From the IMG/VR virus record IMGVR_UViG_3300010998_000002, positions 1 to 64,000 of that record: 64,000 nucleotides of DNA; one strand, 5' to 3'. A model generated the notes under the pieces. That model was not told the DNA's origin, did not search any database, and saw only the letters and a program-made list of their open reading frames with translations. Shown here piece after piece: positions 1 to 64,000 of the stretch (within the stretch, counting starts at the first letter, position 1; every line of letters starts with the position of its first letter). The position numbers and the translations under genes are program-made. The stretch comes from a virus. Lineage: Duplodnaviria > Caudoviricetes.

Positions 1-42
1 TGCATTGATTCCTAAAATTAAACTTAATAACATTGTTAGCAT
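1..42 (-). CDS. 5' end of a CDS running off the window (MLTMLLSLILGINA...)
   Basis: ATG at 42 preceded by GGAG in the end of the upstream gene; hydrophobic N-terminus. Confidence 0.4.
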   Translation of the reverse strand, partial: MLTMLLSLILGINA

Positions 43-46
43 CGGT

Positions 47-610
47 TTATATCTCCATAATATATTCTAAATTCAAATTCCATTCATCATCCTTAAAAAT
101 CAATTTATTATCATGTATATTTTTTGCGCTTATATCTCCATATACTTTTTTAACTTCGTTATTATCATTTACATATTGAAAATAATAATCATTACTTCTA
201 AAAACTAATATACCATCCATTTCTTTTTTTCTATCCGGATTGTTTAAAGGTACTGTAAAATAAATTCTGTTAGCATCTGTAACAACATAGACAAAATCAT
301 TATCTCTATATTTATTCAATACTTTTAAACCGGATTTTTCTATTCTATCGGCGCATTCCTGCATAAATTCATCTTTTTGCCCATCTGTTTCATGCCAACT
401 AGCCATACTAAATTTATGTTCGGTTTCTTCATGCTTAATTAAAACATATTCTATATTATTATTGACTTTTTCTTTTTCTGCAATTTCTAAATTTTCTGCT
501 TTAACTTGATTCTCAAAATTTGCAATTTTTTCTTCGTTAGAAACAAAATTGTAGTCAATTCTTGATGCTTTTACTTGTTTTCTTTCTTTTAATTCTTTTA
601 ATGTAATCAT
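47..610 (-). CDS. hypothetical early protein
   Basis: 187-aa ORF with AAATAGGAG SD and own promoter. Confidence 0.75.
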   Translation of the reverse strand: MITLKELKERKQVKASRIDYNFVSNEEKIANFENQVKAENLEIAEKEKVNNNIEYVLIKHEETEHKFSMASWHETDGQKDEFMQECADRIEKSGLKVLNKYRDNDFVYVVTDANRIYFTVPLNNPDRKKEMDGILVFRSNDYYFQYVNDNNEVKKVYGDISAKNIHDNKLIFKDDEWNLNLEYIMEI

Positions 611-651
611 AATTTTTGCTCCTATTTATTATCTGTAATCTTTATATTATT

Positions 652-716
652 AGTATAATTCATTACTACTAAAAATACAATACTTTAAATAAATGATTGT
701 TACATTTCTTTACAAA
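652..716 (-). promoter_or_regulatory. early promoter P1 (TTGTAT-17-TATACT) with upstream HLR1-like box
   Basis: GTTACATT-TC-TTTACAAA at 699-716, 18 bp upstream of the -35. Confidence 0.7.
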
Positions 717-937
717 TTAATATTATAAAATTTTCGCATAAATATTATATTATTAAACGCCGGTTTATTATCTTTAAATAATTTTAAACAATCCTGTTTA
801 AATAATCCTACATAATAATTAAATATTTTATGATGTTTGATTATTCTAAAAAATTTTTCGGATTCTGCAAGTGTTAATTTTTTCGGTAATTTACCGGTAT
901 ATTGCTTTTTTAAAATTTGTTTTGTATTTTTATTCAT
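710..937 (-). CDS. hypothetical protein
   Basis: 75-aa ORF, AGGAG SD. Confidence 0.65.
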   Translation of the reverse strand: MNKNTKQILKKQYTGKLPKKLTLAESEKFFRIIKHHKIFNYYVGLFKQDCLKLFKDNKPAFNNIIFMRKFYNINL

Positions 938-954
938 GGTTATTCTCCTATAAA

Positions 955-1236
955 CTAAAACATTACATTTACTAACTTCAAATACTGATTACTGCTTATT
1001 TTCGGCGTGCTAATCTTAACCGCTTTTTGTTTTCCTGCTTTTATTTTTATATAACCTTTATTGTTGCTTAATCCTGCATTAATCTTTAAATCCTGCTTAT
1101 TAGCATCTTTTTTGTTATCTGCAACGCTTATTATATCAGCATTTCCGGTATCATTTACAATAACTTTATAACTTTTAGCATGCGCCATTGCCGGCAATAA
1201 TAAAAATATAAAACTAATAATTAATATTTTCTTCAT
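955..1236 (-). CDS. hypothetical secreted protein
   Basis: signal peptide MKKILIISFIFLLLPAMAHA with AxA cleavage motif. Confidence 0.7.
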   Translation of the reverse strand: MKKILIISFIFLLLPAMAHAKSYKVIVNDTGNADIISVADNKKDANKQDLKINAGLSNNKGYIKIKAGKQKAVKISTPKISSNQYLKLVNVMF

Positions 1237-1239
1237 GCT

Positions 1240-1908
1240 TTATACTCCTATTTCTTTTAACAATACCGGATTTTTACGCATCCATGCCTTAAATTCGGTT
1301 TTATTTAATGCTCTATACATTTCTATATCTCTATCATCTTTAGCCGTTACAATAACGCCTATTTCAACGGCATATTTTAAAACTTCTCTAATAACTTTAT
1401 GTGCGTTATTATCCCATTTTTGATTAATAGCATTTACATGATATTTGCTATTTAATCTATCACAATTGCCGATAAAATAATATTGATTTCTTCTATTAGT
1501 TTGAAAAATATTAAACAAATCTTTTACAATTTCATTTTTTCTGCTCCGGATTCTGTTTTCAACTTCTTCAATACTAATATTTTCATATTCTTTAAAAGTT
1601 TTTGTATATCTAAATTTAATAATATCTTGATTACATTCTTTTATTGCCTGCTCAATTACCGGTATTAATTCAATATCAATAATTCCTGATAATTCCATCG
1701 GATGACAATATAATTTGCTTATACCATCTTTATACTGATATTCGTTAGCGCTTGCGCTTAATGTTTTTTCTAATAATTTCCAATCCGGTAATTTTTCAAA
1801 CATTTTTTTAATTTCTGCATCAAATTTTTCCGATTGTTCAAGTGTATGACCGCTTCCCCATACATAACCGGATTCAATGTAAAAATAAGTTTCTTTAAAA
1901 ATTGCCAT
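1240..1908 (-). CDS. hypothetical early protein
   Basis: 222-aa ORF, AAATAAATAGGAG leader. Confidence 0.75.
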   Translation of the reverse strand: MAIFKETYFYIESGYVWGSGHTLEQSEKFDAEIKKMFEKLPDWKLLEKTLSASANEYQYKDGISKLYCHPMELSGIIDIELIPVIEQAIKECNQDIIKFRYTKTFKEYENISIEEVENRIRSRKNEIVKDLFNIFQTNRRNQYYFIGNCDRLNSKYHVNAINQKWDNNAHKVIREVLKYAVEIGVIVTAKDDRDIEMYRALNKTEFKAWMRKNPVLLKEIGV

Positions 1909-1944
1909 GTCATTATCTCCTATTTATTTATTTGCTACTCTATT

Positions 1945-2008
1945 ATTTTAAATCATTTTGTAGTATATTTCAATACTCTTTTTAGATGATGTTACAATTC
2001 TTTACAAT
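1945..2008 (-). promoter_or_regulatory. early promoter P2 (TTGAAA-17-TAAAAT) with HLR1-like box
   Basis: GTTACAAT-TC-TTTACAAT at 1991-2008. Confidence 0.7.
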
Positions 2009-2284
2009 TTCAAATATTATAGGTTGATAAGTTCTATTTTGCCAATCCTGTACTGTTTTAATAATAAAGTTTTTTGCGCCGGATAAAGTGTTATAGTTTT
2101 TAATTTCGCATGGTGTTAATTGATTTTTAATTGTAACAAAATAACTTCCATCGGATTCTGTACCTATTCTAATTTCATCTAGCGCCGTTAAAACTTTTAC
2201 ATGATTAACGGCTAAACATACAGATTTTACGCCATCTTGTTTGAATAATTTGTCTATTAATTTTAATGCCTGTTGTAATTCCAT
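1982..2284 (-). CDS. hypothetical protein
   Basis: 100-aa ORF directly downstream of 2290-2814. Confidence 0.65.
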   Translation of the reverse strand: MELQQALKLIDKLFKQDGVKSVCLAVNHVKVLTALDEIRIGTESDGSYFVTIKNQLTPCEIKNYNTLSGAKNFIIKTVQDWQNRTYQPIIFEIVKNCNII

Positions 2285-2289
2285 ATTTA

Positions 2290-2814
2290 TTAATTCTCTA
2301 TATTATCAATTTCGTATTTTAATACTAATATTGCATTTTCCAATACATTTAATTCATAATCTACAACTTGGTCTAGCGCATTCTGAAAATGAGTATCTAA
2401 ACAATTTGTAAAAGGATTATTTGTATTTATTGATTCCGTTAATTTTACTAAAACTTTATCAAAAAATTCTTTTTGTTGACCTTCTGATGTAAAATTAACC
2501 GGTAATTCAATTTCTCTAAAAGTTTCTTCGGTATCAATTTTTAAGACATTATAACCTGTTATATCGGTTGTATATTCTGCCTGATTAAATAACTCATACG
2601 CTTTGTTATAAACGGCATCTGTAATTGAATAATAAACATCAAATAAAAATCTGTTTAAACTCAATTCTCCGTTATCTCTTAATTCTTCTAAAATACCGGT
2701 AGGATTGCATGCATCTTCTGATAATGTTTGAAAACAATCTTTTAACATGTCTAAATCTGCAACTCCACAATTAAAAAGTGTTGTTAAAATAACTTCATTT
2801 GTTGTTAAATACAT
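2290..2814 (-). CDS. hypothetical acidic early protein
   Basis: 174-aa ORF with AAATAAATAGGAG leader. Confidence 0.7.
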   Translation of the reverse strand: MYLTTNEVILTTLFNCGVADLDMLKDCFQTLSEDACNPTGILEELRDNGELSLNRFLFDVYYSITDAVYNKAYELFNQAEYTTDITGYNVLKIDTEETFREIELPVNFTSEGQQKEFFDKVLVKLTESINTNNPFTNCLDTHFQNALDQVVDYELNVLENAILVLKYEIDNIEN

Positions 2815-2856
2815 AATTTCATCTCCTATTTATTTAAAGTATCAACTTATACTATA

Positions 2857-2920
2857 ATTATTTACGATTTTATAGTATAAGTCAATACTTTATTTGTATT
2901 ATTTTACAATTCTTAACAAT
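2857..2920 (-). promoter_or_regulatory. early promoter P3 (TTGACT -35) with HLR1-like box
   Basis: TTTACAAT-TC-TTAACAAT at 2903-2920; inverted repeat CTTATACTATAA/TTATAGTATAAG across the core. Confidence 0.7.
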
Positions 2921-4012
2921 TTATTCTACTACCATATTATCTAATCTATCATTAAATTTTACTATTGCTTGCAATACATCATCCGGTGTATTATATCTAT
3001 AATAATTTTCGCTATTATTATAAGCATCTTGTAAATTTTTCAGGTGTTTCAGGTAATCAATATATAATCTGTTTAAATCTTCTAATTTATCTAAAATAGT
3101 TTTATATGCGCTTTCCTGTGTTGTTTTCCATTCAGTATCAAAAGATGCTTCCTGCAATTTTTCAATTAAATCATTTTTAGTATTAAAAATACGAGTTCTA
3201 ATGATTTCATTTTGTTTTGAAAAATCCATGCGCTGTAAATTGTTTAATTCTCTTTTTGCTCTTAATTCTTTTGCCTTTGATTCAAGCATCTTTCTTTTCA
3301 CATAAAGATTATAACCGGATTTATCAAATACATCAAATTCTGTGTCGGTTTGTGCCGGATAATAACCTATATGGCAATCAAAATCAATGTCAATTTTAGC
3401 GTTATAATTATCTAATCTAGCATTATAAACGCCTGTAACCCTGCTTGCTGATACTTTATTATTCCATTGTTTGCGCAAATCTTTTTCATCATATCTGATA
3501 CGATTTAAGCATCTTGTATCATGAATATAGTTTTTTGCTAATTCTTTTTCCTGTGCTTGCTTAACATTTTTCTGATTCCATCTTCTACCCTCTGATTTAC
3601 TAAAGATTTCATCTTTTTTATCCATAGTTATTAAATATGCTTCTAACTCCGGATTTTTTCTATCTTCGTTAAAATCTGCTTTTCTGTAATAATTATCAAT
3701 ACCATCATTACTCCATGATGGCGTAAAACTTTCAATATCAAATTTTCCATCACTATCAACAATAACGGCATAAAATTTATGGTGATAAACTTCTTGTTTA
3801 AAATGTCTATCTTTAATGATTACAACTGCAAATTTTTCCGTTAAGTCGTTTTCTTTTACAACTTTAGCAAGTGTAAAAGGTGTTTTAAGTTCTTTAATTT
3901 CTACCGATGATTTCTCCTCAAAATCAAATCCAAAAATATCATGTAAACTTCTTAATGCTTTTTTGTTTACTGATAAAATCTTTTGTGCTGTTTCATAAAG
4001 TGCTTGTTTCAT
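2921..4012 (-). CDS. hypothetical early protein with C-terminal coiled coil
   Basis: 363-aa ORF with AAATAATAAATAGGAG leader. Confidence 0.75.
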   Translation of the reverse strand: MKQALYETAQKILSVNKKALRSLHDIFGFDFEEKSSVEIKELKTPFTLAKVVKENDLTEKFAVVIIKDRHFKQEVYHHKFYAVIVDSDGKFDIESFTPSWSNDGIDNYYRKADFNEDRKNPELEAYLITMDKKDEIFSKSEGRRWNQKNVKQAQEKELAKNYIHDTRCLNRIRYDEKDLRKQWNNKVSASRVTGVYNARLDNYNAKIDIDFDCHIGYYPAQTDTEFDVFDKSGYNLYVKRKMLESKAKELRAKRELNNLQRMDFSKQNEIIRTRIFNTKNDLIEKLQEASFDTEWKTTQESAYKTILDKLEDLNRLYIDYLKHLKNLQDAYNNSENYYRYNTPDDVLQAIVKFNDRLDNMVVE

Positions 4013-4055
4013 AATTTAATCTCCTATTTATTTGTAACATTCATTTTATACTTAT

Positions 4056-4120
4056 AGTATAAAGCATTACTATTAAAATTGCAATACTCCAATAGTATGA
4101 AATTTACAAAACTTAACATG
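4056..4120 (-). promoter_or_regulatory. early promoter P4 (TTGCAA-17-TATACT) with HLR1-like box
   Basis: TTTACAAA-AC-TTAACATG at 4103-4120. Confidence 0.65.
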
Positions 4121-4556
4121 TTCCCATAAATACGCCGATAATCTCATTATTTAAGACTATTTGTAATTGATGCCATCTTACCCTATCGGTATATAATTCA
4201 ATGTCGGGTGCTATATTCATTAATCGTTTAAAATCACCCTTACTCATGCCGATTGAATAATCCGGATTTACCGGCAATAATACATAATTTTCTTTACTAA
4301 AATCAGGCGTTATTTTTTCAGGATGTGTTGCCCTATCTAGCATCAACAAATCTTTTAATGTTTTTACTACCGGATTCAATAACAATTTTTCTAATTTTGC
4401 AATCTCTTTTACTGTTACGAGTTCAGCATTAATAGATTTTCTAACAATAACATAATCTTCTTTTATTGCCCATGTGCCGTTGCTTATAAATCCATCTTCT
4501 TTTACTAAATATTTACTTGCCATTAATTCGCATTTATTCACATTATATTTGCGCAT
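4113..4556 (-). CDS. hypothetical early protein
   Basis: 147-aa ORF, AGGAG SD; C-terminus IIGVFM. Confidence 0.7.
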   Translation of the reverse strand: MRKYNVNKCELMASKYLVKEDGFISNGTWAIKEDYVIVRKSINAELVTVKEIAKLEKLLLNPVVKTLKDLLMLDRATHPEKITPDFSKENYVLLPVNPDYSIGMSKGDFKRLMNIAPDIELYTDRVRWHQLQIVLNNEIIGVFMGTC

Positions 4557-4617
4557 GCCGATTCTCCTATAAATTATTTACTCTTTCAAGTAAATTGTAG
4601 TAATAACTTATACTATT

Positions 4618-4682
4618 ATTATTTATCATGCCGGCGTATAAGTCAATACTACAAATAGTGTATTGTTACAAATCTTTACAAA
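4618..4682 (-). promoter_or_regulatory. early promoter P5 (TTGACT -35) with HLR1-like box
   Basis: GTTACAAA-TC-TTTACAAA at 4665-4682. Confidence 0.7.
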
Positions 4683-4711
4683 AAGAAAATGCCCATAATT
4701 ACTATGGGCAT
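4681..4711 (-). terminator. intrinsic terminator
   Basis: ATGCCCATA-attac-TATGGGCAT hairpin followed by T-tract on minus strand. Confidence 0.75.
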
Positions 4712-4744
4712 AATTTTAAATAAATAGGATTTATGAAAATTTTA

Positions 4745-5311
4745 TTATTCCGGCATCTCTAGTGGTTTTTTGCCTGCTTTAGTTTTATTGCATGCTTCTG
4801 TAATATCTCCTGCAACTGCAAAAACTTCTTCTAAAGGTGCGTACTTCATCGCTAATTCTCTTAATTTTGAAATGGTATTTATTAATTCACTTTTTGCAAC
4901 ATTCCATGCTTGTCTTTCATGTTCTAATTGCATATATTTTGTACGATATTTAACTCTAGCAACTTGTAATTTATGTTGTAAATTAGCATCTTTTTGTTGC
5001 GCTGTAATTTGTTTTAACAACTCGGTTAATTGCTTATTTGTATCATTGTTTAGAATATCATTTTCTACAGTTTGCAATTCTGCTTCTTGGATTTTTACAA
5101 AATCTGTAGATTTAACCGATTTTTTCGCAACTTTTTTCGGGCCGGTCTTTTTAACCGGTGTTGTTTTTGCTTTTACTTCTTTTTGTACTTTAGCAACTGT
5201 TTTTTTAATTTCTTCTTTTTTTGTTGCCGGTTTTCTTCCTCGTTTTTTTGGTGCTGTAACATCTGCTACAGTTCTTGTTTCTTTTTTCTTAATGATTGTT
5301 TTTTTTGCCAT
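4745..5311 (-). CDS. basic histone H1-like / AT-hook-like DNA-binding protein with C-terminal coiled coil
   Basis: Lys/Thr/Ala/Pro-rich N-terminus including PKKRGRKP. Confidence 0.55.
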   Translation of the reverse strand: MAKKTIIKKKETRTVADVTAPKKRGRKPATKKEEIKKTVAKVQKEVKAKTTPVKKTGPKKVAKKSVKSTDFVKIQEAELQTVENDILNNDTNKQLTELLKQITAQQKDANLQHKLQVARVKYRTKYMQLEHERQAWNVAKSELINTISKLRELAMKYAPLEEVFAVAGDITEACNKTKAGKKPLEMPE

Positions 5312-5354
5312 AATTTTTCATCCTTTCATTTAATTGTGTAACTATTTTATGTAT

Positions 5355-6107
5355 TTATCCAATAAATTCGGTTTCTGTAATTTCTGTATATGGATATTGT
5401 TTAGGTTTTTTAACTACATTTTGATTAAAATAACCGCCTGCGCTTGCTGTTCCGGATTCATCAATACTTGCCACATTATCAAATAAAAACATAGGTATAT
5501 TTTTATATAAATAAGTTCTTCCGGTCTTAAATGTCATTGTCAATTCTTTATTAACTCTATCATATACCATTAATGCTAAATGTGATGAGTTTACAAATTG
5601 ATAAGTTAATTTTTGTGTTTTTTCATCAAATTCAATACCTTTAGATGTGTTTATAATTTCTTTAGTTTTTTGCGCTGGTTTTTTAGATTTTTTAGCAAAT
5701 TTTTCAGATAAAGTTTTATTTGCTAAATCCATATATTTTGAAAATCCGTTATCGCTTAATACTTCATTTTCTGATTCATTGGATTTTTCAACTACTTCAC
5801 ATACTAAAGGTGTAACCGGTGGAATAGTTTTTGCATATCCCATATTTACATTATGTTCATTGATTACTTCTTTAGTTTCTGCATCTAGTGGTTTTCTTTT
5901 CGGTAATTCTACATTAATCATGTTATATTCCATGCCTACGGCATCGGATAATTCTTTAATAACAGATTCTAAAATTACTACTGACATTTTGTCATCATAC
6001 ATACTTTTTAAATGTAATTTTAAAACATCTAGTTTACCTACACTATTTGTCATTACTGCTATTGCTTTTAAATATTTTTCTACGCTTAAATTTTCATCAA
6101 CTTGCAT
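5355..6107 (-). CDS. KTSC domain-containing protein
   Basis: C-terminal SSHL..VYD....L.MTFKTGRTYLY.NIP...F......SAGGYFNQNV fits the KTSC pattern. Confidence 0.75.
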   Translation of the reverse strand: MQVDENLSVEKYLKAIAVMTNSVGKLDVLKLHLKSMYDDKMSVVILESVIKELSDAVGMEYNMINVELPKRKPLDAETKEVINEHNVNMGYAKTIPPVTPLVCEVVEKSNESENEVLSDNGFSKYMDLANKTLSEKFAKKSKKPAQKTKEIINTSKGIEFDEKTQKLTYQFVNSSHLALMVYDRVNKELTMTFKTGRTYLYKNIPMFLFDNVASIDESGTASAGGYFNQNVVKKPKQYPYTEITETEFIG

Positions 6108-6141
6108 TTTTTCTGCTCCTATTTATTATTTTTATACTATC

Positions 6142-6206
6142 AGTATAAACTATTACTAATTATTTTGCAATAGTCTAAATAGACTATATTTACATTTCTT
6201 AACATT
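6142..6206 (-). promoter_or_regulatory. early promoter P6 (TTGCAA-17-TATACT) with HLR1-like box
   Basis: TTTACATT-TC-TTAACATT at 6189-6206. Confidence 0.7.
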
Positions 6207-6618
6207 CGGTTTCTATTTCAATTTCAAAACATCTATTATATCCATCATCACAAAAACTTGATACAGGTGCATAATGGTAATTATCATCAAATTGATTATA
6301 ATACAAAACTTTTATTAACGCATCTTTATCATAAGCATTTTGTAATTCTTCTATCAATTCTGCAACTGTTTTAAATTTCAATATTTTATTTATATCGGCT
6401 AATTTTTTCAATTGATTAAATTGTTTATCTCTAGTCAATGAGAAAAATTTAACCGGCACTTTTACATATTGTATATGTATAGTTTTTGATATTTCCTCAA
6501 TAAATTCATTGTCTTTACTTGTTGAAAAGTTTATAATTTCCGGTGTCATTTTACCGGTTCTATTATATACTTCTTTCCATAACATTATTATTGATATTTG
6601 CAATTCTTCTTTAGCCAT
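6199..6618 (-). CDS. hypothetical protein
   Basis: 139-aa ORF, AGGAG SD. Confidence 0.7.
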   Translation of the reverse strand: MAKEELQISIIMLWKEVYNRTGKMTPEIINFSTSKDNEFIEEISKTIHIQYVKVPVKFFSLTRDKQFNQLKKLADINKILKFKTVAELIEELQNAYDKDALIKVLYYNQFDDNYHYAPVSSFCDDGYNRCFEIEIETEC

Positions 6619-6629
6619 AATTAATTCTC

Positions 6630-6854
6630 CTATACCAAATCAATATTATTATTTTTTAATAAATTATATAATTTTTCATTGATTTTCATGGCTTCGGTGC
6701 ATCTCTTTTGAAAATGTCTAGCGGTTTTTTCATCGCCCTGTTGTTTTAATTGTCTAATTCTAACCTTATGATTTAAAATACTATTTACTAATTCATCTCT
6801 AATGGTTTTTAAATCCTTAACCGGTATTGTTAGTTCAAATTCTGTTTTTGTCAT
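6630..6854 (-). CDS. hypothetical protein
   Basis: 74-aa ORF with AAATAGGAG leader. Confidence 0.7.
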   Translation of the reverse strand: MTKTEFELTIPVKDLKTIRDELVNSILNHKVRIRQLKQQGDEKTARHFQKRCTEAMKINEKLYNLLKNNNIDLV

Positions 6855-6894
6855 AATTCTTGCTCCTATTTATTAAGTAACTTATTATACTATT

Positions 6895-6958
6895 ATTATT
6901 TACTATCTTATAGTATAAGTCAATACTCTAAAAGTATTATTTTACAAATCTTAACAAT
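6895..6958 (-). promoter_or_regulatory. early promoter P7 (TTGACT -35) with HLR1-like box
   Basis: TTTACAAA-TC-TTAACAAT at 6941-6958. Confidence 0.7.
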
Positions 6959-7521
6959 TATACTTCTATTTCTTGGGATGCCGGCGCTAATAATCCAACT
7001 ATTTTACCATTATCAACAAAATAATATAGTTTCATATCATCCCATCCATGTTTTTCTTCCGGTTGATTTTCCATTAACTGCATATTCGGATTTAATTTTA
7101 ACATTTTAGGAATAAAGTTTGTAAAATAATATTCACTTATTCCGTATCTTAAATGTCTAACAGTAACTCCATCAAATCCATGACTCTCTAGCACAAAAGA
7201 TTCTGATGTGTTAAGATAATTTATTTTATTCGTTTTTCCTGTTCTTTTACTTATATATTCTACCGGCACAAATTTTGTAAAATCAACCGGTTTTAAATTG
7301 ATTCCATCTTTTCTAATGTGTCTATCAAAATAATCTTTTATTCTATTATCTTCTATAGAATGTAAACCATGCCCATTATTTACACTTGCATCTACTTTAC
7401 AAAAATTCAGATAATCAATATTAAACATTATATCATGGTTAGTAAATAATCCATTTTCATCTACTGCTAATCCAAATCCGTAATTGTTTAAAAAATCTTT
7501 TGTTAATGTTAATTGTTTCAT
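6958..7521 (-). CDS. hypothetical early protein
   Basis: 187-aa ORF; C-terminus IVGLLAP. Confidence 0.7.
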   Translation of the reverse strand: MKQLTLTKDFLNNYGFGLAVDENGLFTNHDIMFNIDYLNFCKVDASVNNGHGLHSIEDNRIKDYFDRHIRKDGINLKPVDFTKFVPVEYISKRTGKTNKINYLNTSESFVLESHGFDGVTVRHLRYGISEYYFTNFIPKMLKLNPNMQLMENQPEEKHGWDDMKLYYFVDNGKIVGLLAPASQEIEV

Positions 7522-7553
7522 ATTTTTATCTCCTATTTATTTATTATATTTAT

Positions 7554-7618
7554 AGTATAAATTATTACTACATTTTTTTCAATAGTCTAAATGTATGATT
7601 GTTACATTTCTTTACAAA
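7554..7618 (-). promoter_or_regulatory. early promoter P8 (TTGAAA-17-TATACT) with HLR1-like box
   Basis: GTTACATT-TC-TTTACAAA at 7601-7618. Confidence 0.7.
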
Positions 7619-7644
7619 AAAGAAAATCCGGCATTGATGCCGGA
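7617..7644 (-). terminator. intrinsic terminator
   Basis: ATCCGGCA-ttga-TGCCGGAT hairpin plus T-tract on minus strand. Confidence 0.75.
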
Positions 7645-7670
7645 TAGAAAAGATTTTTATTCAATTAATA

Positions 7671-7946
7671 TTATAATACTACTTTATACTTATTTTGTAA
7701 TTTGTCATACTCATCAAAATCAAAAGGAAACATTGTAATTATGCGATAACTCACCGGATTAAATAATACCTTTAGCGGTATATGATTATAAATCGTATAT
7801 GCTAATAAATTGCCGGTATCTCGTTTTGGTTTAAATGCTTCACCTACAATTTTACCATCTTTTATATTTTTGCTTATTTTGCATATATCTTGTAAAGTAT
7901 AATTTTTATTATACCTTTGTTCCGCTCTATCTACTGCATGACACAT
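7671..7946 (-). CDS. hypothetical protein
   Basis: 91-aa ORF; HA..RA..R and C-terminal IITMFP are loosely RelE/DUF4258-like. Confidence 0.55.
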   Translation of the reverse strand: MCHAVDRAEQRYNKNYTLQDICKISKNIKDGKIVGEAFKPKRDTGNLLAYTIYNHIPLKVLFNPVSYRIITMFPFDFDEYDKLQNKYKVVL

Positions 7947-7949
7947 AAT

Positions 7950-8207
7950 TTAATCTCCAAACATTCTTTTTTGTTCTTTTGGATTCCTGCTGTAATCATA
8001 ATCAAATGACTTGTAATCATATTCTCGGCTACTAAAAATACTTTGGCATGCTTTCAATAAGCCGTTTTCTAAACTATCCTCAAAATCAAACTCGGTATCT
8101 TGTACTTTTACTCTAATTTTATACAAGTCATGCCATACTTCATTTTCTTTTCTGCTAACACTTTTTACTTCTAATAATTTAACTTTGGGTTTACTTGCTA
8201 CTGTCAT
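7950..8207 (-). CDS. hypothetical protein
   Basis: 85-aa ORF, GAGGAG SD. Confidence 0.7.
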   Translation of the reverse strand: MTVASKPKVKLLEVKSVSRKENEVWHDLYKIRVKVQDTEFDFEDSLENGLLKACQSIFSSREYDYKSFDYDYSRNPKEQKRMFGD

Positions 8208-8485
8208 GTTTTTCTCCTCTTATTATGCGTATCAAACTAAAAAATCCGTTTAAAATATTATGCCTGCTGTGGTTTTAAATCTTACATCAAGTATTATATA
8301 CCCTGTTTACTTGATAACCACTCATAAAATCCTCGCTTTCCTTTTTACTAATAAACACTTATACAATCTTTTGTATAATAAAATACTACTACAAATTTTA
8401 AAATCTGTCAATAGTAAATTTAAAAAATTTTAAAAATGTTACAATATCAGCATTTACAATACCCAAATCAACGCAAATTTAAAAT

Positions 8486-8511
8486 AAAAAATAGCCGGCA
8501 TGCTCCGGCTA
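8486..8511 (-). terminator. intrinsic terminator
   Basis: TAGCCGG-catgct-CCGGCTA hairpin with T-tract. Confidence 0.7.
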
Positions 8512-8547
8512 AAATAACTTACTCTATTATTAAATTGTGTGTATTTA

Positions 8548-9015
8548 TTATTGTAATATATATACTTCTACTGTTTTTCTACCTAATTTTTTCGCTTGTT
8601 CATGGTCATTAACATAAACATCAATTCTTTTACCTTTTATTGCGCTTCCGGTATCTTCTGCAACAAAAAATCCTAATCCTTTTATATATACGATGCTATG
8701 TAAAGGAATAATGCTTGTATCAACTGCGATTGTACGATTGGCATGTGGTATATGTCCGGTGCTGGTGCGCACTTGCGATTTTTTCCCTACACAAATCGGA
8801 CAATCGCAATAAAATGTCGCCGTAAATTTGCCGGCAAATCGTTTATAAGGAATCGCATCACCACCAACAGCATGTAATTCATCAACCAATCGCATCATGT
8901 TATCTTGCTTTGCATTAACCTTATTTATGGATTTACAAATTCTATGCACTCCCAAACCGCCTAATGACAATAGCACAATAAGGCTTAAAATTTTTATTGT
9001 AATATATTGCTTCAT
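8548..9015 (-). CDS. membrane-anchored 3D (Asp-Asp-Asp) domain cell-wall hydrolase-like protein
   Basis: N-terminal TM helix; TATFYC, IAVD, AEDTGSAIKGKRIDVY motifs. Confidence 0.85.
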   Translation of the reverse strand: MKQYITIKILSLIVLLSLGGLGVHRICKSINKVNAKQDNMMRLVDELHAVGGDAIPYKRFAGKFTATFYCDCPICVGKKSQVRTSTGHIPHANRTIAVDTSIIPLHSIVYIKGLGFFVAEDTGSAIKGKRIDVYVNDHEQAKKLGRKTVEVYILQ

Positions 9016-9176
9016 TTCTTCCCTTTCTGATAGTTTGTATGTCTATTATACCAAACATTCGTAAAATGTCAATAGTAAAAAAATAACCTCTACAAATCCT
9101 TTATTTATAAGGATTTTTCTTACAACTTTTTCAAGATTTTTCAAAACTAAATATTCTTACAAAAATGACATGCCCA

Positions 9177-9518
9177 TTATGATTTTTTAGATTTGTCAAG
9201 TTTATCATTTTCTGCTTTATTTTCTAATAAAAAATTATAAAAATCTTCAATTTTTGAAATATCTCTTTTTGTACCATCGGCAAAGCCTACAACTTTTTCA
9301 ACATCCTCATAAATCCACCAATCAATCCATTCGCCTTTATCATTAAATACTTTGGCTAAAACTTTAACTAAAGTAGATTGCAAATCATCGCCGGCTGTAA
9401 CGAATGCCCATGAATCTGTGCATATTTCTTTTTCAATAAAATTCGTGCATCTATCCTGCCATTTTCTATGCTTATTAATGCTATCAACAGCCATTTTAAA
9501 CGTCTTTACGTCTATCAT
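9177..9518 (-). CDS. hypothetical phage protein
   Basis: start at MIDVK (GGAG SD); WIDWWIYE motif. Confidence 0.7.
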   Translation of the reverse strand: MIDVKTFKMAVDSINKHRKWQDRCTNFIEKEICTDSWAFVTAGDDLQSTLVKVLAKVFNDKGEWIDWWIYEDVEKVVGFADGTKRDISKIEDFYNFLLENKAENDKLDKSKKS

Positions 9519-9801
9519 ATTTCTTTCTCCCATATTTTCTTTTATTACTTTTTATATATTTTGAAAATGCTATATTTTTCATACTTTCGGTGCGAAATTG
9601 CGCAATAGTTTTTGTTCCAATATCTGATATTGGCTCATAATCCCAACCTATATACACCGGCACTTTATTTAATAAAAATTCATTAACAGTTTTTATATAT
9701 TTTTCATTGATAATCATAACAATTTGATTATGAAATCTACTATTAGGCAATGTAAAATATAAACCGAAAAATTTTTCTATATTGTCATTATTGATGTCCA
9801 T
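9496..9801 (-). CDS. hypothetical protein
   Basis: 101-aa ORF overlapping both neighbours. Confidence 0.6.
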   Translation of the reverse strand: MDINNDNIEKFFGLYFTLPNSRFHNQIVMIINEKYIKTVNEFLLNKVPVYIGWDYEPISDIGTKTIAQFRTESMKNIAFSKYIKSNKRKYGRKKYDRRKDV

Positions 9802-10082
9802 GTAGTTCCACCATGCTTATTTAACATTTGATGAATTAAATTAGAATCATAACTTGCACATGCGTATAATGGCTTGCTATATACTTTTATATACTTACCC
9901 TTATTTTGAAACATATCATTTATTTTATTAAGTAAATTTTGCCTATAGGCATCCGGCAATGGTTTTATAATACCAATACAATTAACATAACCACTAACAC
10001 CGGTTTGAGCAAAAATTACTTCGCTATGATTATTTAATTTTAAAAATTTTACATCACATTCTATTGTTATTTCCGTAGGCAT
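9777..10082 (-). CDS. hypothetical protein
   Basis: 101-aa ORF, GAGG SD. Confidence 0.65.
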   Translation of the reverse strand: MPTEITIECDVKFLKLNNHSEVIFAQTGVSGYVNCIGIIKPLPDAYRQNLLNKINDMFQNKGKYIKVYSKPLYACASYDSNLIHQMLNKHGGTTWTSIMTI

Positions 10083-10084
10083 AA

Positions 10085-10900
10085 TTAAACCTCAATATAA
10101 GCATTCGGATTATATGTTTTCCATGCATCAAATTGACTTCCCTGCTCGGATTCTCCCTTATAGCCAAATTGATTACAGATACATTTTACAGTACCATTTT
10201 TATATACCAAATCTTTATCTTTATTAACATGAGTATGTCCAAAAATCCAATATTCCGGATAATGTTTCAATCGGCATAAACTCTTATCAAGATTAATTCC
10301 AAAAGCATGGCTAATATCACTATGATATTCAAAATATGGCGCATGATGTGTAATAACAACGCATTTTCCATCAGTTTTATTTAATGTTGAACATATAAAT
10401 TTTCGTGCATTTTCGCATCGTTTAGCCATATCTACCGGTGTTATTAGTTGTTTTTTATTAGTTAATATATATCTAAAATCGTTTAAACTTCGTGCTATTT
10501 TCATCTGATAACCAGCATGCCCACCACATTTTGTCCACATTATAGCACCTATAAATGTAATGTTATCAATTACAACTTTACTTTTATTTAAGAAGTAATA
10601 ATTATCGTGAATATCTGCATATAACTTGCATGCCATATCAATTTCATTCATACTTCTATGTCTATCAACGCAAGAATAATATAAATGATTTCCAGGAATC
10701 TCAATAATTTTTAATTGTGGGTAATTCGCCATAATTAAATCTATAAACTTTAAATTTAATGGAAATTCTGCCGTATCTCCTGCAAGAATCAGCATATCCA
10801 TACCATCTAGGTTTAATTTTTCTAAAATTTCTTGTTCTGATACACCAAAATATTTTGTATTCAAATCAACATGTAAATCGCTTGCATATCTAATTTTCAT
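10085..10900 (-). CDS. calcineurin-like metallophosphoesterase
   Basis: SDLH, AGD, PGNH, THH, FGHTH motifs; start at MKIRYAS after AGGAG. Confidence 0.9.
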   Translation of the reverse strand: MKIRYASDLHVDLNTKYFGVSEQEILEKLNLDGMDMLILAGDTAEFPLNLKFIDLIMANYPQLKIIEIPGNHLYYSCVDRHRSMNEIDMACKLYADIHDNYYFLNKSKVVIDNITFIGAIMWTKCGGHAGYQMKIARSLNDFRYILTNKKQLITPVDMAKRCENARKFICSTLNKTDGKCVVITHHAPYFEYHSDISHAFGINLDKSLCRLKHYPEYWIFGHTHVNKDKDLVYKNGTVKCICNQFGYKGESEQGSQFDAWKTYNPNAYIEV

Positions 10901-10901
10901 T

Positions 10902-11165
10902 TTATCTCCTATGCTTATGCCATATATCCGTAAATCTCGTAACTTCTCCCCTGCATTGTAACATTTTTTCTTGTAATTTATCATCTGTTTTATCATGGCA
11001 ATATTCATACCCATTATTATAACAAATTTCTTGCTCATATTTACTTCGCAAAATATTATATCTATCAATAATTGTGTTAATTCTCGGCGGAACACCATTA
11101 AAAACACAAACTATCCGTTCATCACAAAAATTATTTTCCGGTATTGCCAAACAATCAAATCTCAT
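10902..11165 (-). CDS. hypothetical Cys-containing protein
   Basis: 87-aa ORF with ATGA overlap to the upstream gene. Confidence 0.6.
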   Translation of the reverse strand: MRFDCLAIPENNFCDERIVCVFNGVPPRINTIIDRYNILRSKYEQEICYNNGYEYCHDKTDDKLQEKMLQCRGEVTRFTDIWHKHRR

Positions 11166-11479
11166 ATCACACCATTTATTGCCTGTATCATTCTTCGCAT
11201 TATTTTTGGATTGCCATTTAGGTCTAAAACATCATCAGCATCTACAACCTTACAACACATATCCCAACCACTTATTCTACTTTGAACCTTAACCGCATCC
11301 CAACTTTCTGTACTTTTAATAAAACCAATGACTAAATTAAATTTACCCTGTTTTTTAATTATTGCGTAAATATGTTCGTGCATCATTCTTTCTTGAAATG
11401 CTTTAGCAAATTGTGATATTTCTTGTTCAAATTGCCGTTCATACATTTCTGATACTTTACTCTTTTTTCTTCCAAACAT
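11162..11479 (-). CDS. hypothetical protein
   Basis: 105-aa ORF, translationally coupled. Confidence 0.7.
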   Translation of the reverse strand: MFGRKKSKVSEMYERQFEQEISQFAKAFQERMMHEHIYAIIKKQGKFNLVIGFIKSTESWDAVKVQSRISGWDMCCKVVDADDVLDLNGNPKIMRRMIQAINGVI

Positions 11480-11910
11480 TAATTTTCTCTACATTTTTCA
11501 CATAATCTATTTTCATCTAATTCAATTAAAGGTTTCATTTTTTTACATTTTTTACAGGCATATTTATCACAATAAATGCAAGTATCACCTTTAGCATTTG
11601 TTATATTTTCTTTTAAAACAATATGCTTACATCCATCACATTGCTTAACAATTCCGTTTAAATTATCAACTATAGGTCTAATATTCGTTAATGCTAAAAA
11701 TTCATCGGACTTCCGGTCAATATATGTTTTAAAATCAATACCGCTTATATTATATTCAAATAATAAATATTGTGCTTTGCTACCATTTTGAAATTTACCG
11801 ACTTTTTCCGATATTGCTAGTTTATCTTTTTTATCATTTTCAAAAAAGAATACATTGGCATCTTGTAACGCTTTTCCATAAGTAAAAACAAAATTTTCAA
11901 ATCCATTCAT
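11479..11910 (-). CDS. hypothetical zinc-finger protein
   Basis: four CxxC pairs in the C-terminal part. Confidence 0.7.
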   Translation of the reverse strand: MNGFENFVFTYGKALQDANVFFFENDKKDKLAISEKVGKFQNGSKAQYLLFEYNISGIDFKTYIDRKSDEFLALTNIRPIVDNLNGIVKQCDGCKHIVLKENITNAKGDTCIYCDKYACKKCKKMKPLIELDENRLCEKCREN

Positions 11911-11912
11911 AC

Positions 11913-12530
11913 TTATACCTCAACCAATTCTTCATTTAACATAGCATCTTCAATAAAATCATCGGATAATTCATCACTATCAAGCGATACAAATTCACCG
12001 TTTTTAATTGCGGTAATTTTATCATTATATCTTAAACACGCCGTCAAATCTTTTTCCATTTCAAATAATTCATTATTTAGAATATTAAGTTTTTTAATTT
12101 TTGCCAATTGAATTAATAAATTTACGGCATTTAGATATTTTGGCTTTGCAAAATCTTCAACATAATCAATAGCATCTTCAACATAAGTTTCTGTTAATTT
12201 ATCTCTCGTATTCCTTAATTCAATACCGACTAAAACTTCTCCGGCATTTCTCACGCCTTCAATAATTTTATCAACAAAAAATTCTCTGTCTTTTTGCTCC
12301 ACATCAAAAGAATATAGATAATTTGTGCTATTTTCGGCATCATTACCATTAGTTTTAACTTTAACGGTAAATTCTTTAACTAATTTTGCAACGTCTGACA
12401 AAAAGTCATTTGATTCTTTGGCATTATAATCTTCGGCTACTTCAATAAAAGTTTTTAATCTTTCAAAAAATGAAATATATCTGTCATTTCTTCTTAAAAT
12501 AAACTCTTTTAAATCTGCCTGTTGTGTCAT
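11913..12530 (-). CDS. hypothetical protein
   Basis: 205-aa ORF, GAGAGG SD, upstream TACTCTTGACA promoter. Confidence 0.75.
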   Translation of the reverse strand: MTQQADLKEFILRRNDRYISFFERLKTFIEVAEDYNAKESNDFLSDVAKLVKEFTVKVKTNGNDAENSTNYLYSFDVEQKDREFFVDKIIEGVRNAGEVLVGIELRNTRDKLTETYVEDAIDYVEDFAKPKYLNAVNLLIQLAKIKKLNILNNELFEMEKDLTACLRYNDKITAIKNGEFVSLDSDELSDDFIEDAMLNEELVEV

Positions 12531-12601
12531 AAAATCCTCTCTTTCTATGTCTTATCTATTACTATTACATTATACTAAAAATTCCATGCTCTGTCAAGAG
12601 T

Positions 12602-12637
12602 AAAAAGAAAAGCCGACTATACTCGCAATAATCGGCT
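12602..12637 (-). terminator. intrinsic terminator
   Basis: AGCCGA...TCGGCT hairpin with T-tract. Confidence 0.6.
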
Positions 12638-12662
12638 AAAAGGACATAGATGTTTCAAAAAT

Positions 12663-13058
12663 CTATGAGATAACAATTTTTATTTTTGCTTTTTCTTCCG
12701 GCACTAATACTGCCAAAAGGTCAGAATCTTCTTCTCTAATTGCTTTTTTGGCTTGTTTGTTTAATTTTAAATCCGGTATAAAATAAGTTTCAATAAAATC
12801 ATCAGATACTTTATCCGGTTTTTTAGATTTAACTTCGGTTTCTTCTTTTAAACCATCTGCAACACTCCATTTTGTACTTGTTTCCTTCAAAACAATACCT
12901 TCCGGAAATTCAAACATTGTAACAATATTCGGATTTTCTTCAAAAATTGTTAGCAATTCTTCTTTAAGTGCTTTTTGGTCATCTACTGATGTCTTTCTAG
13001 TTTTTTCAAGTTCTAGCAACTTTTTAGCAATCTCTTTTGCTTCTTCAAGTTTACTCAT
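12663..13058 (-). CDS. hypothetical protein
   Basis: 131-aa ORF, GAGGAG SD. Confidence 0.75.
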   Translation of the reverse strand: MSKLEEAKEIAKKLLELEKTRKTSVDDQKALKEELLTIFEENPNIVTMFEFPEGIVLKETSTKWSVADGLKEETEVKSKKPDKVSDDFIETYFIPDLKLNKQAKKAIREEDSDLLAVLVPEEKAKIKIVIS

Positions 13059-13070
13059 TTTCTTCTCCTC

Positions 13071-13340
13071 TTAACGTGTTTGTTTCATTGCTCTTTGAAA
13101 CATTGATTCGCTACATTTATAAAGTGTGTCGCCACATTCATAACTAATTAAATGAATTTTTTGTGCTTTATCTTCCGGATTATAACCAACTTCATACGTC
13201 TTAACTAATTTTACATCTCCTTTTTGTTTAATTTGTTTTAATAAATTTAAAACATAATAAGCATGCTCTTTTCTTATAATATTTGAAAAAGTTAGCCATC
13301 CAATTAATTTATCATTTTTCACAATTCCAAAATTAGGCAT
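13071..13340 (-). CDS. hypothetical protein
   Basis: 89-aa coupled ORF. Confidence 0.65.
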   Translation of the reverse strand: MPNFGIVKNDKLIGWLTFSNIIRKEHAYYVLNLLKQIKQKGDVKLVKTYEVGYNPEDKAQKIHLISYECGDTLYKCSESMFQRAMKQTR

Positions 13341-13854
13341 CTTCTTCGTCTATATCCTCATTAATACCACATTCTTTACAACCATCCCATAATAATTCTG
13401 TAGGTCTATTAAAACTAAAATCACCCTTACCTAAATAATAACAATAACCACAAGATTGATAACCAAATAAAAATCTTGCTAATTCACTTCTATCACCATA
13501 AGGACAATCCTCACAATAAAAAGTATTTTCTGGTATATTTAACATTGCATCTGATTTATCGTGATTTTCACCGCCACCACCAACATCTGCTGTATCTAAA
13601 TCATATCTAAAATCCTTATCAGCAACTAATTTTAATTCCATTTCGGCTTCGCATAATGATTTTAAAATCCATTCAATTAATGGATGCTTGCTATAAAAAG
13701 CATATAATCCATTAGCAAATATTATACCCAACCATTTTTTTAAATTCTGTGTGGTAAATCCGCATAAAGTAACATATTCAACCTCATATTTATCAATATG
13801 TCTTACGATATTTTCGGCTACTATTTTATTAATAAATTTATTATTTATTTTCAT
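13333..13854 (-). CDS. hypothetical Cys-rich phage protein
   Basis: CEDCPY, CGYCYY, WDGCKECG motifs. Confidence 0.7.
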   Translation of the reverse strand: MKINNKFINKIVAENIVRHIDKYEVEYVTLCGFTTQNLKKWLGIIFANGLYAFYSKHPLIEWILKSLCEAEMELKLVADKDFRYDLDTADVGGGGENHDKSDAMLNIPENTFYCEDCPYGDRSELARFLFGYQSCGYCYYLGKGDFSFNRPTELLWDGCKECGINEDIDEEDA

Positions 13855-14075
13855 ATTGTTACACCTATTTCATCTAATTTTTTCTTCATTGCACCACTAA
13901 TACGATAAGCATGAAATTTTTGTTTATAAAAATCATCCTCTATTAAATTTAATTTTCCTGCTTTTTGTAATAAATGCCATCTTGCATTATATTGTAATTT
14001 TGTTTTATTTATAACACATACAACACTAGCACCGCTATAAAAAATATAATAATTATCTTTATTATTGATAGACAT
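13851..14075 (-). CDS. hypothetical protein
   Basis: 74-aa coupled ORF. Confidence 0.6.
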   Translation of the reverse strand: MSINNKDNYYIFYSGASVVCVINKTKLQYNARWHLLQKAGKLNLIEDDFYKQKFHAYRISGAMKKKLDEIGVTI

Positions 14076-14289
14076 AAATCCCCTTACCGCTATTAAATTT
14101 TTTTGCTAATTCTTTTGATATAGTTTTGTTTACTATAAGTTTTACTCCATATTTTTCAGCCTTATATAATCTATCTCTATATGCAATATTTTCAAGCCTA
14201 GAAAATAATGGATGTGTTTTATCACATAATAAAACAATTTTTCTATTTTTACATAATGCTAAATATCTATTATAAATATAATCACTCAT
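14062..14289 (-). CDS. hypothetical protein
   Basis: 75-aa coupled ORF. Confidence 0.6.
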   Translation of the reverse strand: MSDYIYNRYLALCKNRKIVLLCDKTHPLFSRLENIAYRDRLYKAEKYGVKLIVNKTISKELAKKFNSGKGIYVYQ

Positions 14290-14527
14290 ATATCACCTTA
14301 TCTATTGCTATTGATTGTGCTATTCTAGGAGATGGTAACGGCAATGGCTGTTTCATATATTCCGTTCTGTCTATTAAATTGCGTTTTCGGATTGCATTAA
14401 AAACATTTATGATATTTCTCGCATTTTTAGGAAAATCATTAATAATTTTCATATCTAATACGCATACTACCTTATTGTTATTATAAAATATTTCTAAATT
14501 CTCTTTAGTTCTTGCCCAAACAGACAT
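14282..14527 (-). CDS. hypothetical protein
   Basis: 81-aa coupled ORF. Confidence 0.6.
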   Translation of the reverse strand: MSVWARTKENLEIFYNNNKVVCVLDMKIINDFPKNARNIINVFNAIRKRNLIDRTEYMKQPLPLPSPRIAQSIAIDKVIYE

Positions 14528-15327
14528 TATTCTTCCCTCTTTTCGTGATTTAATGCCAAAAATTTATCAAATAATTCAATAATATATTTTTTAGTTTCTG
14601 ATTCATTCCAATAATTACATCCTTCATTATTTAAACCGTTGAAATGAATAATATCTTTTGACATAACAACTTCATCAAGCGCTATCGGTTGCCCATAACC
14701 ACCAAAACTGCAATCTGCATTATGTGTTTCTTGTTCTAAAAATGCAAAACCAAAACGGCGCAATAAACTAGGACTACATAAAGCATAACTCAAACTTTGT
14801 ATATCTAAAGGATTGCTAGGAATTTTAATAAAACAAAAATATTGCTCACCATTAAAACGAATACCTAAATAAAGATTTATTTTAACAATATAACCCTGTT
14901 TTTTAAGCATTTGAATTAATGACATTATACCAGCACCACGATTTTCAATTTGTTCCGGTGTATATGTCCAACTTTGTGTGCAATTAACCATAATTTTTAC
15001 AACTCTTTTAGGTTTATAGTCAAACTGTTCTGCTATCCAGCATTCTGGCTCACCATTTAGATATGTTCCAACATCAACACATAAGCCTGTTTCTTGCATT
15101 CCAAAGCCTTTTGTTTTAACATGCTCCAATAATGCCATTGTACCCATTATTTTTTCTATTTTTGTTTGATTTTTAATACCATATTTAGCAATTTTTAAAG
15201 CATCTTCCCAACTTTCACGACAATAATTATATTCGCCATTATAAGTTTTGCTATAATGATATTTTGGAGTTATAGAATCCATATCATTTATAAATTGTCT
15301 AAATCTAAAAGTTTTCATTACTGTCAT
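14527..15327 (-). CDS. vWA-like partner of MoxR/CbbQ-type AAA+ ATPase
   Basis: DVGTYLNGEPECW, NRG, LCSPSLLRRFGF, GYGQP motifs; coupled to the AAA ATPase. Confidence 0.65.
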   Translation of the reverse strand: MTVMKTFRFRQFINDMDSITPKYHYSKTYNGEYNYCRESWEDALKIAKYGIKNQTKIEKIMGTMALLEHVKTKGFGMQETGLCVDVGTYLNGEPECWIAEQFDYKPKRVVKIMVNCTQSWTYTPEQIENRGAGIMSLIQMLKKQGYIVKINLYLGIRFNGEQYFCFIKIPSNPLDIQSLSYALCSPSLLRRFGFAFLEQETHNADCSFGGYGQPIALDEVVMSKDIIHFNGLNNEGCNYWNESETKKYIIELFDKFLALNHEKREE

Positions 15328-16262
15328 TAGTGCAACCCTAACTCTTGTTTAATAATATCCATTAATTGAAAATTATCTGCTTTTGCATAATCCATATCTA
15401 TCCAACAGCCTATATTACCTTCATCATCTTTCATAACATATAAACCATCTTCAAGTGTATAACCATTACTACTGTCTGATTGGTATTCTCTATCATGTTC
15501 GGATTGATAACCCATTTTCGCTTTAATGGTTTCAACCATATCTTCATCAATACCCTTATAGATAACCATATCTTCCACTTCGGATTGTGAAAATCCTGCA
15601 TCTAACAAATCAGCACCATCTAACATTGCCCTGCTACCAATAACAATTTCATCTTTAGATACTTCTTCCACAACTTCTCTAAATTTAAGAACACGATTAT
15701 ACCAATCTTCATTATCAGTTAGTGCTTTTTCTAAATCTGGGTCTATATCAATTTTAATAAATATAAATCTATCAAGTGTTGAAGCATCTAATCTTTGTGA
15801 TTTCGTGTAAATAATTTCACTACCCCTACCATTAGAGTTCATTGCACAGATACACTTAAAATCTTCATGTTTTTCAACTATTCCATCCGGAAAATAATAT
15901 TGCCCATTAGCAAGAATATTATTGATAATACTTAAAACATTTGGATTGCTTGCATCCATTTCATCAAGCAAAACTAACCCCCCTTTTTCATAGGCTTCAC
16001 GAATTGCCGTACTTCTATAATTACCACCGGCATCAATAAAACCTATTAGGTCAGATTTTGTTGTATGTGAGCATAATGCAAACGGATAAAAATCTAATCC
16101 TAGTTTATCTGCAATTTGAGAACATAATGTTGTCTTACCTGTACCTATCGGGCCGGATAACATAATATTCTTACTGTTTCTTTTTGCACAATCCATTGCC
16201 TTAACAATCGTATCAATTTTGTTGTGCTTTAATTTAAAATCTTTTCTTTGTTCTACACCCAT
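15327..16262 (-). CDS. MoxR/CbbQ/CobS-type AAA+ ATPase
   Basis: Walker A GPIGTGKT, Walker B LLDEMD, LDASTLDRF arginine finger. Confidence 0.9.
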   Translation of the reverse strand: MGVEQRKDFKLKHNKIDTIVKAMDCAKRNSKNIMLSGPIGTGKTTLCSQIADKLGLDFYPFALCSHTTKSDLIGFIDAGGNYRSTAIREAYEKGGLVLLDEMDASNPNVLSIINNILANGQYYFPDGIVEKHEDFKCICAMNSNGRGSEIIYTKSQRLDASTLDRFIFIKIDIDPDLEKALTDNEDWYNRVLKFREVVEEVSKDEIVIGSRAMLDGADLLDAGFSQSEVEDMVIYKGIDEDMVETIKAKMGYQSEHDREYQSDSSNGYTLEDGLYVMKDDEGNIGCWIDMDYAKADNFQLMDIIKQELGLH

Positions 16263-16282
16263 AATGTCCTCTTTCTTTTTTA

Positions 16283-16732
16283 TTAAAAATCACTATCATC
16301 TATTCTAAACATATCTTCAATAAATTTTTTAGATATTTCTTTATTTTTATCTGTTTTAGTGCTTACACCACCATTACCTGTTTGTTTGTCTTTTGATGCT
16401 TTACCTTCCTGTTTTTCTTCATTGCCTTCGCCACCTTCTCCACTTCCTTCTTGTTTTTGCACCTGTGGTGGATTAAATTGCAATTCTAAAATGGCTCTTG
16501 CATATCGTTCATATAAATCGTTCTCTTGCATATAAGATAATACACGCTCATAAACATCTTTTTCGCCATAAACTTCTACTAAAGCACCCATAACAGCAAC
16601 TTCAACCATTTCTTTTGTATCTTCCGACCATTGCATATTTGCCATTCTGATTTTACCAACAGCCATATTATACATTAAAAAGGTTTCAGAATTACTATCT
16701 GTATTGTTATCTTTTTTGTCCTCTAAACTCAT
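16283..16732 (-). CDS. hypothetical protein with Gly/Glu-rich linker
   Basis: start at MSLED; the ORF-track start lies inside the promoter. Confidence 0.7.
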   Translation of the reverse strand: MSLEDKKDNNTDSNSETFLMYNMAVGKIRMANMQWSEDTKEMVEVAVMGALVEVYGEKDVYERVLSYMQENDLYERYARAILELQFNPPQVQKQEGSGEGGEGNEEKQEGKASKDKQTGNGGVSTKTDKNKEISKKFIEDMFRIDDSDF

Positions 16733-16800
16733 CTCTTGCCCTTTCACAATTTTAATATTATCATATACTACAAATAATGTCAAGAGTAAATATTAAAATT

Positions 16801-17208
16801 TTAAATTGCCCAATCGCCCCAATGCCAATCATCAAATTTTTTACCCAATTTCTTTTTTAATTTTTCCGTTCTATCTCTAACTTCTTTTTCTATTTCACTA
16901 AATTTTTTCATTTCAGAATCGGTAAAATCCATATATGGTATAGGTGGCATTGGTGGAAGTTTAAAATCTGGATATTCTTTTTTAATAATTCTACGAACTT
17001 CACTTAATATCACCGGCATAAATTTACTACCTGTCAATTTTTTCAATGATTCAGCATCACTACCTTCAAGAAGTTTTAATCCTACAGGTATTCGCAATGT
17101 TCTTTCGGTTAAATTTCTTATAACACCAACTAAATTCCCATTATTTTCTACTACAATATAAATTGTCATAGATTTTAATTTCCATGATTGACATGCTATC
17201 ATTGTCAT
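16801..17208 (-). CDS. hypothetical protein
   Basis: 135-aa ORF coupled to the DNA ligase. Confidence 0.7.
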   Translation of the reverse strand: MTMIACQSWKLKSMTIYIVVENNGNLVGVIRNLTERTLRIPVGLKLLEGSDAESLKKLTGSKFMPVILSEVRRIIKKEYPDFKLPPMPPIPYMDFTDSEMKKFSEIEKEVRDRTEKLKKKLGKKFDDWHWGDWAI

Positions 17209-18542
17209 TAATCAATCCTCATAACTTCAATATTATCTTTTCTAAAGGCTTTAAATACCGGAAATCTTAAAGAGTTATTACCGTTTTTATCTTTAGTTTT
17301 TTCAAAATATTGAACCTTTAATTTATAGCCAGAATTTAATATTTTATCTTGATTTTGCCATACATAATCTCTATCATCACTACTAAAGCCACTTCCAACT
17401 TCAACATTTTCACCTGTAGGTAATTGAATAGTAATTGCACCCAAAGTACCTTCAAATTTTCCTGTACCTTTAGTAAATCCGATAATATCAAATTCATCAT
17501 CTAACATTTTTTTAAGTTTTAATAAACTCATTGTACGCTTATATTCATAAGGATGGCTACCATTTCTAACCATCAATCCTTCCCAACCATTTTTATCTCT
17601 TAATTCGGCTAATTTTTTAATATCTGTGTCTTGTCTTGCTATATAAATATTATTTAATTTTGTGCCGATAAGAGAATAGCATGGCGTTTGTTTACCCAAA
17701 TCTGCAAAATTTTTAATTAACCATTCATATTCTTGCTCAAAATTTACAAAAGGTATTTTATTAACAAAATTTTCTTTTGGCAATACATCAAAAATAACAT
17801 AACAAATATTTTTACATTCTTCACTTCTTTCATCTTTTGAAGTTAAAGAAATACCCTTTTGAAAATCCTCTTTACCACTTTCATCAAAATATAAACATTC
17901 ACCATCTAAAACAATATCATTAATACCTTTAACCGTTGATAATTCATTAATAATATGTTGAATCGGCGCTAATGAACATTTTTTATTAGTACGGCTATAT
18001 GGCTCACAATCCATTATATATTGTCTTTTACCATCAAACTTACGACTATAATATGGATTATCAAAATTTTTACCGGTAAATTTATTTGCTAATTGTACTT
18101 GCAAATCATTACAAAAATCACTCCATACTTTTAAAAATAATTTTACATTCATATTTATTCTTAAATCTTTTAATAAAATTCCTTTTAATAACGATTTACT
18201 TTTTGGCTCACAATACAAAAAGTATGTGTTGTAAAGGCTCTCTATGTCTGCTTCTTTTACACCTTTCTTTTTTGCGAGGTCATCTAATAAATTTTTATAC
18301 CTTTCCCATACATCTTTATCAATTACTTCAATATCTCTTGAATTTACATCGGCAGTTCTTATAACCTTTCCAGAAGCCTTATCTAGTTTGGCTTCGTTGA
18401 TATTATATTTTAAGTCCGGATTATATGTATAATATAATACTTCCTTCAATATTTGATTATCTTTATACTTTCTTAAATAATCTAATTGTGCATTACCGGA
18501 TAAATTTCTTAAATTTTCTAAAATTTCAATTACTTCTTTCAT
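17208..18542 (-). CDS. lig: ATP-dependent DNA ligase
   Basis: motif I KFDG, LDGE, FD, EGLM, LLKLK, C-terminal OB fold (VGSGFS, LRFPVF). Confidence 0.95.
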   Translation of the reverse strand: MKEVIEILENLRNLSGNAQLDYLRKYKDNQILKEVLYYTYNPDLKYNINEAKLDKASGKVIRTADVNSRDIEVIDKDVWERYKNLLDDLAKKKGVKEADIESLYNTYFLYCEPKSKSLLKGILLKDLRINMNVKLFLKVWSDFCNDLQVQLANKFTGKNFDNPYYSRKFDGKRQYIMDCEPYSRTNKKCSLAPIQHIINELSTVKGINDIVLDGECLYFDESGKEDFQKGISLTSKDERSEECKNICYVIFDVLPKENFVNKIPFVNFEQEYEWLIKNFADLGKQTPCYSLIGTKLNNIYIARQDTDIKKLAELRDKNGWEGLMVRNGSHPYEYKRTMSLLKLKKMLDDEFDIIGFTKGTGKFEGTLGAITIQLPTGENVEVGSGFSSDDRDYVWQNQDKILNSGYKLKVQYFEKTKDKNGNNSLRFPVFKAFRKDNIEVMRID

Positions 18543-18832
18543 TATATACCTAACCTCAATTTTTCTATTTGTCTGTAAATTTCATGCGATAAACCGACAT
18601 TATACATTTGTTTCCAATTTCTATCTATAATCGTCATATATGTAGGACTTATATTTGCTATTCCATTTAATTCTACAAAAATATATTTTGACTCTCCTGC
18701 TTTCCCTGTTGGCTGAATTATATTAACTAATTGTTGATATGTAGCACGATTATATGCAAAATTTTTAAAAACTCCGCAACAAATATAACCTTTTAATGAA
18801 TTTGTCCATTTAATTAATGCCATATCATTCAT
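18542..18832 (-). CDS. hypothetical protein
   Basis: 96-aa coupled ORF. Confidence 0.65.
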   Translation of the reverse strand: MNDMALIKWTNSLKGYICCGVFKNFAYNRATYQQLVNIIQPTGKAGESKYIFVELNGIANISPTYMTIIDRNWKQMYNVGLSHEIYRQIEKLRLGI

Positions 18833-19161
18833 TGTCCAAACCTTTGTTTACTAATTTGTTTCATTAAATTTTTATTACAAGTAAATCTATGAAAACCTAA
18901 TCCCTTTGGACTAAACATATCTTTAACCAAAACATAAAAATTATTTTCTTCTATTTTACCTGTTTCACGATTAACAACATTGCATAATTGCTCCACTTCA
19001 ACCACTTTTGCTGTGGCAAAATTACCACCAAAATATTTTTCGCATATTTCACAAAATGTTGGCTGATTAAAAATATCCGACATAATACCAATTATTTGCC
19101 AACATTCTTTTTCATTATTACGAGTTAATAATAATTTGTTTTCACTATTTTTTACTAGCAT
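18829..19161 (-). CDS. hypothetical protein
   Basis: 110-aa ORF, GAGGG SD. Confidence 0.65.
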   Translation of the reverse strand: MLVKNSENKLLLTRNNEKECWQIIGIMSDIFNQPTFCEICEKYFGGNFATAKVVEVEQLCNVVNRETGKIEENNFYVLVKDMFSPKGLGFHRFTCNKNLMKQISKQRFGQ

Positions 19162-19182
19162 CTCGCCCTCTTTAATCTAATT

Positions 19183-19458
19183 TTACTCTTTTTCTGTATC
19201 TGTGTCAAGAGTAGGAAATTGTGCCTTATACATATTATCCGCTATCTCCATTATAATATCCTCTGTTGCCTTAATTTCCTTTTGTAATTTATCATTTTCT
19301 TCTTTTAGTTTTTGATTTTCGGTTTCTAGTTCTTGATTTTTAATTATCAAATCAGAATGTGCCTTAATATCATTTTCTACTTCTTCTTGCAATATTTCAT
19401 TTTCTTTTTTTAAACTATTTATTTCTTCTTGTAAATCTTTTTCTGTTTCATTTACCAT
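19183..19458 (-). CDS. hypothetical coiled-coil protein
   Basis: heptad-like E/K/L pattern. Confidence 0.7.
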   Translation of the reverse strand: MVNETEKDLQEEINSLKKENEILQEEVENDIKAHSDLIIKNQELETENQKLKEENDKLQKEIKATEDIIMEIADNMYKAQFPTLDTDTEKE

Positions 19459-19465
19459 ATCTCAC

Positions 19466-19675
19466 CTAAAATTCTATTGGTATGCCGATAGGATTATCTT
19501 TTATAAAATAACAATTATTTAAAACATAATCTTTTAATAATAATTCGGTATTAACCAATGCTTGAACTTCATAACATTGCTCACCATTTACCGTTTTACC
19601 ACCAACAACCTTAAATGGTATGCCATTTGAATCTTTTAATATTGTACCATAAACAATTTCATTTTCTTTAACCAT
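19466..19675 (-). CDS. hypothetical protein
   Basis: start at MVKENE, overlapping stop of the upstream small ORF. Confidence 0.6.
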   Translation of the reverse strand: MVKENEIVYGTILKDSNGIPFKVVGGKTVNGEQCYEVQALVNTELLLKDYVLNNCYFIKDNPIGIPIEF

Positions 19676-19814
19676 TACCAAATATCCTACAATATAAATC
19701 CCATAATACAACCGATAAAATACCAAATCTACAAGTTAAATAAAACTCGCAAGAATTATCATCAATTTTCTTTGTTTTTACCGGAGATAAAAAAGAACTT
19801 ATTTTATTTCTCAT
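19668..19814 (-). CDS. small hypothetical protein (48 aa, not in ORF track)
   Basis: MRNKISSFL...RIFGNG; ATGA overlap with upstream gene, fills the gap. Confidence 0.5.
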   Translation of the reverse strand: MRNKISSFLSPVKTKKIDDNSCEFYLTCRFGILSVVLWDLYCRIFGNG

Positions 19815-20158
19815 TCTAAACTATCCTCATCTACTTCCCAATCCGGAGAATCTAATACTTTAATTATTTCAACTATTCGCACATCTGCAAAAGCATCCGG
19901 ATTTTCTTCTTGATACTGACGTTTACCCTCATCAACAAATTCCCATTCATCGGCATATAATGGCTCAATATCATCTGTATCTATATCAACATCTACAAAT
20001 TGTTCTTTGCCGTATTGTGGCTCACTAGGATATTCCCACCAACTCATATAATGTCCGCTAGTTGTTAATGAAGTATATATATCTACAATTTCATCATTTG
20101 ATAGTTTTGCTTCTACTCTTACGTTATTTGCCGTAAAACGTGCTACACAATCTATCAT
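19811..20158 (-). CDS. hypothetical acidic protein
   Basis: start MIDC after GAGAGG SD. Confidence 0.7.
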   Translation of the reverse strand: MIDCVARFTANNVRVEAKLSNDEIVDIYTSLTTSGHYMSWWEYPSEPQYGKEQFVDVDIDTDDIEPLYADEWEFVDEGKRQYQEENPDAFADVRIVEIIKVLDSPDWEVDEDSLE

Positions 20159-20283
20159 AATAACCTCTCTTTCTGTTATATATTTTATACTATCATATTT
20201 TAATACAAAAGTCAATACAAAAAGTTTACAAAAATTTTCAAATTCAGTATAATAAGTAGAACGATTTTTTGAGAGAGGGATTT

Positions 20284-20877
20284 ATGGATTATCAACAAAT
20301 AATTTGCCAAACTACAGGCAAAACAATGAAAGCGGATAGAATGTATAAAATCAGGAATAGTCAGGAGAATTATTTAGAAAATGTCGTTAGTATTTGTCAT
20401 AACTGCCCTTTTGTAGATAGTAATAATCCAGCATGTCAAAAATGCTATGGTACTATTGTGCAAAATGCTTATAGACAAATTAATGAAAAGACAGGGAGAG
20501 TAAAAATGGATGCCGTTAGTTATAGAAATAATTTTTGCAAAATCGGTGATGAATATATGGAAATGATGGATGCCGATACTTTTTTAGAAACAATAGATAT
20601 TATTGCAAATCTTAATAATGCTAATTGGAATCATGGACAAAGAATTTCAGACCATCTTCGTGGATATGACAGACCTAAAACATGGAAAACAGATTGTGCT
20701 AATTGCAAAATTCGTTATCATCAAAAGGATGAATTAACTCCATGTGAAAAGGCTAAACAATACGTTGAATCTATTGGAATTAATTTAGACTCCGCAACAG
20801 AAAAACAAATAGCAAATATTGTTTTACCAACAGAATGTATTTGTAAAGAACAAACACAACGTATGTATTTTGTCTAG
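20284..20877 (+). CDS. hypothetical Cys-rich (zinc-binding) protein
   Basis: CHNC, CQKC, CANC motifs; GAGGG SD; divergent promoter. Confidence 0.7.
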   Translation: MDYQQIICQTTGKTMKADRMYKIRNSQENYLENVVSICHNCPFVDSNNPACQKCYGTIVQNAYRQINEKTGRVKMDAVSYRNNFCKIGDEYMEMMDADTFLETIDIIANLNNANWNHGQRISDHLRGYDRPKTWKTDCANCKIRYHQKDELTPCEKAKQYVESIGINLDSATEKQIANIVLPTECICKEQTQRMYFV

Positions 20878-20887
20878 GAGAATTATT

Positions 20888-21640
20888 ATGAGTAATGAAT
20901 ATCATATAAAATTAAACGGATATAAAATTAAGCATTTATTTAAAAACATAAGAAAATTAAACGGTGGAAAAAACCTTTTGGCAAAAAAATTAGGAATTAC
21001 ACCGGCTACTCTTGATGATTATTTAAAATCCGGTCAAGAATTATTGGATAATTTTGATGAAAAATTGCAACCAATTTATGAATTAGATATTGATGCTATA
21101 GATGAAGATTTAACGGCACAAAAACAAGAATTTGTTGATGGATTTTTGCAGGCAGAAGGTGGTAATGTTCTTTCTGATAAAAACAGAAATGCTTTTGAAG
21201 TTTATTTTATTGAAAAGAAAGAACAATTAAAAGAATCTTATATCTTTAATTTTCAAAAACAAATAATTGATAATATTCAATGGTCGGAAAACGAATTAGA
21301 GAATAAAAAAATAATTCTTTTAATGCTTTTTAAACTTATTTATGATAGGGCGCAAATGAGTTTAGATGAAGAATTATTATATTTAAAAAATCGTTATGCT
21401 AAATCTTCAAGTAAACATGTCGCTATTGTAGTTAAAGATTTAGAACGCAGAAATAAAGAAGATTTTGGAGAAGTTAAAAATGATGACAAACAAAAAGCAA
21501 TTACTTTTAATCAATTTAACAACTTCACACATTATAGTATTGAACATGACAAAGCGCATGGAATTTTAAAGCAAAATCCGACAAAATATTTACCAGATAA
21601 CGAAAACAATGAAGATATTATTGATGCAGAATATGAATAA
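20888..21640 (+). CDS. HTH protein, possible terminase small subunit
   Basis: N-terminal HTH (LAKKLGITPATLDDYL), ERRNKEDFG motif and C-terminal DIIDAEYE. Confidence 0.5.
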   Translation: MSNEYHIKLNGYKIKHLFKNIRKLNGGKNLLAKKLGITPATLDDYLKSGQELLDNFDEKLQPIYELDIDAIDEDLTAQKQEFVDGFLQAEGGNVLSDKNRNAFEVYFIEKKEQLKESYIFNFQKQIIDNIQWSENELENKKIILLMLFKLIYDRAQMSLDEELLYLKNRYAKSSSKHVAIVVKDLERRNKEDFGEVKNDDKQKAITFNQFNNFTHYSIEHDKAHGILKQNPTKYLPDNENNEDIIDAEYE

Positions 21641-21741
21641 AATACATTATAATATATATTAAATAATTTAAAATATATTATCGTAAACTTTAAATACTAT
21701 TTTCTAATATATTATACTATACTTTGGATGATTATTTTAAT

Positions 21742-21770
21742 ACCACCTAGAAATAGGTGGTTTTTCTTTT
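21742..21770 (+). terminator. intrinsic terminator at convergent junction
   Basis: ACCACCTA-gaaa-TAGGTGGT followed by T-tract; second inverted repeat GGTTTACTTTT/AAAAGTAAACC at 21771-21798. Confidence 0.8.
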
Positions 21771-21827
21771 GGTTTACTTTTGTTATAAAAAGTAAACCTA
21801 TGGTTTACATATTAGAACATTTTTAAA

Positions 21828-22148
21828 CTAATTAAAATAAACATCATCAAAAGGTGCTTTGCATTTTATATATGCTTTAATAACCTCAACGGCTTCATAA
21901 TCCGGCAAATATTGTCCATTGCTACCATCTGCTTTTGATAACATTTCTTCCCAATTAGCACTTTCATGTTTAAGAATATCTAACCAACCCATTGTGGCTC
22001 TTGTACTCCATGCTATTGGTTTTGTTTTGGTATGAACATTATACCATTGCCCAAAATCATTTTTATAACCAACTAATGCCGTACCTTTTTTACATACACT
22101 TAATGGCTTATAATATACAACATCATTCTTACACTTTACTCTCGCCAT
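21828..22148 (-). CDS. hypothetical protein
   Basis: start probably MARVKC after GAGG. Confidence 0.65.
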   Translation of the reverse strand: MARVKCKNDVVYYKPLSVCKKGTALVGYKNDFGQWYNVHTKTKPIAWSTRATMGWLDILKHESANWEEMLSKADGSNGQYLPDYEAVEVIKAYIKCKAPFDDVYFN

Positions 22149-22293
22149 TTTCTGCATCCTCAATTATATTTAATATATCATAATTGATGCCAGCATATAA
22201 ACCGGCATTGCATAATTCTTTTATTTTATCAATAACTGCTTTACGATACCAAGTTTCTTCTTCACCTAAAGCATTCTTTAATTTCCAAATCAT
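22129..22293 (-). CDS. small hypothetical protein (54 aa, not in ORF track)
   Basis: MIWKLKNALG...NGESKV; ATGA overlap with upstream gene. Confidence 0.55.
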   Translation of the reverse strand: MIWKLKNALGEEETWYRKAVIDKIKELCNAGLYAGINYDILNIIEDAENGESKV

Positions 22294-22754
22294 TCTTCTT
22301 CATCATCCTCGTCAAAATATTCTTCTTCAATATCGACATCACTATTATAAGCATCATCTATCTTTTTCGTAATTTCTTCATGAGATAATTCTTTTAAGCA
22401 ATCTGGTGGAGTTCCAGCCAATTTATTTTTTCTTAAAGTGTCGTATTTTTGCAAATCTTTTTCTAATAAATAAATTTTATCTCGCAAAACTCTATTTTCA
22501 TCTTCTATTACACCTAGTTTTTCAACATAATTACCATCAGCAGTATTTTTAATAATATCTGCTATATGGTCGTTAATATGAATTTGTGTTTTACGAATTT
22601 CGGCTAATGATTCTGTTAATCCTATTAACCTACCACCAAATTCATTGAAAAGATTAGGATTATATTCATTTGCTCTTGCATTTGCAACATTATCCATTAT
22701 CTTTTCAATTTCTACAGTTAATAATTCCATTTCTGTCGTAATTTGCGTAAACAC
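22290..22754 (-). CDS. hypothetical protein with acidic tail
   Basis: 154-aa ORF, GTG start after GAGG. Confidence 0.7.
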   Translation of the reverse strand: MFTQITTEMELLTVEIEKIMDNVANARANEYNPNLFNEFGGRLIGLTESLAEIRKTQIHINDHIADIIKNTADGNYVEKLGVIEDENRVLRDKIYLLEKDLQKYDTLRKNKLAGTPPDCLKELSHEEITKKIDDAYNSDVDIEEEYFDEDDEEE

Positions 22755-22769
22755 GTCTATTTACCTCGT

Positions 22770-24626
22770 TTATAACTTCCACGAATAGTGTCCATTTTTA
22801 TCTTGAACAATATTTATAAGTTGATAAGTACCATTAGAATAAATAATCCCAACACCCTGTACCCAACTTGATAAACCTTTATTATAACTTAATCTTAATT
22901 TAGATGAAGTTCCAACACTTACAGCACCACGATAAATACGAGGTTGATGTGTATGTGCTGACATAGATTTTTTATATGCTTTACGGAATATCTGCAAATT
23001 TCCACGACTTCCATTTGCACCCCTAGCGCCATGCTGGCTTACTTCAATGCCATAAAAATCATAATCTTCATCTGGTTCTAACCATTTTGTTTTCTTTTTA
23101 TTTCTAAATGGTGTTTGATTTTCAATCATAAATCTTATCGGCAAACTTTCACCATCCAACATTGCTTTAACAATATCTAAAGAATAGCGCAAATTAATTT
23201 TATCTGTTGCATATCTGCCATCTTCTAGGTATCTATCTAAATGCTCATGGTGATTAGAATCTACAATTATCATTTTTCCGTCAATCTTTTCTGCAAATCT
23301 ATCCAAATATTGAGCAACGATATTGGCTTCATCTTCTAATGATATTTTACCTTCATTTGCTTTTTTTGCTAAAGTAATTGTTTTATTTTTATCGTGATGC
23401 GTGATTGAAATTGCCGAAAATACGTCATGTAAAACAAGATTTTTAATGTTTAAATAATTAATCATATCTTCTTCGGCTTCAATTGCGATTTCATCATGCT
23501 CTCCAAAATGAGAATCACCAACAACCATAACACTACCTTCGGCTTGTTTCATTCCATCGCCAGAATAAACAATACCTAAATCAATTATTTCACCATTCTT
23601 GCCCATTTGAACTTGTCTAAAATGGAATATTTTATCATTTTCAATTTCTACGATAATTCCACCTAAAACATGTTCATATTCAGCAATTTTATTTAATCTT
23701 TGGCTCATATAAACATCATTACTATAATCGTTTTCAGTTATAGCACCTGTAGTCATAATCGCTGTCGGTATTTGATTATTACTATTAGCAATATAATCTA
23801 AATCCTGTTTTGGACTTGCTATAATTACACTACCATCTTGTGTAAATTGTGGCAGACCGGATATTGGATTTATTTGTTTTGCAGAAATTTTTATATCTGA
23901 TATATAAATATTACTATTCAAATAAGTATCATTATATACAACATAAAATCCATCTGTTTTTAATTTTGGTGATAATTGCCAATTATAAACAGATTTTCTG
24001 TTGCTTACATCTTCACATGGCAACACTAAACAAATTGCATCATTAAAATTAAGAAAAGTCTTAATTGATTCAAATAACTTCGTGCAAACCCTCTTGCCAC
24101 TTACCGCCGTTGTGATAAAAAATCTTTTATGGCTCTTAATTGCATCTTTTGTTTGCTTCTGATATTCTTTATTAAAGTCATCTTCATTAAATAGTTTTTC
24201 TTCAATATCAGAATAATTTGCCTTCAAATCCTTTACTATATCTAATTCAGAATCGTAATATTTATTAGCCTTAAATCCTAATAAATTATTTAGGGTTATA
24301 AAATCCGGCACATAATTATTTGCTTTAACATAATTATAAGTGGCTTCTAAAATTTCAGATTTAAAATCTCTTGTCGGAGTTTCTTTTTCTAATCTTAATT
24401 TATCTCGTTTTGCTATTTCACCATCTCGTTTAAAAAGTGTATCTAAAAACATCGCCGGTTTTTTTTGGTCTAAAATATATTCAAAACATTCTATTGGCTG
24501 ATATGTTTCACCACTTTCAGATAAATCTCTGTATTGTCTAAAAAATTCTCTACATTCTTCTCTTTTTGGATAACCATTTTCGGCTCTCCAATTCTCAAAT
24601 TCCTCAATAAAATCTCTAAAATTCAT
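22770..24626 (-). CDS. large phage protein with C-terminal metallophosphoesterase-like domain
   Basis: GDSH, HDVF, SNH, QHG, HTH motifs. Confidence 0.75.
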   Translation of the reverse strand: MNFRDFIEEFENWRAENGYPKREECREFFRQYRDLSESGETYQPIECFEYILDQKKPAMFLDTLFKRDGEIAKRDKLRLEKETPTRDFKSEILEATYNYVKANNYVPDFITLNNLLGFKANKYYDSELDIVKDLKANYSDIEEKLFNEDDFNKEYQKQTKDAIKSHKRFFITTAVSGKRVCTKLFESIKTFLNFNDAICLVLPCEDVSNRKSVYNWQLSPKLKTDGFYVVYNDTYLNSNIYISDIKISAKQINPISGLPQFTQDGSVIIASPKQDLDYIANSNNQIPTAIMTTGAITENDYSNDVYMSQRLNKIAEYEHVLGGIIVEIENDKIFHFRQVQMGKNGEIIDLGIVYSGDGMKQAEGSVMVVGDSHFGEHDEIAIEAEEDMINYLNIKNLVLHDVFSAISITHHDKNKTITLAKKANEGKISLEDEANIVAQYLDRFAEKIDGKMIIVDSNHHEHLDRYLEDGRYATDKINLRYSLDIVKAMLDGESLPIRFMIENQTPFRNKKKTKWLEPDEDYDFYGIEVSQHGARGANGSRGNLQIFRKAYKKSMSAHTHQPRIYRGAVSVGTSSKLRLSYNKGLSSWVQGVGIIYSNGTYQLINIVQDKNGHYSWKL

Positions 24627-24635
24627 CTCTCACCC

Positions 24636-24875
24636 TTATACTTGCCATATTAATATTATATCACATACAAACGGAATAGTCAAATCTATTTTATAATTCA
24701 TAACATTATGTTCAACATCAAATTCGTAATCAGCATTATGCCAAAAATCAAGTTTATAAAAAGGTATAAGTCTTACTACTGTTGAAAATGGTAATCTACT
24801 AGTATCAATTCTAAAACCCAACAAACATTTTGATAAAAAATAAATCCAAATCGTATTCCAAAATTCTAAAATCAT
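24636..24875 (-). CDS. hypothetical protein
   Basis: 79-aa coupled ORF. Confidence 0.55.
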   Translation of the reverse strand: MILEFWNTIWIYFLSKCLLGFRIDTSRLPFSTVVRLIPFYKLDFWHNADYEFDVEHNVMNYKIDLTIPFVCDIILIWQV

Positions 24876-25081
24876 TGTAAAAATTCCTCAATATATCTTT
24901 CTAAATAACACAACACACTATATGGACTTGCTACAACCTCGCCTAAAGCATCCGGATGAATAGAATCAAGCCAACTTGTCGGCAAAAATTTATCTCGCAA
25001 TTCTGCAATTTTATCCGTCAGCATATCATTTTCTTGCTGTAGTCTTTTATAATCCATTTGCTCAAAACTTATTTCACTCAT
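24872..25081 (-). CDS. hypothetical protein
   Basis: 69-aa coupled ORF. Confidence 0.6.
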   Translation of the reverse strand: MSEISFEQMDYKRLQQENDMLTDKIAELRDKFLPTSWLDSIHPDALGEVVASPYSVLCYLERYIEEFLQ

Positions 25082-25668
25082 TATAAAATTTCCCTTAAAT
25101 CTTGTCCGTTAATTTCATTTCCTAAACAATCCCATCCTGGTGTTATTTGACGTGCAAATAATTCTGCTCTAGGTAAATCTCCAAATAGTTCAACAATTTT
25201 ATCTCTTACAATATCTGGTTTTTTGCTGTGTTCTTCTTTTGGAGCAAATATTAAAGAAGATACTTTATTTGATACCGGTTTCATTTTACCTTTAATACCC
25301 AAAAAACAATGTTCTGCATTAGACTTTGTATAATAACCAATACCAAAAAACGGAGTCATTTTATTAGGATTAATTTTTACCCAAGTAAAACCAATATTTA
25401 CTAATCTAAAACCCCAATGCTCAAAAAGTTCTAACTTCTGTGCCAAATTACTATCACCTGTTGATGTAGTCGCCCACATAAATAATGCGCAATTATCATC
25501 AGCAATTGACGGTATGTCTAATGCTTTAATTTCTTTTAATGACATTGTAGGATATTTATCAGTAACACCACCACCAAAACGAGTTTCAGTATTATTTCTT
25601 GCATTAAACTTCCATGCTGGGTCGCAAAGAATAATATTGTATTTCTTTTTATTCTGTAAATTTAGCAT
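25081..25668 (-). CDS. MT-A70 family adenine methyltransferase
   Basis: DPAW catalytic motif, LFMWAT, FTWVK, HSKKP, ELFAR, GWD..GNE. Confidence 0.9.
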   Translation of the reverse strand: MLNLQNKKKYNIILCDPAWKFNARNNTETRFGGGVTDKYPTMSLKEIKALDIPSIADDNCALFMWATTSTGDSNLAQKLELFEHWGFRLVNIGFTWVKINPNKMTPFFGIGYYTKSNAEHCFLGIKGKMKPVSNKVSSLIFAPKEEHSKKPDIVRDKIVELFGDLPRAELFARQITPGWDCLGNEINGQDLREIL

Positions 25669-26128
25669 ATTGCTCTATATATCTCCCATTTTTAGTCTTA
25701 TATTTAAAAGTTTCTAGTTTAAATTCAATACATTGTTTATAAAAACCATTTTTAGACAAAACATCTTCTCGTTTAAAATAAGCAATTTTTCTTTCTGGTA
25801 AAAATACAAATGCAAAATAATCTACATCACCACTATTATTATAACCATACGGATGTTTATTACTTTTACATCTTCTTAATCCAAAACGCACCTTTGGTAT
25901 TTTTGTACTATCTATAAATAAAGATTGGCTAGTTTTTACTTGCATAGTTTTTAATTTGCCATCAATATCTATAATAACATCATAATGTAAACCCTGTTCG
26001 GACAAAAAAGCCACTTTTCCTTGACATATTAAATCACAACAAACTAGATATTCTCCGGCTTTACCAACTTGCATTTCATCAGATATATAAGATTTTGTAT
26101 CAATATGTTTATTCTGTGAATTTACCAT
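25649..26128 (-). CDS. PD-(D/E)XK endonuclease, probably free-standing homing endonuclease
   Basis: GKAGEYLV, YDVIID, QVKT, VDYFAFV; overlaps both flanking MTase genes. Confidence 0.75.
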   Translation of the reverse strand: MVNSQNKHIDTKSYISDEMQVGKAGEYLVCCDLICQGKVAFLSEQGLHYDVIIDIDGKLKTMQVKTSQSLFIDSTKIPKVRFGLRRCKSNKHPYGYNNSGDVDYFAFVFLPERKIAYFKREDVLSKNGFYKQCIEFKLETFKYKTKNGRYIEQYAKFTE

Positions 26129-26834
26129 CTAATCTGTCCTTTGTAATATTAAAATATTTTTCATCAATTTCAGCACCAATAAAACGTCTATTTGATTTTT
26201 GACATGCTATTGAAGTTGCACCAATACCAACAAAAGGGTCTAATACAATTTCATTTTCTTTTGTAGAATTTTCAACTAAAATTTTCATTAAATTTATTGG
26301 CTTTTCTGTATCATGATAATTTTCACCATTAGCATCTTTATGTTTTTTATTTGGTATATCTAATACATCTGGTGTACCACAATTATTAATCTTGATTCCT
26401 TTTCCCTTACGACAAAATAATATATGCTCTTTTGTTGTCATATAAAATTGCCCCATAATTTTATTATCTTTATGCCAAATAATATCTTTAATAAAATTAA
26501 ATCCGCAATCCCGAATAGTGATAAGAAAATCTGTTAAATTTTTGTCGTTAGTCATAAAATATGCATGCCCCCCATTTTTGAGTAAATTGTAACATTTTGG
26601 CATCCATTTTGTTACATCACACGCATTATTATTAAAAACTTTACCAGACATTCCAATTTTCTTTTTTAGCATTCCGCCTGTTGTACCATTGCAACCCCTT
26701 GAAGTCATTAAATAGGGCGGGTCTGTGGCTATGCAATCAACTTGCAAGCCACTTTGTATCATTTTCTCCATCATAATAAGGCAATCGGTATTATAAACCA
26801 AAATTTTATTGTCTTTATTATATACTCCACCCAT
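26109..26834 (-). CDS. beta-class N4-C/N6-A DNA methyltransferase
   Basis: DPPY before VLDPFVGIGAT; HDTEKP; start MGGVY after GAGAG. Confidence 0.9.
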   Translation of the reverse strand: MGGVYNKDNKILVYNTDCLIMMEKMIQSGLQVDCIATDPPYLMTSRGCNGTTGGMLKKKIGMSGKVFNNNACDVTKWMPKCYNLLKNGGHAYFMTNDKNLTDFLITIRDCGFNFIKDIIWHKDNKIMGQFYMTTKEHILFCRKGKGIKINNCGTPDVLDIPNKKHKDANGENYHDTEKPINLMKILVENSTKENEIVLDPFVGIGATSIACQKSNRRFIGAEIDEKYFNITKDRLDGKFTE

Positions 26835-26854
26835 TTCTCTCTCTTTCTTACTTC

Positions 26855-27172
26855 TTATAATGAACACATGCCATTTGAACAATTAGCACAAATTGGATTT
26901 ACAGGTGTTTTCGCTTCGGCATCTTCAATTTCTAAAAATTCTTTAAATTCACTCATTGTATGATTTATGCCATGTAATGCAGTAAATTTATTTTCGTCAA
27001 TGATTTTTAACAATACCGGAGTTGATATAATCCCATACTCCTCAATCAATGCGCTACAATCTTCTTCGTCAATATTTTTGTGTTCAACTTCTACACCTAA
27101 CTTGTCCAAAATTGCATCTAATTTCTTACATGGCATACAGCCATTCTTTTCAAATTTAATAATTCTAACCAT
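26855..27172 (-). CDS. thioredoxin/NrdH-like redoxin
   Basis: CMPC active site, STP cis-Pro; Cys-rich tail CANCSNGMCSL. Confidence 0.85.
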   Translation of the reverse strand: MVRIIKFEKNGCMPCKKLDAILDKLGVEVEHKNIDEEDCSALIEEYGIISTPVLLKIIDENKFTALHGINHTMSEFKEFLEIEDAEAKTPVNPICANCSNGMCSL

Positions 27173-27746
27173 TCTTACTCTCCATATATAGCCTTTTTTG
27201 TTCTAATAAATTCGGATATTTTTTATATAATCTATCAGCATTTTCTTTTAATATTTGATATGCACTCTGCCAATTACTATTTTCAACTTTAGCAAAAACG
27301 CAATTATGGTGCATATTTATATTACCATGTATAACTCTAAATATAGCCTGCCGAACAAAACCTAATTGTCGTGCAAAATCGGCAAGATTATCAAAATTAT
27401 ACATCTGATTTGTTATTAAATTATATCCACAGTATTCTTCTTTGTTACGAATATTTACCGCTTGTTGCTTATATGTCGCCCAACGGCAATTATCTTTATA
27501 ATAGTGGTCGTTTACATCTATTCTATCCAACGTGGTTTGTTTGACCCCAAATTGCTCACAATGAGAAAGATAAGATGGGTACATGTCAGACTTAAAGTTC
27601 TCGTAACACATCCATTTTAAGTCATATTGAATACCACGACCACCATAAAGATAAAATTTATGGCAATTAGGATTAGAGCATCTTTGCTTCATATCCGCCC
27701 AAATCTTATAAAATCTATAATCTTCTCTATTTTTACTAATCGCCAT
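27165..27746 (-). CDS. HNH-type homing endonuclease
   Basis: YKIWADMKQRC.NP, YGGRGI, TLDRID, NCRWAT..QQA.N. Confidence 0.85.
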   Translation of the reverse strand: MAISKNREDYRFYKIWADMKQRCSNPNCHKFYLYGGRGIQYDLKWMCYENFKSDMYPSYLSHCEQFGVKQTTLDRIDVNDHYYKDNCRWATYKQQAVNIRNKEEYCGYNLITNQMYNFDNLADFARQLGFVRQAIFRVIHGNINMHHNCVFAKVENSNWQSAYQILKENADRLYKKYPNLLEQKRLYMESKNG

Positions 27747-27759
27747 TATTATTCCTTTC

Positions 27760-28224
27760 TTACTTATTACCTGTTGAACCAAAACCACCAGCACCACGTT
27801 CTGTATCTTCTAATTCACTTACTTCTACATATCTTAATGTAGGATAAGGAATTACTATTACTTGTGCAATTCTTTCGCCATCTTCAATTTCTACAGGCGT
27901 ATCTTTCATATTTCTAAAGAATAAAAAGCATTCTCCACGATAATCGCTATCTAAAACACCTACGGTATTTTGTAACATTAATCCTTTTTTAGTTCCTGTT
28001 GAACTTCTAGGCACAATTAACATTACATGATTTTCCGGTAATTGAAATGCCAAGCCTGTACCAATTTTTACAGTTCCAAACGCCGGCACTTTCAATTTCG
28101 TGATTTTTTCTCCTGTTTCTTCATCGTATAAACAGGCTCTAATATCACTACCGGCAGAACCTACAGTTGCCATTGCAGGCACTACAGCATCTTCTCTTAA
28201 CTTTTTAACATAAATTTTACTCAT
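27760..28224 (-). CDS. dut: trimeric dUTPase
   Basis: AGSD, PRSS, GVLDSDYRGE, RIAQ, RGAGGFGSTG motifs. Confidence 0.97.
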   Translation of the reverse strand: MSKIYVKKLREDAVVPAMATVGSAGSDIRACLYDEETGEKITKLKVPAFGTVKIGTGLAFQLPENHVMLIVPRSSTGTKKGLMLQNTVGVLDSDYRGECFLFFRNMKDTPVEIEDGERIAQVIVIPYPTLRYVEVSELEDTERGAGGFGSTGNK

Positions 28225-28283
28225 TTATTTTTAACCTCTTTTGTATGATTTAATTATACTAAATTTTTTTATTTAAGTCAAGA

Positions 28284-29060
28284 CTAAACATTTACTAATT
28301 CTGGATGTTCTTGATAATAAATATCTTCTATATCAATTATTGACATATCTTGTAATTTATTTTCAGCATTCAATGTTTTAAGCAAATTGAACACCCTAAC
28401 TTCATCTTCCGAAGAAAAAATCTTTTTAACATTATTACCCTGTTGTAGTTTTTCTTTAACGGCTCTCATTTGTTTCCAAAATTTATAAAATCTAGTTTTG
28501 TATTTAACCATAAAGCCATTAGCATCTTCAAATACCCAACCTTCATATTGAATATCATAAGAAGAATCTTGTGATTTTTTAAAGGCATATAATTCTTCCC
28601 AACAATTGAATGTATATGCAACTTGTTTTACTTCTAAACCAAGATAATCTGCTACTTTAACGACTTCATTATAATTACTTTTCTTAAATTCAAATTCATT
28701 TTCCACAATATCTAATAAAAATAAATGATTTTTTTGATATTTAATAATATGCGGGTCATTATTTATATCAACACATTCACAAACCAATGTGCAATTATTT
28801 TCTTTGCAATATTGTTTAATGGTATTTCTTCTAATTTTTGGCATTGATTCTAATTGCTGTTTAATATAACCTACAAAATCACCATCATTAGTTGATTTTG
28901 AGCATATCAAAAGTTCATCGGTATTCCAATTATATGAAATTAAAGCCAAAAATCCATTTTCTTTTTTGTATGCAGTAACCGGAAATACTAATATCTTTTT
29001 TAATTGTTCTGACTTCCAACTTTCTGATTTATCTGGTATTAATAATTCTTTATTTATCAT
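28284..29060 (-). CDS. RNA ligase (Rnl1-like), C-terminal catalytic half
   Basis: motif I KENG, SKS, E..D.H.I.Y, EGWV, KYK..FYK; own SD GGAG 8 nt before ATG at 29060. Confidence 0.85.
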   Translation of the reverse strand: MINKELLIPDKSESWKSEQLKKILVFPVTAYKKENGFLALISYNWNTDELLICSKSTNDGDFVGYIKQQLESMPKIRRNTIKQYCKENNCTLVCECVDINNDPHIIKYQKNHLFLLDIVENEFEFKKSNYNEVVKVADYLGLEVKQVAYTFNCWEELYAFKKSQDSSYDIQYEGWVFEDANGFMVKYKTRFYKFWKQMRAVKEKLQQGNNVKKIFSSEDEVRVFNLLKTLNAENKLQDMSIIDIEDIYYQEHPELVNV

Positions 29061-29970
29061 ATTGCTTTCTCCATTTTTCTCTATTATAATAAACATATTG
29101 AAAATTTATATTATGCTCTTTTGCATATTGCATACAATTTAAGTTTGGATTTTCCTCAAAGGCTTTAAACAATTCTTCTTGTATAAAATTATACTTCATT
29201 TTTGGTGAAATGTCAAACATTACTTTTTTATATTCAATATATTTATTGTATTTATATGACTTATAAACCGAGATATTTTTATATAAAAAATCACAGAATC
29301 TTAATGCTTTAATCCCATTAAACCTAATATCTATAACATTATTTTTTTTACAAAATTTAGCATTTTGAAATATAGATATTTTTTCTAATTGCTTTTGCAT
29401 ATTAAATGAACATACAAAACTAATAGACAACATATTTTTATAAACGCCAATACAACCATCACCATCAATATATCCGATAAAAAAATACTTTAATTTATTT
29501 AAGTCATTTAAAATATATTCAGGTATGTGAAAATTATAAGTTTTTCTAGGTTTTATATTATTTTCTATTAATTTTTGCCAAATTTTTTGACTTCTAAAAC
29601 TTAATGAATAAACTTGTTTACCAACTTTAGGATTAGTAATATAAATAGGATAATTTGTATCTAATATTTTTTTTATATATTCAATTAATTTTAATCCATT
29701 ATCCCCAGATTGAGAAATAGAGATTGTGTGATTAAGTTCATTTAAACATCCATCAGAAGCCATTAAACCCAAAAAGTAATATTTTATATTACTATCAATA
29801 TCTAAAAAATTATCATTTAATTTATATTGTCGTTTAAAATTTTTACCACGTTGTTTAGTAGTTAATGCACTAGATTTATGACTACATACATCAGAACAGC
29901 ACATCCGAATCTTTGACGTTGTAGTAAAAGTTTTACCGCAATATTTACATTTTTTTACAAACTCTCTCAT
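29050..29970 (-). mobile_element. double-motif LAGLIDADG homing endonuclease with N-terminal zinc finger
   Basis: YFLGLMASDGC and FFIGYIDGDGC; CKYCG...CCSDVC; sits between the two RNA ligase halves. Confidence 0.9.
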
Positions 29971-30026
29971 TTTTATCTCCTATAATATTCATTATAATTA
30001 AGTATATTTATGTATCTCCTATAAAT

Positions 30027-30055
30027 ATTATAGTTATTTTTTTATAAACTGTAAA
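30027..30055 (-). promoter_or_regulatory. promoter inside the endonuclease insertion
   Basis: TTTACA-17-TATAAT immediately after the stop of 30060-31589. Confidence 0.6.
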
Positions 30056-30059
30056 CTTT

Positions 30060-31589
30060 TCAACCCCATGTAAAAAATTTTGGGTATGAACGTGCAATTA
30101 CTTTTTCAGTTTTTGCATCAACAAACAGACCTCTTGCCTTACAAGTTAAATTATTCCAATCTCTACGATAAAATACATCTCGTTTAAAATTATAACTTAC
30201 AATACCATCTTTAAGAATTTTCTTTTGAACTAATTTTGATTCATTAAGTTCTTTTAATAATTCATTGTCGGTTTTTGTTTCAAGTTTATCAACTTTTTCT
30301 TGAACTTTAAAACAATCTTTATTAAATACCGGATTAGGCATTTCCCATACGGCACTACCATCTTCGCCATAAACTTCTAAAATTCTTAATGGTGCGCCAA
30401 ATTCAACATTAGAACATAAATTAAAAGTTCTTTCGCCTGCATTGGCTTTAACATCAAAAATATTTCTATGACCATGAATAAGAATTACATCATCAGTATT
30501 TTTTCTCCAAGCATCATAAATCAAATCAATATCTTCATATTTTCCAACACCCTTAATCATTTCATCTGTTGAAGTAAAAATTGTAGGAATTGTAGGCAAA
30601 CCACCATGACAAGCAAAATATTTTTTGCCCTTAAAATTGATATAAGCCATTTGCCCAAATTTACGGCATAATTGTCGCAAATCTTTTTTATCAAATCCTT
30701 CAATTTGTGGAATTGTATTTTTTACAAATTCACCACTTCTAATTTTATTCTTATTGATTTCATAAATTAATTCTTTACCACCATATTTTTTAAGAATTTT
30801 AGCATGGTCGGAATCTAAAGAAGTTTCAGCGCCAATTTCTTCTGCATACATTCTTAACCATTGCTCATGATTACCTTCAAGTAATAAAACATTCTTTTTG
30901 TCTTTAATAGATAACAAAAACTCTATCACTTCTTTATTTTGAATACCCCTATCAAGATAATCGCCTAAAAAGATATATGCTGTTTTTTCATCAAAAGGTC
31001 TTGCTTCAAAATAAGATTTAATTGGCTCATAACAACCATGAATATCGCCAAAGAAAACAACTTTATCATATTCGCTATAATCATAAATTAAATCTTCATA
31101 TAATTTTGCAATGGCATCTGCCGGTTTTAAAATATTAAATTTCTTACTGACTTCCGTATCTTGTTCAAATACAGCCGACATTTTTCTAATAGTTTCTTCC
31201 GGTACTCTTTTATATTCATCTCTTGCGTTATTTCTTGCTAATAAAACGTCTAACGGCACATCTGTAAAATCTACTACAAATGCACGATAACGATATTTTG
31301 AAATTAATTGTTTATATCTGTTAAGTAATTCAGATTTATAATGAGTTGCATCAATAATAACAAATTCACCCCTAGCCATTCTTTCTTCTAGGATATTAAA
31401 CAATAACTTCCAAACCTTACCATCATTTTGTTGCGTAATAACAAAATTACCTTCTTTATTCAAAATAGGTGATTGATACATTACCCTAATTTTATCCGCC
31501 GAAAGTGCATATTGCTCTAAATGATTATTTTCAATCCATGTTGATTTTCCGCTTGCCGGCGCACCACGCAAAATATAAATAGTTCGCAT
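30060..31589 (-). CDS. polynucleotide kinase + metallophosphoesterase + N-terminal part of RNA ligase
   Basis: GAPASGKST, GDIHG, GDYLDRG, GNHE, HGG, HGH; ends KARGLF...ARSYPKFFTWG just before ligase motif I. Confidence 0.9.
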   Translation of the reverse strand: MRTIYILRGAPASGKSTWIENNHLEQYALSADKIRVMYQSPILNKEGNFVITQQNDGKVWKLLFNILEERMARGEFVIIDATHYKSELLNRYKQLISKYRYRAFVVDFTDVPLDVLLARNNARDEYKRVPEETIRKMSAVFEQDTEVSKKFNILKPADAIAKLYEDLIYDYSEYDKVVFFGDIHGCYEPIKSYFEARPFDEKTAYIFLGDYLDRGIQNKEVIEFLLSIKDKKNVLLLEGNHEQWLRMYAEEIGAETSLDSDHAKILKKYGGKELIYEINKNKIRSGEFVKNTIPQIEGFDKKDLRQLCRKFGQMAYINFKGKKYFACHGGLPTIPTIFTSTDEMIKGVGKYEDIDLIYDAWRKNTDDVILIHGHRNIFDVKANAGERTFNLCSNVEFGAPLRILEVYGEDGSAVWEMPNPVFNKDCFKVQEKVDKLETKTDNELLKELNESKLVQKKILKDGIVSYNFKRDVFYRRDWNNLTCKARGLFVDAKTEKVIARSYPKFFTWG

Positions 31590-31590
31590 T

Positions 31591-32265
31591 TTACTCTCCT
31601 TTATATATTAAACCTAATCCATTTTCCTTTAATTCAATTAACGGCATAAATTCTTCTACAAGTTTTTCATTCTTTGTAAATAACAATAAAGATGTTTCAA
31701 GCAAATCTCTAAATTTTTCTGCTCCAAAATTCTTTTTTGCTATTATATGATAACCATTTACCGTTTCTAATGTAGTTAAATAGCCATCTCCACAAAAGTT
31801 TTTTATACCCTCTTTAATCTGTTCGTGTTTTTTATCTAGGTCTATTAACCAAGTACGACAACCCTCACAATCTTTCATTTTATCGGTACTTTCTTTTTTA
31901 CTTGTTTCAGAAGCCACGATTTTATTGAGTTTATGGACAGAAAATTCACAACCATAAATAATTTCCCCAATAACCTTATTTAAAGTTTGAGAAGTATTAA
32001 CGAAAGTTTTAATAGTTGATTTTCTATCCAATGTAAAATATAATCTCGCACCTGTTAAATCGCAAAATTTTATCATTATAGGTTTTAGTTTTTGATAAGA
32101 TTCCAAACTATCAATTAACCAATATTTTAAACTTGTAGAATTTGGATTTGTAGCCAATTCATTACTACCATCTTTTGACCGGATAATTGCTTCAAATTTA
32201 TAATAACTTCCGTTTTTAAATTCTAAAAGTTTTTGTTCTATTTGTGTAAAATTATTAATCATCAA
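31591..32265 (-). CDS. conserved phage protein, possible AEP/prim-pol-like fold
   Basis: RSKD, ARLY, WLIDLD, T.NGYHII motifs (DxD plus GxH). Confidence 0.55.
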   Translation of the reverse strand: MMINNFTQIEQKLLEFKNGSYYKFEAIIRSKDGSNELATNPNSTSLKYWLIDSLESYQKLKPIMIKFCDLTGARLYFTLDRKSTIKTFVNTSQTLNKVIGEIIYGCEFSVHKLNKIVASETSKKESTDKMKDCEGCRTWLIDLDKKHEQIKEGIKNFCGDGYLTTLETVNGYHIIAKKNFGAEKFRDLLETSLLLFTKNEKLVEEFMPLIELKENGLGLIYKGE

Positions 32266-32317
32266 TGCCCTCTTTCCTATATTATAGTATCATATTTTAC
32301 TACATATTGTCAAGAGT

Positions 32318-32353
32318 AAAGGAAAAGGCGTGCCGATTACCCGATGACACGCC
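32318..32353 (-). terminator. terminator closing the radical SAM operon
   Basis: GGCGTG...CACGCC stem followed by T-tract on minus strand. Confidence 0.65.
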
Positions 32354-32391
32354 CAAATAATAAATAGGAAATTCCAAGTCTTACAACAATA

Positions 32392-32982
32392 TTAAAAACA
32401 TACACCATCAAATTTTTCTTGAAGTTCTTTATATTTTTGCCATTCAGCATCCTGCTCATATTCTTTCAATTTTGCACATACCGGACAAAAAGATTCTGGC
32501 ACTCCTGTATCATAAATATATTCAGATATAATATCGCCATATTCATCATCAAAATCTTCATCAGACATATCTTTATAATCAATATCCAAATCTTCAATAT
32601 TTTCATTATCGGTTATTAATTTGCGCTGATAATATTCTATTTGTTCTTGAAGATAATTAGGATTTTTTTCTACATCTTTTTGATACCAGGTCGGAATCTT
32701 TTTTGTACCATTTATCATATTTTGTAAATCTAGTATATCTTGTTCGGTTTCTTCTTTTTCAGATACAAAATGCTTTCTCAAATATTGATATTGTTCTTCT
32801 TTTGTAGCGCTTTGCCTAAAATCTCTTTCTGCGTGTGCTAAATGAAATTGATGCCCATGCTCGCATTGCTCCATCTCAAAATCGGACAAACTACAATCAA
32901 AGCCACTTTCAATTTGACCGCAAATGTTACATAAAAAACTACTACTTGATGAATTGCTTACAAAGCCATTTCGGATTTTCAT
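32392..32982 (-). CDS. NSSSSS-leader protein 6 (zinc-binding)
   Basis: MKIRNGFVSNSSSSSF; CNIC, CEHGH, CPVC. Confidence 0.85.
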   Translation of the reverse strand: MKIRNGFVSNSSSSSFLCNICGQIESGFDCSLSDFEMEQCEHGHQFHLAHAERDFRQSATKEEQYQYLRKHFVSEKEETEQDILDLQNMINGTKKIPTWYQKDVEKNPNYLQEQIEYYQRKLITDNENIEDLDIDYKDMSDEDFDDEYGDIISEYIYDTGVPESFCPVCAKLKEYEQDAEWQKYKELQEKFDGVCF

Positions 32983-33016
32983 TTTAACCTCTCTTTCCGT
33001 TTTCTGTCTATAAACA

Positions 33017-33490
33017 CTAACCCATGTGGGTATTATAATCTATTGGATTGAATTTTTTAATTATTTTCTCACCGGCATCATACGGTATATAATTATCGTA
33101 TGAATCGTATAATACTAAATCAGTATCAGCAAAATTACTAATAGTATTTCCATACCAATCTTCTATATCAAAATCAGAATTTGAATTATTACTACGTTTC
33201 ATTTCACCAACAGTAGTAATTTTAATATTTTCATCCAATTCCTTTTCGTTATATTCACAAGCAATTCTATCTAAAGATTTTTTGGCATGCTCAATCCTTT
33301 CAACAATTGGGCGTGATTTCTTGTTATATTTTGAATATCCATCAAATAAAGTATAATCAACTACCGATTTAATTTCTGATTTATACGATTGTTCTTTGGC
33401 GAATTTTAATATCTTTTCTGCATCATATTCACCGGAAATTATAAAACTACTTGAACTACTATTACTAATAAATCCGTTTCTTATTTTCAT
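33017..33490 (-). CDS. NSSSSS-leader protein 5
   Basis: MKIRNGFISNSSSSSF. Confidence 0.85.
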   Translation of the reverse strand: MKIRNGFISNSSSSSFIISGEYDAEKILKFAKEQSYKSEIKSVVDYTLFDGYSKYNKKSRPIVERIEHAKKSLDRIACEYNEKELDENIKITTVGEMKRSNNSNSDFDIEDWYGNTISNFADTDLVLYDSYDNYIPYDAGEKIIKKFNPIDYNTHMG

Positions 33491-33501
33491 TAATACCCTT
33501 C

Positions 33502-33807
33502 TTATGAATAATATCCATCATATATTAACTCAATTTTACTACCACTCATTAATTTTGCCATATCATCAGATGACAATATTGAAGATAACTCTTTAAATAC
33601 AGTAACACAGGCATCGCCAAGTTTTTCATCTTCTAAATATTTTCTTGCCCATAAACCTACACAATAGCCTTCTTCATCACCGTTAAAAAAATCTAAATCA
33701 CTATATTTTTCCTGTAAATTATAGTAGGTATCTTCATCTGTATGAACTCCGATGATGCAAAAACTTGAACTACTAGAATTACTTACAAAGCCATTTCTCA
33801 ATTTCAT
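33502..33807 (-). CDS. NSSSSS-leader protein 4
   Basis: MKLRNGFVSNSSSSSF. Confidence 0.85.
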   Translation of the reverse strand: MKLRNGFVSNSSSSSFCIIGVHTDEDTYYNLQEKYSDLDFFNGDEEGYCVGLWARKYLEDEKLGDACVTVFKELSSILSSDDMAKLMSGSKIELIYDGYYS

Positions 33808-34204
33808 ATTCCCAAACCCTCTTGTATTTCTTTAGTATAGCATGAACTTCTGGATTGTCAAGAGCAAATAACTCATTGTAAAGTTTTGTTTTCTCCGAAC
33901 CCAAAATTACATCCTTTAGAATATAAACGCAACCAAATCCTCTGTCGCCTTCCAATTCTACAAACGCATCTTCATCATACGGACTACCATGACTTCCTTC
34001 AACGGTATCATCTGTCAATGCTGACATTTCTTCATAGAAATCATCACCATCCGATATAAATGATGTATATAATTTTCCGTCTAGTTCATAATAATCATAA
34101 CCACCTTTGGCATCTATTAACTCTTGTGCCTTTTTGACATTATCGCCAGAAATGATAAAACTTGAACTAGAACTATTACTTACAAATCCACTTCTAACCT
34201 TCAT
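33779..34204 (-). CDS. NSSSSS-leader protein 3
   Basis: MKVRSGFVSNSSSSSF. Confidence 0.85.
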   Translation of the reverse strand: MKVRSGFVSNSSSSSFIISGDNVKKAQELIDAKGGYDYYELDGKLYTSFISDGDDFYEEMSALTDDTVEGSHGSPYDEDAFVELEGDRGFGCVYILKDVILGSEKTKLYNELFALDNPEVHAILKKYKRVWEYEIEKWLCK

Positions 34205-34532
34205 CTACATACTCCAAGTTCATAGAATTTAAAACTTTATAATAAATATCTTCTTCACCGTATTCAACATTAGCATACATAATAGTTTTATTTTCTTTTA
34301 CAGCATCATAAATAGTAGGTTTCCAACCGCCCGCTTCATCGTATTCTGCTAAATAATCTTCCCAAGAATTATAACCATATTCTTCTACAACTATTTCTCT
34401 AGCCGGTGCAATTGTAAATAAACTTTCAAGAATTTTCTTACAATTAGGGCATTCAAGCAAATTAGCATCATCAATTTGCACTATAAAACTACTTGAACTA
34501 CTATTACTAACAAACCCATTTCTTACTTTCAT
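34194..34532 (-). CDS. NSSSSS-leader protein 2
   Basis: MKVRNGFVSNSSSSSF; CPNC. Confidence 0.85.
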   Translation of the reverse strand: MKVRNGFVSNSSSSSFIVQIDDANLLECPNCKKILESLFTIAPAREIVVEEYGYNSWEDYLAEYDEAGGWKPTIYDAVKENKTIMYANVEYGEEDIYYKVLNSMNLEYVDEG

Positions 34533-34540
34533 TTTATCTC

Positions 34541-34921
34541 CTAGTGATTATTATAAACCCTTACATTAACTTCGCCATCAGAATCATCTTGAATTTCATT
34601 ACAAAATTCTTCCATTTCATACTGTTGATTACAAGTCAAACTATTACAAAATCCGGCACATTCATTACCATATTCAACAATATATTGATTATAATCTAAC
34701 TCATTGATTCCATAGTGTTTTCTTTCCCAATCATCTAAATTAGGTTGACTATTTGCCTTATCACACAAATCATTATATAGTTGTTCTACGGGGTCAAATA
34801 CACCTTCGCCATTTAACAATTCTCTAAATTCTTCCAATGTATATTTAGTTATATCTTGTGGAAGCGTTATTAAAAATGAACTTGACGAACTATTTGACAC
34901 AAAACCATTACGAATTTTCAT
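34541..34921 (-). CDS. NSSSSS-leader protein 1
   Basis: MKIRNGFVSNSSSSSF. Confidence 0.85.
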   Translation of the reverse strand: MKIRNGFVSNSSSSSFLITLPQDITKYTLEEFRELLNGEGVFDPVEQLYNDLCDKANSQPNLDDWERKHYGINELDYNQYIVEYGNECAGFCNSLTCNQQYEMEEFCNEIQDDSDGEVNVRVYNNH

Positions 34922-34929
34922 TTACTCTC

Positions 34930-36132
34930 CTAATCCAACTTATACATCGGACATTTTCTTTCATTTTTTAATAATATTTCTCTAAATTTTTGTGTTTTTT
35001 CGGACTCCCAAACATCGGTTCTAAAATCCTGTGCATCCAAAACACTTATGCCATTTTGCCACATACCTTCATTTTCACAGAATGAGCAAGCAAAAAATTC
35101 GCCTTTATGATTAATATATGAACTAAAACAACTTGATTCACATGGCTCTGCGCACATTGCTTTTTGTTCATAATCTTTATCATTAGCAATTACTCTTAAA
35201 TAAGCATGCGCCGAACAACTGTCAAAACCTATATTAACACCCTTTTCTTCTGCGTATGCAATAATATGTCGGTATTGCTCATCTGTCAAATGATTAAATT
35301 TGCCAACGCCATTACCTTTAGGTTTGTATTTTAATAATACTACTGCCTTAACCTTACCTTTAATTCTTTCATCAGTAGTCAAATCATCAATAATTGATAA
35401 TATTTTATTATAAGACTTATCGTGTGCTATTGTATGGAAATTAATTTGTCTAACTCCTGCATTATACAACAATTCTACTGCTCTATACGACTTCTCTTTA
35501 TTATAAACCGATACTGCAACAGCACCACAATATTTAGCAGATAATTCGGCATATTCTTCATTCATATCTAAACCATGACATGTATAATTAGGTATTACAT
35601 CAAATTCTCTGCAATATTCAAGCATTCCAAAGAAATCTGGATTTGTGCCTATATCACAAATTCCAAATGCTATTTGTTGTAATAAACCTTCATTATAAAC
35701 CTTCGTTTCTAAAATATCTTCCGGCTCAATATAAATTTGTTTCACTCTTGCAATAATATCGGCTTTTGTATAACAACCTCGCCAAGATAAGTTCATTTCC
35801 GCCTTTATTGGCTCTTTACCACTCTTAAAAGTTGTTACAATAACAGTTTTTGCAACCTTATGAAAAATATCCCTAAACTCATCAAATGTCATATTATGAG
35901 TTTTTTCAACAGCACCGTTACACTTGTAACATTCTGGACATTGCCCCATGCATTTACCGGCAGAAATTTCTAAATCTAAAATTTCTGGCATTGGAGCATA
36001 TAACGGATTTTCATCTTTTGTTCTGCCCCAACGAGCAAAATATCCTGTTTCTTTATTAAATAAAGAATTATAATATTGCGACCTTACCATTTTGGATTTA
36101 TCGTTTTCTATCATTAACATTCCGTTAGCCAT
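34930..36132 (-). CDS. radical SAM enzyme with C-terminal SPASM/twitch-like Cys cluster
   Basis: CMGQCPEC (CxxxCxxC); GFDSC, CESSCFSSYINHKGEFFACSF, CPMY. Confidence 0.9.
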   Translation of the reverse strand: MANGMLMIENDKSKMVRSQYYNSLFNKETGYFARWGRTKDENPLYAPMPEILDLEISAGKCMGQCPECYKCNGAVEKTHNMTFDEFRDIFHKVAKTVIVTTFKSGKEPIKAEMNLSWRGCYTKADIIARVKQIYIEPEDILETKVYNEGLLQQIAFGICDIGTNPDFFGMLEYCREFDVIPNYTCHGLDMNEEYAELSAKYCGAVAVSVYNKEKSYRAVELLYNAGVRQINFHTIAHDKSYNKILSIIDDLTTDERIKGKVKAVVLLKYKPKGNGVGKFNHLTDEQYRHIIAYAEEKGVNIGFDSCSAHAYLRVIANDKDYEQKAMCAEPCESSCFSSYINHKGEFFACSFCENEGMWQNGISVLDAQDFRTDVWESEKTQKFREILLKNERKCPMYKLD

Positions 36133-36158
36133 CTATTTCCTCTTTCTTCTTATGATAA

Positions 36159-36193
36159 AATCATATCAAATTTTTTAATTAAAGTCAAGAGTA
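36159..36193 (-). promoter_or_regulatory. promoter of the radical SAM operon
   Basis: TACTCTTGACT, 17-bp spacer with TG, then -10-like TATGAT. Confidence 0.65.
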
Positions 36194-36373
36194 GATATTT
36201 TCTTTTATCATTTGAGATATAATTTCATTACAATCTAAAATTTTTTCTTCAATCAATTGATGATTATCACAATATAATGGGCATTGCATACAAAAACCAA
36301 TACAAATTTTTTCTTTAGTTTCTGTATCGTATGTTATCGGAAATTCATCGTATTTATATAACTTAATTTTCAT
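36185..36373 (-). CDS. small Cys-rich hypothetical protein
   Basis: 62 aa, CIGFCMQCPLYC. Confidence 0.6.
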   Translation of the reverse strand: MKIKLYKYDEFPITYDTETKEKICIGFCMQCPLYCDNHQLIEEKILDCNEIISQMIKENIYS

Positions 36374-37152
36374 TTTCTTTCAACCTTTTAACTGCTATAT
36401 CATAATATTTCTTTTCTAATTCAATGCCAATAAAACGTCTATGCACATTTTGGCATGCTAGACAGGTACTTCCTACACCCATAGTATTGTCCATCACCAA
36501 GCACCCCCCCATTTGTATAAGTTTTGACTAAATATTCTAAAAGCGCAACAGGTTTTTCGTTTGTGTGTAATTTCTTTCCAGCCGGAGTTTCCGGAAAATC
36601 TAATAAAACGTCTGTCGGATAATTTGTATATTCTCTTGTAAATTCAGCCTTATGCGATGGTCTTTCTCCTGCGATTGTACCAAATCTACCTTTGCCTGCC
36701 TTAATAGTTTTATTGCATTCAATTAAACCCTGTGGATTATAAGTCATTCGTTTATCACCTAATTGAGAAGCATGCCCCATCGGTGCTTTTGAAAATACTA
36801 AAATATATTCACATTTTGTCATTGGTCTATTTTTGGCATGAACAAAATTTGTACTATTATTTTTAACCCATACCCATTGATATTTAAACAACGGAAGATT
36901 TGAAGATAATAAGTATGGCATAAATTGTCCACTTGCAAATAATACTATACTACCGGTATCACTTATTAATTGTTCGTATTTTTTCCATAATTCTTTTGCC
37001 GGTAAAATCTTATCCCAACTTGATGCAGTAGTTCCAAATGGCAAATCACATAAAATCATATCAACCTTAACACCTTTTGCAATTAAACCGTTCATTACTT
37101 GCATACAATCTTCGTTAAAAACTATACCATCTTTAAAAACCTTACTAATCAT
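36363..37152 (-). pseudogene. beta-class DNA methyltransferase frameshifted at a G7 tract (possibly phase variable)
   Basis: DLPF motif and HTNEKP in frame; SAM-binding VMDNTMGVGST..RRFIGIE continues in the +1 frame after GGGGGGG (C7 at 36504-36510). Confidence 0.85.
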
Positions 37153-37248
37153 ATCTTCCCTCAAACTTTCTTTATTGCATCCATATTATACGATTGTTTT
37201 TTAAAGAAGTCAAGACAAGTCATCATTTTGAATAAAAACTCTTAAGTT

Positions 37249-37310
37249 TGAGCATTGATATAAAAATACCTTCATCCGACACTTGCTATGACAGCGTTTC
37301 AGAGAAGGTA
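37249..37310 (-). terminator. hairpin/terminator with 22-nt repeat
   Basis: TACCTTC...GAAGGTA stem then T-tract; GGTATTTTTATATCAATGCTCA shared with 61355-61376. Confidence 0.55.
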
Positions 37311-37314
37311 AAAT

Positions 37315-37557
37315 TTAATATTTTGATTTTAACATCCGTTCTTTAATTCTTTTTAACATATTAATAACATCTAAATTAGGTAAATCATTATACGATTCTG
37401 ATTGACCTACTTGTTTTAAAATAGAATACTCCCAATCTCGTAAATAATTGCTAAAATATTCATACTTATCATGTAAAACGATACTTGCTTGTATCTTTTT
37501 GCAAGTATTAAAATATTTCTTCTGGTCTTTTAATTCTTCTTTTGATAATTCTGTCAT
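37315..37557 (-). CDS. hypothetical protein
   Basis: 80-aa coupled ORF. Confidence 0.65.
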   Translation of the reverse strand: MTELSKEELKDQKKYFNTCKKIQASIVLHDKYEYFSNYLRDWEYSILKQVGQSESYNDLPNLDVINMLKRIKERMLKSKY

Positions 37558-37928
37558 AAATTTACATGTTCCTTTAGTTTATTTAAACTTTCATAATCAT
37601 TAAGTTTAACGTAATAATCAACCAAATACATAACTTGCTTAACTGTAATCTTTTCAGTTTCAAACATAGCAAAACTTGTATCATCATCAGAAGGACAATC
37701 TAATAACATCCAACCTTTTTGTTTTACTAAAAAATCACGATATAAAACATTACCAAAGCCTTCTTCTTCCCATTGTTTTTCTTCATCTAATAAATTATTT
37801 TTAACAACATATTCACCAGCAAATTTTTCATGCTTACCCCAACGACATGAATAAAATATTCCGGTAGGTGTTAAAAATCCCATCGGCAGATTTTCATCTT
37901 TAATTTTACTATGAATAACTACAAGCAT
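37554..37928 (-). CDS. hypothetical phage protein
   Basis: GFLTPTG.FY.C.WG.H motif. Confidence 0.7.
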   Translation of the reverse strand: MLVVIHSKIKDENLPMGFLTPTGIFYSCRWGKHEKFAGEYVVKNNLLDEEKQWEEEGFGNVLYRDFLVKQKGWMLLDCPSDDDTSFAMFETEKITVKQVMYLVDYYVKLNDYESLNKLKEHVNL

Positions 37929-37930
37929 TT

Positions 37931-38137
37931 TTAAAAACTTTCATAATCAGTTATATTTTGTTTTTCACAATTTTCATTATCATTCCATTCATCTTGTAAT
38001 GCAATATGTAATGTATCTCCGATACCACCGCAGTTATTAGAAAATATCACGACATTTTCGTAATTATGAGTGGCACAAAATTTAAAAATTTGTTGTATTT
38101 CGTTATGTGTTAAAATTATCCATTTTTCTTCCGACAT
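37931..38137 (-). CDS. hypothetical protein
   Basis: 68-aa coupled ORF. Confidence 0.65.
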   Translation of the reverse strand: MSEEKWIILTHNEIQQIFKFCATHNYENVVIFSNNCGGIGDTLHIALQDEWNDNENCEKQNITDYESF

Positions 38138-38355
38138 TATCTATAAACCTCTGTGCGTTTTCCGGTAGTGCTATATTTTTCTACCTTTTTGATATTTGAT
38201 TTATTATTTTGATAATAAACTTTCGTATAACCAACCTTTTGACCTTTAGAGTTATATTGATTCAACTTATAATTTTTAGTTGAAGAATATTGACCGGCAA
38301 AAGCGACATTGCCTACTAACATTAATGCTAAAATCATAATTACTACTTTTTTCAT
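38137..38355 (-). CDS. small secreted basic protein
   Basis: signal peptide MKKVVIMILALMLVGNVAFA; two Y..xGx[KR] repeats. Confidence 0.7.
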   Translation of the reverse strand: MKKVVIMILALMLVGNVAFAGQYSSTKNYKLNQYNSKGQKVGYTKVYYQNNKSNIKKVEKYSTTGKRTEVYR

Positions 38356-38454
38356 AAGTAACTCACTTTCTTTTATTTGTAACCATACTTATAGTATAAC
38401 ATATAACTACAGATTTTGCAATAGTAAAATGGAATAATATTAAGTTTTATTACG

Positions 38455-38479
38455 AAAAAAGCACCTATTTCTAGGTGCT
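38455..38479 (-). terminator. intrinsic terminator of the RNA locus
   Basis: AGCACCTA-gaaa-TAGGTGCT plus T6 on minus strand. Confidence 0.8.
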
Positions 38480-38589
38480 ACTTATATGTATATTAGAGGT
38501 AAAATTGAAGGCGACAATGAGATTGATTACCCATATAATCCGATTACCCAACAGATTGTTTTTATTTAAACTATGTCGCCCATTTTAAT

Positions 38590-38667
38590 TGGTTGCAGAG
38601 GTTAGAATTGAACTAACTACTATTCCAGGTTATGAGCCTGGCGAGCCACCGTTGCTCCATCTCTGCT
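38590..38667 (-). tRNA. tRNA-Met(CAT), initiator-like
   Basis: GCAGAG/CTCTGC acceptor stem with unpaired 1:72, GAGC/GCTC D-stem, CCAGG-CTCATAA-CCTGG anticodon arm, GTTAG-TTCAATT-CTAAC T-arm, encoded CCA. Confidence 0.9.
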
Positions 38668-39190
38668 ACGCCCTATTTTAACCTTAATAGGAAGGATGAT
38701 TTAGTAACCGATAAAATCATAAATGCCGGCATCAACAGAGGTTTATTACACTAACATGTTGATAATGCGTGGTGTTTATCTCGTCAAACCTTTTCCCACA
38801 ACACACGTCTTTTATAACCTAAATAAAAAATAAGATAGTCTAATTTTCTCGTTAATTAGCAATCACTATACACCATTACTTTCGGCATAGTAGAAATGCA
38901 CCTAATGTAATCTCGGCGACTTAATCTTGAAAGATTAGGCAGTAGTGCCGTCAGCCACCCCAGAACTCAATGCTAGGGTAAAAGGAATCAAACCTTAATA
39001 ATCTTTTAAGCGACTTGCGTACCTCATTGACTTTCACTACTAAACCAAAGGGTATTACTCGCAAAAATCATGCGCAAATCTTTTAAAATAGGTGATGCAC
39101 CGGTGAATTTCCACTAAAATTTGACGTGGTGCATAGCCATCACCTACTCCGGAAAATTTATTTTATTTTCAAAGTTCTTTGTCTTTCAAC
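38668..39190 (-). ncRNA. candidate structured non-coding RNA(s) upstream of tRNA-Met
   Basis: ~520 nt without long ORF, raised GC, several stems, strong promoter at 39197-39235 and boxA-like AGAACTTTGAAAAT. Confidence 0.6.
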
Positions 39191-39239
39191 ATTATTATAA
39201 TATCATGAATTATATTTAATGTCAAGAGTAGATTTTTTA

Positions 39240-39422
39240 TTAGTGTCCTTTTACTGTTTTTACTGCATTATAGACAAAATGCCACATTTTATAAATCTTA
39301 TCCGGAAAATATTTATTATTACATCTAAAGCATAAACATTCTTGTTCTGTAATGTTAGGGTTATCTGTAATCCATGTATCACCACAATAAGGACATATTA
39401 TCACATTTACTGTATCATTCAT
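39240..39422 (-). CDS. small zinc-ribbon protein
   Basis: CPYC and CFRC; start MNDTV. Confidence 0.65.
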   Translation of the reverse strand: MNDTVNVIICPYCGDTWITDNPNITEQECLCFRCNNKYFPDKIYKMWHFVYNAVKTVKGH

Positions 39423-39846
39423 GTTTTTCAAAACTCCAATAGCCATACGGAAAATAACAAAATCCACTAGGCACATTTGGACTATAATATGATAATAATT
39501 TTTCTAATGTATCAGTTTTATGCTTTTTCTTTTCTTCCCAAATTAAACATTCAAGTTCATAAATAGCCGAAAAGATTGCCATTTCATCACAAATACTCTG
39601 TAGAATTGTTATCTTACCTTTTTGATTACATACTATCATAAACAAAATAGAATCATCATAATCATGATAGCCAATAACAACATCTTTATCAAGCATTGAT
39701 GCAATGACATTTCTATCACCCATCTTTGTTTTAAATGTTTTATATTTATAAGCCATACCATTAAATTCTCTTGTATAAGAACAATTTTTATCGGTAATAT
39801 AATCATGTAATCTTTTTAGTCTTTTGTATGTATTTTTATTACACAT
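39415..39846 (-). CDS. hypothetical protein
   Basis: 143-aa coupled ORF. Confidence 0.65.
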   Translation of the reverse strand: MCNKNTYKRLKRLHDYITDKNCSYTREFNGMAYKYKTFKTKMGDRNVIASMLDKDVVIGYHDYDDSILFMIVCNQKGKITILQSICDEMAIFSAIYELECLIWEEKKKHKTDTLEKLLSYYSPNVPSGFCYFPYGYWSFEKHE

Positions 39847-40309
39847 AATCCTTTCCTTTCTGATATATTTTTTGATTTGAAGTTGCTAATCGCACGCCTT
39901 CTTGTATATTTTTTGTAGTATATAAATCCGGTATATATGCACCACATTTTATATAATCACAGTATTCTTTAAATGCTGGTTGAATTTTTGCCAAATCTTC
40001 TCTGGCAAACAACCATATTTTTTTATTATAAAACGACAAATAACTTAATATTTCTTTAACGGCATTTTCGTCTTGATGATTAAAACTTCCACCTAAAAGA
40101 AATATATTATCTATCAAAGAATCAAATCTTCCAAAATAGCCTTCAATAGTATCTCTCCATGAATGCCACTCTTGACCGTTATGAAAATCTAATAGTTCCG
40201 GATTGCAACAATCTTTACAATGTGGCTTGTTGCATCCGGCAACAAATAAATCTAAAGATTTAGTTGCCGGACTATATTCAATATAATTTATATTTAACAA
40301 CTTACCCAT
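39839..40309 (-). CDS. nrdG: anaerobic ribonucleotide reductase activase
   Basis: GCNKPHCKDCCNP, LGG, LATSNQ; coupled to nrdD. Confidence 0.9.
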   Translation of the reverse strand: MGKLLNINYIEYSPATKSLDLFVAGCNKPHCKDCCNPELLDFHNGQEWHSWRDTIEGYFGRFDSLIDNIFLLGGSFNHQDENAVKEILSYLSFYNKKIWLFAREDLAKIQPAFKEYCDYIKCGAYIPDLYTTKNIQEGVRLATSNQKIYQKGKDYV

Positions 40310-42276
40310 TATAACTCCACTTCTCCGTAGAATTGTCGTTGTGGAAAATCGTATTCTCGGCGTTCAGGAATCCAATTATCTACTTTGGTTAAAAAGCCTA
40401 CTACTCTTGTATAAGTACCTGTTATTTTACCACCACAAATCGGACAAGCATCAACATTACCTACTGACATGTGATTATTTTCACAACATTGTAATACTAA
40501 ATTAACGGCAAAATATACAACACCTTCTTTAACACTAGCATAGATTAAATTCTGCATAACATCAACATCCTTAATCTCTTGGTCTATGTTAAGATGACAT
40601 ATTGCTCCACCAGAAAAATATCTGTCAAATAAAGCCTGTATTTTAATTCTATCAAACATATTTACTCTTTTAATTAAAGGAATAAACTGATTTGAATAAA
40701 GTGTATAATTTTCATTATAACCTAAAGCCTTATCTTTTTTAGCCAATTTCACAGATACATTTTCACCTGGAATTTGCTCGCAATTATGTGGTGCTTTATA
40801 TTTATCTTGTAACTCGGCATTAGTGGTATTAATTACATTAAGAATTTCAAGAACATAATCCTGTCCTTCCTTTGTAGTAATGTCATAACCTAATATTTCT
40901 AACGCTTCATATAAACCAATAACACCAAAAGTAGAATATTGTCTTTTAAGTTCCATATATCCTAATGAATATAATGGCTGGCTTCCTGCCTTAATTGTAC
41001 GTTTAATAATATTTCTTTTTGCCTGATTAACAGTTTGACAATCCAAAACCAAATCTTTTAATCTGTGTAAAAATTCATCTCTTGGATTTTCTGCCTGCCT
41101 TTTACAAATTGTAGCAAGTTGTGGAAGATTGCCTGTTGCAACTCCTAGACTACCAATTTTTGTACTACCCGAACCAAAAGAATTAAAATATTCTCCATTA
41201 TCTCTTTCACTTCTTAATCTGCAACACGAACTTAATGTTGAAGATTTGCCAGCATAAATATTAATAAATCCAAACTGTAAATTCTTTTTAGCGATAAATG
41301 CTAAAAATTCATCATCTTGAATTTCATTATTTTCATCAATAGAAAAACAAGCAGTTGTAACCGGAAATGTAATTGGTTTTCTTGCCATTTCTCTATTCAT
41401 AATATCTAAATAAATTTCTTGTGCCTTTTTAATATTTTCTTTTGTAGCAGAATATTTAACATCATCTATCATTAAAGAATAAGCATCGCCTTCAAGCATA
41501 CCATCAAGAAAATTATTATCATAAACAGATACGTTGCTAAATAATGATTGCGAACCACGATAAGGTTGATTTAAACGATAAATAAACCCTGTTAGCATTG
41601 ATTCCATATATTGCCAACAAGCATTATCATCAACCATAGGAACATGGGCATCTTTCTTTGTTTTTAACATTTTATCCATATAAATAGATATAACAATCAA
41701 AAGGTCTGCAAGTCCTGTAGCACCTAATGTTGAATTTCCGGCAATAAGTGAAAATAACTCAATTTGTCCTAAAAATGACATTAAGTTTTTAGGTGGCTCA
41801 CTTCCACCACGACCATCAAATACTCCTGGAATACCATTAACTGCTGTATCGTATGTGGAATAATTAAAGCAATATGCCATTGCAGAAGAAAATCCTGTAA
41901 AATCATTTATATACATTCTGCCTGTAATTTGACTTTCTACAATCCAATCTGCTTTTTCTTTAGTTTCGGTTTTCTTTACTTCTTTCCATAATCTATAATA
42001 ACTATTAATTAAATGAAAGGGTTTTGCCGTTTCAATCTTATGAGATATAACAGATTTATCCGTAACATTAGCATTGGCATCAACCGATACATCAGCGGTA
42101 GTCATTGCTTTAAAAAATTTCTTTGATGATTTTGAAATATCTAATTGACTTCCAATACCGTTTTCTTCAATTAAATCTGCGCCATATTTTTTTTCTAATC
42201 CTAGCATTAAATCTTTAAAATCTTTTTTGTACGATTGTGATTCTAAAAATTTCTGTAAATTTGTCTGTTTTGTCAT
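40309..42276 (-). CDS. nrdD: anaerobic ribonucleoside-triphosphate reductase (class III)
   Basis: SCCRL, EQIPGE, CPICG, TRVVGFL glycyl-radical motif. Confidence 0.95.
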   Translation of the reverse strand: MTKQTNLQKFLESQSYKKDFKDLMLGLEKKYGADLIEENGIGSQLDISKSSKKFFKAMTTADVSVDANANVTDKSVISHKIETAKPFHLINSYYRLWKEVKKTETKEKADWIVESQITGRMYINDFTGFSSAMAYCFNYSTYDTAVNGIPGVFDGRGGSEPPKNLMSFLGQIELFSLIAGNSTLGATGLADLLIVISIYMDKMLKTKKDAHVPMVDDNACWQYMESMLTGFIYRLNQPYRGSQSLFSNVSVYDNNFLDGMLEGDAYSLMIDDVKYSATKENIKKAQEIYLDIMNREMARKPITFPVTTACFSIDENNEIQDDEFLAFIAKKNLQFGFINIYAGKSSTLSSCCRLRSERDNGEYFNSFGSGSTKIGSLGVATGNLPQLATICKRQAENPRDEFLHRLKDLVLDCQTVNQAKRNIIKRTIKAGSQPLYSLGYMELKRQYSTFGVIGLYEALEILGYDITTKEGQDYVLEILNVINTTNAELQDKYKAPHNCEQIPGENVSVKLAKKDKALGYNENYTLYSNQFIPLIKRVNMFDRIKIQALFDRYFSGGAICHLNIDQEIKDVDVMQNLIYASVKEGVVYFAVNLVLQCCENNHMSVGNVDACPICGGKITGTYTRVVGFLTKVDNWIPERREYDFPQRQFYGEVEL

Positions 42277-42290
42277 CGTTTCCTTCTCTC

Positions 42291-42953
42291 TTACAAATAT
42301 TCTTGTATTCTATCTATATCCCCACTTCTTACTAAACTTTGTTTTAATAGCGCAAAATATTTATCTACAATTTTTTTGACAGCCATTCTTGATAATTTAT
42401 ATCTCGTTCCCAAACTACCAAAAGACGTTTTATCTAGCGATTTATCATCGCTAAATTGCCAATAGTCTTTGAAAATTTGCTTATGTAATGGTTTAGAAAA
42501 CGGCAAATTATCAATATGCTTGTTTAAAATATCATATAAAACTTTATTATCAATATTTTCAACAACGGCTTCATTTGAATAACCGTTATTAATCCAATCA
42601 AAAGCGGTACTATCTATAAATTCATTAATACCGATTTTAACCGAACTTTTAAAAACATCAGATAAATGATTACTTAAACAAGTTTTATAATATGTAGATA
42701 ATTGTGTATTTTTTGAAATATCAAAATTTTCTATACATTTAACCAAACAAATGCTGGCTTCCTGCATAGCATCCTCAAAAAATAAATCTTGATTTGCAAT
42801 TCTATTTAAACATTTCTTATAATAGTGGCATACTTCTCTTGCTTCATCAATTAAAGCGTTATAAATTACTTTAAAAATTTTTTCTTTATTTTCTTTACTT
42901 GGTGTTTCTTGATATAATAATGCTAATTTTTCGTTATTGCCCACTTTACTCAA
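42291..42953 (-). CDS. phage sigma70-family RNA polymerase sigma factor
   Basis: region 2 DAMQEASICLVKCIENFD...LSTY and region 4-like SFGSLG..YKLSRMAV. Confidence 0.8.
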   Translation of the reverse strand: MSKVGNNEKLALLYQETPSKENKEKIFKVIYNALIDEAREVCHYYKKCLNRIANQDLFFEDAMQEASICLVKCIENFDISKNTQLSTYYKTCLSNHLSDVFKSSVKIGINEFIDSTAFDWINNGYSNEAVVENIDNKVLYDILNKHIDNLPFSKPLHKQIFKDYWQFSDDKSLDKTSFGSLGTRYKLSRMAVKKIVDKYFALLKQSLVRSGDIDRIQEYL

Positions 42954-42961
42954 TCATCCTC

Positions 42962-45900
42962 TTAACTCACAACGGTCATATTATACTCAACCATAAAACT
43001 ACTTATACTTTGTAAATCTTGAATCCAATAATCAATTTTAGTAGTATATTTATTATCACCACAAATAATATTTAGTCGGTAATTTATATCCTCTAATTCT
43101 ATTATACTTGATTCTTTAATTTTTGTCAATACAGTTCTTAAACTCTCTTGTGGTATGTCTGCCCTTAATACAATTTCGCTATCTCTTGCAGTATTAAAGT
43201 ATCTTATACCTTCAAGTTTAAAATTATCTTCATATTTTTCTGGTGCATAAGATTTATTTAAGTAACCTATTATACGAAAATAATTACTTGGTTGATTTAA
43301 TTTATCTTCTAATTTAACATAAGTTTCACGTTTCATAAATGTAGTAATTTCATCACTATCATCTGTTAAAACTGCAAAATATGAACCATTACGAGTTCTT
43401 TTGATACTCTTTACCCTACCCATAAAATAAAATAATGATGTATAATCTTTACTACTTTTAATATCATAAATACTATCACTATCTATAAAATCTTGCATCG
43501 CAATTATTTCTTTTTTGGGATTATGTGAAATCGGAAAACCTAAAATCTCCATTTCATTTTCTTTTAAAACCGGAATACTAGGTTTTGTGCCTTCGCTATT
43601 TTTAAAAGATTTAATACCTACTTGAATAAATTGTTCTAACTTATCTTTTAATTCTTGCTTTTTATCTTTATCTTCTTTCTTTGTACCCTTAATATCTTTT
43701 ATAGATTGTTCAATTTGTTTATATGAATCATTATTTTTTAATACACTTTCAACATAACATCTAATCAAACAATCATAATAAGCAATATTGCCTTTTTTAT
43801 AATCGGCTTTTGATTTAGCCTTTGTTGAAAATTCAAGCACCGGAAGGTACTTATATGGGTTATTCTCTATACTATTAAATGCACCACACTTAATTAAGGC
43901 TTCTACAACAGACTTATTGATACTTGGCATACGATTCAATAAATTCTCTAAATTTTGGAACTCACCATTTTTTCTCTCTGCCAAAATAGGCTCTATACTT
44001 GAATTTCCGACACCCTTAATTCCATTAAAGCCAAAAATTATAGCATTCTTTTCTTCATCATGTTCAAAACTATAACTTGATTTATTAACATCTGGTGCTA
44101 CAACATCAATACCTAAACGATAACATTCATCAATATATGGATTAAGTTTATCTAAAGAATCAGAGTTGGCATTTAATAAAGCCGTCATATATTGTAACGG
44201 ATAATTTGCCTTTAAATATGCCGTTACATAAGATAATGCAGAATAAGCAAAACTATGACTTGCATTAAAACCATAACGACCAAATTTTTCTATCATATCA
44301 AAAACTTCATTTGCTTTTTGTTCTGAATGTCCATTAGCGATACAGCCATTAACAAAATGCTCTCTTTCTTTTGGTAATTTATCAATAAGTTTTTTACCGA
44401 CAATTTTTCTTAAACCATCGGCTTCCGGCATTGTATAACCAGCCATAACTTGTGATAATTGCATTAAATTTTCTTGATAAATAAAAAGTCCTAATGTATC
44501 TTTTAAATAATCTTCCATACCAGGAACAACATAATCAATTTTTTCTTTGCCGTTACGTCTATCAATAAAACTTTGTGTCAAGCCACTTTCTAATGCACCA
44601 GGTCTTGCGCCGGCATTAATAACCGATAAATCTGCCAATGTTGTAGGCTTGATTTCTCGGCATAAATGTTTCATTATATCAGATTCTAACTGAAACACAC
44701 CGCCTGTATTGCCGGCAGATATTAAATCAAATGTTTTTTTATCATCAAAAGTTATATCTTTAAAATTAAATTTCTTATCACCTAATCTATTCATAGCATC
44801 TTTAACGATAGATAAGTTTTTTAATCCTAAAATATCAAGTTTTAATAATTTTAAATCTCCATCAATTTCTGTCATTTCAAATGCAGAACAGTTGATTTTC
44901 TTTCCACTAGCATCTTCTATCCACATGACAGGTGTCAAATTTTCTAATGGCTGATTAGAAATTACAACTCCGGCCGCATGAACCCCACGTTTATCAATAC
45001 CACCTTCTAATTTTTTTGCAACATCAATAATTTGCGCAAATAAACTATCGGTTTTATACATTTTTTGTAATTCTTCCGATTGAGCAATATTCTCATCAAG
45101 AGATAAATTTGTATCTAATAACTCTTGCGAAATTCTATTTGCTTCAACAAATGGCATTTCTAATACACTTGCAACAGCCTTAAACGATGCTACACTTGTC
45201 AAACTACCATAAGTTGCAATATTACATACTCGTTCTTTTGTATATGTTTTTTCAATATAATCAATAACTTTTCCACGATTTATATCTTCCACATCACAAT
45301 CCACATCGGGCGCTGATATACGTTCCGGATTTATAAATCTTTCAAAAAGTAATTTATGTTCTATCGGGTCTAAATGTGTTACATAAAGACAATAAAGAAC
45401 TAATGAGCCTGCTCCAGAGCCACGACCAAAGCCTGTGGCAATATCGGCTTCATCCATAAATTTATATAAATCATGCAATACAAGAAAATAATCGGTAAAA
45501 CCAATTTTATAAATTGTTTCCAACTCATATTTTAATCGTGCAACATATTGTTGCATATTTATATTTTTACCGGCAAATCTTTTCTTAAATCCTTCTTGTG
45601 CTAATTGCATTAATTTCTGTAATGATTCTTTTTTATCGCCAAAAGTCGGATAATTATATTGATGTTGTAAAATATCATAATTTTCAATTTTATTATAAAT
45701 TTCTTCCGAACTTGCTAAAACTTCATTAAAAATATCTTCACCCAAATAAGAGATTGCCTGTCGCATTTCTTCTGTATTTTTTAAATAAAATTCATCAGTT
45801 TCAAAATTCATTCTATTCGTATCTGATATTTTTTTATGAGTTTGTTTACATAATAAAACTTCATGCGCAAAACTATCTTCTTTTTTTGCATAATGAGAGT

Positions 45901-46495
45901 CGTTTGTTGCAATGAGTTTTATTCCATATTTTTTTGCAAGTTGCACCAAAATCATATTAACAGGTTTTTGTTGTTTTAATTTATGGTCTTGTAATTCTAA
46001 ATAAAAATCATCACCAAATATTGACTTAAACTTTTTTAAATACTCGTCAATTTTTGGCATATTTTGAGCAATAATCATTTTAGGAATAATGCCAGCCAAA
46101 CAAGCACTACAAGCAATTAAACCTTCGGAATATTTTGCCAAATCGTCAAAAGTTATCCTATTTTTATAATAAAAATTATAATAAGACAAATTATGTAACT
46201 TAATCAAGTTTAACCAACCCTGCTTATTTTTAGCCAATAAGACTAGGTGATAATTATCTCTAGTTTGATTTTCTAAATCTAAAGTCATATAGGCTTCCAT
46301 GCCTAAAATTGGTTTAATTTCCTGTTTATTGCATTCTTTATAAAATTTTATTGCGCCAGCCAAAGACCCGTGGTCTGTAATGGCTAATGCAGGCATATTG
46401 TTATCTTTACCCCATTGCACATAATCTTCAACTTTAATTAAAGCATCCAATAAACTATAGCATGTATGTGTATGTAATGGTATTAATTCTGACAT
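42962..46495 (-). CDS. dnaE: DNA polymerase III alpha subunit (family C)
   Basis: PHP (HTHT.YSLLD, TDHG, NDSHY), GRGSGAGS, PDVDCD, HAAGVV, KLDILGL, FNASH. Confidence 0.97.
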   Translation of the reverse strand: MSELIPLHTHTCYSLLDALIKVEDYVQWGKDNNMPALAITDHGSLAGAIKFYKECNKQEIKPILGMEAYMTLDLENQTRDNYHLVLLAKNKQGWLNLIKLHNLSYYNFYYKNRITFDDLAKYSEGLIACSACLAGIIPKMIIAQNMPKIDEYLKKFKSIFGDDFYLELQDHKLKQQKPVNMILVQLAKKYGIKLIATNDSHYAKKEDSFAHEVLLCKQTHKKISDTNRMNFETDEFYLKNTEEMRQAISYLGEDIFNEVLASSEEIYNKIENYDILQHQYNYPTFGDKKESLQKLMQLAQEGFKKRFAGKNINMQQYVARLKYELETIYKIGFTDYFLVLHDLYKFMDEADIATGFGRGSGAGSLVLYCLYVTHLDPIEHKLLFERFINPERISAPDVDCDVEDINRGKVIDYIEKTYTKERVCNIATYGSLTSVASFKAVASVLEMPFVEANRISQELLDTNLSLDENIAQSEELQKMYKTDSLFAQIIDVAKKLEGGIDKRGVHAAGVVISNQPLENLTPVMWIEDASGKKINCSAFEMTEIDGDLKLLKLDILGLKNLSIVKDAMNRLGDKKFNFKDITFDDKKTFDLISAGNTGGVFQLESDIMKHLCREIKPTTLADLSVINAGARPGALESGLTQSFIDRRNGKEKIDYVVPGMEDYLKDTLGLFIYQENLMQLSQVMAGYTMPEADGLRKIVGKKLIDKLPKEREHFVNGCIANGHSEQKANEVFDMIEKFGRYGFNASHSFAYSALSYVTAYLKANYPLQYMTALLNANSDSLDKLNPYIDECYRLGIDVVAPDVNKSSYSFEHDEEKNAIIFGFNGIKGVGNSSIEPILAERKNGEFQNLENLLNRMPSINKSVVEALIKCGAFNSIENNPYKYLPVLEFSTKAKSKADYKKGNIAYYDCLIRCYVESVLKNNDSYKQIEQSIKDIKGTKKEDKDKKQELKDKLEQFIQVGIKSFKNSEGTKPSIPVLKENEMEILGFPISHNPKKEIIAMQDFIDSDSIYDIKSSKDYTSLFYFMGRVKSIKRTRNGSYFAVLTDDSDEITTFMKRETYVKLEDKLNQPSNYFRIIGYLNKSYAPEKYEDNFKLEGIRYFNTARDSEIVLRADIPQESLRTVLTKIKESSIIELEDINYRLNIICGDNKYTTKIDYWIQDLQSISSFMVEYNMTVVS

Positions 46496-46636
46496 ATCTT
46501 CCTCTTTCTTCCTATAAGTATTCTATCATACTATAAGTATAAAGTCAATATAAAGAAAAGACACATCCTAAAGAGAATATGTCCTACATAATTTTTCTAA
46601 AAAACATTTACCACTAATATATTACCATATCTTATA

Positions 46637-47155
46637 CTAATTGTCAAGAGTAGAATATTTAGTATAATGTATTGCTTTAATTCCATTAGCACGATACATT
46701 TCTACGTTACGAATATCATCATCTATTGCCAAATCAATAAAAACTTTAGGTATAATATGAGTATGTAAAATATTATTTTTTACTTCGGCAGTAGGTGAAT
46801 AATCACAAGTATTTCTCATATAAAGATATTTTTTAATCCTATTCCAACCTTTAATATTTCTAAATACTGCATTTAATTGACCTTCCGTAATTTCTCGCAT
46901 TTTATGTATATCTTCTCTAGCAGTAATAAAATAAATATTTTGCAAACCTTTTTTAATAAGAATATCAATAAAATCTATCATATCGGCATTTTCACTCACA
47001 AGATAATAATGGTCGTGGTATCTATCCCAACCTTCTCTAGTATTATCTATTGGAATATATTTTTCCCATTCCCTGCTATCTAAAACACAATTATCAATAT
47101 CTAAAATTAAATTTTTAATATTATCTGGTACGATTTCACCATTTAACTTAACCAT
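46637..47155 (-). CDS. HAD-family phosphatase (PNK 3'-phosphatase-like)
   Basis: DIDN, ITAR, MR...D, K, IDDD motifs. Confidence 0.8.
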   Translation of the reverse strand: MVKLNGEIVPDNIKNLILDIDNCVLDSREWEKYIPIDNTREGWDRYHDHYYLVSENADMIDFIDILIKKGLQNIYFITAREDIHKMREITEGQLNAVFRNIKGWNRIKKYLYMRNTCDYSPTAEVKNNILHTHIIPKVFIDLAIDDDIRNVEMYRANGIKAIHYTKYSTLDN

Positions 47156-47750
47156 TTTTCCAGCCTTCCTTTATTAAAATACTCTCACGATTTTCATCTA
47201 TGTTATGATAAATTTTTCGCATATTCATAACATCATATAAATTCATTATTTGCATATTATTAGCATCTAAACCTATATCCATTGCCCTTAAAAATGGTTT
47301 GATTTTTCCATGCGTATGTCCGAAACAATGAAAAGCATCTTGGTAAAACCCTTCCCATTCTAATAATGGTAAATGTTGCAAATGAAACAAATTATCATTC
47401 CACCGAATTTTATAAGCCTGTTTACAATCTTGAATCACGCCCATTTGCCATAATTTTCGCAACTGTTTTTCTTTATCATGATTGCCAATGCTAACTTTTA
47501 TTATAGGTGTTAATGACCGGATAAATTTTATTAACTCCTCATCTTCATCCTTAAAACCAATATCGCCTAAAATATAAAGTGTAGCACTTTTACTCTTAAT
47601 CGTTGAATTAATAATATTCCTTATATATTGTGTATGCTCCTGCGGATTACTAAAACCTCTTAAAGAAATAGTCCTATTAATAATATTAGACAAATGCAAA
47701 TCTGCCGTAACATATATATCTTCAAAATTATGTAATGTATTAAATCCCAT
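47148..47750 (-). CDS. metallophosphoesterase
   Basis: ADLH, LGD, GNHD, QHLP, GHTH. Confidence 0.88.
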   Translation of the reverse strand: MGFNTLHNFEDIYVTADLHLSNIINRTISLRGFSNPQEHTQYIRNIINSTIKSKSATLYILGDIGFKDEDEELIKFIRSLTPIIKVSIGNHDKEKQLRKLWQMGVIQDCKQAYKIRWNDNLFHLQHLPLLEWEGFYQDAFHCFGHTHGKIKPFLRAMDIGLDANNMQIMNLYDVMNMRKIYHNIDENRESILIKEGWKNG

Positions 47751-48154
47751 TAATTACTCTCTTTCGGAATATTATCAACTCTAATAACATGCACGATTCT
47801 TTCACCGTTTTTAGCAATATTAATTGTATGCTTTGTACCCTTACTAATACCATTCCAAAATGCTATTACCATATCAGCATGTCTTACAATATCATGATTT
47901 CTTAAATAACCGGCACACTTACCATGACTATGCCATTTTGCTCTATAAATTTCTTTGGCATAATTATATTTATCTGCAAATTGTTCGGCTAATGTATCAA
48001 CCCCTCTTGCACCACCAGAAACAATAATAAATTCTAAATCTTCTTTTGGCATCAATTCTTTAACTTTAGATTCTACATAATCATAATTATTAAAATCTCT
48101 ACTGCCAATAATCGCTATTCTATATTCCATAAGCGAACTCCAGCAATTCATCAA
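47750..48154 (-). CDS. SLOG family protein (DUF2493/YspA-like)
   Basis: IIGSR, VSGGARGVD, AGYLRN, AFWNG.SKGT. Confidence 0.85.
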   Translation of the reverse strand: MMNCWSSLMEYRIAIIGSRDFNNYDYVESKVKELMPKEDLEFIIVSGGARGVDTLAEQFADKYNYAKEIYRAKWHSHGKCAGYLRNHDIVRHADMVIAFWNGISKGTKHTINIAKNGERIVHVIRVDNIPKESN

Positions 48155-49646
48155 CCGCCCTATGCTCTAATTTATTTTTTGCTCTTGTGCAAGCAACATA
48201 TAGCAAATTTGCTTCATCCGGACTTGACATAGACCATCTATCACCATCGGCAATTTTTACCCATGACCATTCTAAACCCTTTGACCTATGCGCTGTAATA
48301 AGCGTATATTCTCTATCAGGATTTTCACAATCTTCTGACTTTCTTAATCTTTCTAAAACATCAATTAAATTATGTGCATTAAGAATAAAGAAATCAAAGA
48401 ATTTTTTAAAATCTAAACTTAAAACATTACTATTTCTAACTAAATAAGGATATAAATCAAAACCTTCTTTTTTTGCTATATTCACATAAGCATCTACATT
48501 TTTTGAACGTCTAATTTTAAATTTAGAACGATATACTTCTAAATCATCTTCACAACCAGATTTACTTGCTAATAATTGGTCGTAAAAATACAACATTTCT
48601 GCAAATGCTTCCTCAAAACAATCTGAATTAGTGCCATTAACAACATCCATAAAATGTACTTTGATATTATCTACTTCCTTCATTAAATTAACAGCATATT
48701 CAAACATACAAGAATTTGTCCTAAATAAGACGGTTTTCTTTGTTGTATCTTCAACATCTATTTTGTTATGAAAATTCTTAATTGAACCAGGCTTAAATTC
48801 TTTATATTTTTGTGCTAATATTTTATTAGCAATTTCGCACACTTCATCATTAAACCTAAATGATATAGTTAATGGAAGCGTGATACCATCAAATTTATCC
48901 ATAGAATTGATAGCATGATTCCATTGATAAATCTGCTGATATTTATCTCCAACTATCCAAATTTTTTCTCGTTGAACTCTTTTAATAATGCTTAACATAA
49001 AAGGGTTTAAATCTTGACTTTCGTCTAAAAACACATATTTATAACCTTTTACGGTATCTGCTGTATTAAGTGCGTATTCTTTAAGATACATATTATGGGT
49101 AAATTTCCCATGATTAAGAAAATAGGTATATAAATCTTTAAAAAATTTTATTTCATAACTTTTTAAATAATTGCTTTCTAATCCATATTTTTTGCTATCA
49201 CCAGATAATAAAGTTTCACAAAATGTATCTAAATCATCAAAAGTTGCGCAATAAGAGTTTAACATATCAAGCACATTTTTATATTTTGCATATTTATAAG
49301 ATGTGTTTAAATTTTTTACTTTCATATAATCTGCATAATCTAAACTCGGCATTACTTCAATATCGCCACCACGCAACAACGAAAAACGTCTTAATGCAAA
49401 AGAATGAGTTGTATAGCATTCAACATTCAAATCTAAACTATCAAATTTTCGTTTAGAATCTTCAACCATTGATTTATTAAAAACCAAATATAAAATTTTA
49501 ACTCCTGGTTGTGTTTTTCTAATTTCTTTAACTATTTCTACTAACGTAGAAGTTTTACCAGAACCGGCAAAAGCATTAATTTTAATCGTATCTTCTTTAC
49601 CATATATTGTATTTACTATGTCCTTTTGCTCTTGGGTTAATTCCAT
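48120..49646 (-). CDS. UvrD/REP-like superfamily 1 helicase
   Basis: AFAGSGKT, DESQD, VGD..QQIY, SFRF, TAHRSKGLEW, YVACTRA. Confidence 0.92.
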   Translation of the reverse strand: MELTQEQKDIVNTIYGKEDTIKINAFAGSGKTSTLVEIVKEIRKTQPGVKILYLVFNKSMVEDSKRKFDSLDLNVECYTTHSFALRRFSLLRGGDIEVMPSLDYADYMKVKNLNTSYKYAKYKNVLDMLNSYCATFDDLDTFCETLLSGDSKKYGLESNYLKSYEIKFFKDLYTYFLNHGKFTHNMYLKEYALNTADTVKGYKYVFLDESQDLNPFMLSIIKRVQREKIWIVGDKYQQIYQWNHAINSMDKFDGITLPLTISFRFNDEVCEIANKILAQKYKEFKPGSIKNFHNKIDVEDTTKKTVLFRTNSCMFEYAVNLMKEVDNIKVHFMDVVNGTNSDCFEEAFAEMLYFYDQLLASKSGCEDDLEVYRSKFKIRRSKNVDAYVNIAKKEGFDLYPYLVRNSNVLSLDFKKFFDFFILNAHNLIDVLERLRKSEDCENPDREYTLITAHRSKGLEWSWVKIADGDRWSMSSPDEANLLYVACTRAKNKLEHRAVDELLEFAYGI

Positions 49647-49648
49647 CT

Positions 49649-49915
49649 CTATCCTTCTTTCTTCATTTTCTGCTCTCTTGCAATTTCTCTTGCTCGTTGT
49701 TCAACACATTGCTTACAAAACCAAAATTCTGCCCCTGTATTTTTATCAACATGCTTCATAAGATTATAAACATTGCCACATTTTTGACATCTAATTTGTC
49801 GTGGAATTGGTCTATATTTTGCACTTCTATAAGGTTTTGTGCCTTTTTCATATTTATCAATAGCCTTTTCTTCCATTTCGGCTATTTGTTCTTTATCTAA
49901 TTTCTTTTCTTCCAT
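49649..49915 (-). CDS. small zinc-ribbon protein
   Basis: CQKC and CKQC. Confidence 0.7.
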   Translation of the reverse strand: MEEKKLDKEQIAEMEEKAIDKYEKGTKPYRSAKYRPIPRQIRCQKCGNVYNLMKHVDKNTGAEFWFCKQCVEQRAREIAREQKMKKEG

Positions 49916-49972
49916 AACTCTCTCCTATGCCATAATTATACTACAAATTAATATATAATGTCAATAGTATAA

Positions 49973-50563
49973 TTATAACCTATTCAAATCATCTCTGGTA
50001 ATTCTATCACCATCTTTAAAACCTAATTCTAATAATCTTTGCGCCATTTTTTCACTTTCATGAGTATTATCTGCATCATATCTTTCACTATGATAATCAC
50101 AAAAAGTTATTTTAACTTCGGCTTTCCAACTGTTTGATAATAATGATTCTAATTCATTTTTATATCTAGCATCAGAAATACAAATATTATTATAACCCAT
50201 AGATATTGCACGTTCTATTTTTGCTTGATGTTGCTTTACCCAAAAATCAGGGTCTATTTCACGCATAGTTGCACCAATTCTTTGTAATAATAAACGACCA
50301 TTAATTTTACCATATCTCGGAACAAAAAACTTACCCTTTTTAAATAAATCATATTCTTCTGCATTTTCCGGTTGCCAATCCAACATTTTCCACACCATAT
50401 CTCTTAAACAATCGGCAAAATCAATTTGAATAAAATCTTCATTATCTATTAATTGTTGGCACGAATAACCCTTACCACTTCCCATTACTCCACAAAAAGC
50501 ATAAATCTTAACCAAATGAATACCTACCTTTCTTTTCCAATTTATTAACAAATCTCCAAACAT
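49973..50563 (-). CDS. deoxynucleoside monophosphate kinase
   Basis: GVMGSGK, FAD.LR, R.LLQ.IG, DPDFWV, ISDARY.NE, HESE; exact start uncertain. Confidence 0.85.
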   Translation of the reverse strand: MFGDLLINWKRKVGIHLVKIYAFCGVMGSGKGYSCQQLIDNEDFIQIDFADCLRDMVWKMLDWQPENAEEYDLFKKGKFFVPRYGKINGRLLLQRIGATMREIDPDFWVKQHQAKIERAISMGYNNICISDARYKNELESLLSNSWKAEVKITFCDYHSERYDADNTHESEKMAQRLLELGFKDGDRITRDDLNRL

Positions 50564-51198
50564 TCTCTTTCTCCTACCAAACTTAATAAAATTGCTTCGG
50601 CTATATTATCATCTTCTTTTTTGCAACCCTTACGAATTAAAAAATCTTCGGCATTTTTAAAATTATCTTTACAAAATTGAATACTTTGTATTTTAATTTC
50701 TTCTCGTTTTTCTTTTTGAGTTTTAGTTGTTAATTTATAATCAAATAATTTATGCCATTGAGTAGGTGAATATAACTTATACGATAACTCCAATATTGAA
50801 CATATAGTGGTATAAACACCTAAAGTCTGTGCATTTGCAAAAATAGCATCAATAGATGTCGCCAATCCAGATACTTGTCGTATTGGTTCTTCTATTATAA
50901 CCTCTTGGATATTATCCTTATATTGCAATAAAAAATCATATATCGCCTTATAGTTCCTAATGGCTCGTCTTTTTAACGCCTTTTTTTCTGCTTTTAATAT
51001 CTTGATTTTTGTCTTTGTTTTTTCTTGCGTTTCCAAAAACTTAATTTTAGCATCTATTAATTTTTCAGCATTTTTATCGTATTCTCTATCCGGATATTTG
51101 AATACATTTACAATTTTATCTCCACATGTAACAGCAACACAACCTGTAGTAGCCGTATCAATCCCTACCCGAAAAATCCTTTTATTTTCTTCGCACAT
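50545..51198 (-). CDS. RuvC-like Holliday junction resolvase
   Basis: VGIDTA, IIEE, P..W, DNIAEAIL. Confidence 0.75.
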   Translation of the reverse strand: MCEENKRIFRVGIDTATTGCVAVTCGDKIVNVFKYPDREYDKNAEKLIDAKIKFLETQEKTKTKIKILKAEKKALKRRAIRNYKAIYDFLLQYKDNIQEVIIEEPIRQVSGLATSIDAIFANAQTLGVYTTICSILELSYKLYSPTQWHKLFDYKLTTKTQKEKREEIKIQSIQFCKDNFKNAEDFLIRKGCKKEDDNIAEAILLSLVGERECLEIC

Positions 51199-51563
51199 TT
51201 ATTTTTAAAATTTCTCCAACCTTCTCGCACTTCGTACTTAAACACTACAACTGCATCTTGAATAGCATTTTTTAATTCAATCTTTGACATTTTTAAAGTA
51301 TTTTCAAACATTCTATAAAAAAGGTTTACATACTCCTCTATCTCACTAACCGTCATGGTTTCGGCTTCATACCCATAATAAGTTTTCAAATGCCACTTCT
51401 CTCTGTCAGAAATATGTAAACCATTTTCTATTTTATAAAAAAGTATTGATAAATACTCATAACTATCTATACCAACAAATTGTCGTATTAAATCAATTTT
51501 ATTATTTTGTTCTGCATCAAACGCTTCAATATATACCTTATTTTTCATTGGGCGCAACTCCAC
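51165..51563 (-). CDS. hypothetical protein
   Basis: coupled ORF; true start may be MKNKV. Confidence 0.6.
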   Translation of the reverse strand: MELRPMKNKVYIEAFDAEQNNKIDLIRQFVGIDSYEYLSILFYKIENGLHISDREKWHLKTYYGYEAETMTVSEIEEYVNLFYRMFENTLKMSKIELKNAIQDAVVVFKYEVREGWRNFKNKCAKKIKGFFG

Positions 51564-52977
51564 TAAACATTTGTTCTACAGTATCTTCCATTCTCGCTTG
51601 AACTTCCACGCTTTCTTTCAATCTTCCATCTTCAAATTCAAGCATAACATCTCGCATTAAATCTAAATCTCTATTTTTATCATTCGTGATAAACACTTTA
51701 CCAATCCATTCTGGGTGTTTTTCCCTAATGCTCGGAAAAATATCTGGCTTATATGTATGAATTATTTTATGAGATTCATTTGCCGGTACTTTAGAACCAG
51801 CCAAATCTTGCATTGTACCCCTAAATTCCTTTTGGTCTTTAAGTTGCTTTAAATATTGAAGTAACACTATAAAAGGAATTTTTGTATCTTTAGCACATCT
51901 TGTCCATTCTAAATATGCCTTTGCTACAACTTGCCAATCTTCTTGACCTTCTCCATCACCCATAACTTTTCCAGCATGGTCTATATAAACGCAAGCAATA
52001 CCACGTTTTAAATGTTCTTTTTTAACTGTTAATGCTATTTGCTTTGCCGTTAAATTTGAACTATCATCAATTAAAATTGGCAATGAATTTATAAATTTTG
52101 TAGCATCTGCCACACGTTGCAAGAATTTTTTGATTTCTTCTTCTGTTGGTTTAATACCCTTTTCAGTAAAATATAATCTTGGTCGTTTTAAATATTTAGC
52201 ATTAATTCCTGCTTGCATAGCAATTAAACGATTATAAATTTGCTCTTTTGTCATTTCTAACGAAAAGAAAATTATATATTTCTTAATATTATTAGCCTTT
52301 AACCACATAGCCATATTAAACATAATACTTAAAGAAAATTGTGTCTTGCATCCGCCATTCATACCGGCTAAAGTAATAACCTCTCCAGGACATGCGCCAT
52401 CTAATCCTGCATCTATCGTAGGATAGCCGAATGGAATACCTGTAATTTGATTAGGATTCATCATTTTTTCTAATATTGATTGTGTTACGGCTTTTGTATC
52501 AATATTAATAACGGAAAGTTTTGTTGTTGCTTGTAATCTATCCGATAATTCTAATGTTAAATCAGACAATTCACCCAAAATCATTTCTGGTGTTGCCATA
52601 TCCTTTGCTTTTTCTAAAAACCCTTCATAAAGATTAAGTGTTTTACGTTTAAAAGCAGATGTTCTAATGATTTGCGAATATTGCTTAACTTGTTTTTTTG
52701 TAACAAAAGTTCTACTATTAGCAAGTTTTCGCACCAACTCTGGTTCAATATCATAACCTAATGCACAAGCCTTATTCATAACCATAACATCGTCTGGCTC
52801 TACATCATCTTTATATAATTCAACAATACAATTATAAATTTGCCCAAATGCAGGAACGGAAAAATTAGCAGGATTTAATTCATCTATAACTTCAATAAGT
52901 TTGTCTGGCTTATATAATAATGAGCCTAGCAACATTTCTTCTGCCATTTTTGCATCTATATCTTTTTTTGCTACCAT
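51538..52977 (-). CDS. dnaB: DnaB-like replicative helicase
   Basis: N-terminal AEEMLLGSLL, GIPFGY..ID, Walker A GMNGGCKT, FFSLEM, IDH, KNR. Confidence 0.88.
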   Translation of the reverse strand: MVAKKDIDAKMAEEMLLGSLLYKPDKLIEVIDELNPANFSVPAFGQIYNCIVELYKDDVEPDDVMVMNKACALGYDIEPELVRKLANSRTFVTKKQVKQYSQIIRTSAFKRKTLNLYEGFLEKAKDMATPEMILGELSDLTLELSDRLQATTKLSVINIDTKAVTQSILEKMMNPNQITGIPFGYPTIDAGLDGACPGEVITLAGMNGGCKTQFSLSIMFNMAMWLKANNIKKYIIFFSLEMTKEQIYNRLIAMQAGINAKYLKRPRLYFTEKGIKPTEEEIKKFLQRVADATKFINSLPILIDDSSNLTAKQIALTVKKEHLKRGIACVYIDHAGKVMGDGEGQEDWQVVAKAYLEWTRCAKDTKIPFIVLLQYLKQLKDQKEFRGTMQDLAGSKVPANESHKIIHTYKPDIFPSIREKHPEWIGKVFITNDKNRDLDLMRDVMLEFEDGRLKESVEVQARMEDTVEQMFSGVAPNEK

Positions 52978-53040
52978 TAAAATATTCTCTCTTTCGTTAA
53001 TATAATCTTATCAAAATTTTTAAATAAAGTCAAGAGTAAA

Positions 53041-53068
53041 GAAAAATGCTAGGAAAAATCCTAGCATA
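53041..53068 (-). terminator. intrinsic terminator
   Basis: ATGCTAGGA-aaaa-TCCTAGCAT plus T-tract. Confidence 0.75.
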
Positions 53069-53096
53069 ATAATCTCACTCTATACTATCAACCATT

Positions 53097-53810
53097 CTAA
53101 AATGGTATTTCTTCTGACACTTCCGCATCAACTTTTTTCTTTCTTCCTGCCTTTGCCTTTGTAGCCTTTTCTCCATCATCCACCGATGTTTCTTCCGTCT
53201 TTTTAACTTCTTCTACAATGGGATTATCAATTACAAAATTATTTTTTGCAATAACTTCTCGGCTTAATAATGTAGTAAATTGTGATACTATACTATGCGC
53301 TTCTTTAATATCACCAGCCTTACTATCTTCCTTTTCAAGAATTTTACTAACGGCTTTTAAGGCTTTAATTTTTGAATTACCCAACGATTCTAACACAACG
53401 CCATACAATGAATTATATCCGTTCATATATTCCCTACATTTTTCATTGGCTTCTTCTTGTGAAATTTTAACAACTTCACCATTTTTCAAAAATTCAATAG
53501 AATTAAAACAATTATTAAAGGCTTGATTTAACATTGCACCAATCATTTTAATTGTAGGATTATCAGATACTTTATAACCTTCAAAAAGATTAGTAAAACT
53601 ATCCGGCACTTCTACATTATAGTATTGTTTAGATTTCTTCAATGTAATTTTAGCACCTACACCGGAGAAAAATAAATATGCTACTTGATTTTTTAATGCA
53701 ATATAAATTGCTTCGGAGTTTTTGGTAATATCTGCATCATCCACCCAAATTTGGGCGAGAGGATTACCCTGTGCTGACACCGAAAACAGCATCTTTTTAA
53801 CTTCACACAT
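53097..53810 (-). CDS. hypothetical replication-associated protein with SSB-like C-terminal tail
   Basis: ends EVSEEIPF; lies between SSB-like gene and dnaB. Confidence 0.65.
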   Translation of the reverse strand: MCEVKKMLFSVSAQGNPLAQIWVDDADITKNSEAIYIALKNQVAYLFFSGVGAKITLKKSKQYYNVEVPDSFTNLFEGYKVSDNPTIKMIGAMLNQAFNNCFNSIEFLKNGEVVKISQEEANEKCREYMNGYNSLYGVVLESLGNSKIKALKAVSKILEKEDSKAGDIKEAHSIVSQFTTLLSREVIAKNNFVIDNPIVEEVKKTEETSVDDGEKATKAKAGRKKKVDAEVSEEIPF

Positions 53811-53813
53811 GAT

Positions 53814-54839
53814 TTACTCTCCCAAATTTAAGTCTGCCATATTCATATTAGCCAAAGCACTAAAATCAATTTCAGTATCAGCCGTTGCAGTTTCTTCTAC
53901 TTTAGTTTCTGCCTTCGGAGTTTCTTTAACTTCTTCTACTTTAGTTTCTTGTTTTACTTCTGCTTTTGGCTGTTCTGTTTTTACGGTTTCAGTTTTTGGA
54001 GCAGTTGTAGTTGCTACAGTAGTAATACCACCAAAAATATCACCTAGAGCATTAGCATCTACAGAATCCGGTGCTTCTTTAGTTCTTTTTGAACTTCCAC
54101 CTGTTCTACCAATACCTTTATCCCATGCAGTTTGGACAATTTCTATTTTTAACAAATTATATTTCAAAGAAATATCACCTGTATTATTATTTTTACTTCC
54201 AAAAGGTCTGATGGTAATATTAACTGTATCACCACTATTTACATATAAAGGTGTTTCTTGTTTTGTCTTTGGAGATACAAAAGATGTAACTTTTTCACCA
54301 TTTTCATATTTAAAGATTTCTGGTTCAACACCTTCACCTGTAAATTTATCAATAACTCTAAAATATTTAACTACCGGAATACCAATAGCCTTTTCAGCCT
54401 TATCAATTTTAGTAAATTTGTCTTTACCATCTTCATCTTTAGTCTTATCAAACATGCAAGTATTTGAAATTCTAATATCAAGATAATGTCTGCCGACATA
54501 TTTTTCCGGATATTTATTATTCAAAACATCTTTATCAGTAATAGCCTTAACAATACCTTTTACTACTTCAAGATTAGGATTGTGTACTTGTTCGGCTTTA
54601 AGATAATTTTGTCTAATTGCTCTATCTTTAGCCGGAAAATCGGTATCTGCCGGTAGCAAGATTTGAATATTATGTCCAAATTTTGCTTGTTTTGAACTTA
54701 AAGATGAATACAATACTTCACAATTTTCAATTGTAAAAACAGGAATTTTTAACAAATCCAAAGGATTTTCATAAGTTTCCTTTAAGGTAATAATATCATT
54801 TTCATATACTACCTTATTTTTTTCTTCTGTCGTAGTCAT
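53814..54839 (-). CDS. putative single-stranded DNA-binding protein (T7 gp2.5-like OB fold)
   Basis: VNSGDTVNITIRPF...GDISLKYNLLKIEIV pattern followed by long acidic low-complexity tail. Confidence 0.6.
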   Translation of the reverse strand: MTTTEEKNKVVYENDIITLKETYENPLDLLKIPVFTIENCEVLYSSLSSKQAKFGHNIQILLPADTDFPAKDRAIRQNYLKAEQVHNPNLEVVKGIVKAITDKDVLNNKYPEKYVGRHYLDIRISNTCMFDKTKDEDGKDKFTKIDKAEKAIGIPVVKYFRVIDKFTGEGVEPEIFKYENGEKVTSFVSPKTKQETPLYVNSGDTVNITIRPFGSKNNNTGDISLKYNLLKIEIVQTAWDKGIGRTGGSSKRTKEAPDSVDANALGDIFGGITTVATTTAPKTETVKTEQPKAEVKQETKVEEVKETPKAETKVEETATADTEIDFSALANMNMADLNLGE

Positions 54840-54940
54840 AAAAACTCTCCTCTTTTCTTTTATCTACTCATGGAATTAAAGCAATTCCAACAACACCAAT
54901 AGCATATCAAATTTTTAAGTAAATGTCAATACTAACATTT

Positions 54941-55192
54941 TATACACTCCGAAATATATGATTTCATAATACTTTTAACTTAATTTTATATTATTTAAGT
55001 TCATGAACTTTAAGTTAAAATTTTAAATTATATGAACTTAATTATTATACACTTCAATTTTATATTACTTTAAGTTTATATACTATACACTCCAGATATT
55101 GTATGAACTTTTATATACACTCCAATACATGAACTATAGGTATATATTATTTAAGTTCATGAACTTAAAATATTATATAATTGGAGTGTATA
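54941..55192. repeat. iteron-like repeat cluster, candidate replication origin
   Basis: TATACACT[C/T]C x4 plus one inverted copy; 24-nt repeat with palindrome AAGTTCATGAACTT x2; at the strand switch. Confidence 0.65.
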
Positions 55193-55240
55193 TATTAGCA
55201 TAATATAATAATACCCTTAATATATTAAAGACCTTATGAT

Positions 55241-55312
55241 ATTATACTCTTTTTTTTTAAAATGTCAAGAGTAATTTTTTATCTTGACTTATATAGAAAA
55301 ATTTGATAGTAT
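55241..55312. promoter_or_regulatory. back-to-back promoters
   Basis: minus TTGACA...TATAAT pointing into the repeats; plus TTGACT-17-TAGTAT with extended TG. Confidence 0.7.
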
Positions 55313-55317
55313 GTAAT

Positions 55318-55380
55318 AGGATAAGAAATGCAGATATACTGTCATAAAACTCCTTTCTAAATAGTATTTCTTATCCTTTT
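55318..55380 (+). ncRNA. candidate hairpin sRNA/leader with anti-SD loop
   Basis: 14-bp stem AGGATAAGAAATGC/GTATTTCTTATCCT; loop contains CTGTCATAAAACTCCTTTCT; followed by T-run. Confidence 0.45.
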
Positions 55381-55399
55381 AATGGGAGAATTTACATAA

Positions 55400-55987
55400 A
55401 TGATAACAGTTATTTCAGGGCCGGTCAAAGCAGGAAAAAGTAAAAGATTAATTGAATATTATGAACAATTAAAAGATTATGGTGCTATGGTATTTTCATC
55501 AAAATTTTCATTAACTCATGGTGAAGATGTTGTATCACGATATGGCACAAGTGTTAAAGCCATTCCGATAAATAGTTTATTTGATATACCTAGTCATATA
55601 CCATCAGATAAAAGTGTATTTCATATTTTGGTTGATGAATTTCAATTTTTACAAATGAGTACAGGTGAATTAAAAGCATTTTTTGATAAGTATTATTACT
55701 ATTATGACTTTTATTTATTCGGATTGAATAAAGATTATCGCCGTTATCCGTTTAAGTTAATGGGTAGTGCAATGGCTTTAGCCGATAATATTAAAATTAT
55801 TGGTGGATATTGTGATATTTGTGGACAAGAGCCTAGTAAATATTCATTAAGATTAGAAAACGATAAACCGGCAGATATTGACAAAGAAGGTCAAGTTATC
55901 CTACTTGACGGAGAATATGAAGATGTTAAAATAGATTATAAAAGCATTTGTGATGATTGTTGGAGAAAGATTTATAGAAAAGGTTAA
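55400..55987 (+). CDS. tdk: thymidine kinase
   Basis: GPVKAGKS, VSR.G, VDEFQF, GL..DY...PF, CDIC/CDDC zinc site. Confidence 0.9.
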   Translation: MITVISGPVKAGKSKRLIEYYEQLKDYGAMVFSSKFSLTHGEDVVSRYGTSVKAIPINSLFDIPSHIPSDKSVFHILVDEFQFLQMSTGELKAFFDKYYYYYDFYLFGLNKDYRRYPFKLMGSAMALADNIKIIGGYCDICGQEPSKYSLRLENDKPADIDKEGQVILLDGEYEDVKIDYKSICDDCWRKIYRKG

Positions 55988-55991
55988 TTAG

Positions 55992-57632
55992 ATGTTTTCA
56001 CACGAACAAATTGTTGATTTCAAAAATAAAGTTAATAAACGAGAATTTTATAGACAATTTTTAGAATTAAGACAAAGCGGTAAATTGTTATGGGCAGTAT
56101 GCCCATTTCATAACGACCATAGTCCTAGTATGTCTATTGATGAAGATACAGGAATTTTTAGATGTTGGTCTTGTGGTGCGCATGGTGATATTTTAGATTT
56201 CTATCAAAGATTAACAGGCAAATCATTGTCCGAATCAATAATGGATATTGCTAAAAGTCAAAATATAAAAATTGAAATATCGGAAGAATTACGCAAAGAA
56301 TTAGAGTTAAAACGTGCATTATATTTGCTTAATGATAACATTGCAAATTTGTATCAACGAGCATTGGCGCAAAATAAAGAAGGGCAACAGTATTTAATCT
56401 CTCGTAATTTTTCACTTGATATAATCAAACAGTTTAGAATTGGTTATATTCCATCATTACCACTAAAGGATTTGGGCGAACAATTTATACCACTTCTTAA
56501 AACTGCGCAACTTGTTAATGTAAATGAAGATGGAAGTGTTTATAATTATTTTGGTACTCATAGAATTTCTATACCATTTTTTGATGAATACGGACATATT
56601 GTCGGATTTTCTTCAAGAACAACTGATAATCGTTATCAACCAAAATATTTACATTCACGAACAAGTAAACTGTTTCAAAAAAGTGAATTACTTTATGCTT
56701 ATAATTTTGCAAAAGAAAAAATTAAAGAAACAAAATCAGTAATTATTACAGAAGGACAAATAGATTGTATTAGATGCCATCAATACGGCATAACAAATAC
56801 TATTGCTACTTGTGGTTTGGCTTTATCAGACAAACAATTAAAATTATTAAAAACTTATGTTAAAAATTATTATATTATAGTTGAAGATAAAGCCGGTGAA
56901 AATATGGTTGATAAATATTATGATGTTATATCAACAAGTAATTATTGGGCGAATATTAAAATTATTCGTTTATATGAAGGTGATGAAAAATGTGATGCTG
57001 ATGAATTTTTACAGAAATATGGTAAAGGTGCATTTTTAGATAAGATTAAACATGCTAAACCATACCATGAATATAAACTTATTGATTCATTAAAAAATAT
57101 TAATTATAAAACCATTGAAGAAAAAAAGTTTCATATTTATAATAATAGAAAATATATTGCTAAAATTACACATCCGGTAGATAAAAAACAGTATATTGAA
57201 TTACTAGCAGAAAAATTAGAATTACCGGAAAATGATGTACGAAAGATTATTGCTAGGTCAGAATCTACCGATAATGATATTAAAATTGGAGATTATGATG
57301 ATAGGCGCACAACATCACAAAAATATATTTTAGCAACATTCTTTTCGGAATTTGGTGTGCAAACAGCATACGAAGTCATGCATAATAAATTAAAAATTTA
57401 TAATAGACTTGACAATAAATTCAGAAAAATATATAATAAAATAGTAGATGTCATTTTACTATACGGAGCAAATGCAGATATTATAAATGCAGTTCATAGT
57501 TTAGATATTATGACACAAGAGGAATTATCTATACTAGATGATGCCTATTTTAAGAGAGATGAATTTAATTATCTTGAAGATGAAGAAGAATTAGCACTTT
57601 TTCTCAAAGACCAAATAGAAAATTTAAGGTAA
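55992..57632 (+). CDS. dnaG: DNA primase
   Basis: CPFH...CWSC zinc finger, PKYLHS, EGQID TOPRIM, DADE. Confidence 0.95.
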   Translation: MFSHEQIVDFKNKVNKREFYRQFLELRQSGKLLWAVCPFHNDHSPSMSIDEDTGIFRCWSCGAHGDILDFYQRLTGKSLSESIMDIAKSQNIKIEISEELRKELELKRALYLLNDNIANLYQRALAQNKEGQQYLISRNFSLDIIKQFRIGYIPSLPLKDLGEQFIPLLKTAQLVNVNEDGSVYNYFGTHRISIPFFDEYGHIVGFSSRTTDNRYQPKYLHSRTSKLFQKSELLYAYNFAKEKIKETKSVIITEGQIDCIRCHQYGITNTIATCGLALSDKQLKLLKTYVKNYYIIVEDKAGENMVDKYYDVISTSNYWANIKIIRLYEGDEKCDADEFLQKYGKGAFLDKIKHAKPYHEYKLIDSLKNINYKTIEEKKFHIYNNRKYIAKITHPVDKKQYIELLAEKLELPENDVRKIIARSESTDNDIKIGDYDDRRTTSQKYILATFFSEFGVQTAYEVMHNKLKIYNRLDNKFRKIYNKIVDVILLYGANADIINAVHSLDIMTQEELSILDDAYFKRDEFNYLEDEEELALFLKDQIENLR

Positions 57633-57685
57633 AAAAATCTACTCTTGACTTTTAAAATTAAATATGATAATATAATAATGTTGAA
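57632..57685 (+). promoter_or_regulatory. stable-RNA-type promoter
   Basis: AAAAAATCTACTCTTGACT-17-TAATAT then AATAATGTTGAA; near-identical to the minus-strand promoter at 39186-39238. Confidence 0.75.
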
Positions 57686-57843
57686 CGATGACAAGTAATT
57701 CAGAAGTAATTGTAAAATGTAGTGAAGCAACCATTCAAACTAACTGCAAGTAGATTTTGAGTACCTGTGGATTTGACGAAGGACTACCTCTTTAGGCATA
57801 TAGAATGAACGAAGGTAATTAAGTAAACAATTTAGAACTTTGA

Positions 57844-58319
57844 AAATCAAATATTATAATGAGAATCTGTGCGAGAATAATCCTTTCTAGGGATAATCGG
57901 ATGCAAACAGAGTTTTGCAATAGACTTCATAGGCTTGTCAAAGCCGAATGTTTGTAGGTTATTTTGATGGAGATACCGTAACGCACACGTTGAATCGTAG
58001 AACGCTACTTTGAATTTATGGCTTATATGGCTGTATTGGATAAGAATGTCAGTATATTTGCTGGACTATCCTAGCGTATAGGATAGATTAGATTTTGAAC
58101 GTGGTACGCTTGCATAAGGCAGTTTGTAGTAAATGGCTATATTACATTCAGATGATGTCATAGAATGTGAGCATATAGGTAATCACTCCTACCGGCACTT
58201 TAAGTATTTTCTTGACGAAGAAAATATGGCTGATGGCGGAATAACGGCAAATGGCTATATCATCAAGATTTGTGGGTAACAGATAACTCCCATTAGATTC
58301 TCATTATAATATTTGATTT
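57844..58319 (+). ncRNA. candidate large structured ncRNA enclosed by a 25-bp terminal stem
   Basis: perfect inverted repeat 57844-57868/58295-58319, overlapping boxA-like AGAACTTTGAAAAT, many internal hairpins, no long ORF. Confidence 0.7.
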
Positions 58320-58342
58320 GATAGTTTTTTGAGAGGGTTAAA

Positions 58343-59092
58343 GTGGAAGTAAAATTAATAAGTTATAATGATAATATCATAGATATTATTCATACGGCTT
58401 GTCGTACTTGTTATTCAAAATTAACACCGATAGAAATCTATAATAAAGATACTTACGCTGGTGAAGAATTTGATATATCAATAGAACAAGTTAAAGAAGA
58501 TAGAATAAAAAAAATTGAACTTATTAAAAAAGTTATGAATAGTGGGCATTTAAGCACTACAGAACATGCTTATTTTACTTTCGCTATTGCCGGAGTATCA
58601 AGAGCATTATTGGCTCAAATCACAAGACATAGGCTTTGTAGTTTTTCTGTTCAAAGTCAAAGATATGTAGAAATTAAAGAAAACCTAGAAGATTTAATTG
58701 TATTAAATACTTGCGGTACTAAATATCAAAAAATAGAATTATTATCAAAATATTTTGTATTTAAAGATGATAATGATTTATTTATTGATAGTTGCTTAAA
58801 TGCTTTAATTCAATATCTTCAATTAACAAAAGAAGGATATAAAGCCGAAGATGCAAGAAATGTTTTACCAAATGCAACAAAAACAAATATTGTTTTATCT
58901 TGCAATTTAAGACAATTAATGCACATTTGTAATTTAAGATTATGTAAACATGCACAATTAGAAGTTAGAACTATGGTTGGTAAAATGAAAAATGAAGTTT
59001 TATCTAAACCGGAATGTGAATGGTTAAAGCCATATTTAGTTCCTAATTGTAAAAATTGTACTGATTTTAGAGATTGTAAGGAGATTAAGTAA
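58343..59092 (+). CDS. thyX: flavin-dependent thymidylate synthase
   Basis: GHLS..EH, SRA...Q..RHR..SFSVQSQRY, EDAR.VLP, LRLC.HAQ.E.R; GTG start after GAGAGGG. Confidence 0.95.
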   Translation: MEVKLISYNDNIIDIIHTACRTCYSKLTPIEIYNKDTYAGEEFDISIEQVKEDRIKKIELIKKVMNSGHLSTTEHAYFTFAIAGVSRALLAQITRHRLCSFSVQSQRYVEIKENLEDLIVLNTCGTKYQKIELLSKYFVFKDDNDLFIDSCLNALIQYLQLTKEGYKAEDARNVLPNATKTNIVLSCNLRQLMHICNLRLCKHAQLEVRTMVGKMKNEVLSKPECEWLKPYLVPNCKNCTDFRDCKEIK

Positions 59093-59251
59093 ATGACGTG
59101 GTTAGCAATTTTAACAGCATTTTCACCAACATTAGCCTTTAAAGGTTTAACATTAACAACATTATGGAGTTGGTTCAACGTGCATCCATTTTGGGCATTT
59201 TTCACAATTGGAATGTTATGCAAATCAACACATATCAATATAAATAAATAA
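59093..59251 (+). CDS. small hydrophobic membrane protein (52 aa, not in ORF track)
   Basis: MTWLAILTAFSP...WAFFTIGMLC; AGGAG SD at end of thyX. Confidence 0.6.
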   Translation: MTWLAILTAFSPTLAFKGLTLTTLWSWFNVHPFWAFFTIGMLCKSTHININK

Positions 59252-59264
59252 GAAAGGATTAATA

Positions 59265-60221
59265 ATGTATTTTTTAAATCGTGGTGATACAGATACATAT
59301 ATTACAATTCATAAAGAAGATGAGCAAAATTTTTATGATATTATCAATTCTGGAATTTTTACAAAAGAAAATAAATTTCGTCTTATTAAAGATAAAGCCG
59401 AAATTAAAAAAATTCTTGAAGAAAGATATGCAAGCCGAAACAGAGGAGAAGATTATACTGCCGGTTTACCTTCTGCAACATTAATTTCTTCTTCATTATT
59501 TCCGTATAATTTAGATTCGCATGCACCACATAATCATGTTGCTTTATTAAGATGGAATAATGATATTGATGTTGCAGAAATGCAGGGGCAAAAAGTAACA
59601 AATAAACTTTCAACCGATAGTGGTACTTTTATTCATGAAGTTTTAGAACTTGCATTAAAAGATAGGCAAACAAGAGTTTTTGACAAGTCTAAAGGTTTGC
59701 AGAAATATATTGATATGGTTTGCCAGGATAAAAATATTATTAATCTTATAGAAAATTTTGAAGAAAGAAAACCATATTTTGTAGAAGTTGCAACTAATGT
59801 TTTATCAAAATTTTTTAAAGAAGAAGTGCCTTTAATAGACCCAATTTTTGATGAATTATTTTTAGTAAATAAAGGCATACAGGGTGCAATTGATTTAGTT
59901 AATTACAAAAATGGACATTTGTATATTTCGGATTTTAAAACATCTAAAAAACCTATGTCTTATAATCAAGTTGCCGGTAAAGGCTATTTGCGACAATTAT
60001 ATATATATAGTAGAATGCTTTTAAATGCTAAAATTATTTCAAAAAAAGAATATGATAATTTGCATTTTCAAATTTATTTCTTTAATTGGAATAGTGGTAA
60101 TTCTGCAATATACGAATTTCCAAAATCGGAAGTTGATAAATCAAAAGGCTACTGCGAATTTATATTAAAATGGTATTATAAAATGCGAGATATGGATATT
60201 GATATTCATGAAGTAATATAG
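59265..60221 (+). CDS. PD-(D/E)XK exonuclease (Cas4/RecB-like)
   Basis: PSAT, GTFIH, E, GAIDL, DFKTS, QL..Y. Confidence 0.8.
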   Translation: MYFLNRGDTDTYITIHKEDEQNFYDIINSGIFTKENKFRLIKDKAEIKKILEERYASRNRGEDYTAGLPSATLISSSLFPYNLDSHAPHNHVALLRWNNDIDVAEMQGQKVTNKLSTDSGTFIHEVLELALKDRQTRVFDKSKGLQKYIDMVCQDKNIINLIENFEERKPYFVEVATNVLSKFFKEEVPLIDPIFDELFLVNKGIQGAIDLVNYKNGHLYISDFKTSKKPMSYNQVAGKGYLRQLYIYSRMLLNAKIISKKEYDNLHFQIYFFNWNSGNSAIYEFPKSEVDKSKGYCEFILKWYYKMRDMDIDIHEVI

Positions 60222-60234
60222 GAGAAAATTCAAA

Positions 60235-60700
60235 ATGAATGGAATTTTAGACAAAATTTTCGGAAGTAAAGAAGAAGCGCCAAGTATATCTGATGTTACA
60301 AAAAGAAATACAATCGGATATTGAAAATCAAGTTTCAAATTTGGAAGTTGCAACAGTAGAAGGTTCAATTGTAACAGATGATATACCACCTTCAATAGTT
60401 CATACACCTGTCGTAGAAGGTGAAAATAATATTTCTGTTGAAACAACACCTGTTGTAATTCCAGAAGGTGTAATTCCACATATAATTGGTGTAGCACCTA
60501 TTCATCATGATATATGTGATGGAGCAATAGATTATGGCGAAGTAGTAAAGTTAGAGCAACCATTATCTGATTCTGATATTAAATTTGATAATTTTAAATA
60601 TGAAATTAAAACGGCTATTAATAATTTTCAAACATTAGATTTAGAATCTGTTAATTTTAAAAATACATTATTGGAGATTATTGATAAATATAATGGGTAA
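60235..60700 (+). CDS. hypothetical acidic protein with apparent +1 frameshift near 60300
   Basis: GGAG SD and ATG at 60235 read MNGILDKIFGS...DVT; main body continues in the +1 frame after an A5 run. Confidence 0.55.
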
Positions 60701-61295
60701 TATGAGTTGGGGTTTACCTTCCAATTTAACTAATTATAAAATAGAAAAAAATAGCGACTACTTAAAATTAATAGTCGCTAGTTATTTTCGTTTTAAACGT
60801 GGTTGTGATGTAGTATGTTCAGAATTTGAAATGTCGCCAAAAAATAGAGCAGATATTATTGCTACTAATAAAGGTATGCTAATAGAGGTTGAATGTAAAA
60901 CGTCTAAATCAGATTTAAAAAATGAATTTACCGCATCCACAAAGCAGTTAAAACATTTTTCTTTTTATAATTTTAAGAAAAAGTCTAAATATTATCCTGT
61001 GCCTAATTATTATTATATAATGATAACTAAAGAAATGGCGCAAGATAATGAAGTTATTGGATTAATTCATCAACTTAATCCTAATTATGGAATTTTGGTT
61101 GAAGATGGTTGGAGATTTCCGCCAATTTCAAAATATCCTGCTAAAAAACTTCATGATAAAAATATATTGACCGGAAGTTTTATGAATAAAATTTATCAAA
61201 GATTATGTGCCGATAATATTTCTTTAAGAAGAAAAAAATATTTTTCTGATTTAGAACAAAAAAATGATGTAGCATTATTAAAAACTACATCATAA
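60681..61295 (+). CDS. PD-(D/E)XK nuclease-fold protein (MmcB-like)
   Basis: EF, RADII, EVECKTSKSDL..EF, NYYY, YGIL. Confidence 0.7.
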   Translation: MINIMGNMSWGLPSNLTNYKIEKNSDYLKLIVASYFRFKRGCDVVCSEFEMSPKNRADIIATNKGMLIEVECKTSKSDLKNEFTASTKQLKHFSFYNFKKKSKYYPVPNYYYIMITKEMAQDNEVIGLIHQLNPNYGILVEDGWRFPPISKYPAKKLHDKNILTGSFMNKIYQRLCADNISLRRKKYFSDLEQKNDVALLKTTS

Positions 61296-61328
61296 AAATA
61301 TTAGACTTAAAAATTTTAGTTTTGAAAA

Positions 61329-61376
61329 GCCGTACTACGAGAGGGTTCGTAGTCGGTATTTTTATATCAATGCTCA
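61329..61376 (+). terminator. terminator of the plus-strand block
   Basis: CCG.ACTACGA-gagggt-TCGTAGT.CGG stem with T-tract. Confidence 0.7.
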
Positions 61377-61423
61377 TTTTTGAAAGTTTAAGTATAAGGA
61401 TATAACTTTATACCTAAATAAAA

Positions 61424-61451
61424 TAAAAACGCCAAATTTTTGTTTGGCGTT
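61424..61451 (-). terminator. terminator of the lysis module
   Basis: AACGCCAAA...TTTGGCGTT hairpin with T-tract on minus strand. Confidence 0.7.
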
Positions 61452-61478
61452 AATAATATTATTATAGAATTATGAAAA

Positions 61479-61847
61479 CTATTGATTTTTTTCTTTAACT
61501 TCTCTTATCATATCATATATAATATCAATCTTTTCCATTCTAGGTAAAATTTGCGCTACAGTTTCTTCAACTTTAGCAATACGAAAATCATGCTTATCAG
61601 CCATTTCTTTTGTAAAAAATTTATCATCTACATCATGCATAATTTCGTTTTGCACCTTTCTAACTTTTTCACCCATATCACCAAATGATTTTGTAAAAGA
61701 AAGTTCTATATTATGTATGCTTTCGGTAAATTGTTTTTCTAATTGAGTGCCGGCATCTTTTGAAGTAAAAAGATATTTACCGACAAAGCCAATGATTATA
61801 CAGACGAGTATTACTATTAGTGGATGTGCGAGCATTATTGATTCCAT
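61479..61847 (-). CDS. membrane-anchored coiled-coil protein, possible holin/lysis accessory
   Basis: single N-terminal TM helix; directly downstream of the endolysin. Confidence 0.55.
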   Translation of the reverse strand: MESIMLAHPLIVILVCIIIGFVGKYLFTSKDAGTQLEKQFTESIHNIELSFTKSFGDMGEKVRKVQNEIMHDVDDKFFTKEMADKHDFRIAKVEETVAQILPRMEKIDIIYDMIREVKEKNQ

Positions 61848-61900
61848 TTATTTTTCTCCATTTTCATATTCTACATAATACTATCTTATAATCATCAAAA

Positions 61901-62425
61901 TTAAATATATTTTAAATTATTTTTATTTTTAACTTTATTAACTATATACCATTTAACTTTATTTCTTATAAAGTTTCCGACATTTTCTTTGTTTGCTGTT
62001 TCTTTAGGATATGATGGTATAAAGATTATATCCACTTTTCCGCTAGGTTTTTTTAACTTTCTATCTCTTTCGTAATGTGTTTGAACTTCATTTACGTTTA
62101 TATTATATTTAACACATAATTCAGCCAATACATAAAATGCTAATTCAATTTGTTGTGCCGTAATTGGATATGTAGGTGAAGTATTTGTTTTAAAATCATA
62201 ATTTAGATTTGCACAAATAGCAACTCCGATATTTCCTGTATTTGCTAAAGCACAATGCGGTGCATATTTTCCATCACCTGTATTATCATTATCTTCTGGT
62301 TTGTATATACCTTTTTTAACATACGCTTGTTTTGTTTTAGGATTATAAGCAATCATGTAATGATAATCATTAAAAAATTGTTCATATCTGCCTACCGTAT
62401 GATGTAATGTTATTCTATAGGGCAT
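61901..62425 (-). CDS. N-acetylmuramoyl-L-alanine amidase (endolysin)
   Basis: ITLHHT, YHY, APH...NTGNIGV, THYE, K.D zinc amidase motifs. Confidence 0.8.
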   Translation of the reverse strand: MPYRITLHHTVGRYEQFFNDYHYMIAYNPKTKQAYVKKGIYKPEDNDNTGDGKYAPHCALANTGNIGVAICANLNYDFKTNTSPTYPITAQQIELAFYVLAELCVKYNINVNEVQTHYERDRKLKKPSGKVDIIFIPSYPKETANKENVGNFIRNKVKWYIVNKVKNKNNLKYI

Positions 62426-62435
62426 TATGTTCTCC

Positions 62436-63314
62436 TTATTTAATACGAACTACATAATATCCACTACCGTTAATCGGTCTGCATTCTGTAACTCCATTTT
62501 GATAAACACTAGATGAACGAGAAGCATCAAATGCCAATGTTTCAAACCAACCTCTCGTACCATCACAACCATTACCGGCTTGTGCTTGACGATAAAAACA
62601 GCCTGTTGGATTTTTAGGTAATCCGGTTTCATTTTCTTGCGAATCAAAGAATGTGCCTGTGATATTTGGTGATGCACTACCTTGTATAGTACCAAATACA
62701 CGACCCCTATCTCTATTCGTGCCACCATCCCAACCACGAATAAACATACCACGATAATCTGGTACGTTAAATGTAGTAGAGCCATTTCCAGCACCAAAGG
62801 CAGTTCCAACCATTGCAAAATATCCTGCATAAGTAGTACGAGAAATAGCACGCCCATCACATGGTACTACGACAACATCTGCCGGAAGTGAAGGTATAGT
62901 TGGATAAGACAAACATTTAACTTCTCCTAGCCACATACTACCATTAATTGCCTTATCAACATATTCTTTATTAACAGCATCCGTATTATTAGACGGTGTA
63001 TAAGTTAATGTAATTTTATTATTGCCCATATTAAGCAATCCTGTCATTACACCGCCTGCTTTAGATAATTTATCATTATATAATTCTTCAATATAATCAA
63101 CTATCCATTTAACAGTAGAATGAACTTGATACCAAAACATATTAAATTTATTTGCATCTGGTCTTGATGTTAAATCTGTTTCAGTTTCACCGTCATTATT
63201 ATAACCATCAAGAATTTCACCGGTAGTCATAGCCGATTTTGAACTATTATTACTTGCAAATAATGTATCAAATGGTAATATATTATCGCCTGTCGGTTTT
63301 ATAGGGTATGACAT
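62436..63314 (-). CDS. tail fibre protein with tail-collar domain
   Basis: DAVNKEYVD repeat; CDGRAISRTTY..F...GT.FG.G.GSTTFNVPDYRG.FIRG. Confidence 0.88.
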   Translation of the reverse strand: MSYPIKPTGDNILPFDTLFASNNSSKSAMTTGEILDGYNNDGETETDLTSRPDANKFNMFWYQVHSTVKWIVDYIEELYNDKLSKAGGVMTGLLNMGNNKITLTYTPSNNTDAVNKEYVDKAINGSMWLGEVKCLSYPTIPSLPADVVVVPCDGRAISRTTYAGYFAMVGTAFGAGNGSTTFNVPDYRGMFIRGWDGGTNRDRGRVFGTIQGSASPNITGTFFDSQENETGLPKNPTGCFYRQAQAGNGCDGTRGWFETLAFDASRSSSVYQNGVTECRPINGSGYYVVRIK

Positions 63315-63790
63315 TATTTTCCTTCCTGTTGTTTCTTCTCTTTATCCCATCCACAAAATTTTTGAAAATTATCAACTGCTAAAAACATAACTCTGCGTTT
63401 AATTTTATTAACGCCTGCTACTCTTAATAACCTTTCAAAAATAATAGAACTTAAATATCTATCATATCCAATAAAATCATGATTTTCACATAATTTATCA
63501 TGAATCATAGACGGTATTCTAAATCTATTATCTGATGGACTTCCTATTAAATTCCATAAGCCAAAAGGAATATTAGCGCCATTCCAACGATAATGTTTCT
63601 CTACAGGAAATATATAAGTTTTATCACCATATTTAACAGTAACTTCAATTTCGTGTAAAAGTAAATAAGGTTTTTTATTAATGTCTTTTATTTCTTCTGG
63701 CGTAGAATTTGGAGTTGCATTTAATGTTTCTGTTCTAGGCATACGACTAAATTGTATAGTAACTATTTCATCTGCATACCAAGTAATCAT
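63314..63790 (-). CDS. DUF1353-like protein
   Basis: WNGANIP...W...G.P...SMIHD.LC motif. Confidence 0.7.
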   Translation of the reverse strand: MITWYADEIVTIQFSRMPRTETLNATPNSTPEEIKDINKKPYLLLHEIEVTVKYGDKTYIFPVEKHYRWNGANIPFGLWNLIGSPSDNRFRIPSMIHDKLCENHDFIGYDRYLSSIIFERLLRVAGVNKIKRRVMFLAVDNFQKFCGWDKEKKQQEGK

Positions 63791-63826
63791 AACATTATCT
63801 CCTATTTATTATTATAGTAATTATTA

Positions 63827-64000
63827 TTACTTATCTTCTTTTTTAAATATATCGTTTATAATATCAGTTGCTTTTTCTTTTATGATAGCAAAGATTTCTT
63901 CTTTCTTTTCTTCAAGAAATGAAACAACTGCTTCTTTAACTTTTTCTAAAATTTCATCTTTGTTTTCAAGTAATTTTGCTTTATAGTTTTCAATCTGTTT
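63827..64000 (-). CDS. 3' end of a helical Lys/Glu-rich protein (partial)
   Basis: open frame KQIENYK...KKEDK* from the window edge. Confidence 0.6.
   Translation of the reverse strand, partial: KQIENYKAKLLENKDEILEKVKEAVVSFLEEKKEEIFAIIKEKATDIINDIFKKEDK

Follow-up and report, generated by a model that had tools for sequence, protein, structure and literature searches.

The first gene block of an uncultured gut phage (genome of 108.6 kb, circular assembly, 29% GC) is driven by promoters that each carry a direct-repeat box at a fixed distance upstream of the -35 hexamer. Judged from sequence, these boxes are probably HLR1-type sites for the host's RpaB, an OmpR/PhoB-class response regulator that is a master regulator in cyanobacteria; the host most likely belongs to the gut Gastranaerophilales. 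HLR1-like boxes appear to be new for a phage whose host lineage is non-photosynthetic, and a search of the accessible literature found no characterized phage of gut Melainabacteria (Gastranaerophilales).

In the window, the whole 64-kb stretch of DNA that was analysed, the 18-mer KTTACAWWNNTTWACAWW has eight exact matches against 0.07 expected (100 shuffles, largest count 1). Seven of these matches are promoter-linked (699, 1991, 2903, 4665, 6189, 6941 and 7601), the eighth lies within a coding region (29944), and the site at 4103, which ends in ATG, carries one mismatch. The preliminary description, which had reported an HLR1-like repeat on eight early promoters with one copy ending in ATG, is thereby confirmed, as is its distance of 17-18 bp from a TTGnnn hexamer. 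All eight promoter boxes share one strand, and the genes and promoters lie on the minus strand. Read along the gene strand, the box is TTGTWAAG-NN-WTGTAAM, i.e., TGTWA repeated at 10 bp; TTGnnn comes 17 or 18 nt after it, and a spacer of 17 nt separates this hexamer from TATACT, TAAAAT or AATAAT. With the -10 hexamer set at -12 to -7 relative to the predicted start, the 18-mer spans ∼-71 to -54 and is centred at ∼-61.5 to -62.5, in agreement with the earlier estimate of roughly -70 to -53.

The gene block (1..8207, minus strand, continuing past the contig junction to genome position ∼107,150) consists of small leftward genes with boxed promoters; most of its proteins have no family match, and its early status is one that we infer. 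Box 1 (TTTGTAAAGAAATGTAAC, 699..716, minus strand like all those that follow; -35 TTGTAT at 675-680, -10 TATACT at 652-657) is predicted to drive the gene at 47-610, and Box 2 (ATTGTAAAGAATTGTAAC, 1991..2008; TTGAAA at 1968-1973, TAAAAT at 1945-1950) the gene at 1240-1908. Box 3 (ATTGTTAAGAATTGTAAA, 2903..2920; TTGACT at 2880-2885, AATAAT at 2857-2862) serves the gene at 2290-2814 and overlaps the 3' end of the gene at 2921-4012, bearing out the earlier remark that the box is kept even over the end of the upstream gene. That upstream gene is assigned to Box 4 (CATGTTAAGTTTTGTAAA, 4103..4120; TTGCAA at 4079-4084, TATACT at 4056-4061). Box 5 (TTTGTAAAGATTTGTAAC, 4665..4682; TTGACT at 4641-4646, AATAAT at 4618-4623) precedes the gene at 4113-4556, and Box 6 (AATGTTAAGAAATGTAAA, 6189..6206; TTGCAA at 6165-6170, TATACT at 6142-6147) the gene at 5355-6107, which encodes a KTSC domain. 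Box 7 (ATTGTTAAGATTTGTAAA, 6941..6958; TTGACT at 6918-6923, AATAAT at 6895-6900) serves two genes (6630-6854 and 6199-6618), while Box 8, identical to Box 1 (TTTGTAAAGAAATGTAAC, 7601..7618; TTGAAA at 7577-7582, TATACT at 7554-7559), serves the gene at 6958-7521. In two cases an intrinsic terminator stands immediately before the box, at 4711-4689 for Box 5 and at 7645-7626 for Box 8.

Beyond the contig junction are two further units whose distal half-site is weaker (genome positions 107461-107478 and ∼108194-108211), so the module crosses the point where the circular assembly is joined and comprises ten units. The 17-18-nt gap to the -35 hexamer and the 17-nt spacer are constant at all ten promoters. 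Several copies have a degenerate distal half-site (ATATTAAG, GAAGTTAAG), and a cassette of ∼100 bp (box, -35, -10 and AATAAATAGGAG) is repeated as a whole. The box is restricted to this module: the other consensus sigma-70-type promoters of the 108.6-kb genome lack it, scoring <5 bits with the box matrix save for one weak 12-bit site. The upstream boundary is marked by a promoter, TTGACA-17-TAGTAT (8411-8383, within 8383..8460, minus strand), located after a terminator (8511-8492); its two TGTAA half-sites are 15 bp apart rather than 10, and no box was therefore counted there. Clusters of two to three boxes without a matching promoter occur at 104,592-104,660 and 106,682-106,709 and are kept in the related phage G001, so the boxes may have a role besides activation.

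Comparison with relatives supports selection on the box rather than recent copying. The DnaE proteins of this phage and G001 are 84% identical and their early proteins 30-75% identical, and G001 retains the box and its spacing at seven promoters. Across the 17 cassettes of the two phages, the box is the best-conserved upstream block, with invariant columns that include G and C; the spacer between the box and the -35 hexamer is variable in sequence, and the flanks are less conserved than the box. In G002, which is more distantly related, weaker forms of the box occur upstream of TTGACA-17-TATAAT.

RpaB binds HLR1, activating from sites centred at ∼-51 and repressing from sites near the start or over the core promoter (PMC6525291). 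HLR1 sites of the RpaB regulon are found in cyanobacteria (Synechocystis 6803, S. elongatus) and also in cyanophage genomes (PMC6525291 and references therein). The phage box resembles them in having two (G/T)TTACA(T/A)(T/A) direct repeats 2 nt apart, the second reading TT(T/A)ACA, and in lying upstream of the -35 hexamer, where RpaB activates; the candidate host regulator is, in addition, an RpaB equivalog. It differs in that its centre, at ∼-62 instead of ∼-51, is set ∼11 bp (one turn of the helix) further upstream than in a canonical activating HLR1, and in that ten units, mostly of no known family, are wired uniformly, whereas the known sites serve single photosynthesis-related genes. Light via photosystems is excluded as the input signal if the host is, as is likely, non-photosynthetic. 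A further parallel is the E. coli lac promoter, where CRP acts as a class I activator from -61.5, an analogy cited in PMC6525291. The two share a site ∼62 bp upstream of the start on one helix face and a presumed contact with the alpha C-terminal domain, but CRP is a symmetric dimer on an inverted repeat, whereas the phage box is a direct repeat, as expected for a head-to-tail response-regulator dimer.

Other known boxes were also compared with the phage site. The WalR (YycF) box of Firmicutes, TGT(A/T)A(A/T/C)-N5-TGT(A/T)A(A/T/C), likewise precedes activated promoters as a direct repeat, with a half-site almost identical to that of the phage. It was rejected on its N5 spacer, since the spacer is N4 (10-bp period) in both the phage and the Gastranaerophilales; the 4-nt spacer is present in all ten copies and in the seven of G001, which upholds the earlier choice of HLR1 over the 11-bp WalR box, and the N4 form is not enriched in the sampled Firmicutes genomes. 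In cyanophages, host PhoR-PhoB controls pstS and phoA via a Pho box, which has an 11-bp period, replaces the -35 hexamer and acts on auxiliary metabolic genes in the late phase of infection. The likeness is that a phage promoter bears the site of a host OmpR/PhoB-class regulator and that expression follows a two-component signal (here predicted); the boxes described here, unlike the Pho box, sit on putative first-expressed genes. T4 MotA and phi29 p4 are phage-encoded promoter-specific factors whose boxes, similarly held at constant spacing from the core promoter and marking one temporal class, are not known to have a counterpart in the host chromosome, whereas the chromosomes of the candidate host lineage are full of the present site. 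The UP element, the alpha-CTD site, is an A/T tract at ∼-38 to -59 with no required G/C positions, and was rejected since the phage site, at -54 to -71, has G and C among its invariant columns.

The assignment of the host to gut Gastranaerophilales (class Vampirovibrionia, ‘Melainabacteria’), a non-photosynthetic order, as the most likely one rests on the motif that phage and order share, on a DGR module in synteny, on DnaE scores that are highest there, and on composition. The DGR cassette and its neighboring genes are syntenic in five Gastranaerophilales genomes, whose reverse transcriptases are 44-54% identical to that of the phage, compared with 47.7% for the best of 50,697 phage records. 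The phage DnaE scores 666-730 bits in all 11 Vampirovibrionia genomes versus ≤650 in 14 others. The phage tRNA-Met matches a Gastranaerophilales tRNA at 82% identity, and tetranucleotide usage correlates at 0.74 with that of pooled Gastranaerophilales loci, a composition signal that does not discriminate between lineages at 8-kb pieces. These indirect data fit the preliminary suggestion of a host in the cyanobacterial lineage. Of the two routes to the host that it had named, the tRNA match agrees, whereas CRISPR spacers lend no support: none against phage positions 1-84,000 was found in ∼200 Gastranaerophilales genomes, where the short near-exact matches to the phage have no flanking repeats. 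The putative capsid protein has no homologue in Gastranaerophilales genomes.

The same motif is abundant in the candidate host lineage. The word TGTWAMSWWWTGTAAM occurs 215 times in 11 Vampirovibrionia genomes versus 13 times for a reversed-pattern control (∼16-fold), and is not enriched (16 versus 9) in 12 outgroup genomes, each chosen for holding at least one copy. Many of the Gastranaerophilales copies are exact phage words, including the non-consensus positions, and they precede a variety of promoters, oriented as in the phage. Their centres fall at ∼-49.5 (box, 6 nt, TTTAAA, 17 nt, TATAAT) and at ∼-57 to -60, a few bp downstream of the phage centre in every promoter class placed, and some precede sigma-28-like promoters. 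Among the 80 loci listed by an unbiased scan for TGTAAAGAAATGTAAM across 185,579 species, 27 were named Cyanobacteriota, 8 of those Vampirovibrionia; Cyanobacteriota are far over-represented among these 80.

The regulator itself is also encoded in this order. Homologues of RpaB and NblS have been described in gut Melainabacteria (PMC3787301). The Gastranaerophilales genome MEL.A1 has only three OmpR-family proteins, one of which (L229:994-1746) scores 362 bits with the RpaB equivalog model NCBIfam NF045944 (cut-off 330), is 69% identical to RpaB of Synechococcus WH7803 and has an identical recognition helix, DTRVVDVHISRLRSKLE. The other two are alternative candidate binders. The inferred host order thus holds both an RpaB equivalog and the same site at its own promoters, the two host features by which the earlier proposal was to be judged, and the first genes of the phage are therefore probably tied to a host signal. 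No match to the OmpR-type winged-helix domain (PF00486, Trans_reg_C) was found at E≤1 in the six frames of the phage, which makes a host factor the simplest binder. The earlier claim that early transcription is wired to a host regulator thus stands as regards the motif, RpaB in the likely host and the missing phage domain; its activating role is one that we infer.

Under this proposed mechanism, a phosphorylated RpaB dimer would bind the two TGTAA half-sites head-to-tail, ∼62 bp upstream of the start, on roughly the same helix face as RNA polymerase at a sigma-70-type core promoter. It would aid polymerase recruitment, probably via the alpha subunit's C-terminal domain, like class I activators. 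All ten units of the first gene block would be boosted upon DNA entry, with the output of the boxed units set by the state of the host NblS(Hik33)-RpaB pathway.

RpaB may instead bind the boxes chiefly for a purpose other than activation, as a sink that draws RpaB off host promoters while phage DNA builds up, or as a brake on early transcription in certain host states, which we consider unlikely. The boxed core promoters come close to consensus as they stand and should be active without help, so the need for an activator is not obvious; each genome offers ten sites plus the conserved promoter-less clusters, and the boxes are set farther from the start than canonical activating sites (PMC6525291). 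However, the strict 17-18-nt distance to the -35 hexamer, at ten promoters here and seven in G001, fits polymerase contact, and a mere sink would not need such spacing. In the studied RpaB regulon, moreover, sites upstream of the -35 hexamer activate, whereas repressing sites overlap the core promoter (PMC6525291).

Quite improbable is a phage-encoded protein of non-OmpR fold, early or from the virion, that reads the boxes and could shut off or coordinate early genes, the likeness to HLR1 being coincidence or mimicry; the preliminary description had also allowed for a phage-encoded binder. The many early-block proteins without a family match leave room for an unrecognized DNA-binding protein, the phage encodes an HU-like protein (92,795-93,085), and box clusters outside promoters would suit a phage-specific factor. 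Yet the six frames lack a Trans_reg_C domain, -54 to -71 is an unusual location for a repressor, and the ∼16-fold enrichment upstream of Gastranaerophilales promoters is at odds with a purely phage-specific site.

A host outside the cyanobacterial lineage, an AT-rich gut bacterium whose CpxR-, OmpR- or ArcA-like regulator reads the box, is similarly hard to favor. RpaB is not identified by the motif alone: CpxR and OmpR sites likewise have TGTAA-like repeats with a 10-bp period, and TGTAA/GTAAA direct repeats of this period are common to several OmpR-family regulators. CRISPR spacers give no tie to Gastranaerophilales, and AGGAG ribosome-binding sites, strong in the phage genome, and 29% GC suit many gut lineages. 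The phage sequence also fits the CpxR box (GTAAA-N5-GTAAA), and one Gilliamella genome has 25 copies of TGTWAMSWWWTGTAAM. These copies, however, are a single dispersed repeat of ∼80 bp rather than diverse promoters, Haemophilus is unenriched, and the phage DnaE scores only 513-516 bits against these two gammaproteobacterial genomes, compared with 666-730 in Vampirovibrionia. The other 12 outgroup genomes are without enrichment, Cyanobacteriota are heavily over-represented among the 80 all-species loci listed, and Gastranaerophilales are indicated alike by DnaE, by the DGR module, by tRNA-Met and by pooled composition.

It is highly improbable that the boxes are functionless, as hitchhikers in a recently duplicated cassette or as bent, AT-rich, UP-element-like DNA: the whole ∼100-bp cassette is indeed repeated and the region is AT-rich, but the box outconserves its flanks and spacer in two phages with early proteins only 30-75% identical, lies upstream of the UP-element zone with invariant G and C positions that UP elements do not require, and is independently enriched as a word in Gastranaerophilales chromosomes.

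With host RpaB as the preferred reader of the boxes, a bolder version may be sketched, although it is doubtful: a virulent Gastranaerophilales phage whose immediate-early programme is wholly gated by NblS-RpaB and whose boxes also soak up RpaB. If true, RpaB would set infection going and would itself be targeted as the phage takes over the host, and the ten promoter boxes together with the promoter-less clusters would sequester RpaB during phage replication. The gating pathway would then be one that, in non-photosynthetic cells, also stands upstream of flagellar-type and many lineage-specific promoters, as the motif evidence suggests.

The HLR1-like direct repeats (HLR1 being the RpaB site) upstream of the early promoters are non-random, as the preliminary description had proposed, with eight exact pattern matches in the window against 0.07 expected and 12 matches at ≤1 mismatch to its pattern against 2.0 expected. 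All eight positions that it reported are borne out, comprising seven exact matches (699, 1991, 2903, 4665, 6189, 6941 and 7601) and a one-mismatch site at 4103. The eighth exact match (29944–29961) lies inside the start of the minus-strand ORF 29050–29970, lacks a promoter at the usual distance, and probably arose by chance within coding sequence. On the gene strand, each unit consists of the box (TTGTWAAG-NN-WTGTAAM), 17–18 nt, TTGnnn, 17 nt, and a -10 element (TATACT, AATAAT or TAAAAT), followed by a short leader, AATAAATAGGAG, and the start codon. This layout places the box at ∼-71 to -54, essentially the span first described. Two further boxed units, identically spaced and each with a distal half-site that is weaker, lie across the contig junction (107,461–107,478 and ∼108,194–108,211), so the block of small genes lacking known families runs from ∼8.4 kb via position 1 to ∼107.15 kb and contains ten boxed promoters. 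An intrinsic terminator directly precedes the box in two cases. The first promoter of the block (8411–8383), whose TGTAA half-sites are separated by 15 bp, was left out of the count. Among promoters, the box is restricted to this presumably early module: some thirty candidates elsewhere in the phage genome are unboxed, many of them nearer consensus than the early promoters. A generic sigma-70 consensus scan of this AT-rich DNA showed no enrichment (73 vs 64.5), so it is the alignment of the cassettes that supports the promoter calls.

A second promoter type, (A)AGTTTAC(A)-N17–18-TATAA(T), precedes structural and other operons (window 20224, 29616, 30056 and 60712; genome 67637, 74961, 80646, 91682 and 92048); its -35, TTTACA, is the HLR1 half-site core in the opposite orientation. 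A word weakly resembling the box, AATGTTATGAATTATAAA (12 bits; window 24690–24707, minus strand), stands 6 nt upstream of TTGACT-17-TATAAT, the promoter of the A1-like gene, with the same gap as host ‘class 2’ promoters.

The whole virus record comprises 108,612 bp (29% GC), with a 99-bp end overlap such as circular assembly leaves, and represents a tailed phage without a close cultured relative. Among its genes are those for a DnaE-type polymerase, NrdD, a T5 A1-like protein, a DnaB-type helicase, ThyX, several DNA methylases, an HU-like protein, and a DGR reverse transcriptase (RT) with its cassette; genes from position 1 to ∼54.8 kb lie on the minus strand. Neither a near-identity search with 20 kb of the phage nor a search with the putative capsid protein returned a match among 50,697 phage records, and relatives sought in IMG/VR via one early protein and a strict box-plus-promoter pattern were not found. 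Scans of the species genomes with single proteins (a membrane protein and NrdD) gave no match, and A1-like and DnaE protein searches gave no useful host hint.

Two related phage genomes, G001 and G002, were reached via DnaE. G001 (IMGVR_UViG_3300045988_172516, 104.7 kb; DnaE 84% identical) carries seven boxed units of the same layout, while its early proteins are only 30–75% identical to those of this phage and several lack a counterpart. Across the 17 cassettes of the two phages, the box columns are the most informative upstream of the -10, exceeding the -35, with an invariant core T(A/T)AAG-NNN-TGTAA(A/C). The more distant G002 (DnaE 60% identical) retains three weaker versions of the box upstream of TTGACA-17-TATAAT. 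The repetition of the box might in principle be a carry-over from recent duplication of the early units; its conservation across G001, and more weakly in G002, despite such diverged early proteins makes this unlikely on comparative grounds.

Several lines of evidence make Gastranaerophilales, an order of the Vampirovibrionia (‘Melainabacteria’), the likely host. The DGR cassette, which with its neighbors occupies genome positions 63,314–72,191 (63314–63790 within the window), has syntenic counterparts in at least five Gastranaerophilales genomes (G211, G052, G229, G016 and G207). The shared genes encode the target protein (38–52% amino acid identity), a small ORF, the RT (44–54%), and two small, unusual accessory ORFs (42–46%) that take the place of Avd, and extend to the neighboring phage genes 64167–64535 (58%) and 63314–63790 (43%). 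Among the 50,697 phage records, the best-matching RT reaches 47.7% identity. Phage DnaE scores 666–730 bits in 11/11 Vampirovibrionia and ≤650 bits in 14 other genomes, and the phage tRNA-Met shares 82% identity with a tRNA from Gastranaerophilales. DnaE (window 42962–46495) is consistently nearest to the chromosomal DnaE of Vampirovibrionia (40–43% amino acid identity), and roughly half of 201 Gastranaerophilales genomes match a 20-kb stretch containing the DnaE and ThyX genes at 65–75% DNA identity.

Pooled tetranucleotide composition is suggestive as to host: z-scores correlate at 0.74 with pooled Gastranaerophilales loci (0.78 for G001) and at 0.31 with Prochlorococcus loci, and both the phage and the pooled Gastranaerophilales loci show CCGG excess and GGCC depletion. 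In single 8-kb loci, tetranucleotide composition fails to separate lineages. Relative to the mononucleotide expectation, CCGG reaches 4.5-fold in this phage, 2.4-fold in G001, and 2.3-fold in the pooled Gastranaerophilales loci, and is nearly missing from G002 (0.05); all four show GGCC depletion. No CRISPR spacer in ∼200 genomes matched phage positions 1–84,000, and short near-exact matches were ruled out as spacers by the lack of flanking repeats. No homologue of the putative capsid protein was found in Gastranaerophilales genomes, and DNA matches of 70–80% between these genomes and the boxed promoter at 7601 reflect AT-rich similarity only.

The candidate host lineage encodes a regulator of the type expected to read the box. 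MEL.A1, a Gastranaerophilales genome, contains only three OmpR-family proteins, one of which passes the NCBIfam RpaB equivalog model (362 bits, cut-off 330), bearing out, for the likely host order, the expectation of an RpaB ortholog; the remaining two reach 204 and 211 bits. The equivalog is 69% identical to RpaB of Synechococcus WH7803, with no differences in the recognition helix (DTRVVDVHISRLRSKLE) or in the helices before it. RpaB and NblS homologues had been noted in these non-photosynthetic genomes, with their role left open (Di Rienzi et al. 2013, PMC3787301). An OmpR-type winged-helix domain is absent from all frames of the phage.

The motif itself is also enriched on the host side. 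Five genomes of MEL.A1's order contain 20–43 copies of TGTWAMNNNNTGTAAM vs 6–12 of the reversed control, many of them exact phage words. The phage-flavored pattern TGTWAMSWWWTGTAAM occurs 215 times in 11 Vampirovibrionia genomes (13 for the reversed control), 16 times (9) in 12 outgroup genomes each chosen for having at least one copy, and 11 times (0) in Chlorogloeopsis; cyanobacterial genomes were retrieved via a back-translated PsbA motif. Gilliamella, with 25 copies vs 1, was rejected as a rival host signal, since its enrichment stems from a single dispersed repeat of ∼80 bp, which in genome G448 occupies ∼20 places (e.g. C52:3793–3871) and opens with TGTAAAGAAATGTAAA, then GATGAAAACGATTCGGTTTTATAGATAGGTGAATTTTATAATTAAAATAGGGTGTTAGC. 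When one genome per species was scanned with TGTAAAGAAATGTAAM (185,579 species), the 80 loci listed included at least 19 photosynthetic cyanobacteria and at least eight named Vampirovibrionia, far exceeding the share of these groups in the collection.

Host copies of the box lie upstream of promoters in the same orientation as in the phage, with three classes being prominent. The first consists of the box, 6 nt, TTTAAA, 17 nt, TATAAT, and (CATAG)n-type repeats, with the box centered at ∼-49.5, where RpaB activates in Synechocystis (PMC6525291). Another consists of the box, ∼14 nt, (N)TGAAA or TAGCAA, 16 nt, and TACTTTATATA, with the center at ∼-57 to -60. In the third, the box precedes a sigma-28-like TAAAGTTT-N11–12-CCGATA (e.g. 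G103:C1:1272932–1273024 and G335:C72:1246–1336), which suggests that RpaB may have an input into the expression of flagellar genes in these bacteria, which are flagellated, non-photosynthetic relatives of cyanobacteria. One Gastranaerophilales promoter family with an HLR1-like box, TTTAAA, 17 nt and TATAAT is multi-copy (G103:C1:1469180–1469270, 1522318–1522408 and 1053952–1054044; about nine copies in G335). At its expected start stand four to five pentanucleotide copies (CATAG, TATGC or ATATG), followed by a conserved GGCGCACTGTGTCAA and small genes of unknown function.

Activation of class I type by host RpaB is the most likely mechanism. A head-to-tail RpaB∼P dimer would sit at ∼-62, a constant distance away from the -35, and would help polymerase at all ten early units, so that early expression would track the NblS–RpaB state of the cell. 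Against this reading, the box lies 11 bp beyond the canonical position, the core promoters are already strong, and box clusters without an obvious promoter exist. These clusters (104,592–104,660 and 106,682–106,709, outside the window; L021:4592–4660 and 6682–6709) could serve in titration or belong to additional promoters of the RpaB type. The former is a convergent box pair with G/C runs on its flanks, the latter a triple cluster of three tandem half-site pairs with GGCTACTCAAAAACAATATTAAA to its right, resembling host ‘class 2’ promoters. Both are kept in G001 and lie in imperfect inverted-repeat arms (∼250 bp) around a 2-kb segment that holds four small genes on the minus strand. Rfam returned no match in this gene-poor region. 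Adjoining the box pair, where two gene arms converge, three ∼50-bp units (104,438–104,578; L021:4438–4578) each end in ATATCGTTGGAAT(A/G), a word also present in G001; they may serve in packaging or replication.

As to the identity of the box, a CpxR-type site is indistinguishable by sequence, and the case for RpaB therefore rests on the host evidence. The phage box is not a UP element, and an 11-bp WalR box, already disfavored in the preliminary description, fails the spacing test.

There are precedents for phage promoters that respond to a two-component regulator of the host, and the literature mentions HLR1 sites in genomes of cyanophages (PMC6525291). As far as we found in the literature searched, three features are new: an entire early block is wired uniformly, with one regulator's site recurring at a constant position in each unit of the phage's first gene block; the site lies one helical turn further upstream than the canonical position; and the host is probably a gut bacterium that is related to cyanobacteria but does not photosynthesize. 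Because cyanobacterial RpaB has the same recognition helix, the phage promoters are directly testable in Synechocystis or S. elongatus. The host-side result provides a concrete candidate RpaB regulon for Gastranaerophilales, in which each genome has dozens of boxed promoters, including some of the sigma-28 type, and the shared motif offers a means of linking uncultured phages to this uncultured lineage.

Follow-up and report, generated by a model that had tools for sequence, protein, structure and literature searches.

How an RNA ligase may remain in use once its gene has been broken open within the catalytic part by a mobile endonuclease gene is the question raised by a locus on the minus strand of the window, i.e., the whole 64,000-nt stretch of gut phage DNA analysed here. 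The encoded enzyme is a Pnkp-like kinase-phosphoesterase-ligase fusion, and the insertion falls in the short linker between the Rnl1-type N-terminal sub-domain and nucleotidyltransferase motif I, leaving two pieces, namely the N-half and the C-half. On balance it is rather probable that a homing cassette yields a ligase of two pieces that together form the active site, in a manner resembling nrdA and mobE of Aeromonas phage Aeh1.

Layout of the split gene and insertion site

The features of the locus are the following, in the order of transcription:
30060..31589, minus strand: N-half gene, 509 aa, ending in SYPKFFTWG and then TGA (30060-30062)
28992..30075, minus strand: whole converted tract respective to the intact allele, i.e., the cassette and short co-converted flanks
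29971..30059, minus strand: spacer, 89 nt, AT-rich, part of the cassette
30055..30027, minus strand: promoter TTTACA-17-TATAAT within the spacer, 11/12 positions matching
30024..30013 and 29985..29974, minus strand: copies of TTATAGGAGATA in the spacer, the second being the endonuclease Shine-Dalgarno
29050..29970, minus strand: free-standing, double-motif LAGLIDADG gene (putative homing endonuclease), 306 aa
29188..29216, minus strand: promoter-like TTGACA-17-TATAAT, a perfect 12/12, in the 3' part of the endonuclease ORF
29072..29069, minus strand: C-half Shine-Dalgarno GGAG, 8 nt upstream of the ATG
28284..29060, minus strand: C-half gene, 258 aa from the ATG at 29060, with ligase motifs I-V
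29060..29016, minus strand: cassette-borne N-terminal tail of the C-half, aa 1-15, ending in an invariant Trp
28964..28953, minus strand: C-half motif I KENG, residues 33-36, followed by motifs III, IV and V and a C-terminal helical module

The elements that the first-pass annotation had picked out are found in place, namely an upstream ORF (31589..30060) stopping at SYPKFFTWG before motif I, a separate ORF with KENG and the remainder of the ligase behind its own GGAG and ATG at 29060, an intact 306-aa LAGLIDADG ORF whose stop overlaps the new start, and a spacer with the promoter TTTACA-17-TATAAT (30055..30027) and a duplicated Shine-Dalgarno (TTATAGGAGATA, twice); the AT-rich spacer, put at 90 bp, measures 89 nt. 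The 3' end of the endonuclease gene and the C-half ATG overlap by 11 nt, and the C-terminal codons of the endonuclease (..KWRK..) encode the GGAG Shine-Dalgarno of the C-half. Exactly two copies of TTATAGGAGATA occur in 64 kb, both of them in the spacer (chance expectation, 0.03). As for the C-half start, gene callers give 29096 (270 aa), and the start conserved among cassettes, with a Shine-Dalgarno, is 29060. Since the cluster of the window's C-half comprises 18 member sequences on four contigs, the split allele does not stem from an assembly fault.

The alignment with uninterrupted homologs, which had been suggested as a check, pins the insertion site, as the intact allele P0001 (locus L001) encodes a protein of 757 aa sharing 99% identity with that of the window. 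At the DNA level, the window flanks are 97.1% and 97.5% identical to L001, where five codons (ELDFV) stand in place of the 1-kb insert. Four mismatches lie in the last 13 nt of the left flank, and the first 21 nt of the right flank hold 7 of its 18, a clustering beside the insert that resembles a short co-conversion tract. A second allele, P0002, is intact too with a junction identical to that of P0001, and the split state of the window is thus derived. Judging from this divergence, the insertion in the window is very recent, so that the window's own ORFs are uninformative on selection and the functional case rests on other lineages. In about 100 intact homologs, the spacing from KFF to motif I is fixed at 25 residues.

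Distribution of the catalytic residues between the halves

The division of the ligase is apparent in the profile matches, where the N-half covers AAA_33 (1.4e-18), Metallophos (2.7e-18) and positions 1-26 of PF09511 (at aa 484-507), and the C-half positions 33-227 of the same PF09511 (7.6e-24); nucleotidyltransferase motifs I (KxNG), III, IV and V are all in the C-half. The N-half also matches phrog_8238 'RNA ligase' (2.9e-141). The model of the intact allele (pLDDT 90.5) resembles Trl1-LIG (6n0t/6n67; E about 1e-16, TM 0.65) as well as T4 Rnl1 (1e-11), and places the insertion site in a coil and a short turn that connect a strand with a helix. The C-half modelled by itself reaches a pLDDT of 90.6 in its core and of 51-79 in its tail.

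The ligase sub-domain of the N-half holds ARGLF (Arg486) and KFF (Lys504, Phe505), and the equivalents of these Arg, Lys and Phe in Rnl1 and Trl1 contact ATP, Arg54 and Lys75 of T4 Rnl1 being essential (PMC6379707). ARGLF, R500, Y502 and KFF are invariant among all split N-halves, as are W15, KENGFL, E95, E173-G174 and K186/K188 in 18/18 stand-alone C-halves, down to 37% identity. We infer a composite active site, with the ATP-contacting residues on the N-half and motif I on the C-half. The 509-aa and 258-aa pieces would be translated apart and, as their conservation suggests, associate non-covalently; the C-half would contribute the adenylylated Lys together with motifs III-V, and ligation should require both pieces. 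Docking is probably aided by the cassette-borne tail, as by the mobE-derived tails in Aeh1 NrdA. The complete 108.6-kb genome has no further RNA ligase belonging to PF09511 or PF09414, and the split gene is the phage's only RNA-ligase gene.

The insertion could also be a plain knock-out, where the ligase activity is lost, with the N-half still able to heal RNA ends next to an inert C-half remnant, in a gene bound to decay or be repaired by recombination. The separation of the ATP-contacting residues from motif I and the low confidence of the tail in the C-half modelled alone are what such a loss would predict, and the insertion in the window is so recent that intact ORFs are expected with or without selection; this explanation is nonetheless unlikely given that every catalytic motif is kept in the 18 stand-alone C-halves, that the ligase sub-domain residues are likewise kept in the split N-halves, that a Shine-Dalgarno, an ATG and a conserved tail are brought for the C-half in every lineage, and that the genome has no back-up ligase. 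The composite ligase is instead supported by this conservation of residues on both halves and by the persistence of the split after endonuclease loss.

The cassette and its spread among phages

The LAGLIDADG protein displays the motifs ..LMASDG.. and ..YIDGDG.., each with an acidic residue, behind an N-terminal zinc-ribbon-like segment (CxxC...CC...C), and matches PF14528 (23.9 bits for a cut-off of 22.5), phrog_4645 'endonuclease' (6.7e-25) and the putative homing endonuclease of PDB 2dch (profile match, 8e-4). Orthologs 44-65% identical occupy the same site in L002, L004, L008, L108, L109 and L110, and the dN/dS of the endonuclease is 0.19-0.32. A scan of IMG/VR with the endonuclease profile returned no close relatives beyond the window's own record, the other matches being 24-39% identical, mainly across the zinc-ribbon segment. 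Annotations of its relatives place those of Staphylococcus phages within recA or call them DOD homing endonucleases, and label a copy from a crAss-like phage 'mobile intron protein'. Same-site occupancy, changes of state on the trees (see below) and short co-conversion tracts are consistent with a putative site-specific homing endonuclease.

Besides the endonuclease gene, the cassette carries the stop codon ending the upstream piece, a sigma-70-type promoter directly behind this stop, the GGAG Shine-Dalgarno within the last endonuclease codons, the ATG overlapping the endonuclease stop, and about 10-25 new N-terminal residues for the C-half, ending in a conserved Pro...Gly..Trp. A near-consensus promoter lies 2-5 nt past the N-half stop in L108, L109, L002, L010 and L007, and farther downstream in L110. 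At the level of sequence, the translation signals of the C-half (GGAG, 8 nt, ATG) are conserved in five cassettes. The tail IPxNGxxW is common to the 18 stand-alone C-halves and absent from about 100 intact proteins. The internal 12/12 site, 156 nt upstream of the C-half ATG, is a candidate for a dedicated C-half promoter; its hexamers and spacing are identical in L108 and L004, where the endonucleases are 49-64% identical in protein, and it is conserved in 3/5 full cassettes, not being retained in L109 or L110. Promoter-like sites in the region number 35 versus 31.7 in shuffled sequence, i.e., there is no excess overall.

At least a dozen related phages have the same cassette, inserted at an identical codon even where homologs share no more than about 40% identity, and the halves of the hosts sharing this same-codon endonuclease family are 41-86% identical. 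The site is occupied in at least eight lineages. Changes of the split state number at least 7 on the tree of the N-part and at least 14 on that of the C-part, with at least 12 of the latter forced by well-supported branches; gains and losses are mostly at the tips, next to intact kin, and seven split C-halves are 0.004-0.13 substitutions per site from an intact allele. P0122 and P0124 are identical over their first 41 residues and 80% identical overall. This phylogeny suggests that the endonuclease cleaves intact alleles of co-infecting phages, at the conserved KFFNWGE codons, and that the break is repaired with a copy of the cassette and a few dozen bases of its flanks. In IMG/VR, all 80 of the 80 loci kept from a scan with the C-half profile are intact and as such the split is a minority state there. 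The dN/dS of the two halves between split alleles is low (0.1-0.25 for the closest pair) and is not used as a sign of selection in the split state, since most of the divergence probably accrued while the genes were intact.

Homologs devoid of the endonuclease and split at the same point, which the first-pass annotation had held to speak against its reading, do exist in three lineages (L005/L006, L010 with P0079, and L007), with out-of-frame gaps of 20-55 nt and their own Shine-Dalgarno and ATG. Given the promoter right behind the stop and the IPxNGxxW tail, they are read as cassettes after loss of the endonuclease; once the gene is split, the endonuclease could thus be lost while the two-gene ligase persists. 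Within an endonuclease-free sister pair, identity is 78% for the N-half, 77% for the ligase sub-domain and 76% for the C-half, a near-equal divergence indicating no relaxed constraint on the ligase parts and, every part having remained intact as the proteins diverged evenly by about 23%, a further argument against a knock-out. L003 (P0030), an otherwise intact gene with one in-frame TAG, was not counted as an endonuclease-free split. Two ORFs were considered as endonuclease remnants and set aside, namely a 107-aa ORF between the halves in L007, which is unrecognisable (hhalign probability 0.1), and a 288-aa ORF after the C-half in L010, with no PHROG match and no alignment with endonucleases.

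Free-standing phage endonucleases typically sit between genes. Together with the three lineages having the split and the tail without the endonuclease, this habit is what would be expected if the two-gene form came first, i.e., an ancestral split already equipped with tail and start, in the gap of which the LAGLIDADG gene settled later, dragging the junction along by co-conversion. Such a history is judged quite unlikely in that the endonuclease-bearing alleles are more numerous and more widely scattered, and the endonuclease-free forms keep a cassette-type promoter immediately after the stop, which fits endonuclease loss; it would alter the history rather than the mechanism, the present unit being mobile and splitting intact alleles either way.

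The endonuclease is free-standing without intron or intein, as initially proposed. An Rfam scan of positions 27500-32500 gave no match at E ≤ 10, nor did a scan of six related loci bearing the cassette or split (L004, L007, L010, L108, L109 and L110) give any intron match at E ≤ 1, and a group I or group II intron was rejected accordingly for the seven loci. In these six loci, the only Rfam matches were tRNA and tmRNA-like, both elsewhere. An intein or split intein was rejected on the wrong frame and stops separating the endonuclease gene from the N-half, the N-half end at KFFTWG, the 15-aa tail and the lack of an intein Pfam match, and read-through or ribosomal bypass on the out-of-frame gaps with stops and on the C-half having its own Shine-Dalgarno and ATG. 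Removal of the insert at the RNA or protein level to give a single 750-aa polypeptide, be it by a degenerate group I intron, a protein-dependent intron, a split intein or bypassing, is therefore very improbable, in spite of the recA, DOD and 'mobile intron protein' annotations of the endonuclease relatives and the T4 gene 60 precedent of ribosomes bypassing a mobile element, seeing that no Rfam family is matched in the seven loci, that the insert outside the endonuclease ORF (only 89 nt and about 35 nt) is too short for a ribozyme core, that the endonuclease lies in another frame beyond several stops, that intein blocks are missing, with the N-half ending 1-2 residues past the conserved Trp and a tail of 10-25 aa, that endonuclease-free alleles show the same out-of-frame gaps of 20-55 nt with separate translation signals, and that no joining point would restore the fixed 25-residue spacing of intact proteins.

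Comparison with known systems and significance

The closest parallel to the two-piece ligase is the 'gene in pieces' nrdA-a/mobE/nrdA-b of Aeromonas phage Aeh1, where insertion-derived tails are essential for activity (Crona et al. 2011, PMC3045599). The analogy, drawn from the outset, is apt, with an interrupted gene, no intron or intein, uninterrupted homologs and separate translation signals in the sequence; in both, a free-standing endonuclease splits an enzyme gene in its catalytic part into separate polypeptides bearing new terminal tails. Unlike Aeh1, which associates an HNH endonuclease with a ribonucleotide reductase and is described as a single case, the present locus associates a LAGLIDADG protein with an RNA ligase, its cassette and tail are found in a dozen or more lineages and survive endonuclease loss, and the working two-piece ligase is a predicted one. 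In 'fractured genes', a free-standing endonuclease is flanked by split-intein halves (Dassa et al. 2009, PMC2677866); a phage enzyme gene is likewise in two with the endonuclease gene between, and gene-control elements arrive with the endonuclease, but here there are no split-intein halves and hence no rejoining by protein trans-splicing. T4 gene 60, as outlined in bioRxiv 10.1101/2022.08.31.505936, carries a mobile element bypassed by ribosomes. From what that source and PMC2988022 outline of T4 gene 39/60, with mobA and the 50-nt bypass element, a mobile endonuclease cassette there also interrupts an enzyme gene and carries features keeping the gene usable, whereas the present locus has no sign of bypassing, the downstream piece being in another frame with its own Shine-Dalgarno and ATG.

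Regarding the enzyme itself, the order of kinase, binuclear metallophosphoesterase and ligase is that of bacterial Pnkp (Pnkp/Hen1, PMC3675462), and the kinase fold matches Clostridium thermocellum Pnk (4gp7; TM 0.74) and the phosphatase fold lambda phosphatase; in contrast, the ligase is closest to the Rnl6 (fungal Trl1-LIG) and Rnl1 (T4) types, not Rnl4. A search for Hen1_L gave no match, in the control genomes either. In the Pnkp1-Rnl-Hen1 complex, healing and sealing can be carried out by distinct proteins (PMC4411300), although the division there is between domains and here inside the adenylyltransferase. With the tRNA repair pair T4 Pnkp and Rnl1, the system shares an Rnl1-type ligase and its Arg, Lys and Phe in the N-sub-domain (PMC6379707) but differs in having its healing domains fused to the ligase and, in place of a DxDxT acylphosphatase, a metallophosphoesterase as the phosphatase. 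By analogy with T4 Pnkp and Rnl1, the likely role is the healing and sealing of RNAs cut by host anticodon nucleases. No description of this ligase split was found in the literature.

From a single case, Crona et al. suggested that tails arising from an insertion "may represent a general mechanism" whereby the fragmentation of genes by mobile elements is neutralised (PMC3045599). The present locus offers a second enzyme family for this idea, with many independent natural replicates at the same codon, and with matched intact and split alleles 99% identical as well as endonuclease-free split lineages available for comparison, so that ligase adenylylation offers a test of assembly by way of the tail, of an RNA-ligase site composed of both pieces and of the life cycle of a gene-splitting element. 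A natural two-piece Rnl1/Trl1-type ligase may interest enzyme engineers. The phage Pnkp-like RNA-repair gene is also a hot spot for mobile elements, an intein being found in its GNHE motif too. It may further be, although we lean slightly the other way, that the IPxNGxxW tail is a portable assembly peptide travelling with the endonuclease and that, together with the stop, promoter(s), Shine-Dalgarno and ATG of the cassette, it makes invasion of the active-site region phenotypically neutral. If so, homing elements, besides resorting to introns and inteins, would have a third way of offsetting the harm they do, one caught here in repeated spread and leaving stable two-subunit ligases after loss of the endonuclease.

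Organisation of the interrupted ligase locus

In this complete virus (108.6 kb, direct terminal repeats), the gene for a Pnkp-like kinase-phosphoesterase-ligase is divided into an upstream piece (N-half) and a downstream piece (C-half), the locus consisting of three consecutive ORFs on the minus strand:

31589..30060, minus strand: N-half ORF, 509 aa
30055..30027, minus strand: putative promoter TTTACA-17-TATAAT, inside the 89-nt spacer after the N-half stop
29970..29050, minus strand: LAGLIDADG ORF, 306 aa
29216..29188, minus strand: internal promoter-like site TTGACA-17-TATAAT (12/12 sigma-70 consensus), within the endonuclease 3' part
29096/29060..28284, minus strand: C-half ORF, 270 or 258 aa depending on the start

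In Pfam, the N-half exhibits a P-loop kinase (AAA_33, 1.4e-18) and a calcineurin-like phosphoesterase (2.7e-18) and ends in a match to positions 1-26 of PF09511, i.e., the T4 Rnl1-type ligase family, which is spread over the N-half end and the C-half (positions 33-227, 7.6e-24); the middle ORF belongs to LAGLIDADG_3. PHROGs is consistent with this, namely phrog_8238 'RNA ligase' for both outer ORFs and phrog_4645 'endonuclease' for the middle one. As the first-pass annotation had claimed, the N-half ends just before ligase motif I (KFFTWG, then TGA), and the AT-rich spacer of about 90 bp reported there contains, besides the promoter, a duplicated 12-nt sequence with a Shine-Dalgarno motif, TTATAGGAGATA, whose only two copies in the whole 64 kb (30013-30024 and 29974-29985, minus strand) both lie within this spacer. 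The first copy directly follows the -10 box, and no start codon is suitably spaced from it; it is partially retained in two contigs with homologues (L108 and L109) and could represent either a conserved 5' leader or the remnant of a former junction. The C-half ATG at 29060 is preceded by its own GGAG at 8-nt spacing and overlaps the 3' end of the intact endonuclease ORF by 11 nt. All elements listed in that annotation are present, since the ORFs, spacer signals, GGAG and ATG could each be located.

Respective to the neighbourhood, a 224-aa gene (31591-32265, minus strand; phrog_14949, function unassigned, only viral hypothetical proteins in Atlas) stops 1 nt short of the N-half start codon; it also precedes the ligase gene in L001, L108, L109 and L007, and its product is a possible partner of the RNA-repair enzyme. 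A 210-aa ORF (27165-27797, minus strand), flanked by the dUTPase and glutaredoxin-like genes and with a weak I-HmuI NUMOD-like match (E 0.005), may be a further free-standing nuclease-related gene. Contigs of relatives carry a downstream MT-A70-type methyltransferase gene with an intein (Intein_splicing and LAGLIDADG_3 matches; L109:6944-7756, related phage), a resolvase gene and an OrfB_IS605/TnpB-like gene directly upstream of a split N-half (L008:2121-3912 and L009:1766-3557), a tRNA (L007:2265-2336), and an 80-nt stretch scoring 55 bits against tmRNA model RF00023, above the gathering score, which is probably a tRNA-like element (L010:205-284).

Insertion site and nature of the interruption

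Searching with the N-half retrieved thousands of relatives, nearly all uninterrupted and 730-770 aa long. The locus of the best one (P0001, 757 aa, 99% identical, uninterrupted), i.e., L001, shares 97.1% identity with the window DNA in the first 1527 nt aligned and 97.5% in the final 729 nt, and the alignment with uninterrupted homologues proposed in the first-pass annotation fixes the insertion site at ELDFV, five codons in L001 replaced in the window by about 1.05 kb. Mismatches cluster at the junction, with 4 within the last 13 nt of the left flank and, on the right flank, 7 in the first 21 nt against 11 in the other 708 nt, giving the appearance of a short co-conversion tract. P0002 (96% identical) shares the intact junction of P0001, so that the split state of the window is the derived one.

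Translational bypass is rejected from three lineages with the same split, where the gap is just 20-55 nt or a small unrelated ORF and the C-half possesses its own Shine-Dalgarno site and ATG in each. A ribozyme intron is likewise rejected: the insert minus the endonuclease ORF amounts to only 89 nt plus about 35 nt, too short for a core, and Rfam with permissive filters returned no match at E<=10 over 27500-32500 of the window and nothing relevant in six more loci with the same split. An in-frame insert or intein is dismissed, the endonuclease lying in another frame than the N-half with several stops between and Pfam finding no intein blocks at the N-half and C-half termini, in line with the earlier statement that neither a group I core nor intein ends were visible.

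Other alleles differ in kind. In P0108, close to P0098, the phosphoesterase GNHE motif of the 814-aa N-half is immediately followed by an in-frame, intein-like insert, hence a second kind of mobile element in the same gene family, again at an active-site motif. P0030 (L003:5500-5650) was rejected as a cassette-split allele, being a gene interrupted only by one in-frame TAG, four codons past KFFNLG, either a nonsense mutation or the sign of a TAG-recoding phage.

Recurrence of the cassette and its tail

Among the 120 best hits, 8 N-halves end at the same point, KFFxW(G). The contigs that carry them, together with the contigs of three stand-alone C-halves, share a common architecture, namely the N-half stop, a 70-172-nt spacer, usually with a near-consensus promoter-like site starting 2-5 nt past that stop, a LAGLIDADG gene (305-316 aa, single family, 44-65% identity) and the C-half, the GGAG of which is encoded by the last codons of the endonuclease (..KWRK..) and the ATG of which overlaps the endonuclease stop. 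The internal promoter-like site recurs with the same hexamers and spacing in L108 and L004, where the proteins are only 49-64% identical, and is not kept in L109 and L110. The split state requires at least 7 changes in a tree of 118 N-parts and 14 in a tree of 137 C-parts, at least 12 of which are forced by well-supported branches; for 7 split alleles, the distance to an intact allele is 0.004-0.13 substitutions per site. P0122 and P0124 are identical over their first 41 residues versus 80% overall, which fits a shared cassette and co-converted flank in different host alleles. The endonuclease genes have a dN/dS of 0.19-0.32. All 80 IMG/VR loci retrieved with a C-half profile are intact and the split is thus a minority state there.

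Every split C-half starts with a tail of 10-25 residues fitting [IV]PxNGxxW, with an invariant Trp followed by [KST][ST] and codons differing at synonymous positions. Since this motif is absent from about 100 intact homologues, in which KFF and the motif I Lys are always 25 residues apart, the tail is a cassette component, conserved as a protein sequence. The tails that mobE insertion created in Aeh1 are essential for split NrdA activity (PMC3045599); by analogy, it is proposed that the tail would dock the halves.

Conservation of a probable two-piece enzyme

The window insertion being too recent, function was judged from other lineages. Motif I KENGFL, motif III Glu, motif IV Glu-Gly and motif V Lys-x-Lys are kept in 18/18 stand-alone C-halves, down to 37% identity, and ARGLF and KFF are present in every split N-half. 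The Rnl1 and Trl1 counterparts of the N-half Arg, Lys and Phe are ATP-contacting residues, and in T4 Rnl1, Arg54 and Lys75 are essential (PMC6379707); aligning the intact allele to a Trl1 structure supports residue equivalence with the N-half set. Active-site residues thus fall on both halves, and conservation of the N-half set would only make sense if the halves still cooperate. In a sister pair without endonuclease (N-halves P0056/P0079 with C-halves P0132/P0131), identity is 78% for the N-half, 77% for the ligase sub-domain and 76% for the C-half; the ligase parts show no relaxation, and the split persists in lineages that lack the endonuclease. No other PF09511 or PF09414 ligase was found in the phage genome, hence no back-up.

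The intact-allele model (pLDDT 90.5) places the insertion site in a coil and a short turn that connect the strand ending at KFFN to the helix preceding the motif I strand. The structures matched by this model are Trl1-LIG and T4 Rnl1 for the ligase part, Clostridium thermocellum Pnk for the kinase and lambda phosphatase for the phosphatase. Modelled alone, the C-half (pLDDT 90.6) is confident apart from the tail. These predictions are compatible with a working two-piece enzyme.

The general kind is already known, and the T4 gene 60 cassette is a published relative. So are Aeh1 nrdA/mobE (PMC3045599) and the 'fractured genes' with split inteins (PMC2677866). New features are the RNA ligase as host enzyme, interrupted within its adenylyltransferase, a free-standing LAGLIDADG enzyme as the interrupting element, how many insertions are independent, the portable conserved tail and the stable descendants from which the endonuclease has been lost; literature searches found no description of this split ligase. 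With this family, an idea so far resting on one case gains many natural replicates.

What the first reader, a model, noticed from the sequence alone, without database searches (positions are those of the whole stretch)
57632..58319. Candidate ~430-nt structured RNA enclosed by a perfect 25-bp stem, with rRNA-operon-like promoter and boxA
Seen: a 710-bp gap between dnaG and thyX with raised GC and no long ORF. AAATCAAATATTATAATGAGAATCT (57844-57868) is the exact reverse complement of 58295-58319. Internal hairpins include CTATCCTA-gcgta-TAGGATAG, TATTTTCTT-gacg-AAGAAAATA, ACATTC...GAATGT and GGCTT-gtca-AAGCC. AGAACTTTGAAAAT overlaps the 5' arm. Known: rRNAs are released from long flanking stems by RNase III and their leaders carry boxA antitermination sites; large ncRNAs such as ROOL and GOLLD occur in phages. 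Inference: a processed, stable phage RNA of unknown class. I could not match it by eye to tmRNA, RNase P RNA or a group I intron. The ~150 nt between the promoter and boxA may be a second small RNA.
Basis: partly seen in the sequence, partly recalled or inferred. Interest (0 to 1): 0.85.

Follow-up and report, generated by a model that had tools for sequence, protein, structure and literature searches.

The report
Ornate phage RNA, rRNA-style processing signals
A 108-kb phage of an unknown host carries a conserved, elaborately folded non-coding RNA of about 476 bases that is laid out like a ribosomal RNA gene (strong promoter, boxA site, long end-to-end helix), and its core resembles the orphan manA RNA of ocean cyanophages; what it does is still unknown.

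Summary
The 25-bp perfect inverted repeat (57844-57868 / 58295-58319) exists and is single-copy in the 108.6-kb phage.

Fifteen distinct homologs (52-78% identical) were found. Wherever the contig reaches far enough, they lie between dnaG and thyX of one uncultured phage clade.

A 118-pair, 19-helix structure is 90.9% paired, against 39-44% for slid controls. 69 pairs show compensatory double changes. G-U pairs outnumber A-C by 242 to 40, so the RNA is read from the + strand. No ORF is conserved.

Every copy has a strong sigma-70 promoter and a 14-nt element. That element is nearly identical to the boxA found about 85 nt upstream of 16S rRNA in Staphylococcus and Bacillus. A 14-33-bp closing helix follows in all 15 (23 bp or more unbroken in 10).

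No Rfam family matches. However, the core junction has the same modules in the same order as the cyanophage manA RNA (RF01745), and home-made covariance models cross-detect the two families in both directions at weak scores.

Most likely this is a stable phage RNA made by an rRNA-like route and excised by RNase III, an enlarged distant relative of manA. Expression, processing and function are untested.

The scan noted this same stretch in overlapping windows of this genome, not on other DNA.

The parts
57645..57673 (+). Sigma-70 promoter: -35 hexamer 57645-57650, 17-nt spacer with TG, -10 hexamer 57668-57673. The inferred start is near 57680.
   Evidence: A promoter of the same form follows the dnaG stop in 11 homolog loci (L020's contig starts inside the leader). 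A near-identical promoter heads the tRNA locus at 39230 on the minus strand.
57680..57833 (+). Variable leader between the promoter and boxA. It is 20-330 nt long in relatives and occurs in at least two sequence types.
   Evidence: Sequence is conserved in the window, L018, L171, L019 and L008, with weak support for structure. A glutamine-riboswitch match is below threshold (16.3 bits against 35).
57834..57847 (+). boxA-like 14-mer of the rRNA-leader type. It overlaps the start of the 5' arm.
   Evidence: It is conserved in all 15 homologs, with one T/A variable position and an A-to-T change in L004/L201. There are only two exact copies in the whole 108.6-kb genome, both behind the shared promoter. 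A near-identical motif lies about 85 nt upstream of 16S rRNA in Staphylococcus and Bacillus.
57844..57869 (+). P1 5' arm (leader strand of the closing helix).
   Evidence: 27 aligned pairs, 13 with compensatory double changes, 95% of cells paired.
57870..57899 (+). UG linker plus P2: a 3-bp helix, an internal loop with GAAUAA on the 5' side and UAA on the 3' side, and a capping hairpin.
   Evidence: All three P2 pairs covary. The manA consensus has the same module in the same position.
57902..57956 (+). P3 domain: an 8-9-bp helix enclosing a hairpin with a GNRA-type loop (57910-57927) and a second small hairpin (57933-57945).
   Evidence: 8 of 9, 4 of 6 and 4 of 4 pairs show double changes.
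57961..58269 (+). Expanded central domain closed by the long-range helix P4 (57961-57969 with 58261-58269). Inside are nested helices 57983-57996 / 58091-58105. Hairpins lie at 58017-35, 58049-64, 58066-86 and 58108-20. An 8-bp helix joins two copies of the quasi-palindromic AUGGCUAU motif (58133-40 with 58251-58). Further in are hairpin 58176-91, the GACG-loop hairpin 58204-27 inside helix 58193-96 / 58229-32, and a GAAUAA-loop hairpin at 58234-49.
   Evidence: P4 is seen as a duplex at the equivalent place with a different sequence in each lineage. It is clear in about half of them and short in the rest.
58272..58293 (+). Terminal hairpin P5 (5-bp stem, conserved 11-13-nt loop) abutting the P1 3' arm.
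   Evidence: 4 of 5 pairs covary. It is nearly identical to the last hairpin of manA RNAs.
58294..58319 (+). P1 3' arm (trailer strand).
58331..58345 (+). Shine-Dalgarno sequence and GTG start of thyX, 12-24 nt after the helix. No terminator lies between.

Best explanation
This is a gene for a large, ornate non-coding RNA of about 476 nt on the + strand, specific to one clade of uncultured ~105-kb phages.

Shown:
- Sequence and about 20 helices are conserved with abundant compensatory change.
- The RNA has its own strong sigma-70 promoter.
- An rRNA-leader-type boxA sits immediately before the 5' strand of a 14-33-bp helix (23 bp or more unbroken in 10 of 15 homologs) that pairs the two ends.

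Inferred biogenesis, by analogy with rRNA operons:
- Host NusB/NusE and the other Nus factors load on boxA.
- The modified polymerase resists termination and holds the 5' end near the RNA exit. The trailer strand can then pair with the leader strand across about 430 nt.
- RNase III then cuts the helix. This releases a stable RNA and separates the dnaG and thyX messages.

Inferred kinship: the core five-way junction has the same layout as the manA RNA motif of T4-like cyanophages. The order is P1, a UG linker, P2 with a GAAUAA/UAA internal loop, a multi-hairpin P3, P4, and a terminal hairpin abutting P1. Here P4 is expanded from about 45 nt to about 310 nt, and P1 is lengthened from 5 bp to about 26 bp. 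I read it as an enlarged, distant relative of manA.

The function of either RNA is unknown. My working guess is that the fold is a binding module for a ligand or protein, produced as a free RNA that acts in trans during infection.
For: Structure and strand:
- 15 distinct homologs.
- The 118-pair structure is 90.9% paired against 39-44% slid. 69 pairs have double changes against 23-38 slid. 0 of 500 shuffles reach the observed values.
- There are 242 G-U cells against 40 A-C cells.
- No ORF is conserved.

rRNA-like layout:
- The promoter is conserved in 11 loci.
- The boxA-like element is present in all homologs. It occurs only twice in the genome, both times behind the same promoter and ahead of non-coding RNA loci.
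- GAACATTGAAAACT lies 84-86 nt upstream of 16S in Staphylococcus. GTTCTTTGAAAACT lies upstream of the start of 16S (by eye; not annotated by Rfam) in a Bacillus operon leader. Both sit right behind a promoter.
- Leader-trailer helices of 27-44 bp, RNase III cleavage and the role of boxA are described in PMC10250234.

manA link:
- The consensus and structure were printed.
- A model built from six cyanophage manA RNAs put its top 5 hits (8.0-11.9 bits) inside this RNA on the + strand, out of 125 kb searched. The best background hit scored 5.8 bits.
- A model built only from this family's 5' part put its top 5 hits exactly at the start of manA P1 in five of six cyanophage loci.
- The phage's other structured RNA locus served as a control and scored 3.5 bits or less.
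Against: - There are no expression or RNA-end data.
- RNase III and Nus involvement rest on analogy alone. The host is unknown, so its own boxA could not be compared.
- Rfam's manA model finds nothing at E<=10 in this genome or in G001. It scores only 22.7 bits (cut-off 55.2) in L018.
- My cross-family hits each have E of 0.07-1.2. The window's own copy is not hit by the manA model.
- The shared GAAUAA/UAA loop may be a generic tertiary motif (UAA/GAN type, from memory), so convergence is possible.
- No terminator follows the RNA, and thyX always follows it. A cis role cannot be separated from a trans role.
Confidence: 0.55

Rival explanations
1. It is a cis-acting leader of thyX and the genes after it. 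In this reading it is a riboswitch-like or protein-binding 5' UTR, as was proposed for manA RNAs, and it tunes expression of nucleotide-synthesis genes.
For: thyX follows in all 13 homologs whose downstream gene was examined, with no terminator between. manA RNAs were described as likely 5' UTR elements of genes that include nucleotide synthesis (PMC2864571). The P-SSM2 manA lies upstream of purL-hsp20-purM.
Against: The closing helix is 14-33 bp (23 bp or more unbroken in 10 of 15 homologs), and at the longer lengths it is too stable to switch. It covers neither the Shine-Dalgarno sequence nor a terminator. manA RNAs in cyanophages sit before unrelated genes such as gp32, small ORFs after gp23, and talC, which argues against a metabolite-specific switch. 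The same promoter and boxA drive a tRNA locus, which is a stable-RNA context.
Confidence: 0.25
2. The working parts are only boxA and the long helix. Together they would form a processive antitermination and mRNA-processing cassette that boosts the downstream replication genes and uncouples them from dnaG. The interior would have no function of its own.
For: boxA elements regulate genes other than rRNA (PMC5725501). The promoter, boxA and helix are the most constant features.
Against: About 19 internal helices and several invariant loops are conserved with compensatory change across sequences 52-78% identical. That is not expected of a spacer. The tRNA locus uses boxA without such a helix.
Confidence: 0.08
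3. It is a replication-origin transcript. A structured primer or R-loop RNA would be made next to the primase gene.
For: It lies in the replication module beside dnaG. G001 has two tandem promoters upstream.
Against: The RNA is enclosed by a helix that pairs its own ends. It is followed at once by a coding gene rather than an AT-rich unwinding region. Another reader flagged a repeat-rich origin candidate 2.5 kb upstream, which I did not test.
Confidence: 0.04
4. It is a DNA-level element: a MITE-like insertion with terminal inverted repeats, or a protein-binding palindrome.
For: It has perfect 25-bp inverted repeats at its ends.
Against: It is single-copy in the genome and absent from 185,579 species genomes by pattern search. 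Its position is fixed in all relatives. The arms differ between relatives yet stay complementary, with G-U pairs valid only on the + strand. I saw no target-site duplication by eye.
Confidence: 0.01

Closest known systems
manA RNA motif (Rfam RF01745), an orphan riboswitch candidate of T4-like cyanophages and marine bacteria
   Same: Both are carried by phages and sit directly behind their own sigma-70 promoter. Both have an outer helix P1, then a UG linker. Next comes a 3-bp helix carrying a GAAUAA / UAA internal loop and a hairpin, and then a helix enclosing several hairpins, one of them with a GNRA loop. A further arm follows, and last a terminal 5-bp hairpin with a conserved 11-13-nt loop that abuts the P1 3' strand. 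A GACG-loop hairpin is also present in both. Covariance models of each family rank the other family first.
   Different: manA is about 175-190 nt with a 5-bp G+C-rich P1, no boxA and a fourth arm of about 45 nt. This RNA is about 476 nt with a P1 of about 26 bp (14-33 bp across the family), a boxA in front, and a fourth arm of about 310 nt that repeats some modules internally. Its GACG hairpin lies inside the molecule, not 5' of P1. It fails Rfam's manA threshold.
Bacterial rRNA operon leader (promoter, boxA, leader-trailer helix cut by RNase III)
   Same: The order of parts is the same: strong promoter, boxA, 5' strand of a long helix, structured RNA, 3' strand. The boxA sequence is nearly identical to that of Staphylococcus and Bacillus rrn leaders. 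The helix length is in the range reported for 16S and 23S (PMC10250234).
   Different: The enclosed RNA is not an rRNA (no Rfam rRNA match). No boxB or boxC was identified. The element sits inside a phage replication operon and is followed by a protein gene.
ROOL and GOLLD, large ornate RNAs of phages and prophages
   Same: All are large (hundreds of nt), very elaborate, phage-encoded and of unknown function. The phage's second RNA locus lies next to tRNA-Met, as GOLLD and ROOL often lie near tRNAs (PMC12286853).
   Different: Rfam's ROOL and GOLLD models give no match even at E<=10. The architecture differs, and this RNA sits between dnaG and thyX, not in a tRNA island. Oligomer formation is unknown.
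lambda nut sites and the HK022 put and EAR processive antitermination RNAs
   Same: These are promoter-proximal RNA elements in phages or operons that modify RNA polymerase. lambda nut contains a boxA.
   Different: Those elements are 30-120 nt and act only in cis. Here a 430-nt conserved fold is enclosed by a helix that looks like a processing site.

Membership tests
manA RNA (RF01745) | Scores at or above Rfam's gathering threshold (55.2 bits) with the family model | tested here: not met
   There is no hit at E<=10 in G000 or G001 and none in the window. The score is 22.7 bits in L018 only.
manA RNA (RF01745) | P1, UG linker, then a short helix with a GAAUAA-type 5' loop and a UAA 3' loop, capped by a hairpin | tested here: met
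   The module is at window 57870-57899, and all three helix pairs covary. Model R1, built from this family, aligns this module to all six manA loci as top or near-top hits.
manA RNA (RF01745) | Terminal 5-bp hairpin with a conserved loop directly abutting the P1 3' strand | tested here: met
   The hairpin is at window 58272-58293. The L016 and L018 hairpins align almost base for base with the manA consensus.
manA RNA (RF01745) | Overall size of about 175-190 nt, a 5-bp G+C-rich P1, and a compact fourth arm | tested here: not met
   Here the size is about 476 nt, P1 is about 26 bp (14-33 bp across the family), and the fourth arm is about 310 nt.
rRNA-operon-type leader | boxA sequence matching that of bacterial rrn leaders, placed between the promoter and the helix | tested here: met
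   The 14-mer at 57834-57847 differs at 1-3 positions from motifs found 84-86 nt upstream of 16S in Staphylococcus, and from the motif upstream of the start of 16S (by eye; not annotated by Rfam) in a Bacillus operon leader. The host's own boxA is unknown.
rRNA-operon-type leader | Leader-trailer helix longer than about 17-20 bp bracketing the mature RNA | tested here: met
   The closing helix is present in all 15 homologs. The longest unbroken run is 23-33 bp in ten and 14-17 bp in L018, L171 and L020. 25-26 of 27 aligned pairs form in L016 and L021.
rRNA-operon-type leader | NusB/NusE binding to boxA and RNase III cleavage of the helix | not testable with these tools
   This needs biochemistry or RNA end mapping.
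ROOL, GOLLD, OLE, HEARO, RNase P, tmRNA, group I/II introns (Rfam) | Match to the family covariance model | tested here: not met
   Nothing matches at gathering thresholds in the window. Nothing relevant appears at E<=10 in the region or at E<=0.1 in ten homolog loci.
Riboswitch (generic) | An aptamer coupled to an expression platform (terminator or Shine-Dalgarno sequestration) that overlaps a switching helix | tested here: not met
   No terminator follows the RNA. P1 ends 12 nt before the Shine-Dalgarno sequence and does not cover it. P1 is about 26 bp here (14-33 bp across the family).
MITE / transposon | Several copies, target-site duplication, and presence/absence polymorphism | tested here: not met
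   There is one copy and no duplication at the flanks. It is present in every relative that has the dnaG-thyX junction.

The most novel reading that the evidence does not exclude
manA RNAs of ocean cyanophages and this RNA of an unrelated uncultured phage would be two ends of one ancient, phage-borne RNA fold. In this lineage the fold would have been enlarged and fitted with the host's rRNA biogenesis signals (Nus-factor boxA plus an RNase III leader-trailer helix). The phage would then mass-produce it as a free, stable RNA. That RNA might self-associate through its repeated quasi-palindromic 8-nt motifs, as ROOL and GOLLD do, and act in trans on host or phage nucleotide metabolism or translation.
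Probability: 0.2. Interest if true: 0.85.

Novelty: new variant of a known kind. Interest (0 to 1): 0.74.

Why it matters
Large, intricately folded bacterial and phage RNAs are rare, and nearly all have turned out to be biologically important or structurally surprising. This one adds three things.

- It is a well-supported new ornate RNA with about 20 covarying helices.
- It is an example, new to me, of a phage ncRNA gene that copies the full rRNA-operon packaging (promoter, boxA, leader-trailer helix). That gives a direct handle for testing whether Nus factors chaperone RNAs other than rRNA.
- It gives a structural link to the orphan manA motif, whose function has been unknown since 2010. A second, very different version of the same junction shows which parts are essential. 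It also offers a larger, possibly free-standing form that may be easier to purify, probe or image.

Tried and rejected
- **Rfam:** searches at gathering and permissive thresholds on the window, the region, ten homolog loci and the second RNA locus gave no family. The weak matches (glutamine riboswitch 16.3 bits, Baculoviridae NAE, rli62, snoRNAs) were rejected as chance.
- **GenBank phages:** blastn of the gap found nothing. A tblastn search with the primase found only relatives at 31% identity or less, so no cultured relative and no host.
- **IMG/VR:** it holds only this phage and one relative.
- **A loose boxA-plus-arm pattern:** it returned over 100 chance loci.
- **A 25-nt degenerate pattern:** in metagenomes it gave 66 loci, of which only 2 were real. 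Seven from one sample are coding sequences in which I read, by eye, a retroelement-integrase-like motif. In species genomes it gave 58 loci, none real.
- **Protein atlas on ThyX:** it gave no host clue.
- **The second RNA locus:** it shares only the promoter and boxA with this RNA and has no manA-like signal.
- **Model R1 with default filters:** it missed manA. It found manA only with filters off.
- **How the AUGGCUAU motifs pair:** the available covariation does not settle whether they pair within one molecule or between molecules.
- **Literature:** searches found no description of this RNA. It could still be an unnamed entry in bulk catalogues such as PMC8040213.
Full report
**The observation**

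The arms 57844-57868 and 58295-58319 are exact reverse complements, 426 nt apart. They lie in a 710-bp gap between a DnaG-type primase gene (55992-57632) and thyX (58343-59092). Pfam assigns both genes. The gap has no ORF longer than 48 aa. The stretch folds much better than shuffles (z = -5.8). The element occurs once in the phage genome, a complete 108,612-bp record with direct terminal repeats.

**Relatives**

GenBank phages hold nothing similar, and IMG/VR holds one relative (G001). ThyX homologs at 97-59% identity led to contigs from public assemblies. A degenerate pattern added two metagenome contigs.

In all, 15 distinct copies were collected, 52-78% identical to the window. Wherever the contig is long enough, the order is thymidine kinase, dnaG, a gap of 620-813 bp, thyX, then a PD-(D/E)XK nuclease. 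A ThyX relative at 52% identity belongs to a different phage with no gap. No copy was found in 185,579 species genomes.

**It is a structured RNA read from the + strand**

- The closing helix is present in all 15 copies with differing sequences. The longest unbroken run is 23-33 bp in ten copies and 14-17 bp in L018, L171 and L020. In L016 and L021, 25-26 of the 27 aligned pairs form.
- On the 15-sequence alignment A4, an RNAalifold structure of 118 pairs in 19 helices has 90.9% of cells paired. When partners are slid by 1-3 columns, the figure is 39-44%.
- 69 pairs carry changes on both sides, against 23-38 in the slid controls. None of 500 column shuffles reaches the observed values.
- G-U cells number 242 against 40 A-C cells, so only the + strand forms the structure.
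- No ORF is conserved on either strand.
- A further long-range helix (57961-57969 with 58261-58269) appears at the equivalent place with different sequences. It is clear in about half the lineages and short in the rest.

The other two lie in regions of variable length.

**The rRNA-like frame**

In 11 homolog loci (L020's contig starts inside the leader) the dnaG stop is followed at once by a strong promoter: a near-consensus -35, a 17-nt spacer and an extended -10. Then comes a leader of 20-330 nt, and then the 14-nt element at 57834-57847.

The whole phage genome has only two exact copies of that element. The other copy sits behind a near-identical promoter on the minus strand at about 39230. 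There it heads a non-coding stretch that ends in tRNA-Met and a terminator.

To check my recollection that the element resembles a Gram-positive boxA, I searched five fetched genomes for a loose version. It occurs 12 times in a Staphylococcus and 9 times in a Bacillus, against 0-1 for the reversed control. The Staphylococcus hits that I read lie 84-86 nt upstream of the 16S 5' end, directly behind a promoter. The Bacillus hit lies upstream of what I read as the start of 16S; Rfam did not annotate it there.

Published work describes 27-44-bp leader-trailer helices around 16S and 23S rRNA, their cleavage by RNase III, and the part boxA and the Nus complex play (PMC10250234; PMC5725501).

Binding of Nus factors and cleavage by RNase III are inferences here. 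The host is unknown: the primase has no relative above 31% identity among cultured phages.

**Comparison with known RNA families**

No Rfam family matches the window, the region at E<=10, or ten homolog loci at E<=0.1. The single exception is a sub-threshold manA hit in L018, at 22.7 bits against a cut-off of 55.2. The alignment of that hit was nonetheless striking, so I fetched a true manA RNA from cyanophage P-SSM2 (181.6 bits) and five more.

The printed manA consensus runs in this order:
- the P1 5' strand;
- a UG linker;
- a short helix with a GAAUAA-type loop on one side and UAA on the other, capped by a hairpin;
- a helix enclosing three hairpins, one with a GNRA loop;
- a fourth arm of about 45 nt;
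- a 5-bp hairpin with a conserved loop that abuts the P1 3' strand.

The RNA studied here has the same parts in the same order: 57870-57899, 57902-57956, the domain closed by 57961-69 / 58261-69, and 58272-58293. It differs in three ways. Its fourth arm is about 310 nt, its P1 is about 26 bp, and a boxA precedes it.

**Testing the manA link both ways**

- A model built from the six manA RNAs with Rfam's structure (R2) was run without filters over 11 family loci, 125 kb counting both strands. Its five best hits (8.0-11.9 bits) all fell inside this RNA on the + strand, in at least four independent lineages. The RNA is about 4% of the search space, and the best hit elsewhere scored 5.8 bits.
- A model built only from this family's 5' part (R1) placed its five best hits exactly on the first base of manA P1 in five of six cyanophage loci. 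It aligned the linker, P2 and the P3 helix.
- As a control for any general attraction to structured regions, the phage's other RNA locus scored 3.5 bits or less.

Against the link:
- Each single E-value is weak (0.07-1.2).
- The window's own copy is not hit by R2.
- Rfam's model finds nothing in G000 or G001.
- R1 with default filters misses manA.
- One shared loop may be a generic tertiary motif.

I therefore do not file the RNA as a manA member. I put about two-in-three odds on it being a distant, enlarged relative.

**What the manA comparison says about function**

manA was proposed as a cis-regulatory, possibly riboswitch, element (PMC2864571), and it remains uncharacterised (PMC9964418). 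In the six loci I fetched, it always sits just behind its own promoter, which overlaps the previous gene's terminator. The genes that follow it are unrelated: purL-hsp20-purM, gp32, small ORFs after gp23, and talC. That pattern, like the long non-switching P1 here, fits a self-contained RNA better than a metabolite switch for one pathway. A cis role for thyX still cannot be excluded, because thyX follows in every copy whose downstream gene was examined and no terminator intervenes.

**Verdict**

The feature is real and is a conserved ornate RNA. Its biogenesis most likely copies that of rRNA. Its nearest known relative in architecture is manA. Expression, processing, oligomeric state and function remain to be shown.

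Within this scan the same stretch was noted in overlapping windows of the same genome. It was not noted on other DNA.

Noticed in passing
window 38455-39240, minus strand: A second non-coding locus is driven by a near-identical promoter and the only other exact boxA-like site. It has about 480 nt with no Rfam match and no similarity to the RNA studied here. Next come tRNA-Met (38666-38594), a sub-threshold tRNA-like unit (38580-38509; 25.3 bits against 29) and a terminator-like hairpin. In relative G001 the same promoter leads straight into tRNA-Met, Glu and Asp, without the 480-nt part.
   Followed up: partly
window 57680-57833; L009 2300-2480; L016 1440-1580: The leader between promoter and boxA comes in at least two conserved sequence types and varies from 20 to 330 nt. 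The window's type gives a weak glutamine-riboswitch-like match (16.3 bits, E 1.8). That family is otherwise known from cyanophages. Support for structure is weak with five sequences.
   Followed up: partly
L304 1455-1500; L306-L310 about 340-400: In six T4-like cyanophages the manA RNA starts a few bases after a sigma-70 promoter. The -35 hexamer of that promoter lies inside the stem of the preceding terminator hairpin. The outer helix of manA pairs a Shine-Dalgarno-like strand with a strand that resembles the 16S 3' end.
   Followed up: no
window 58017-58035, 58133-58140, 58227-58232, 58251-58258: An 8-nt motif that can pair with itself through G-U wobbles recurs four times at a spacing of about 118 nt. 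Other short repeats share that spacing, which suggests internal duplication of a module. One further copy lies at the start of the second RNA locus (39133-39140, minus strand).
   Followed up: partly
L016 1981-2060; L021 3001-3080: The called ThyX ORFs in these two contigs are 17-18 aa longer than in the others. The extension runs over the 3' arm of the RNA, which probably reflects a start-codon miscall.
   Followed up: no
L004 2536-2640: Relative G001 has two tandem promoters ahead of boxA and almost no leader.
   Followed up: no
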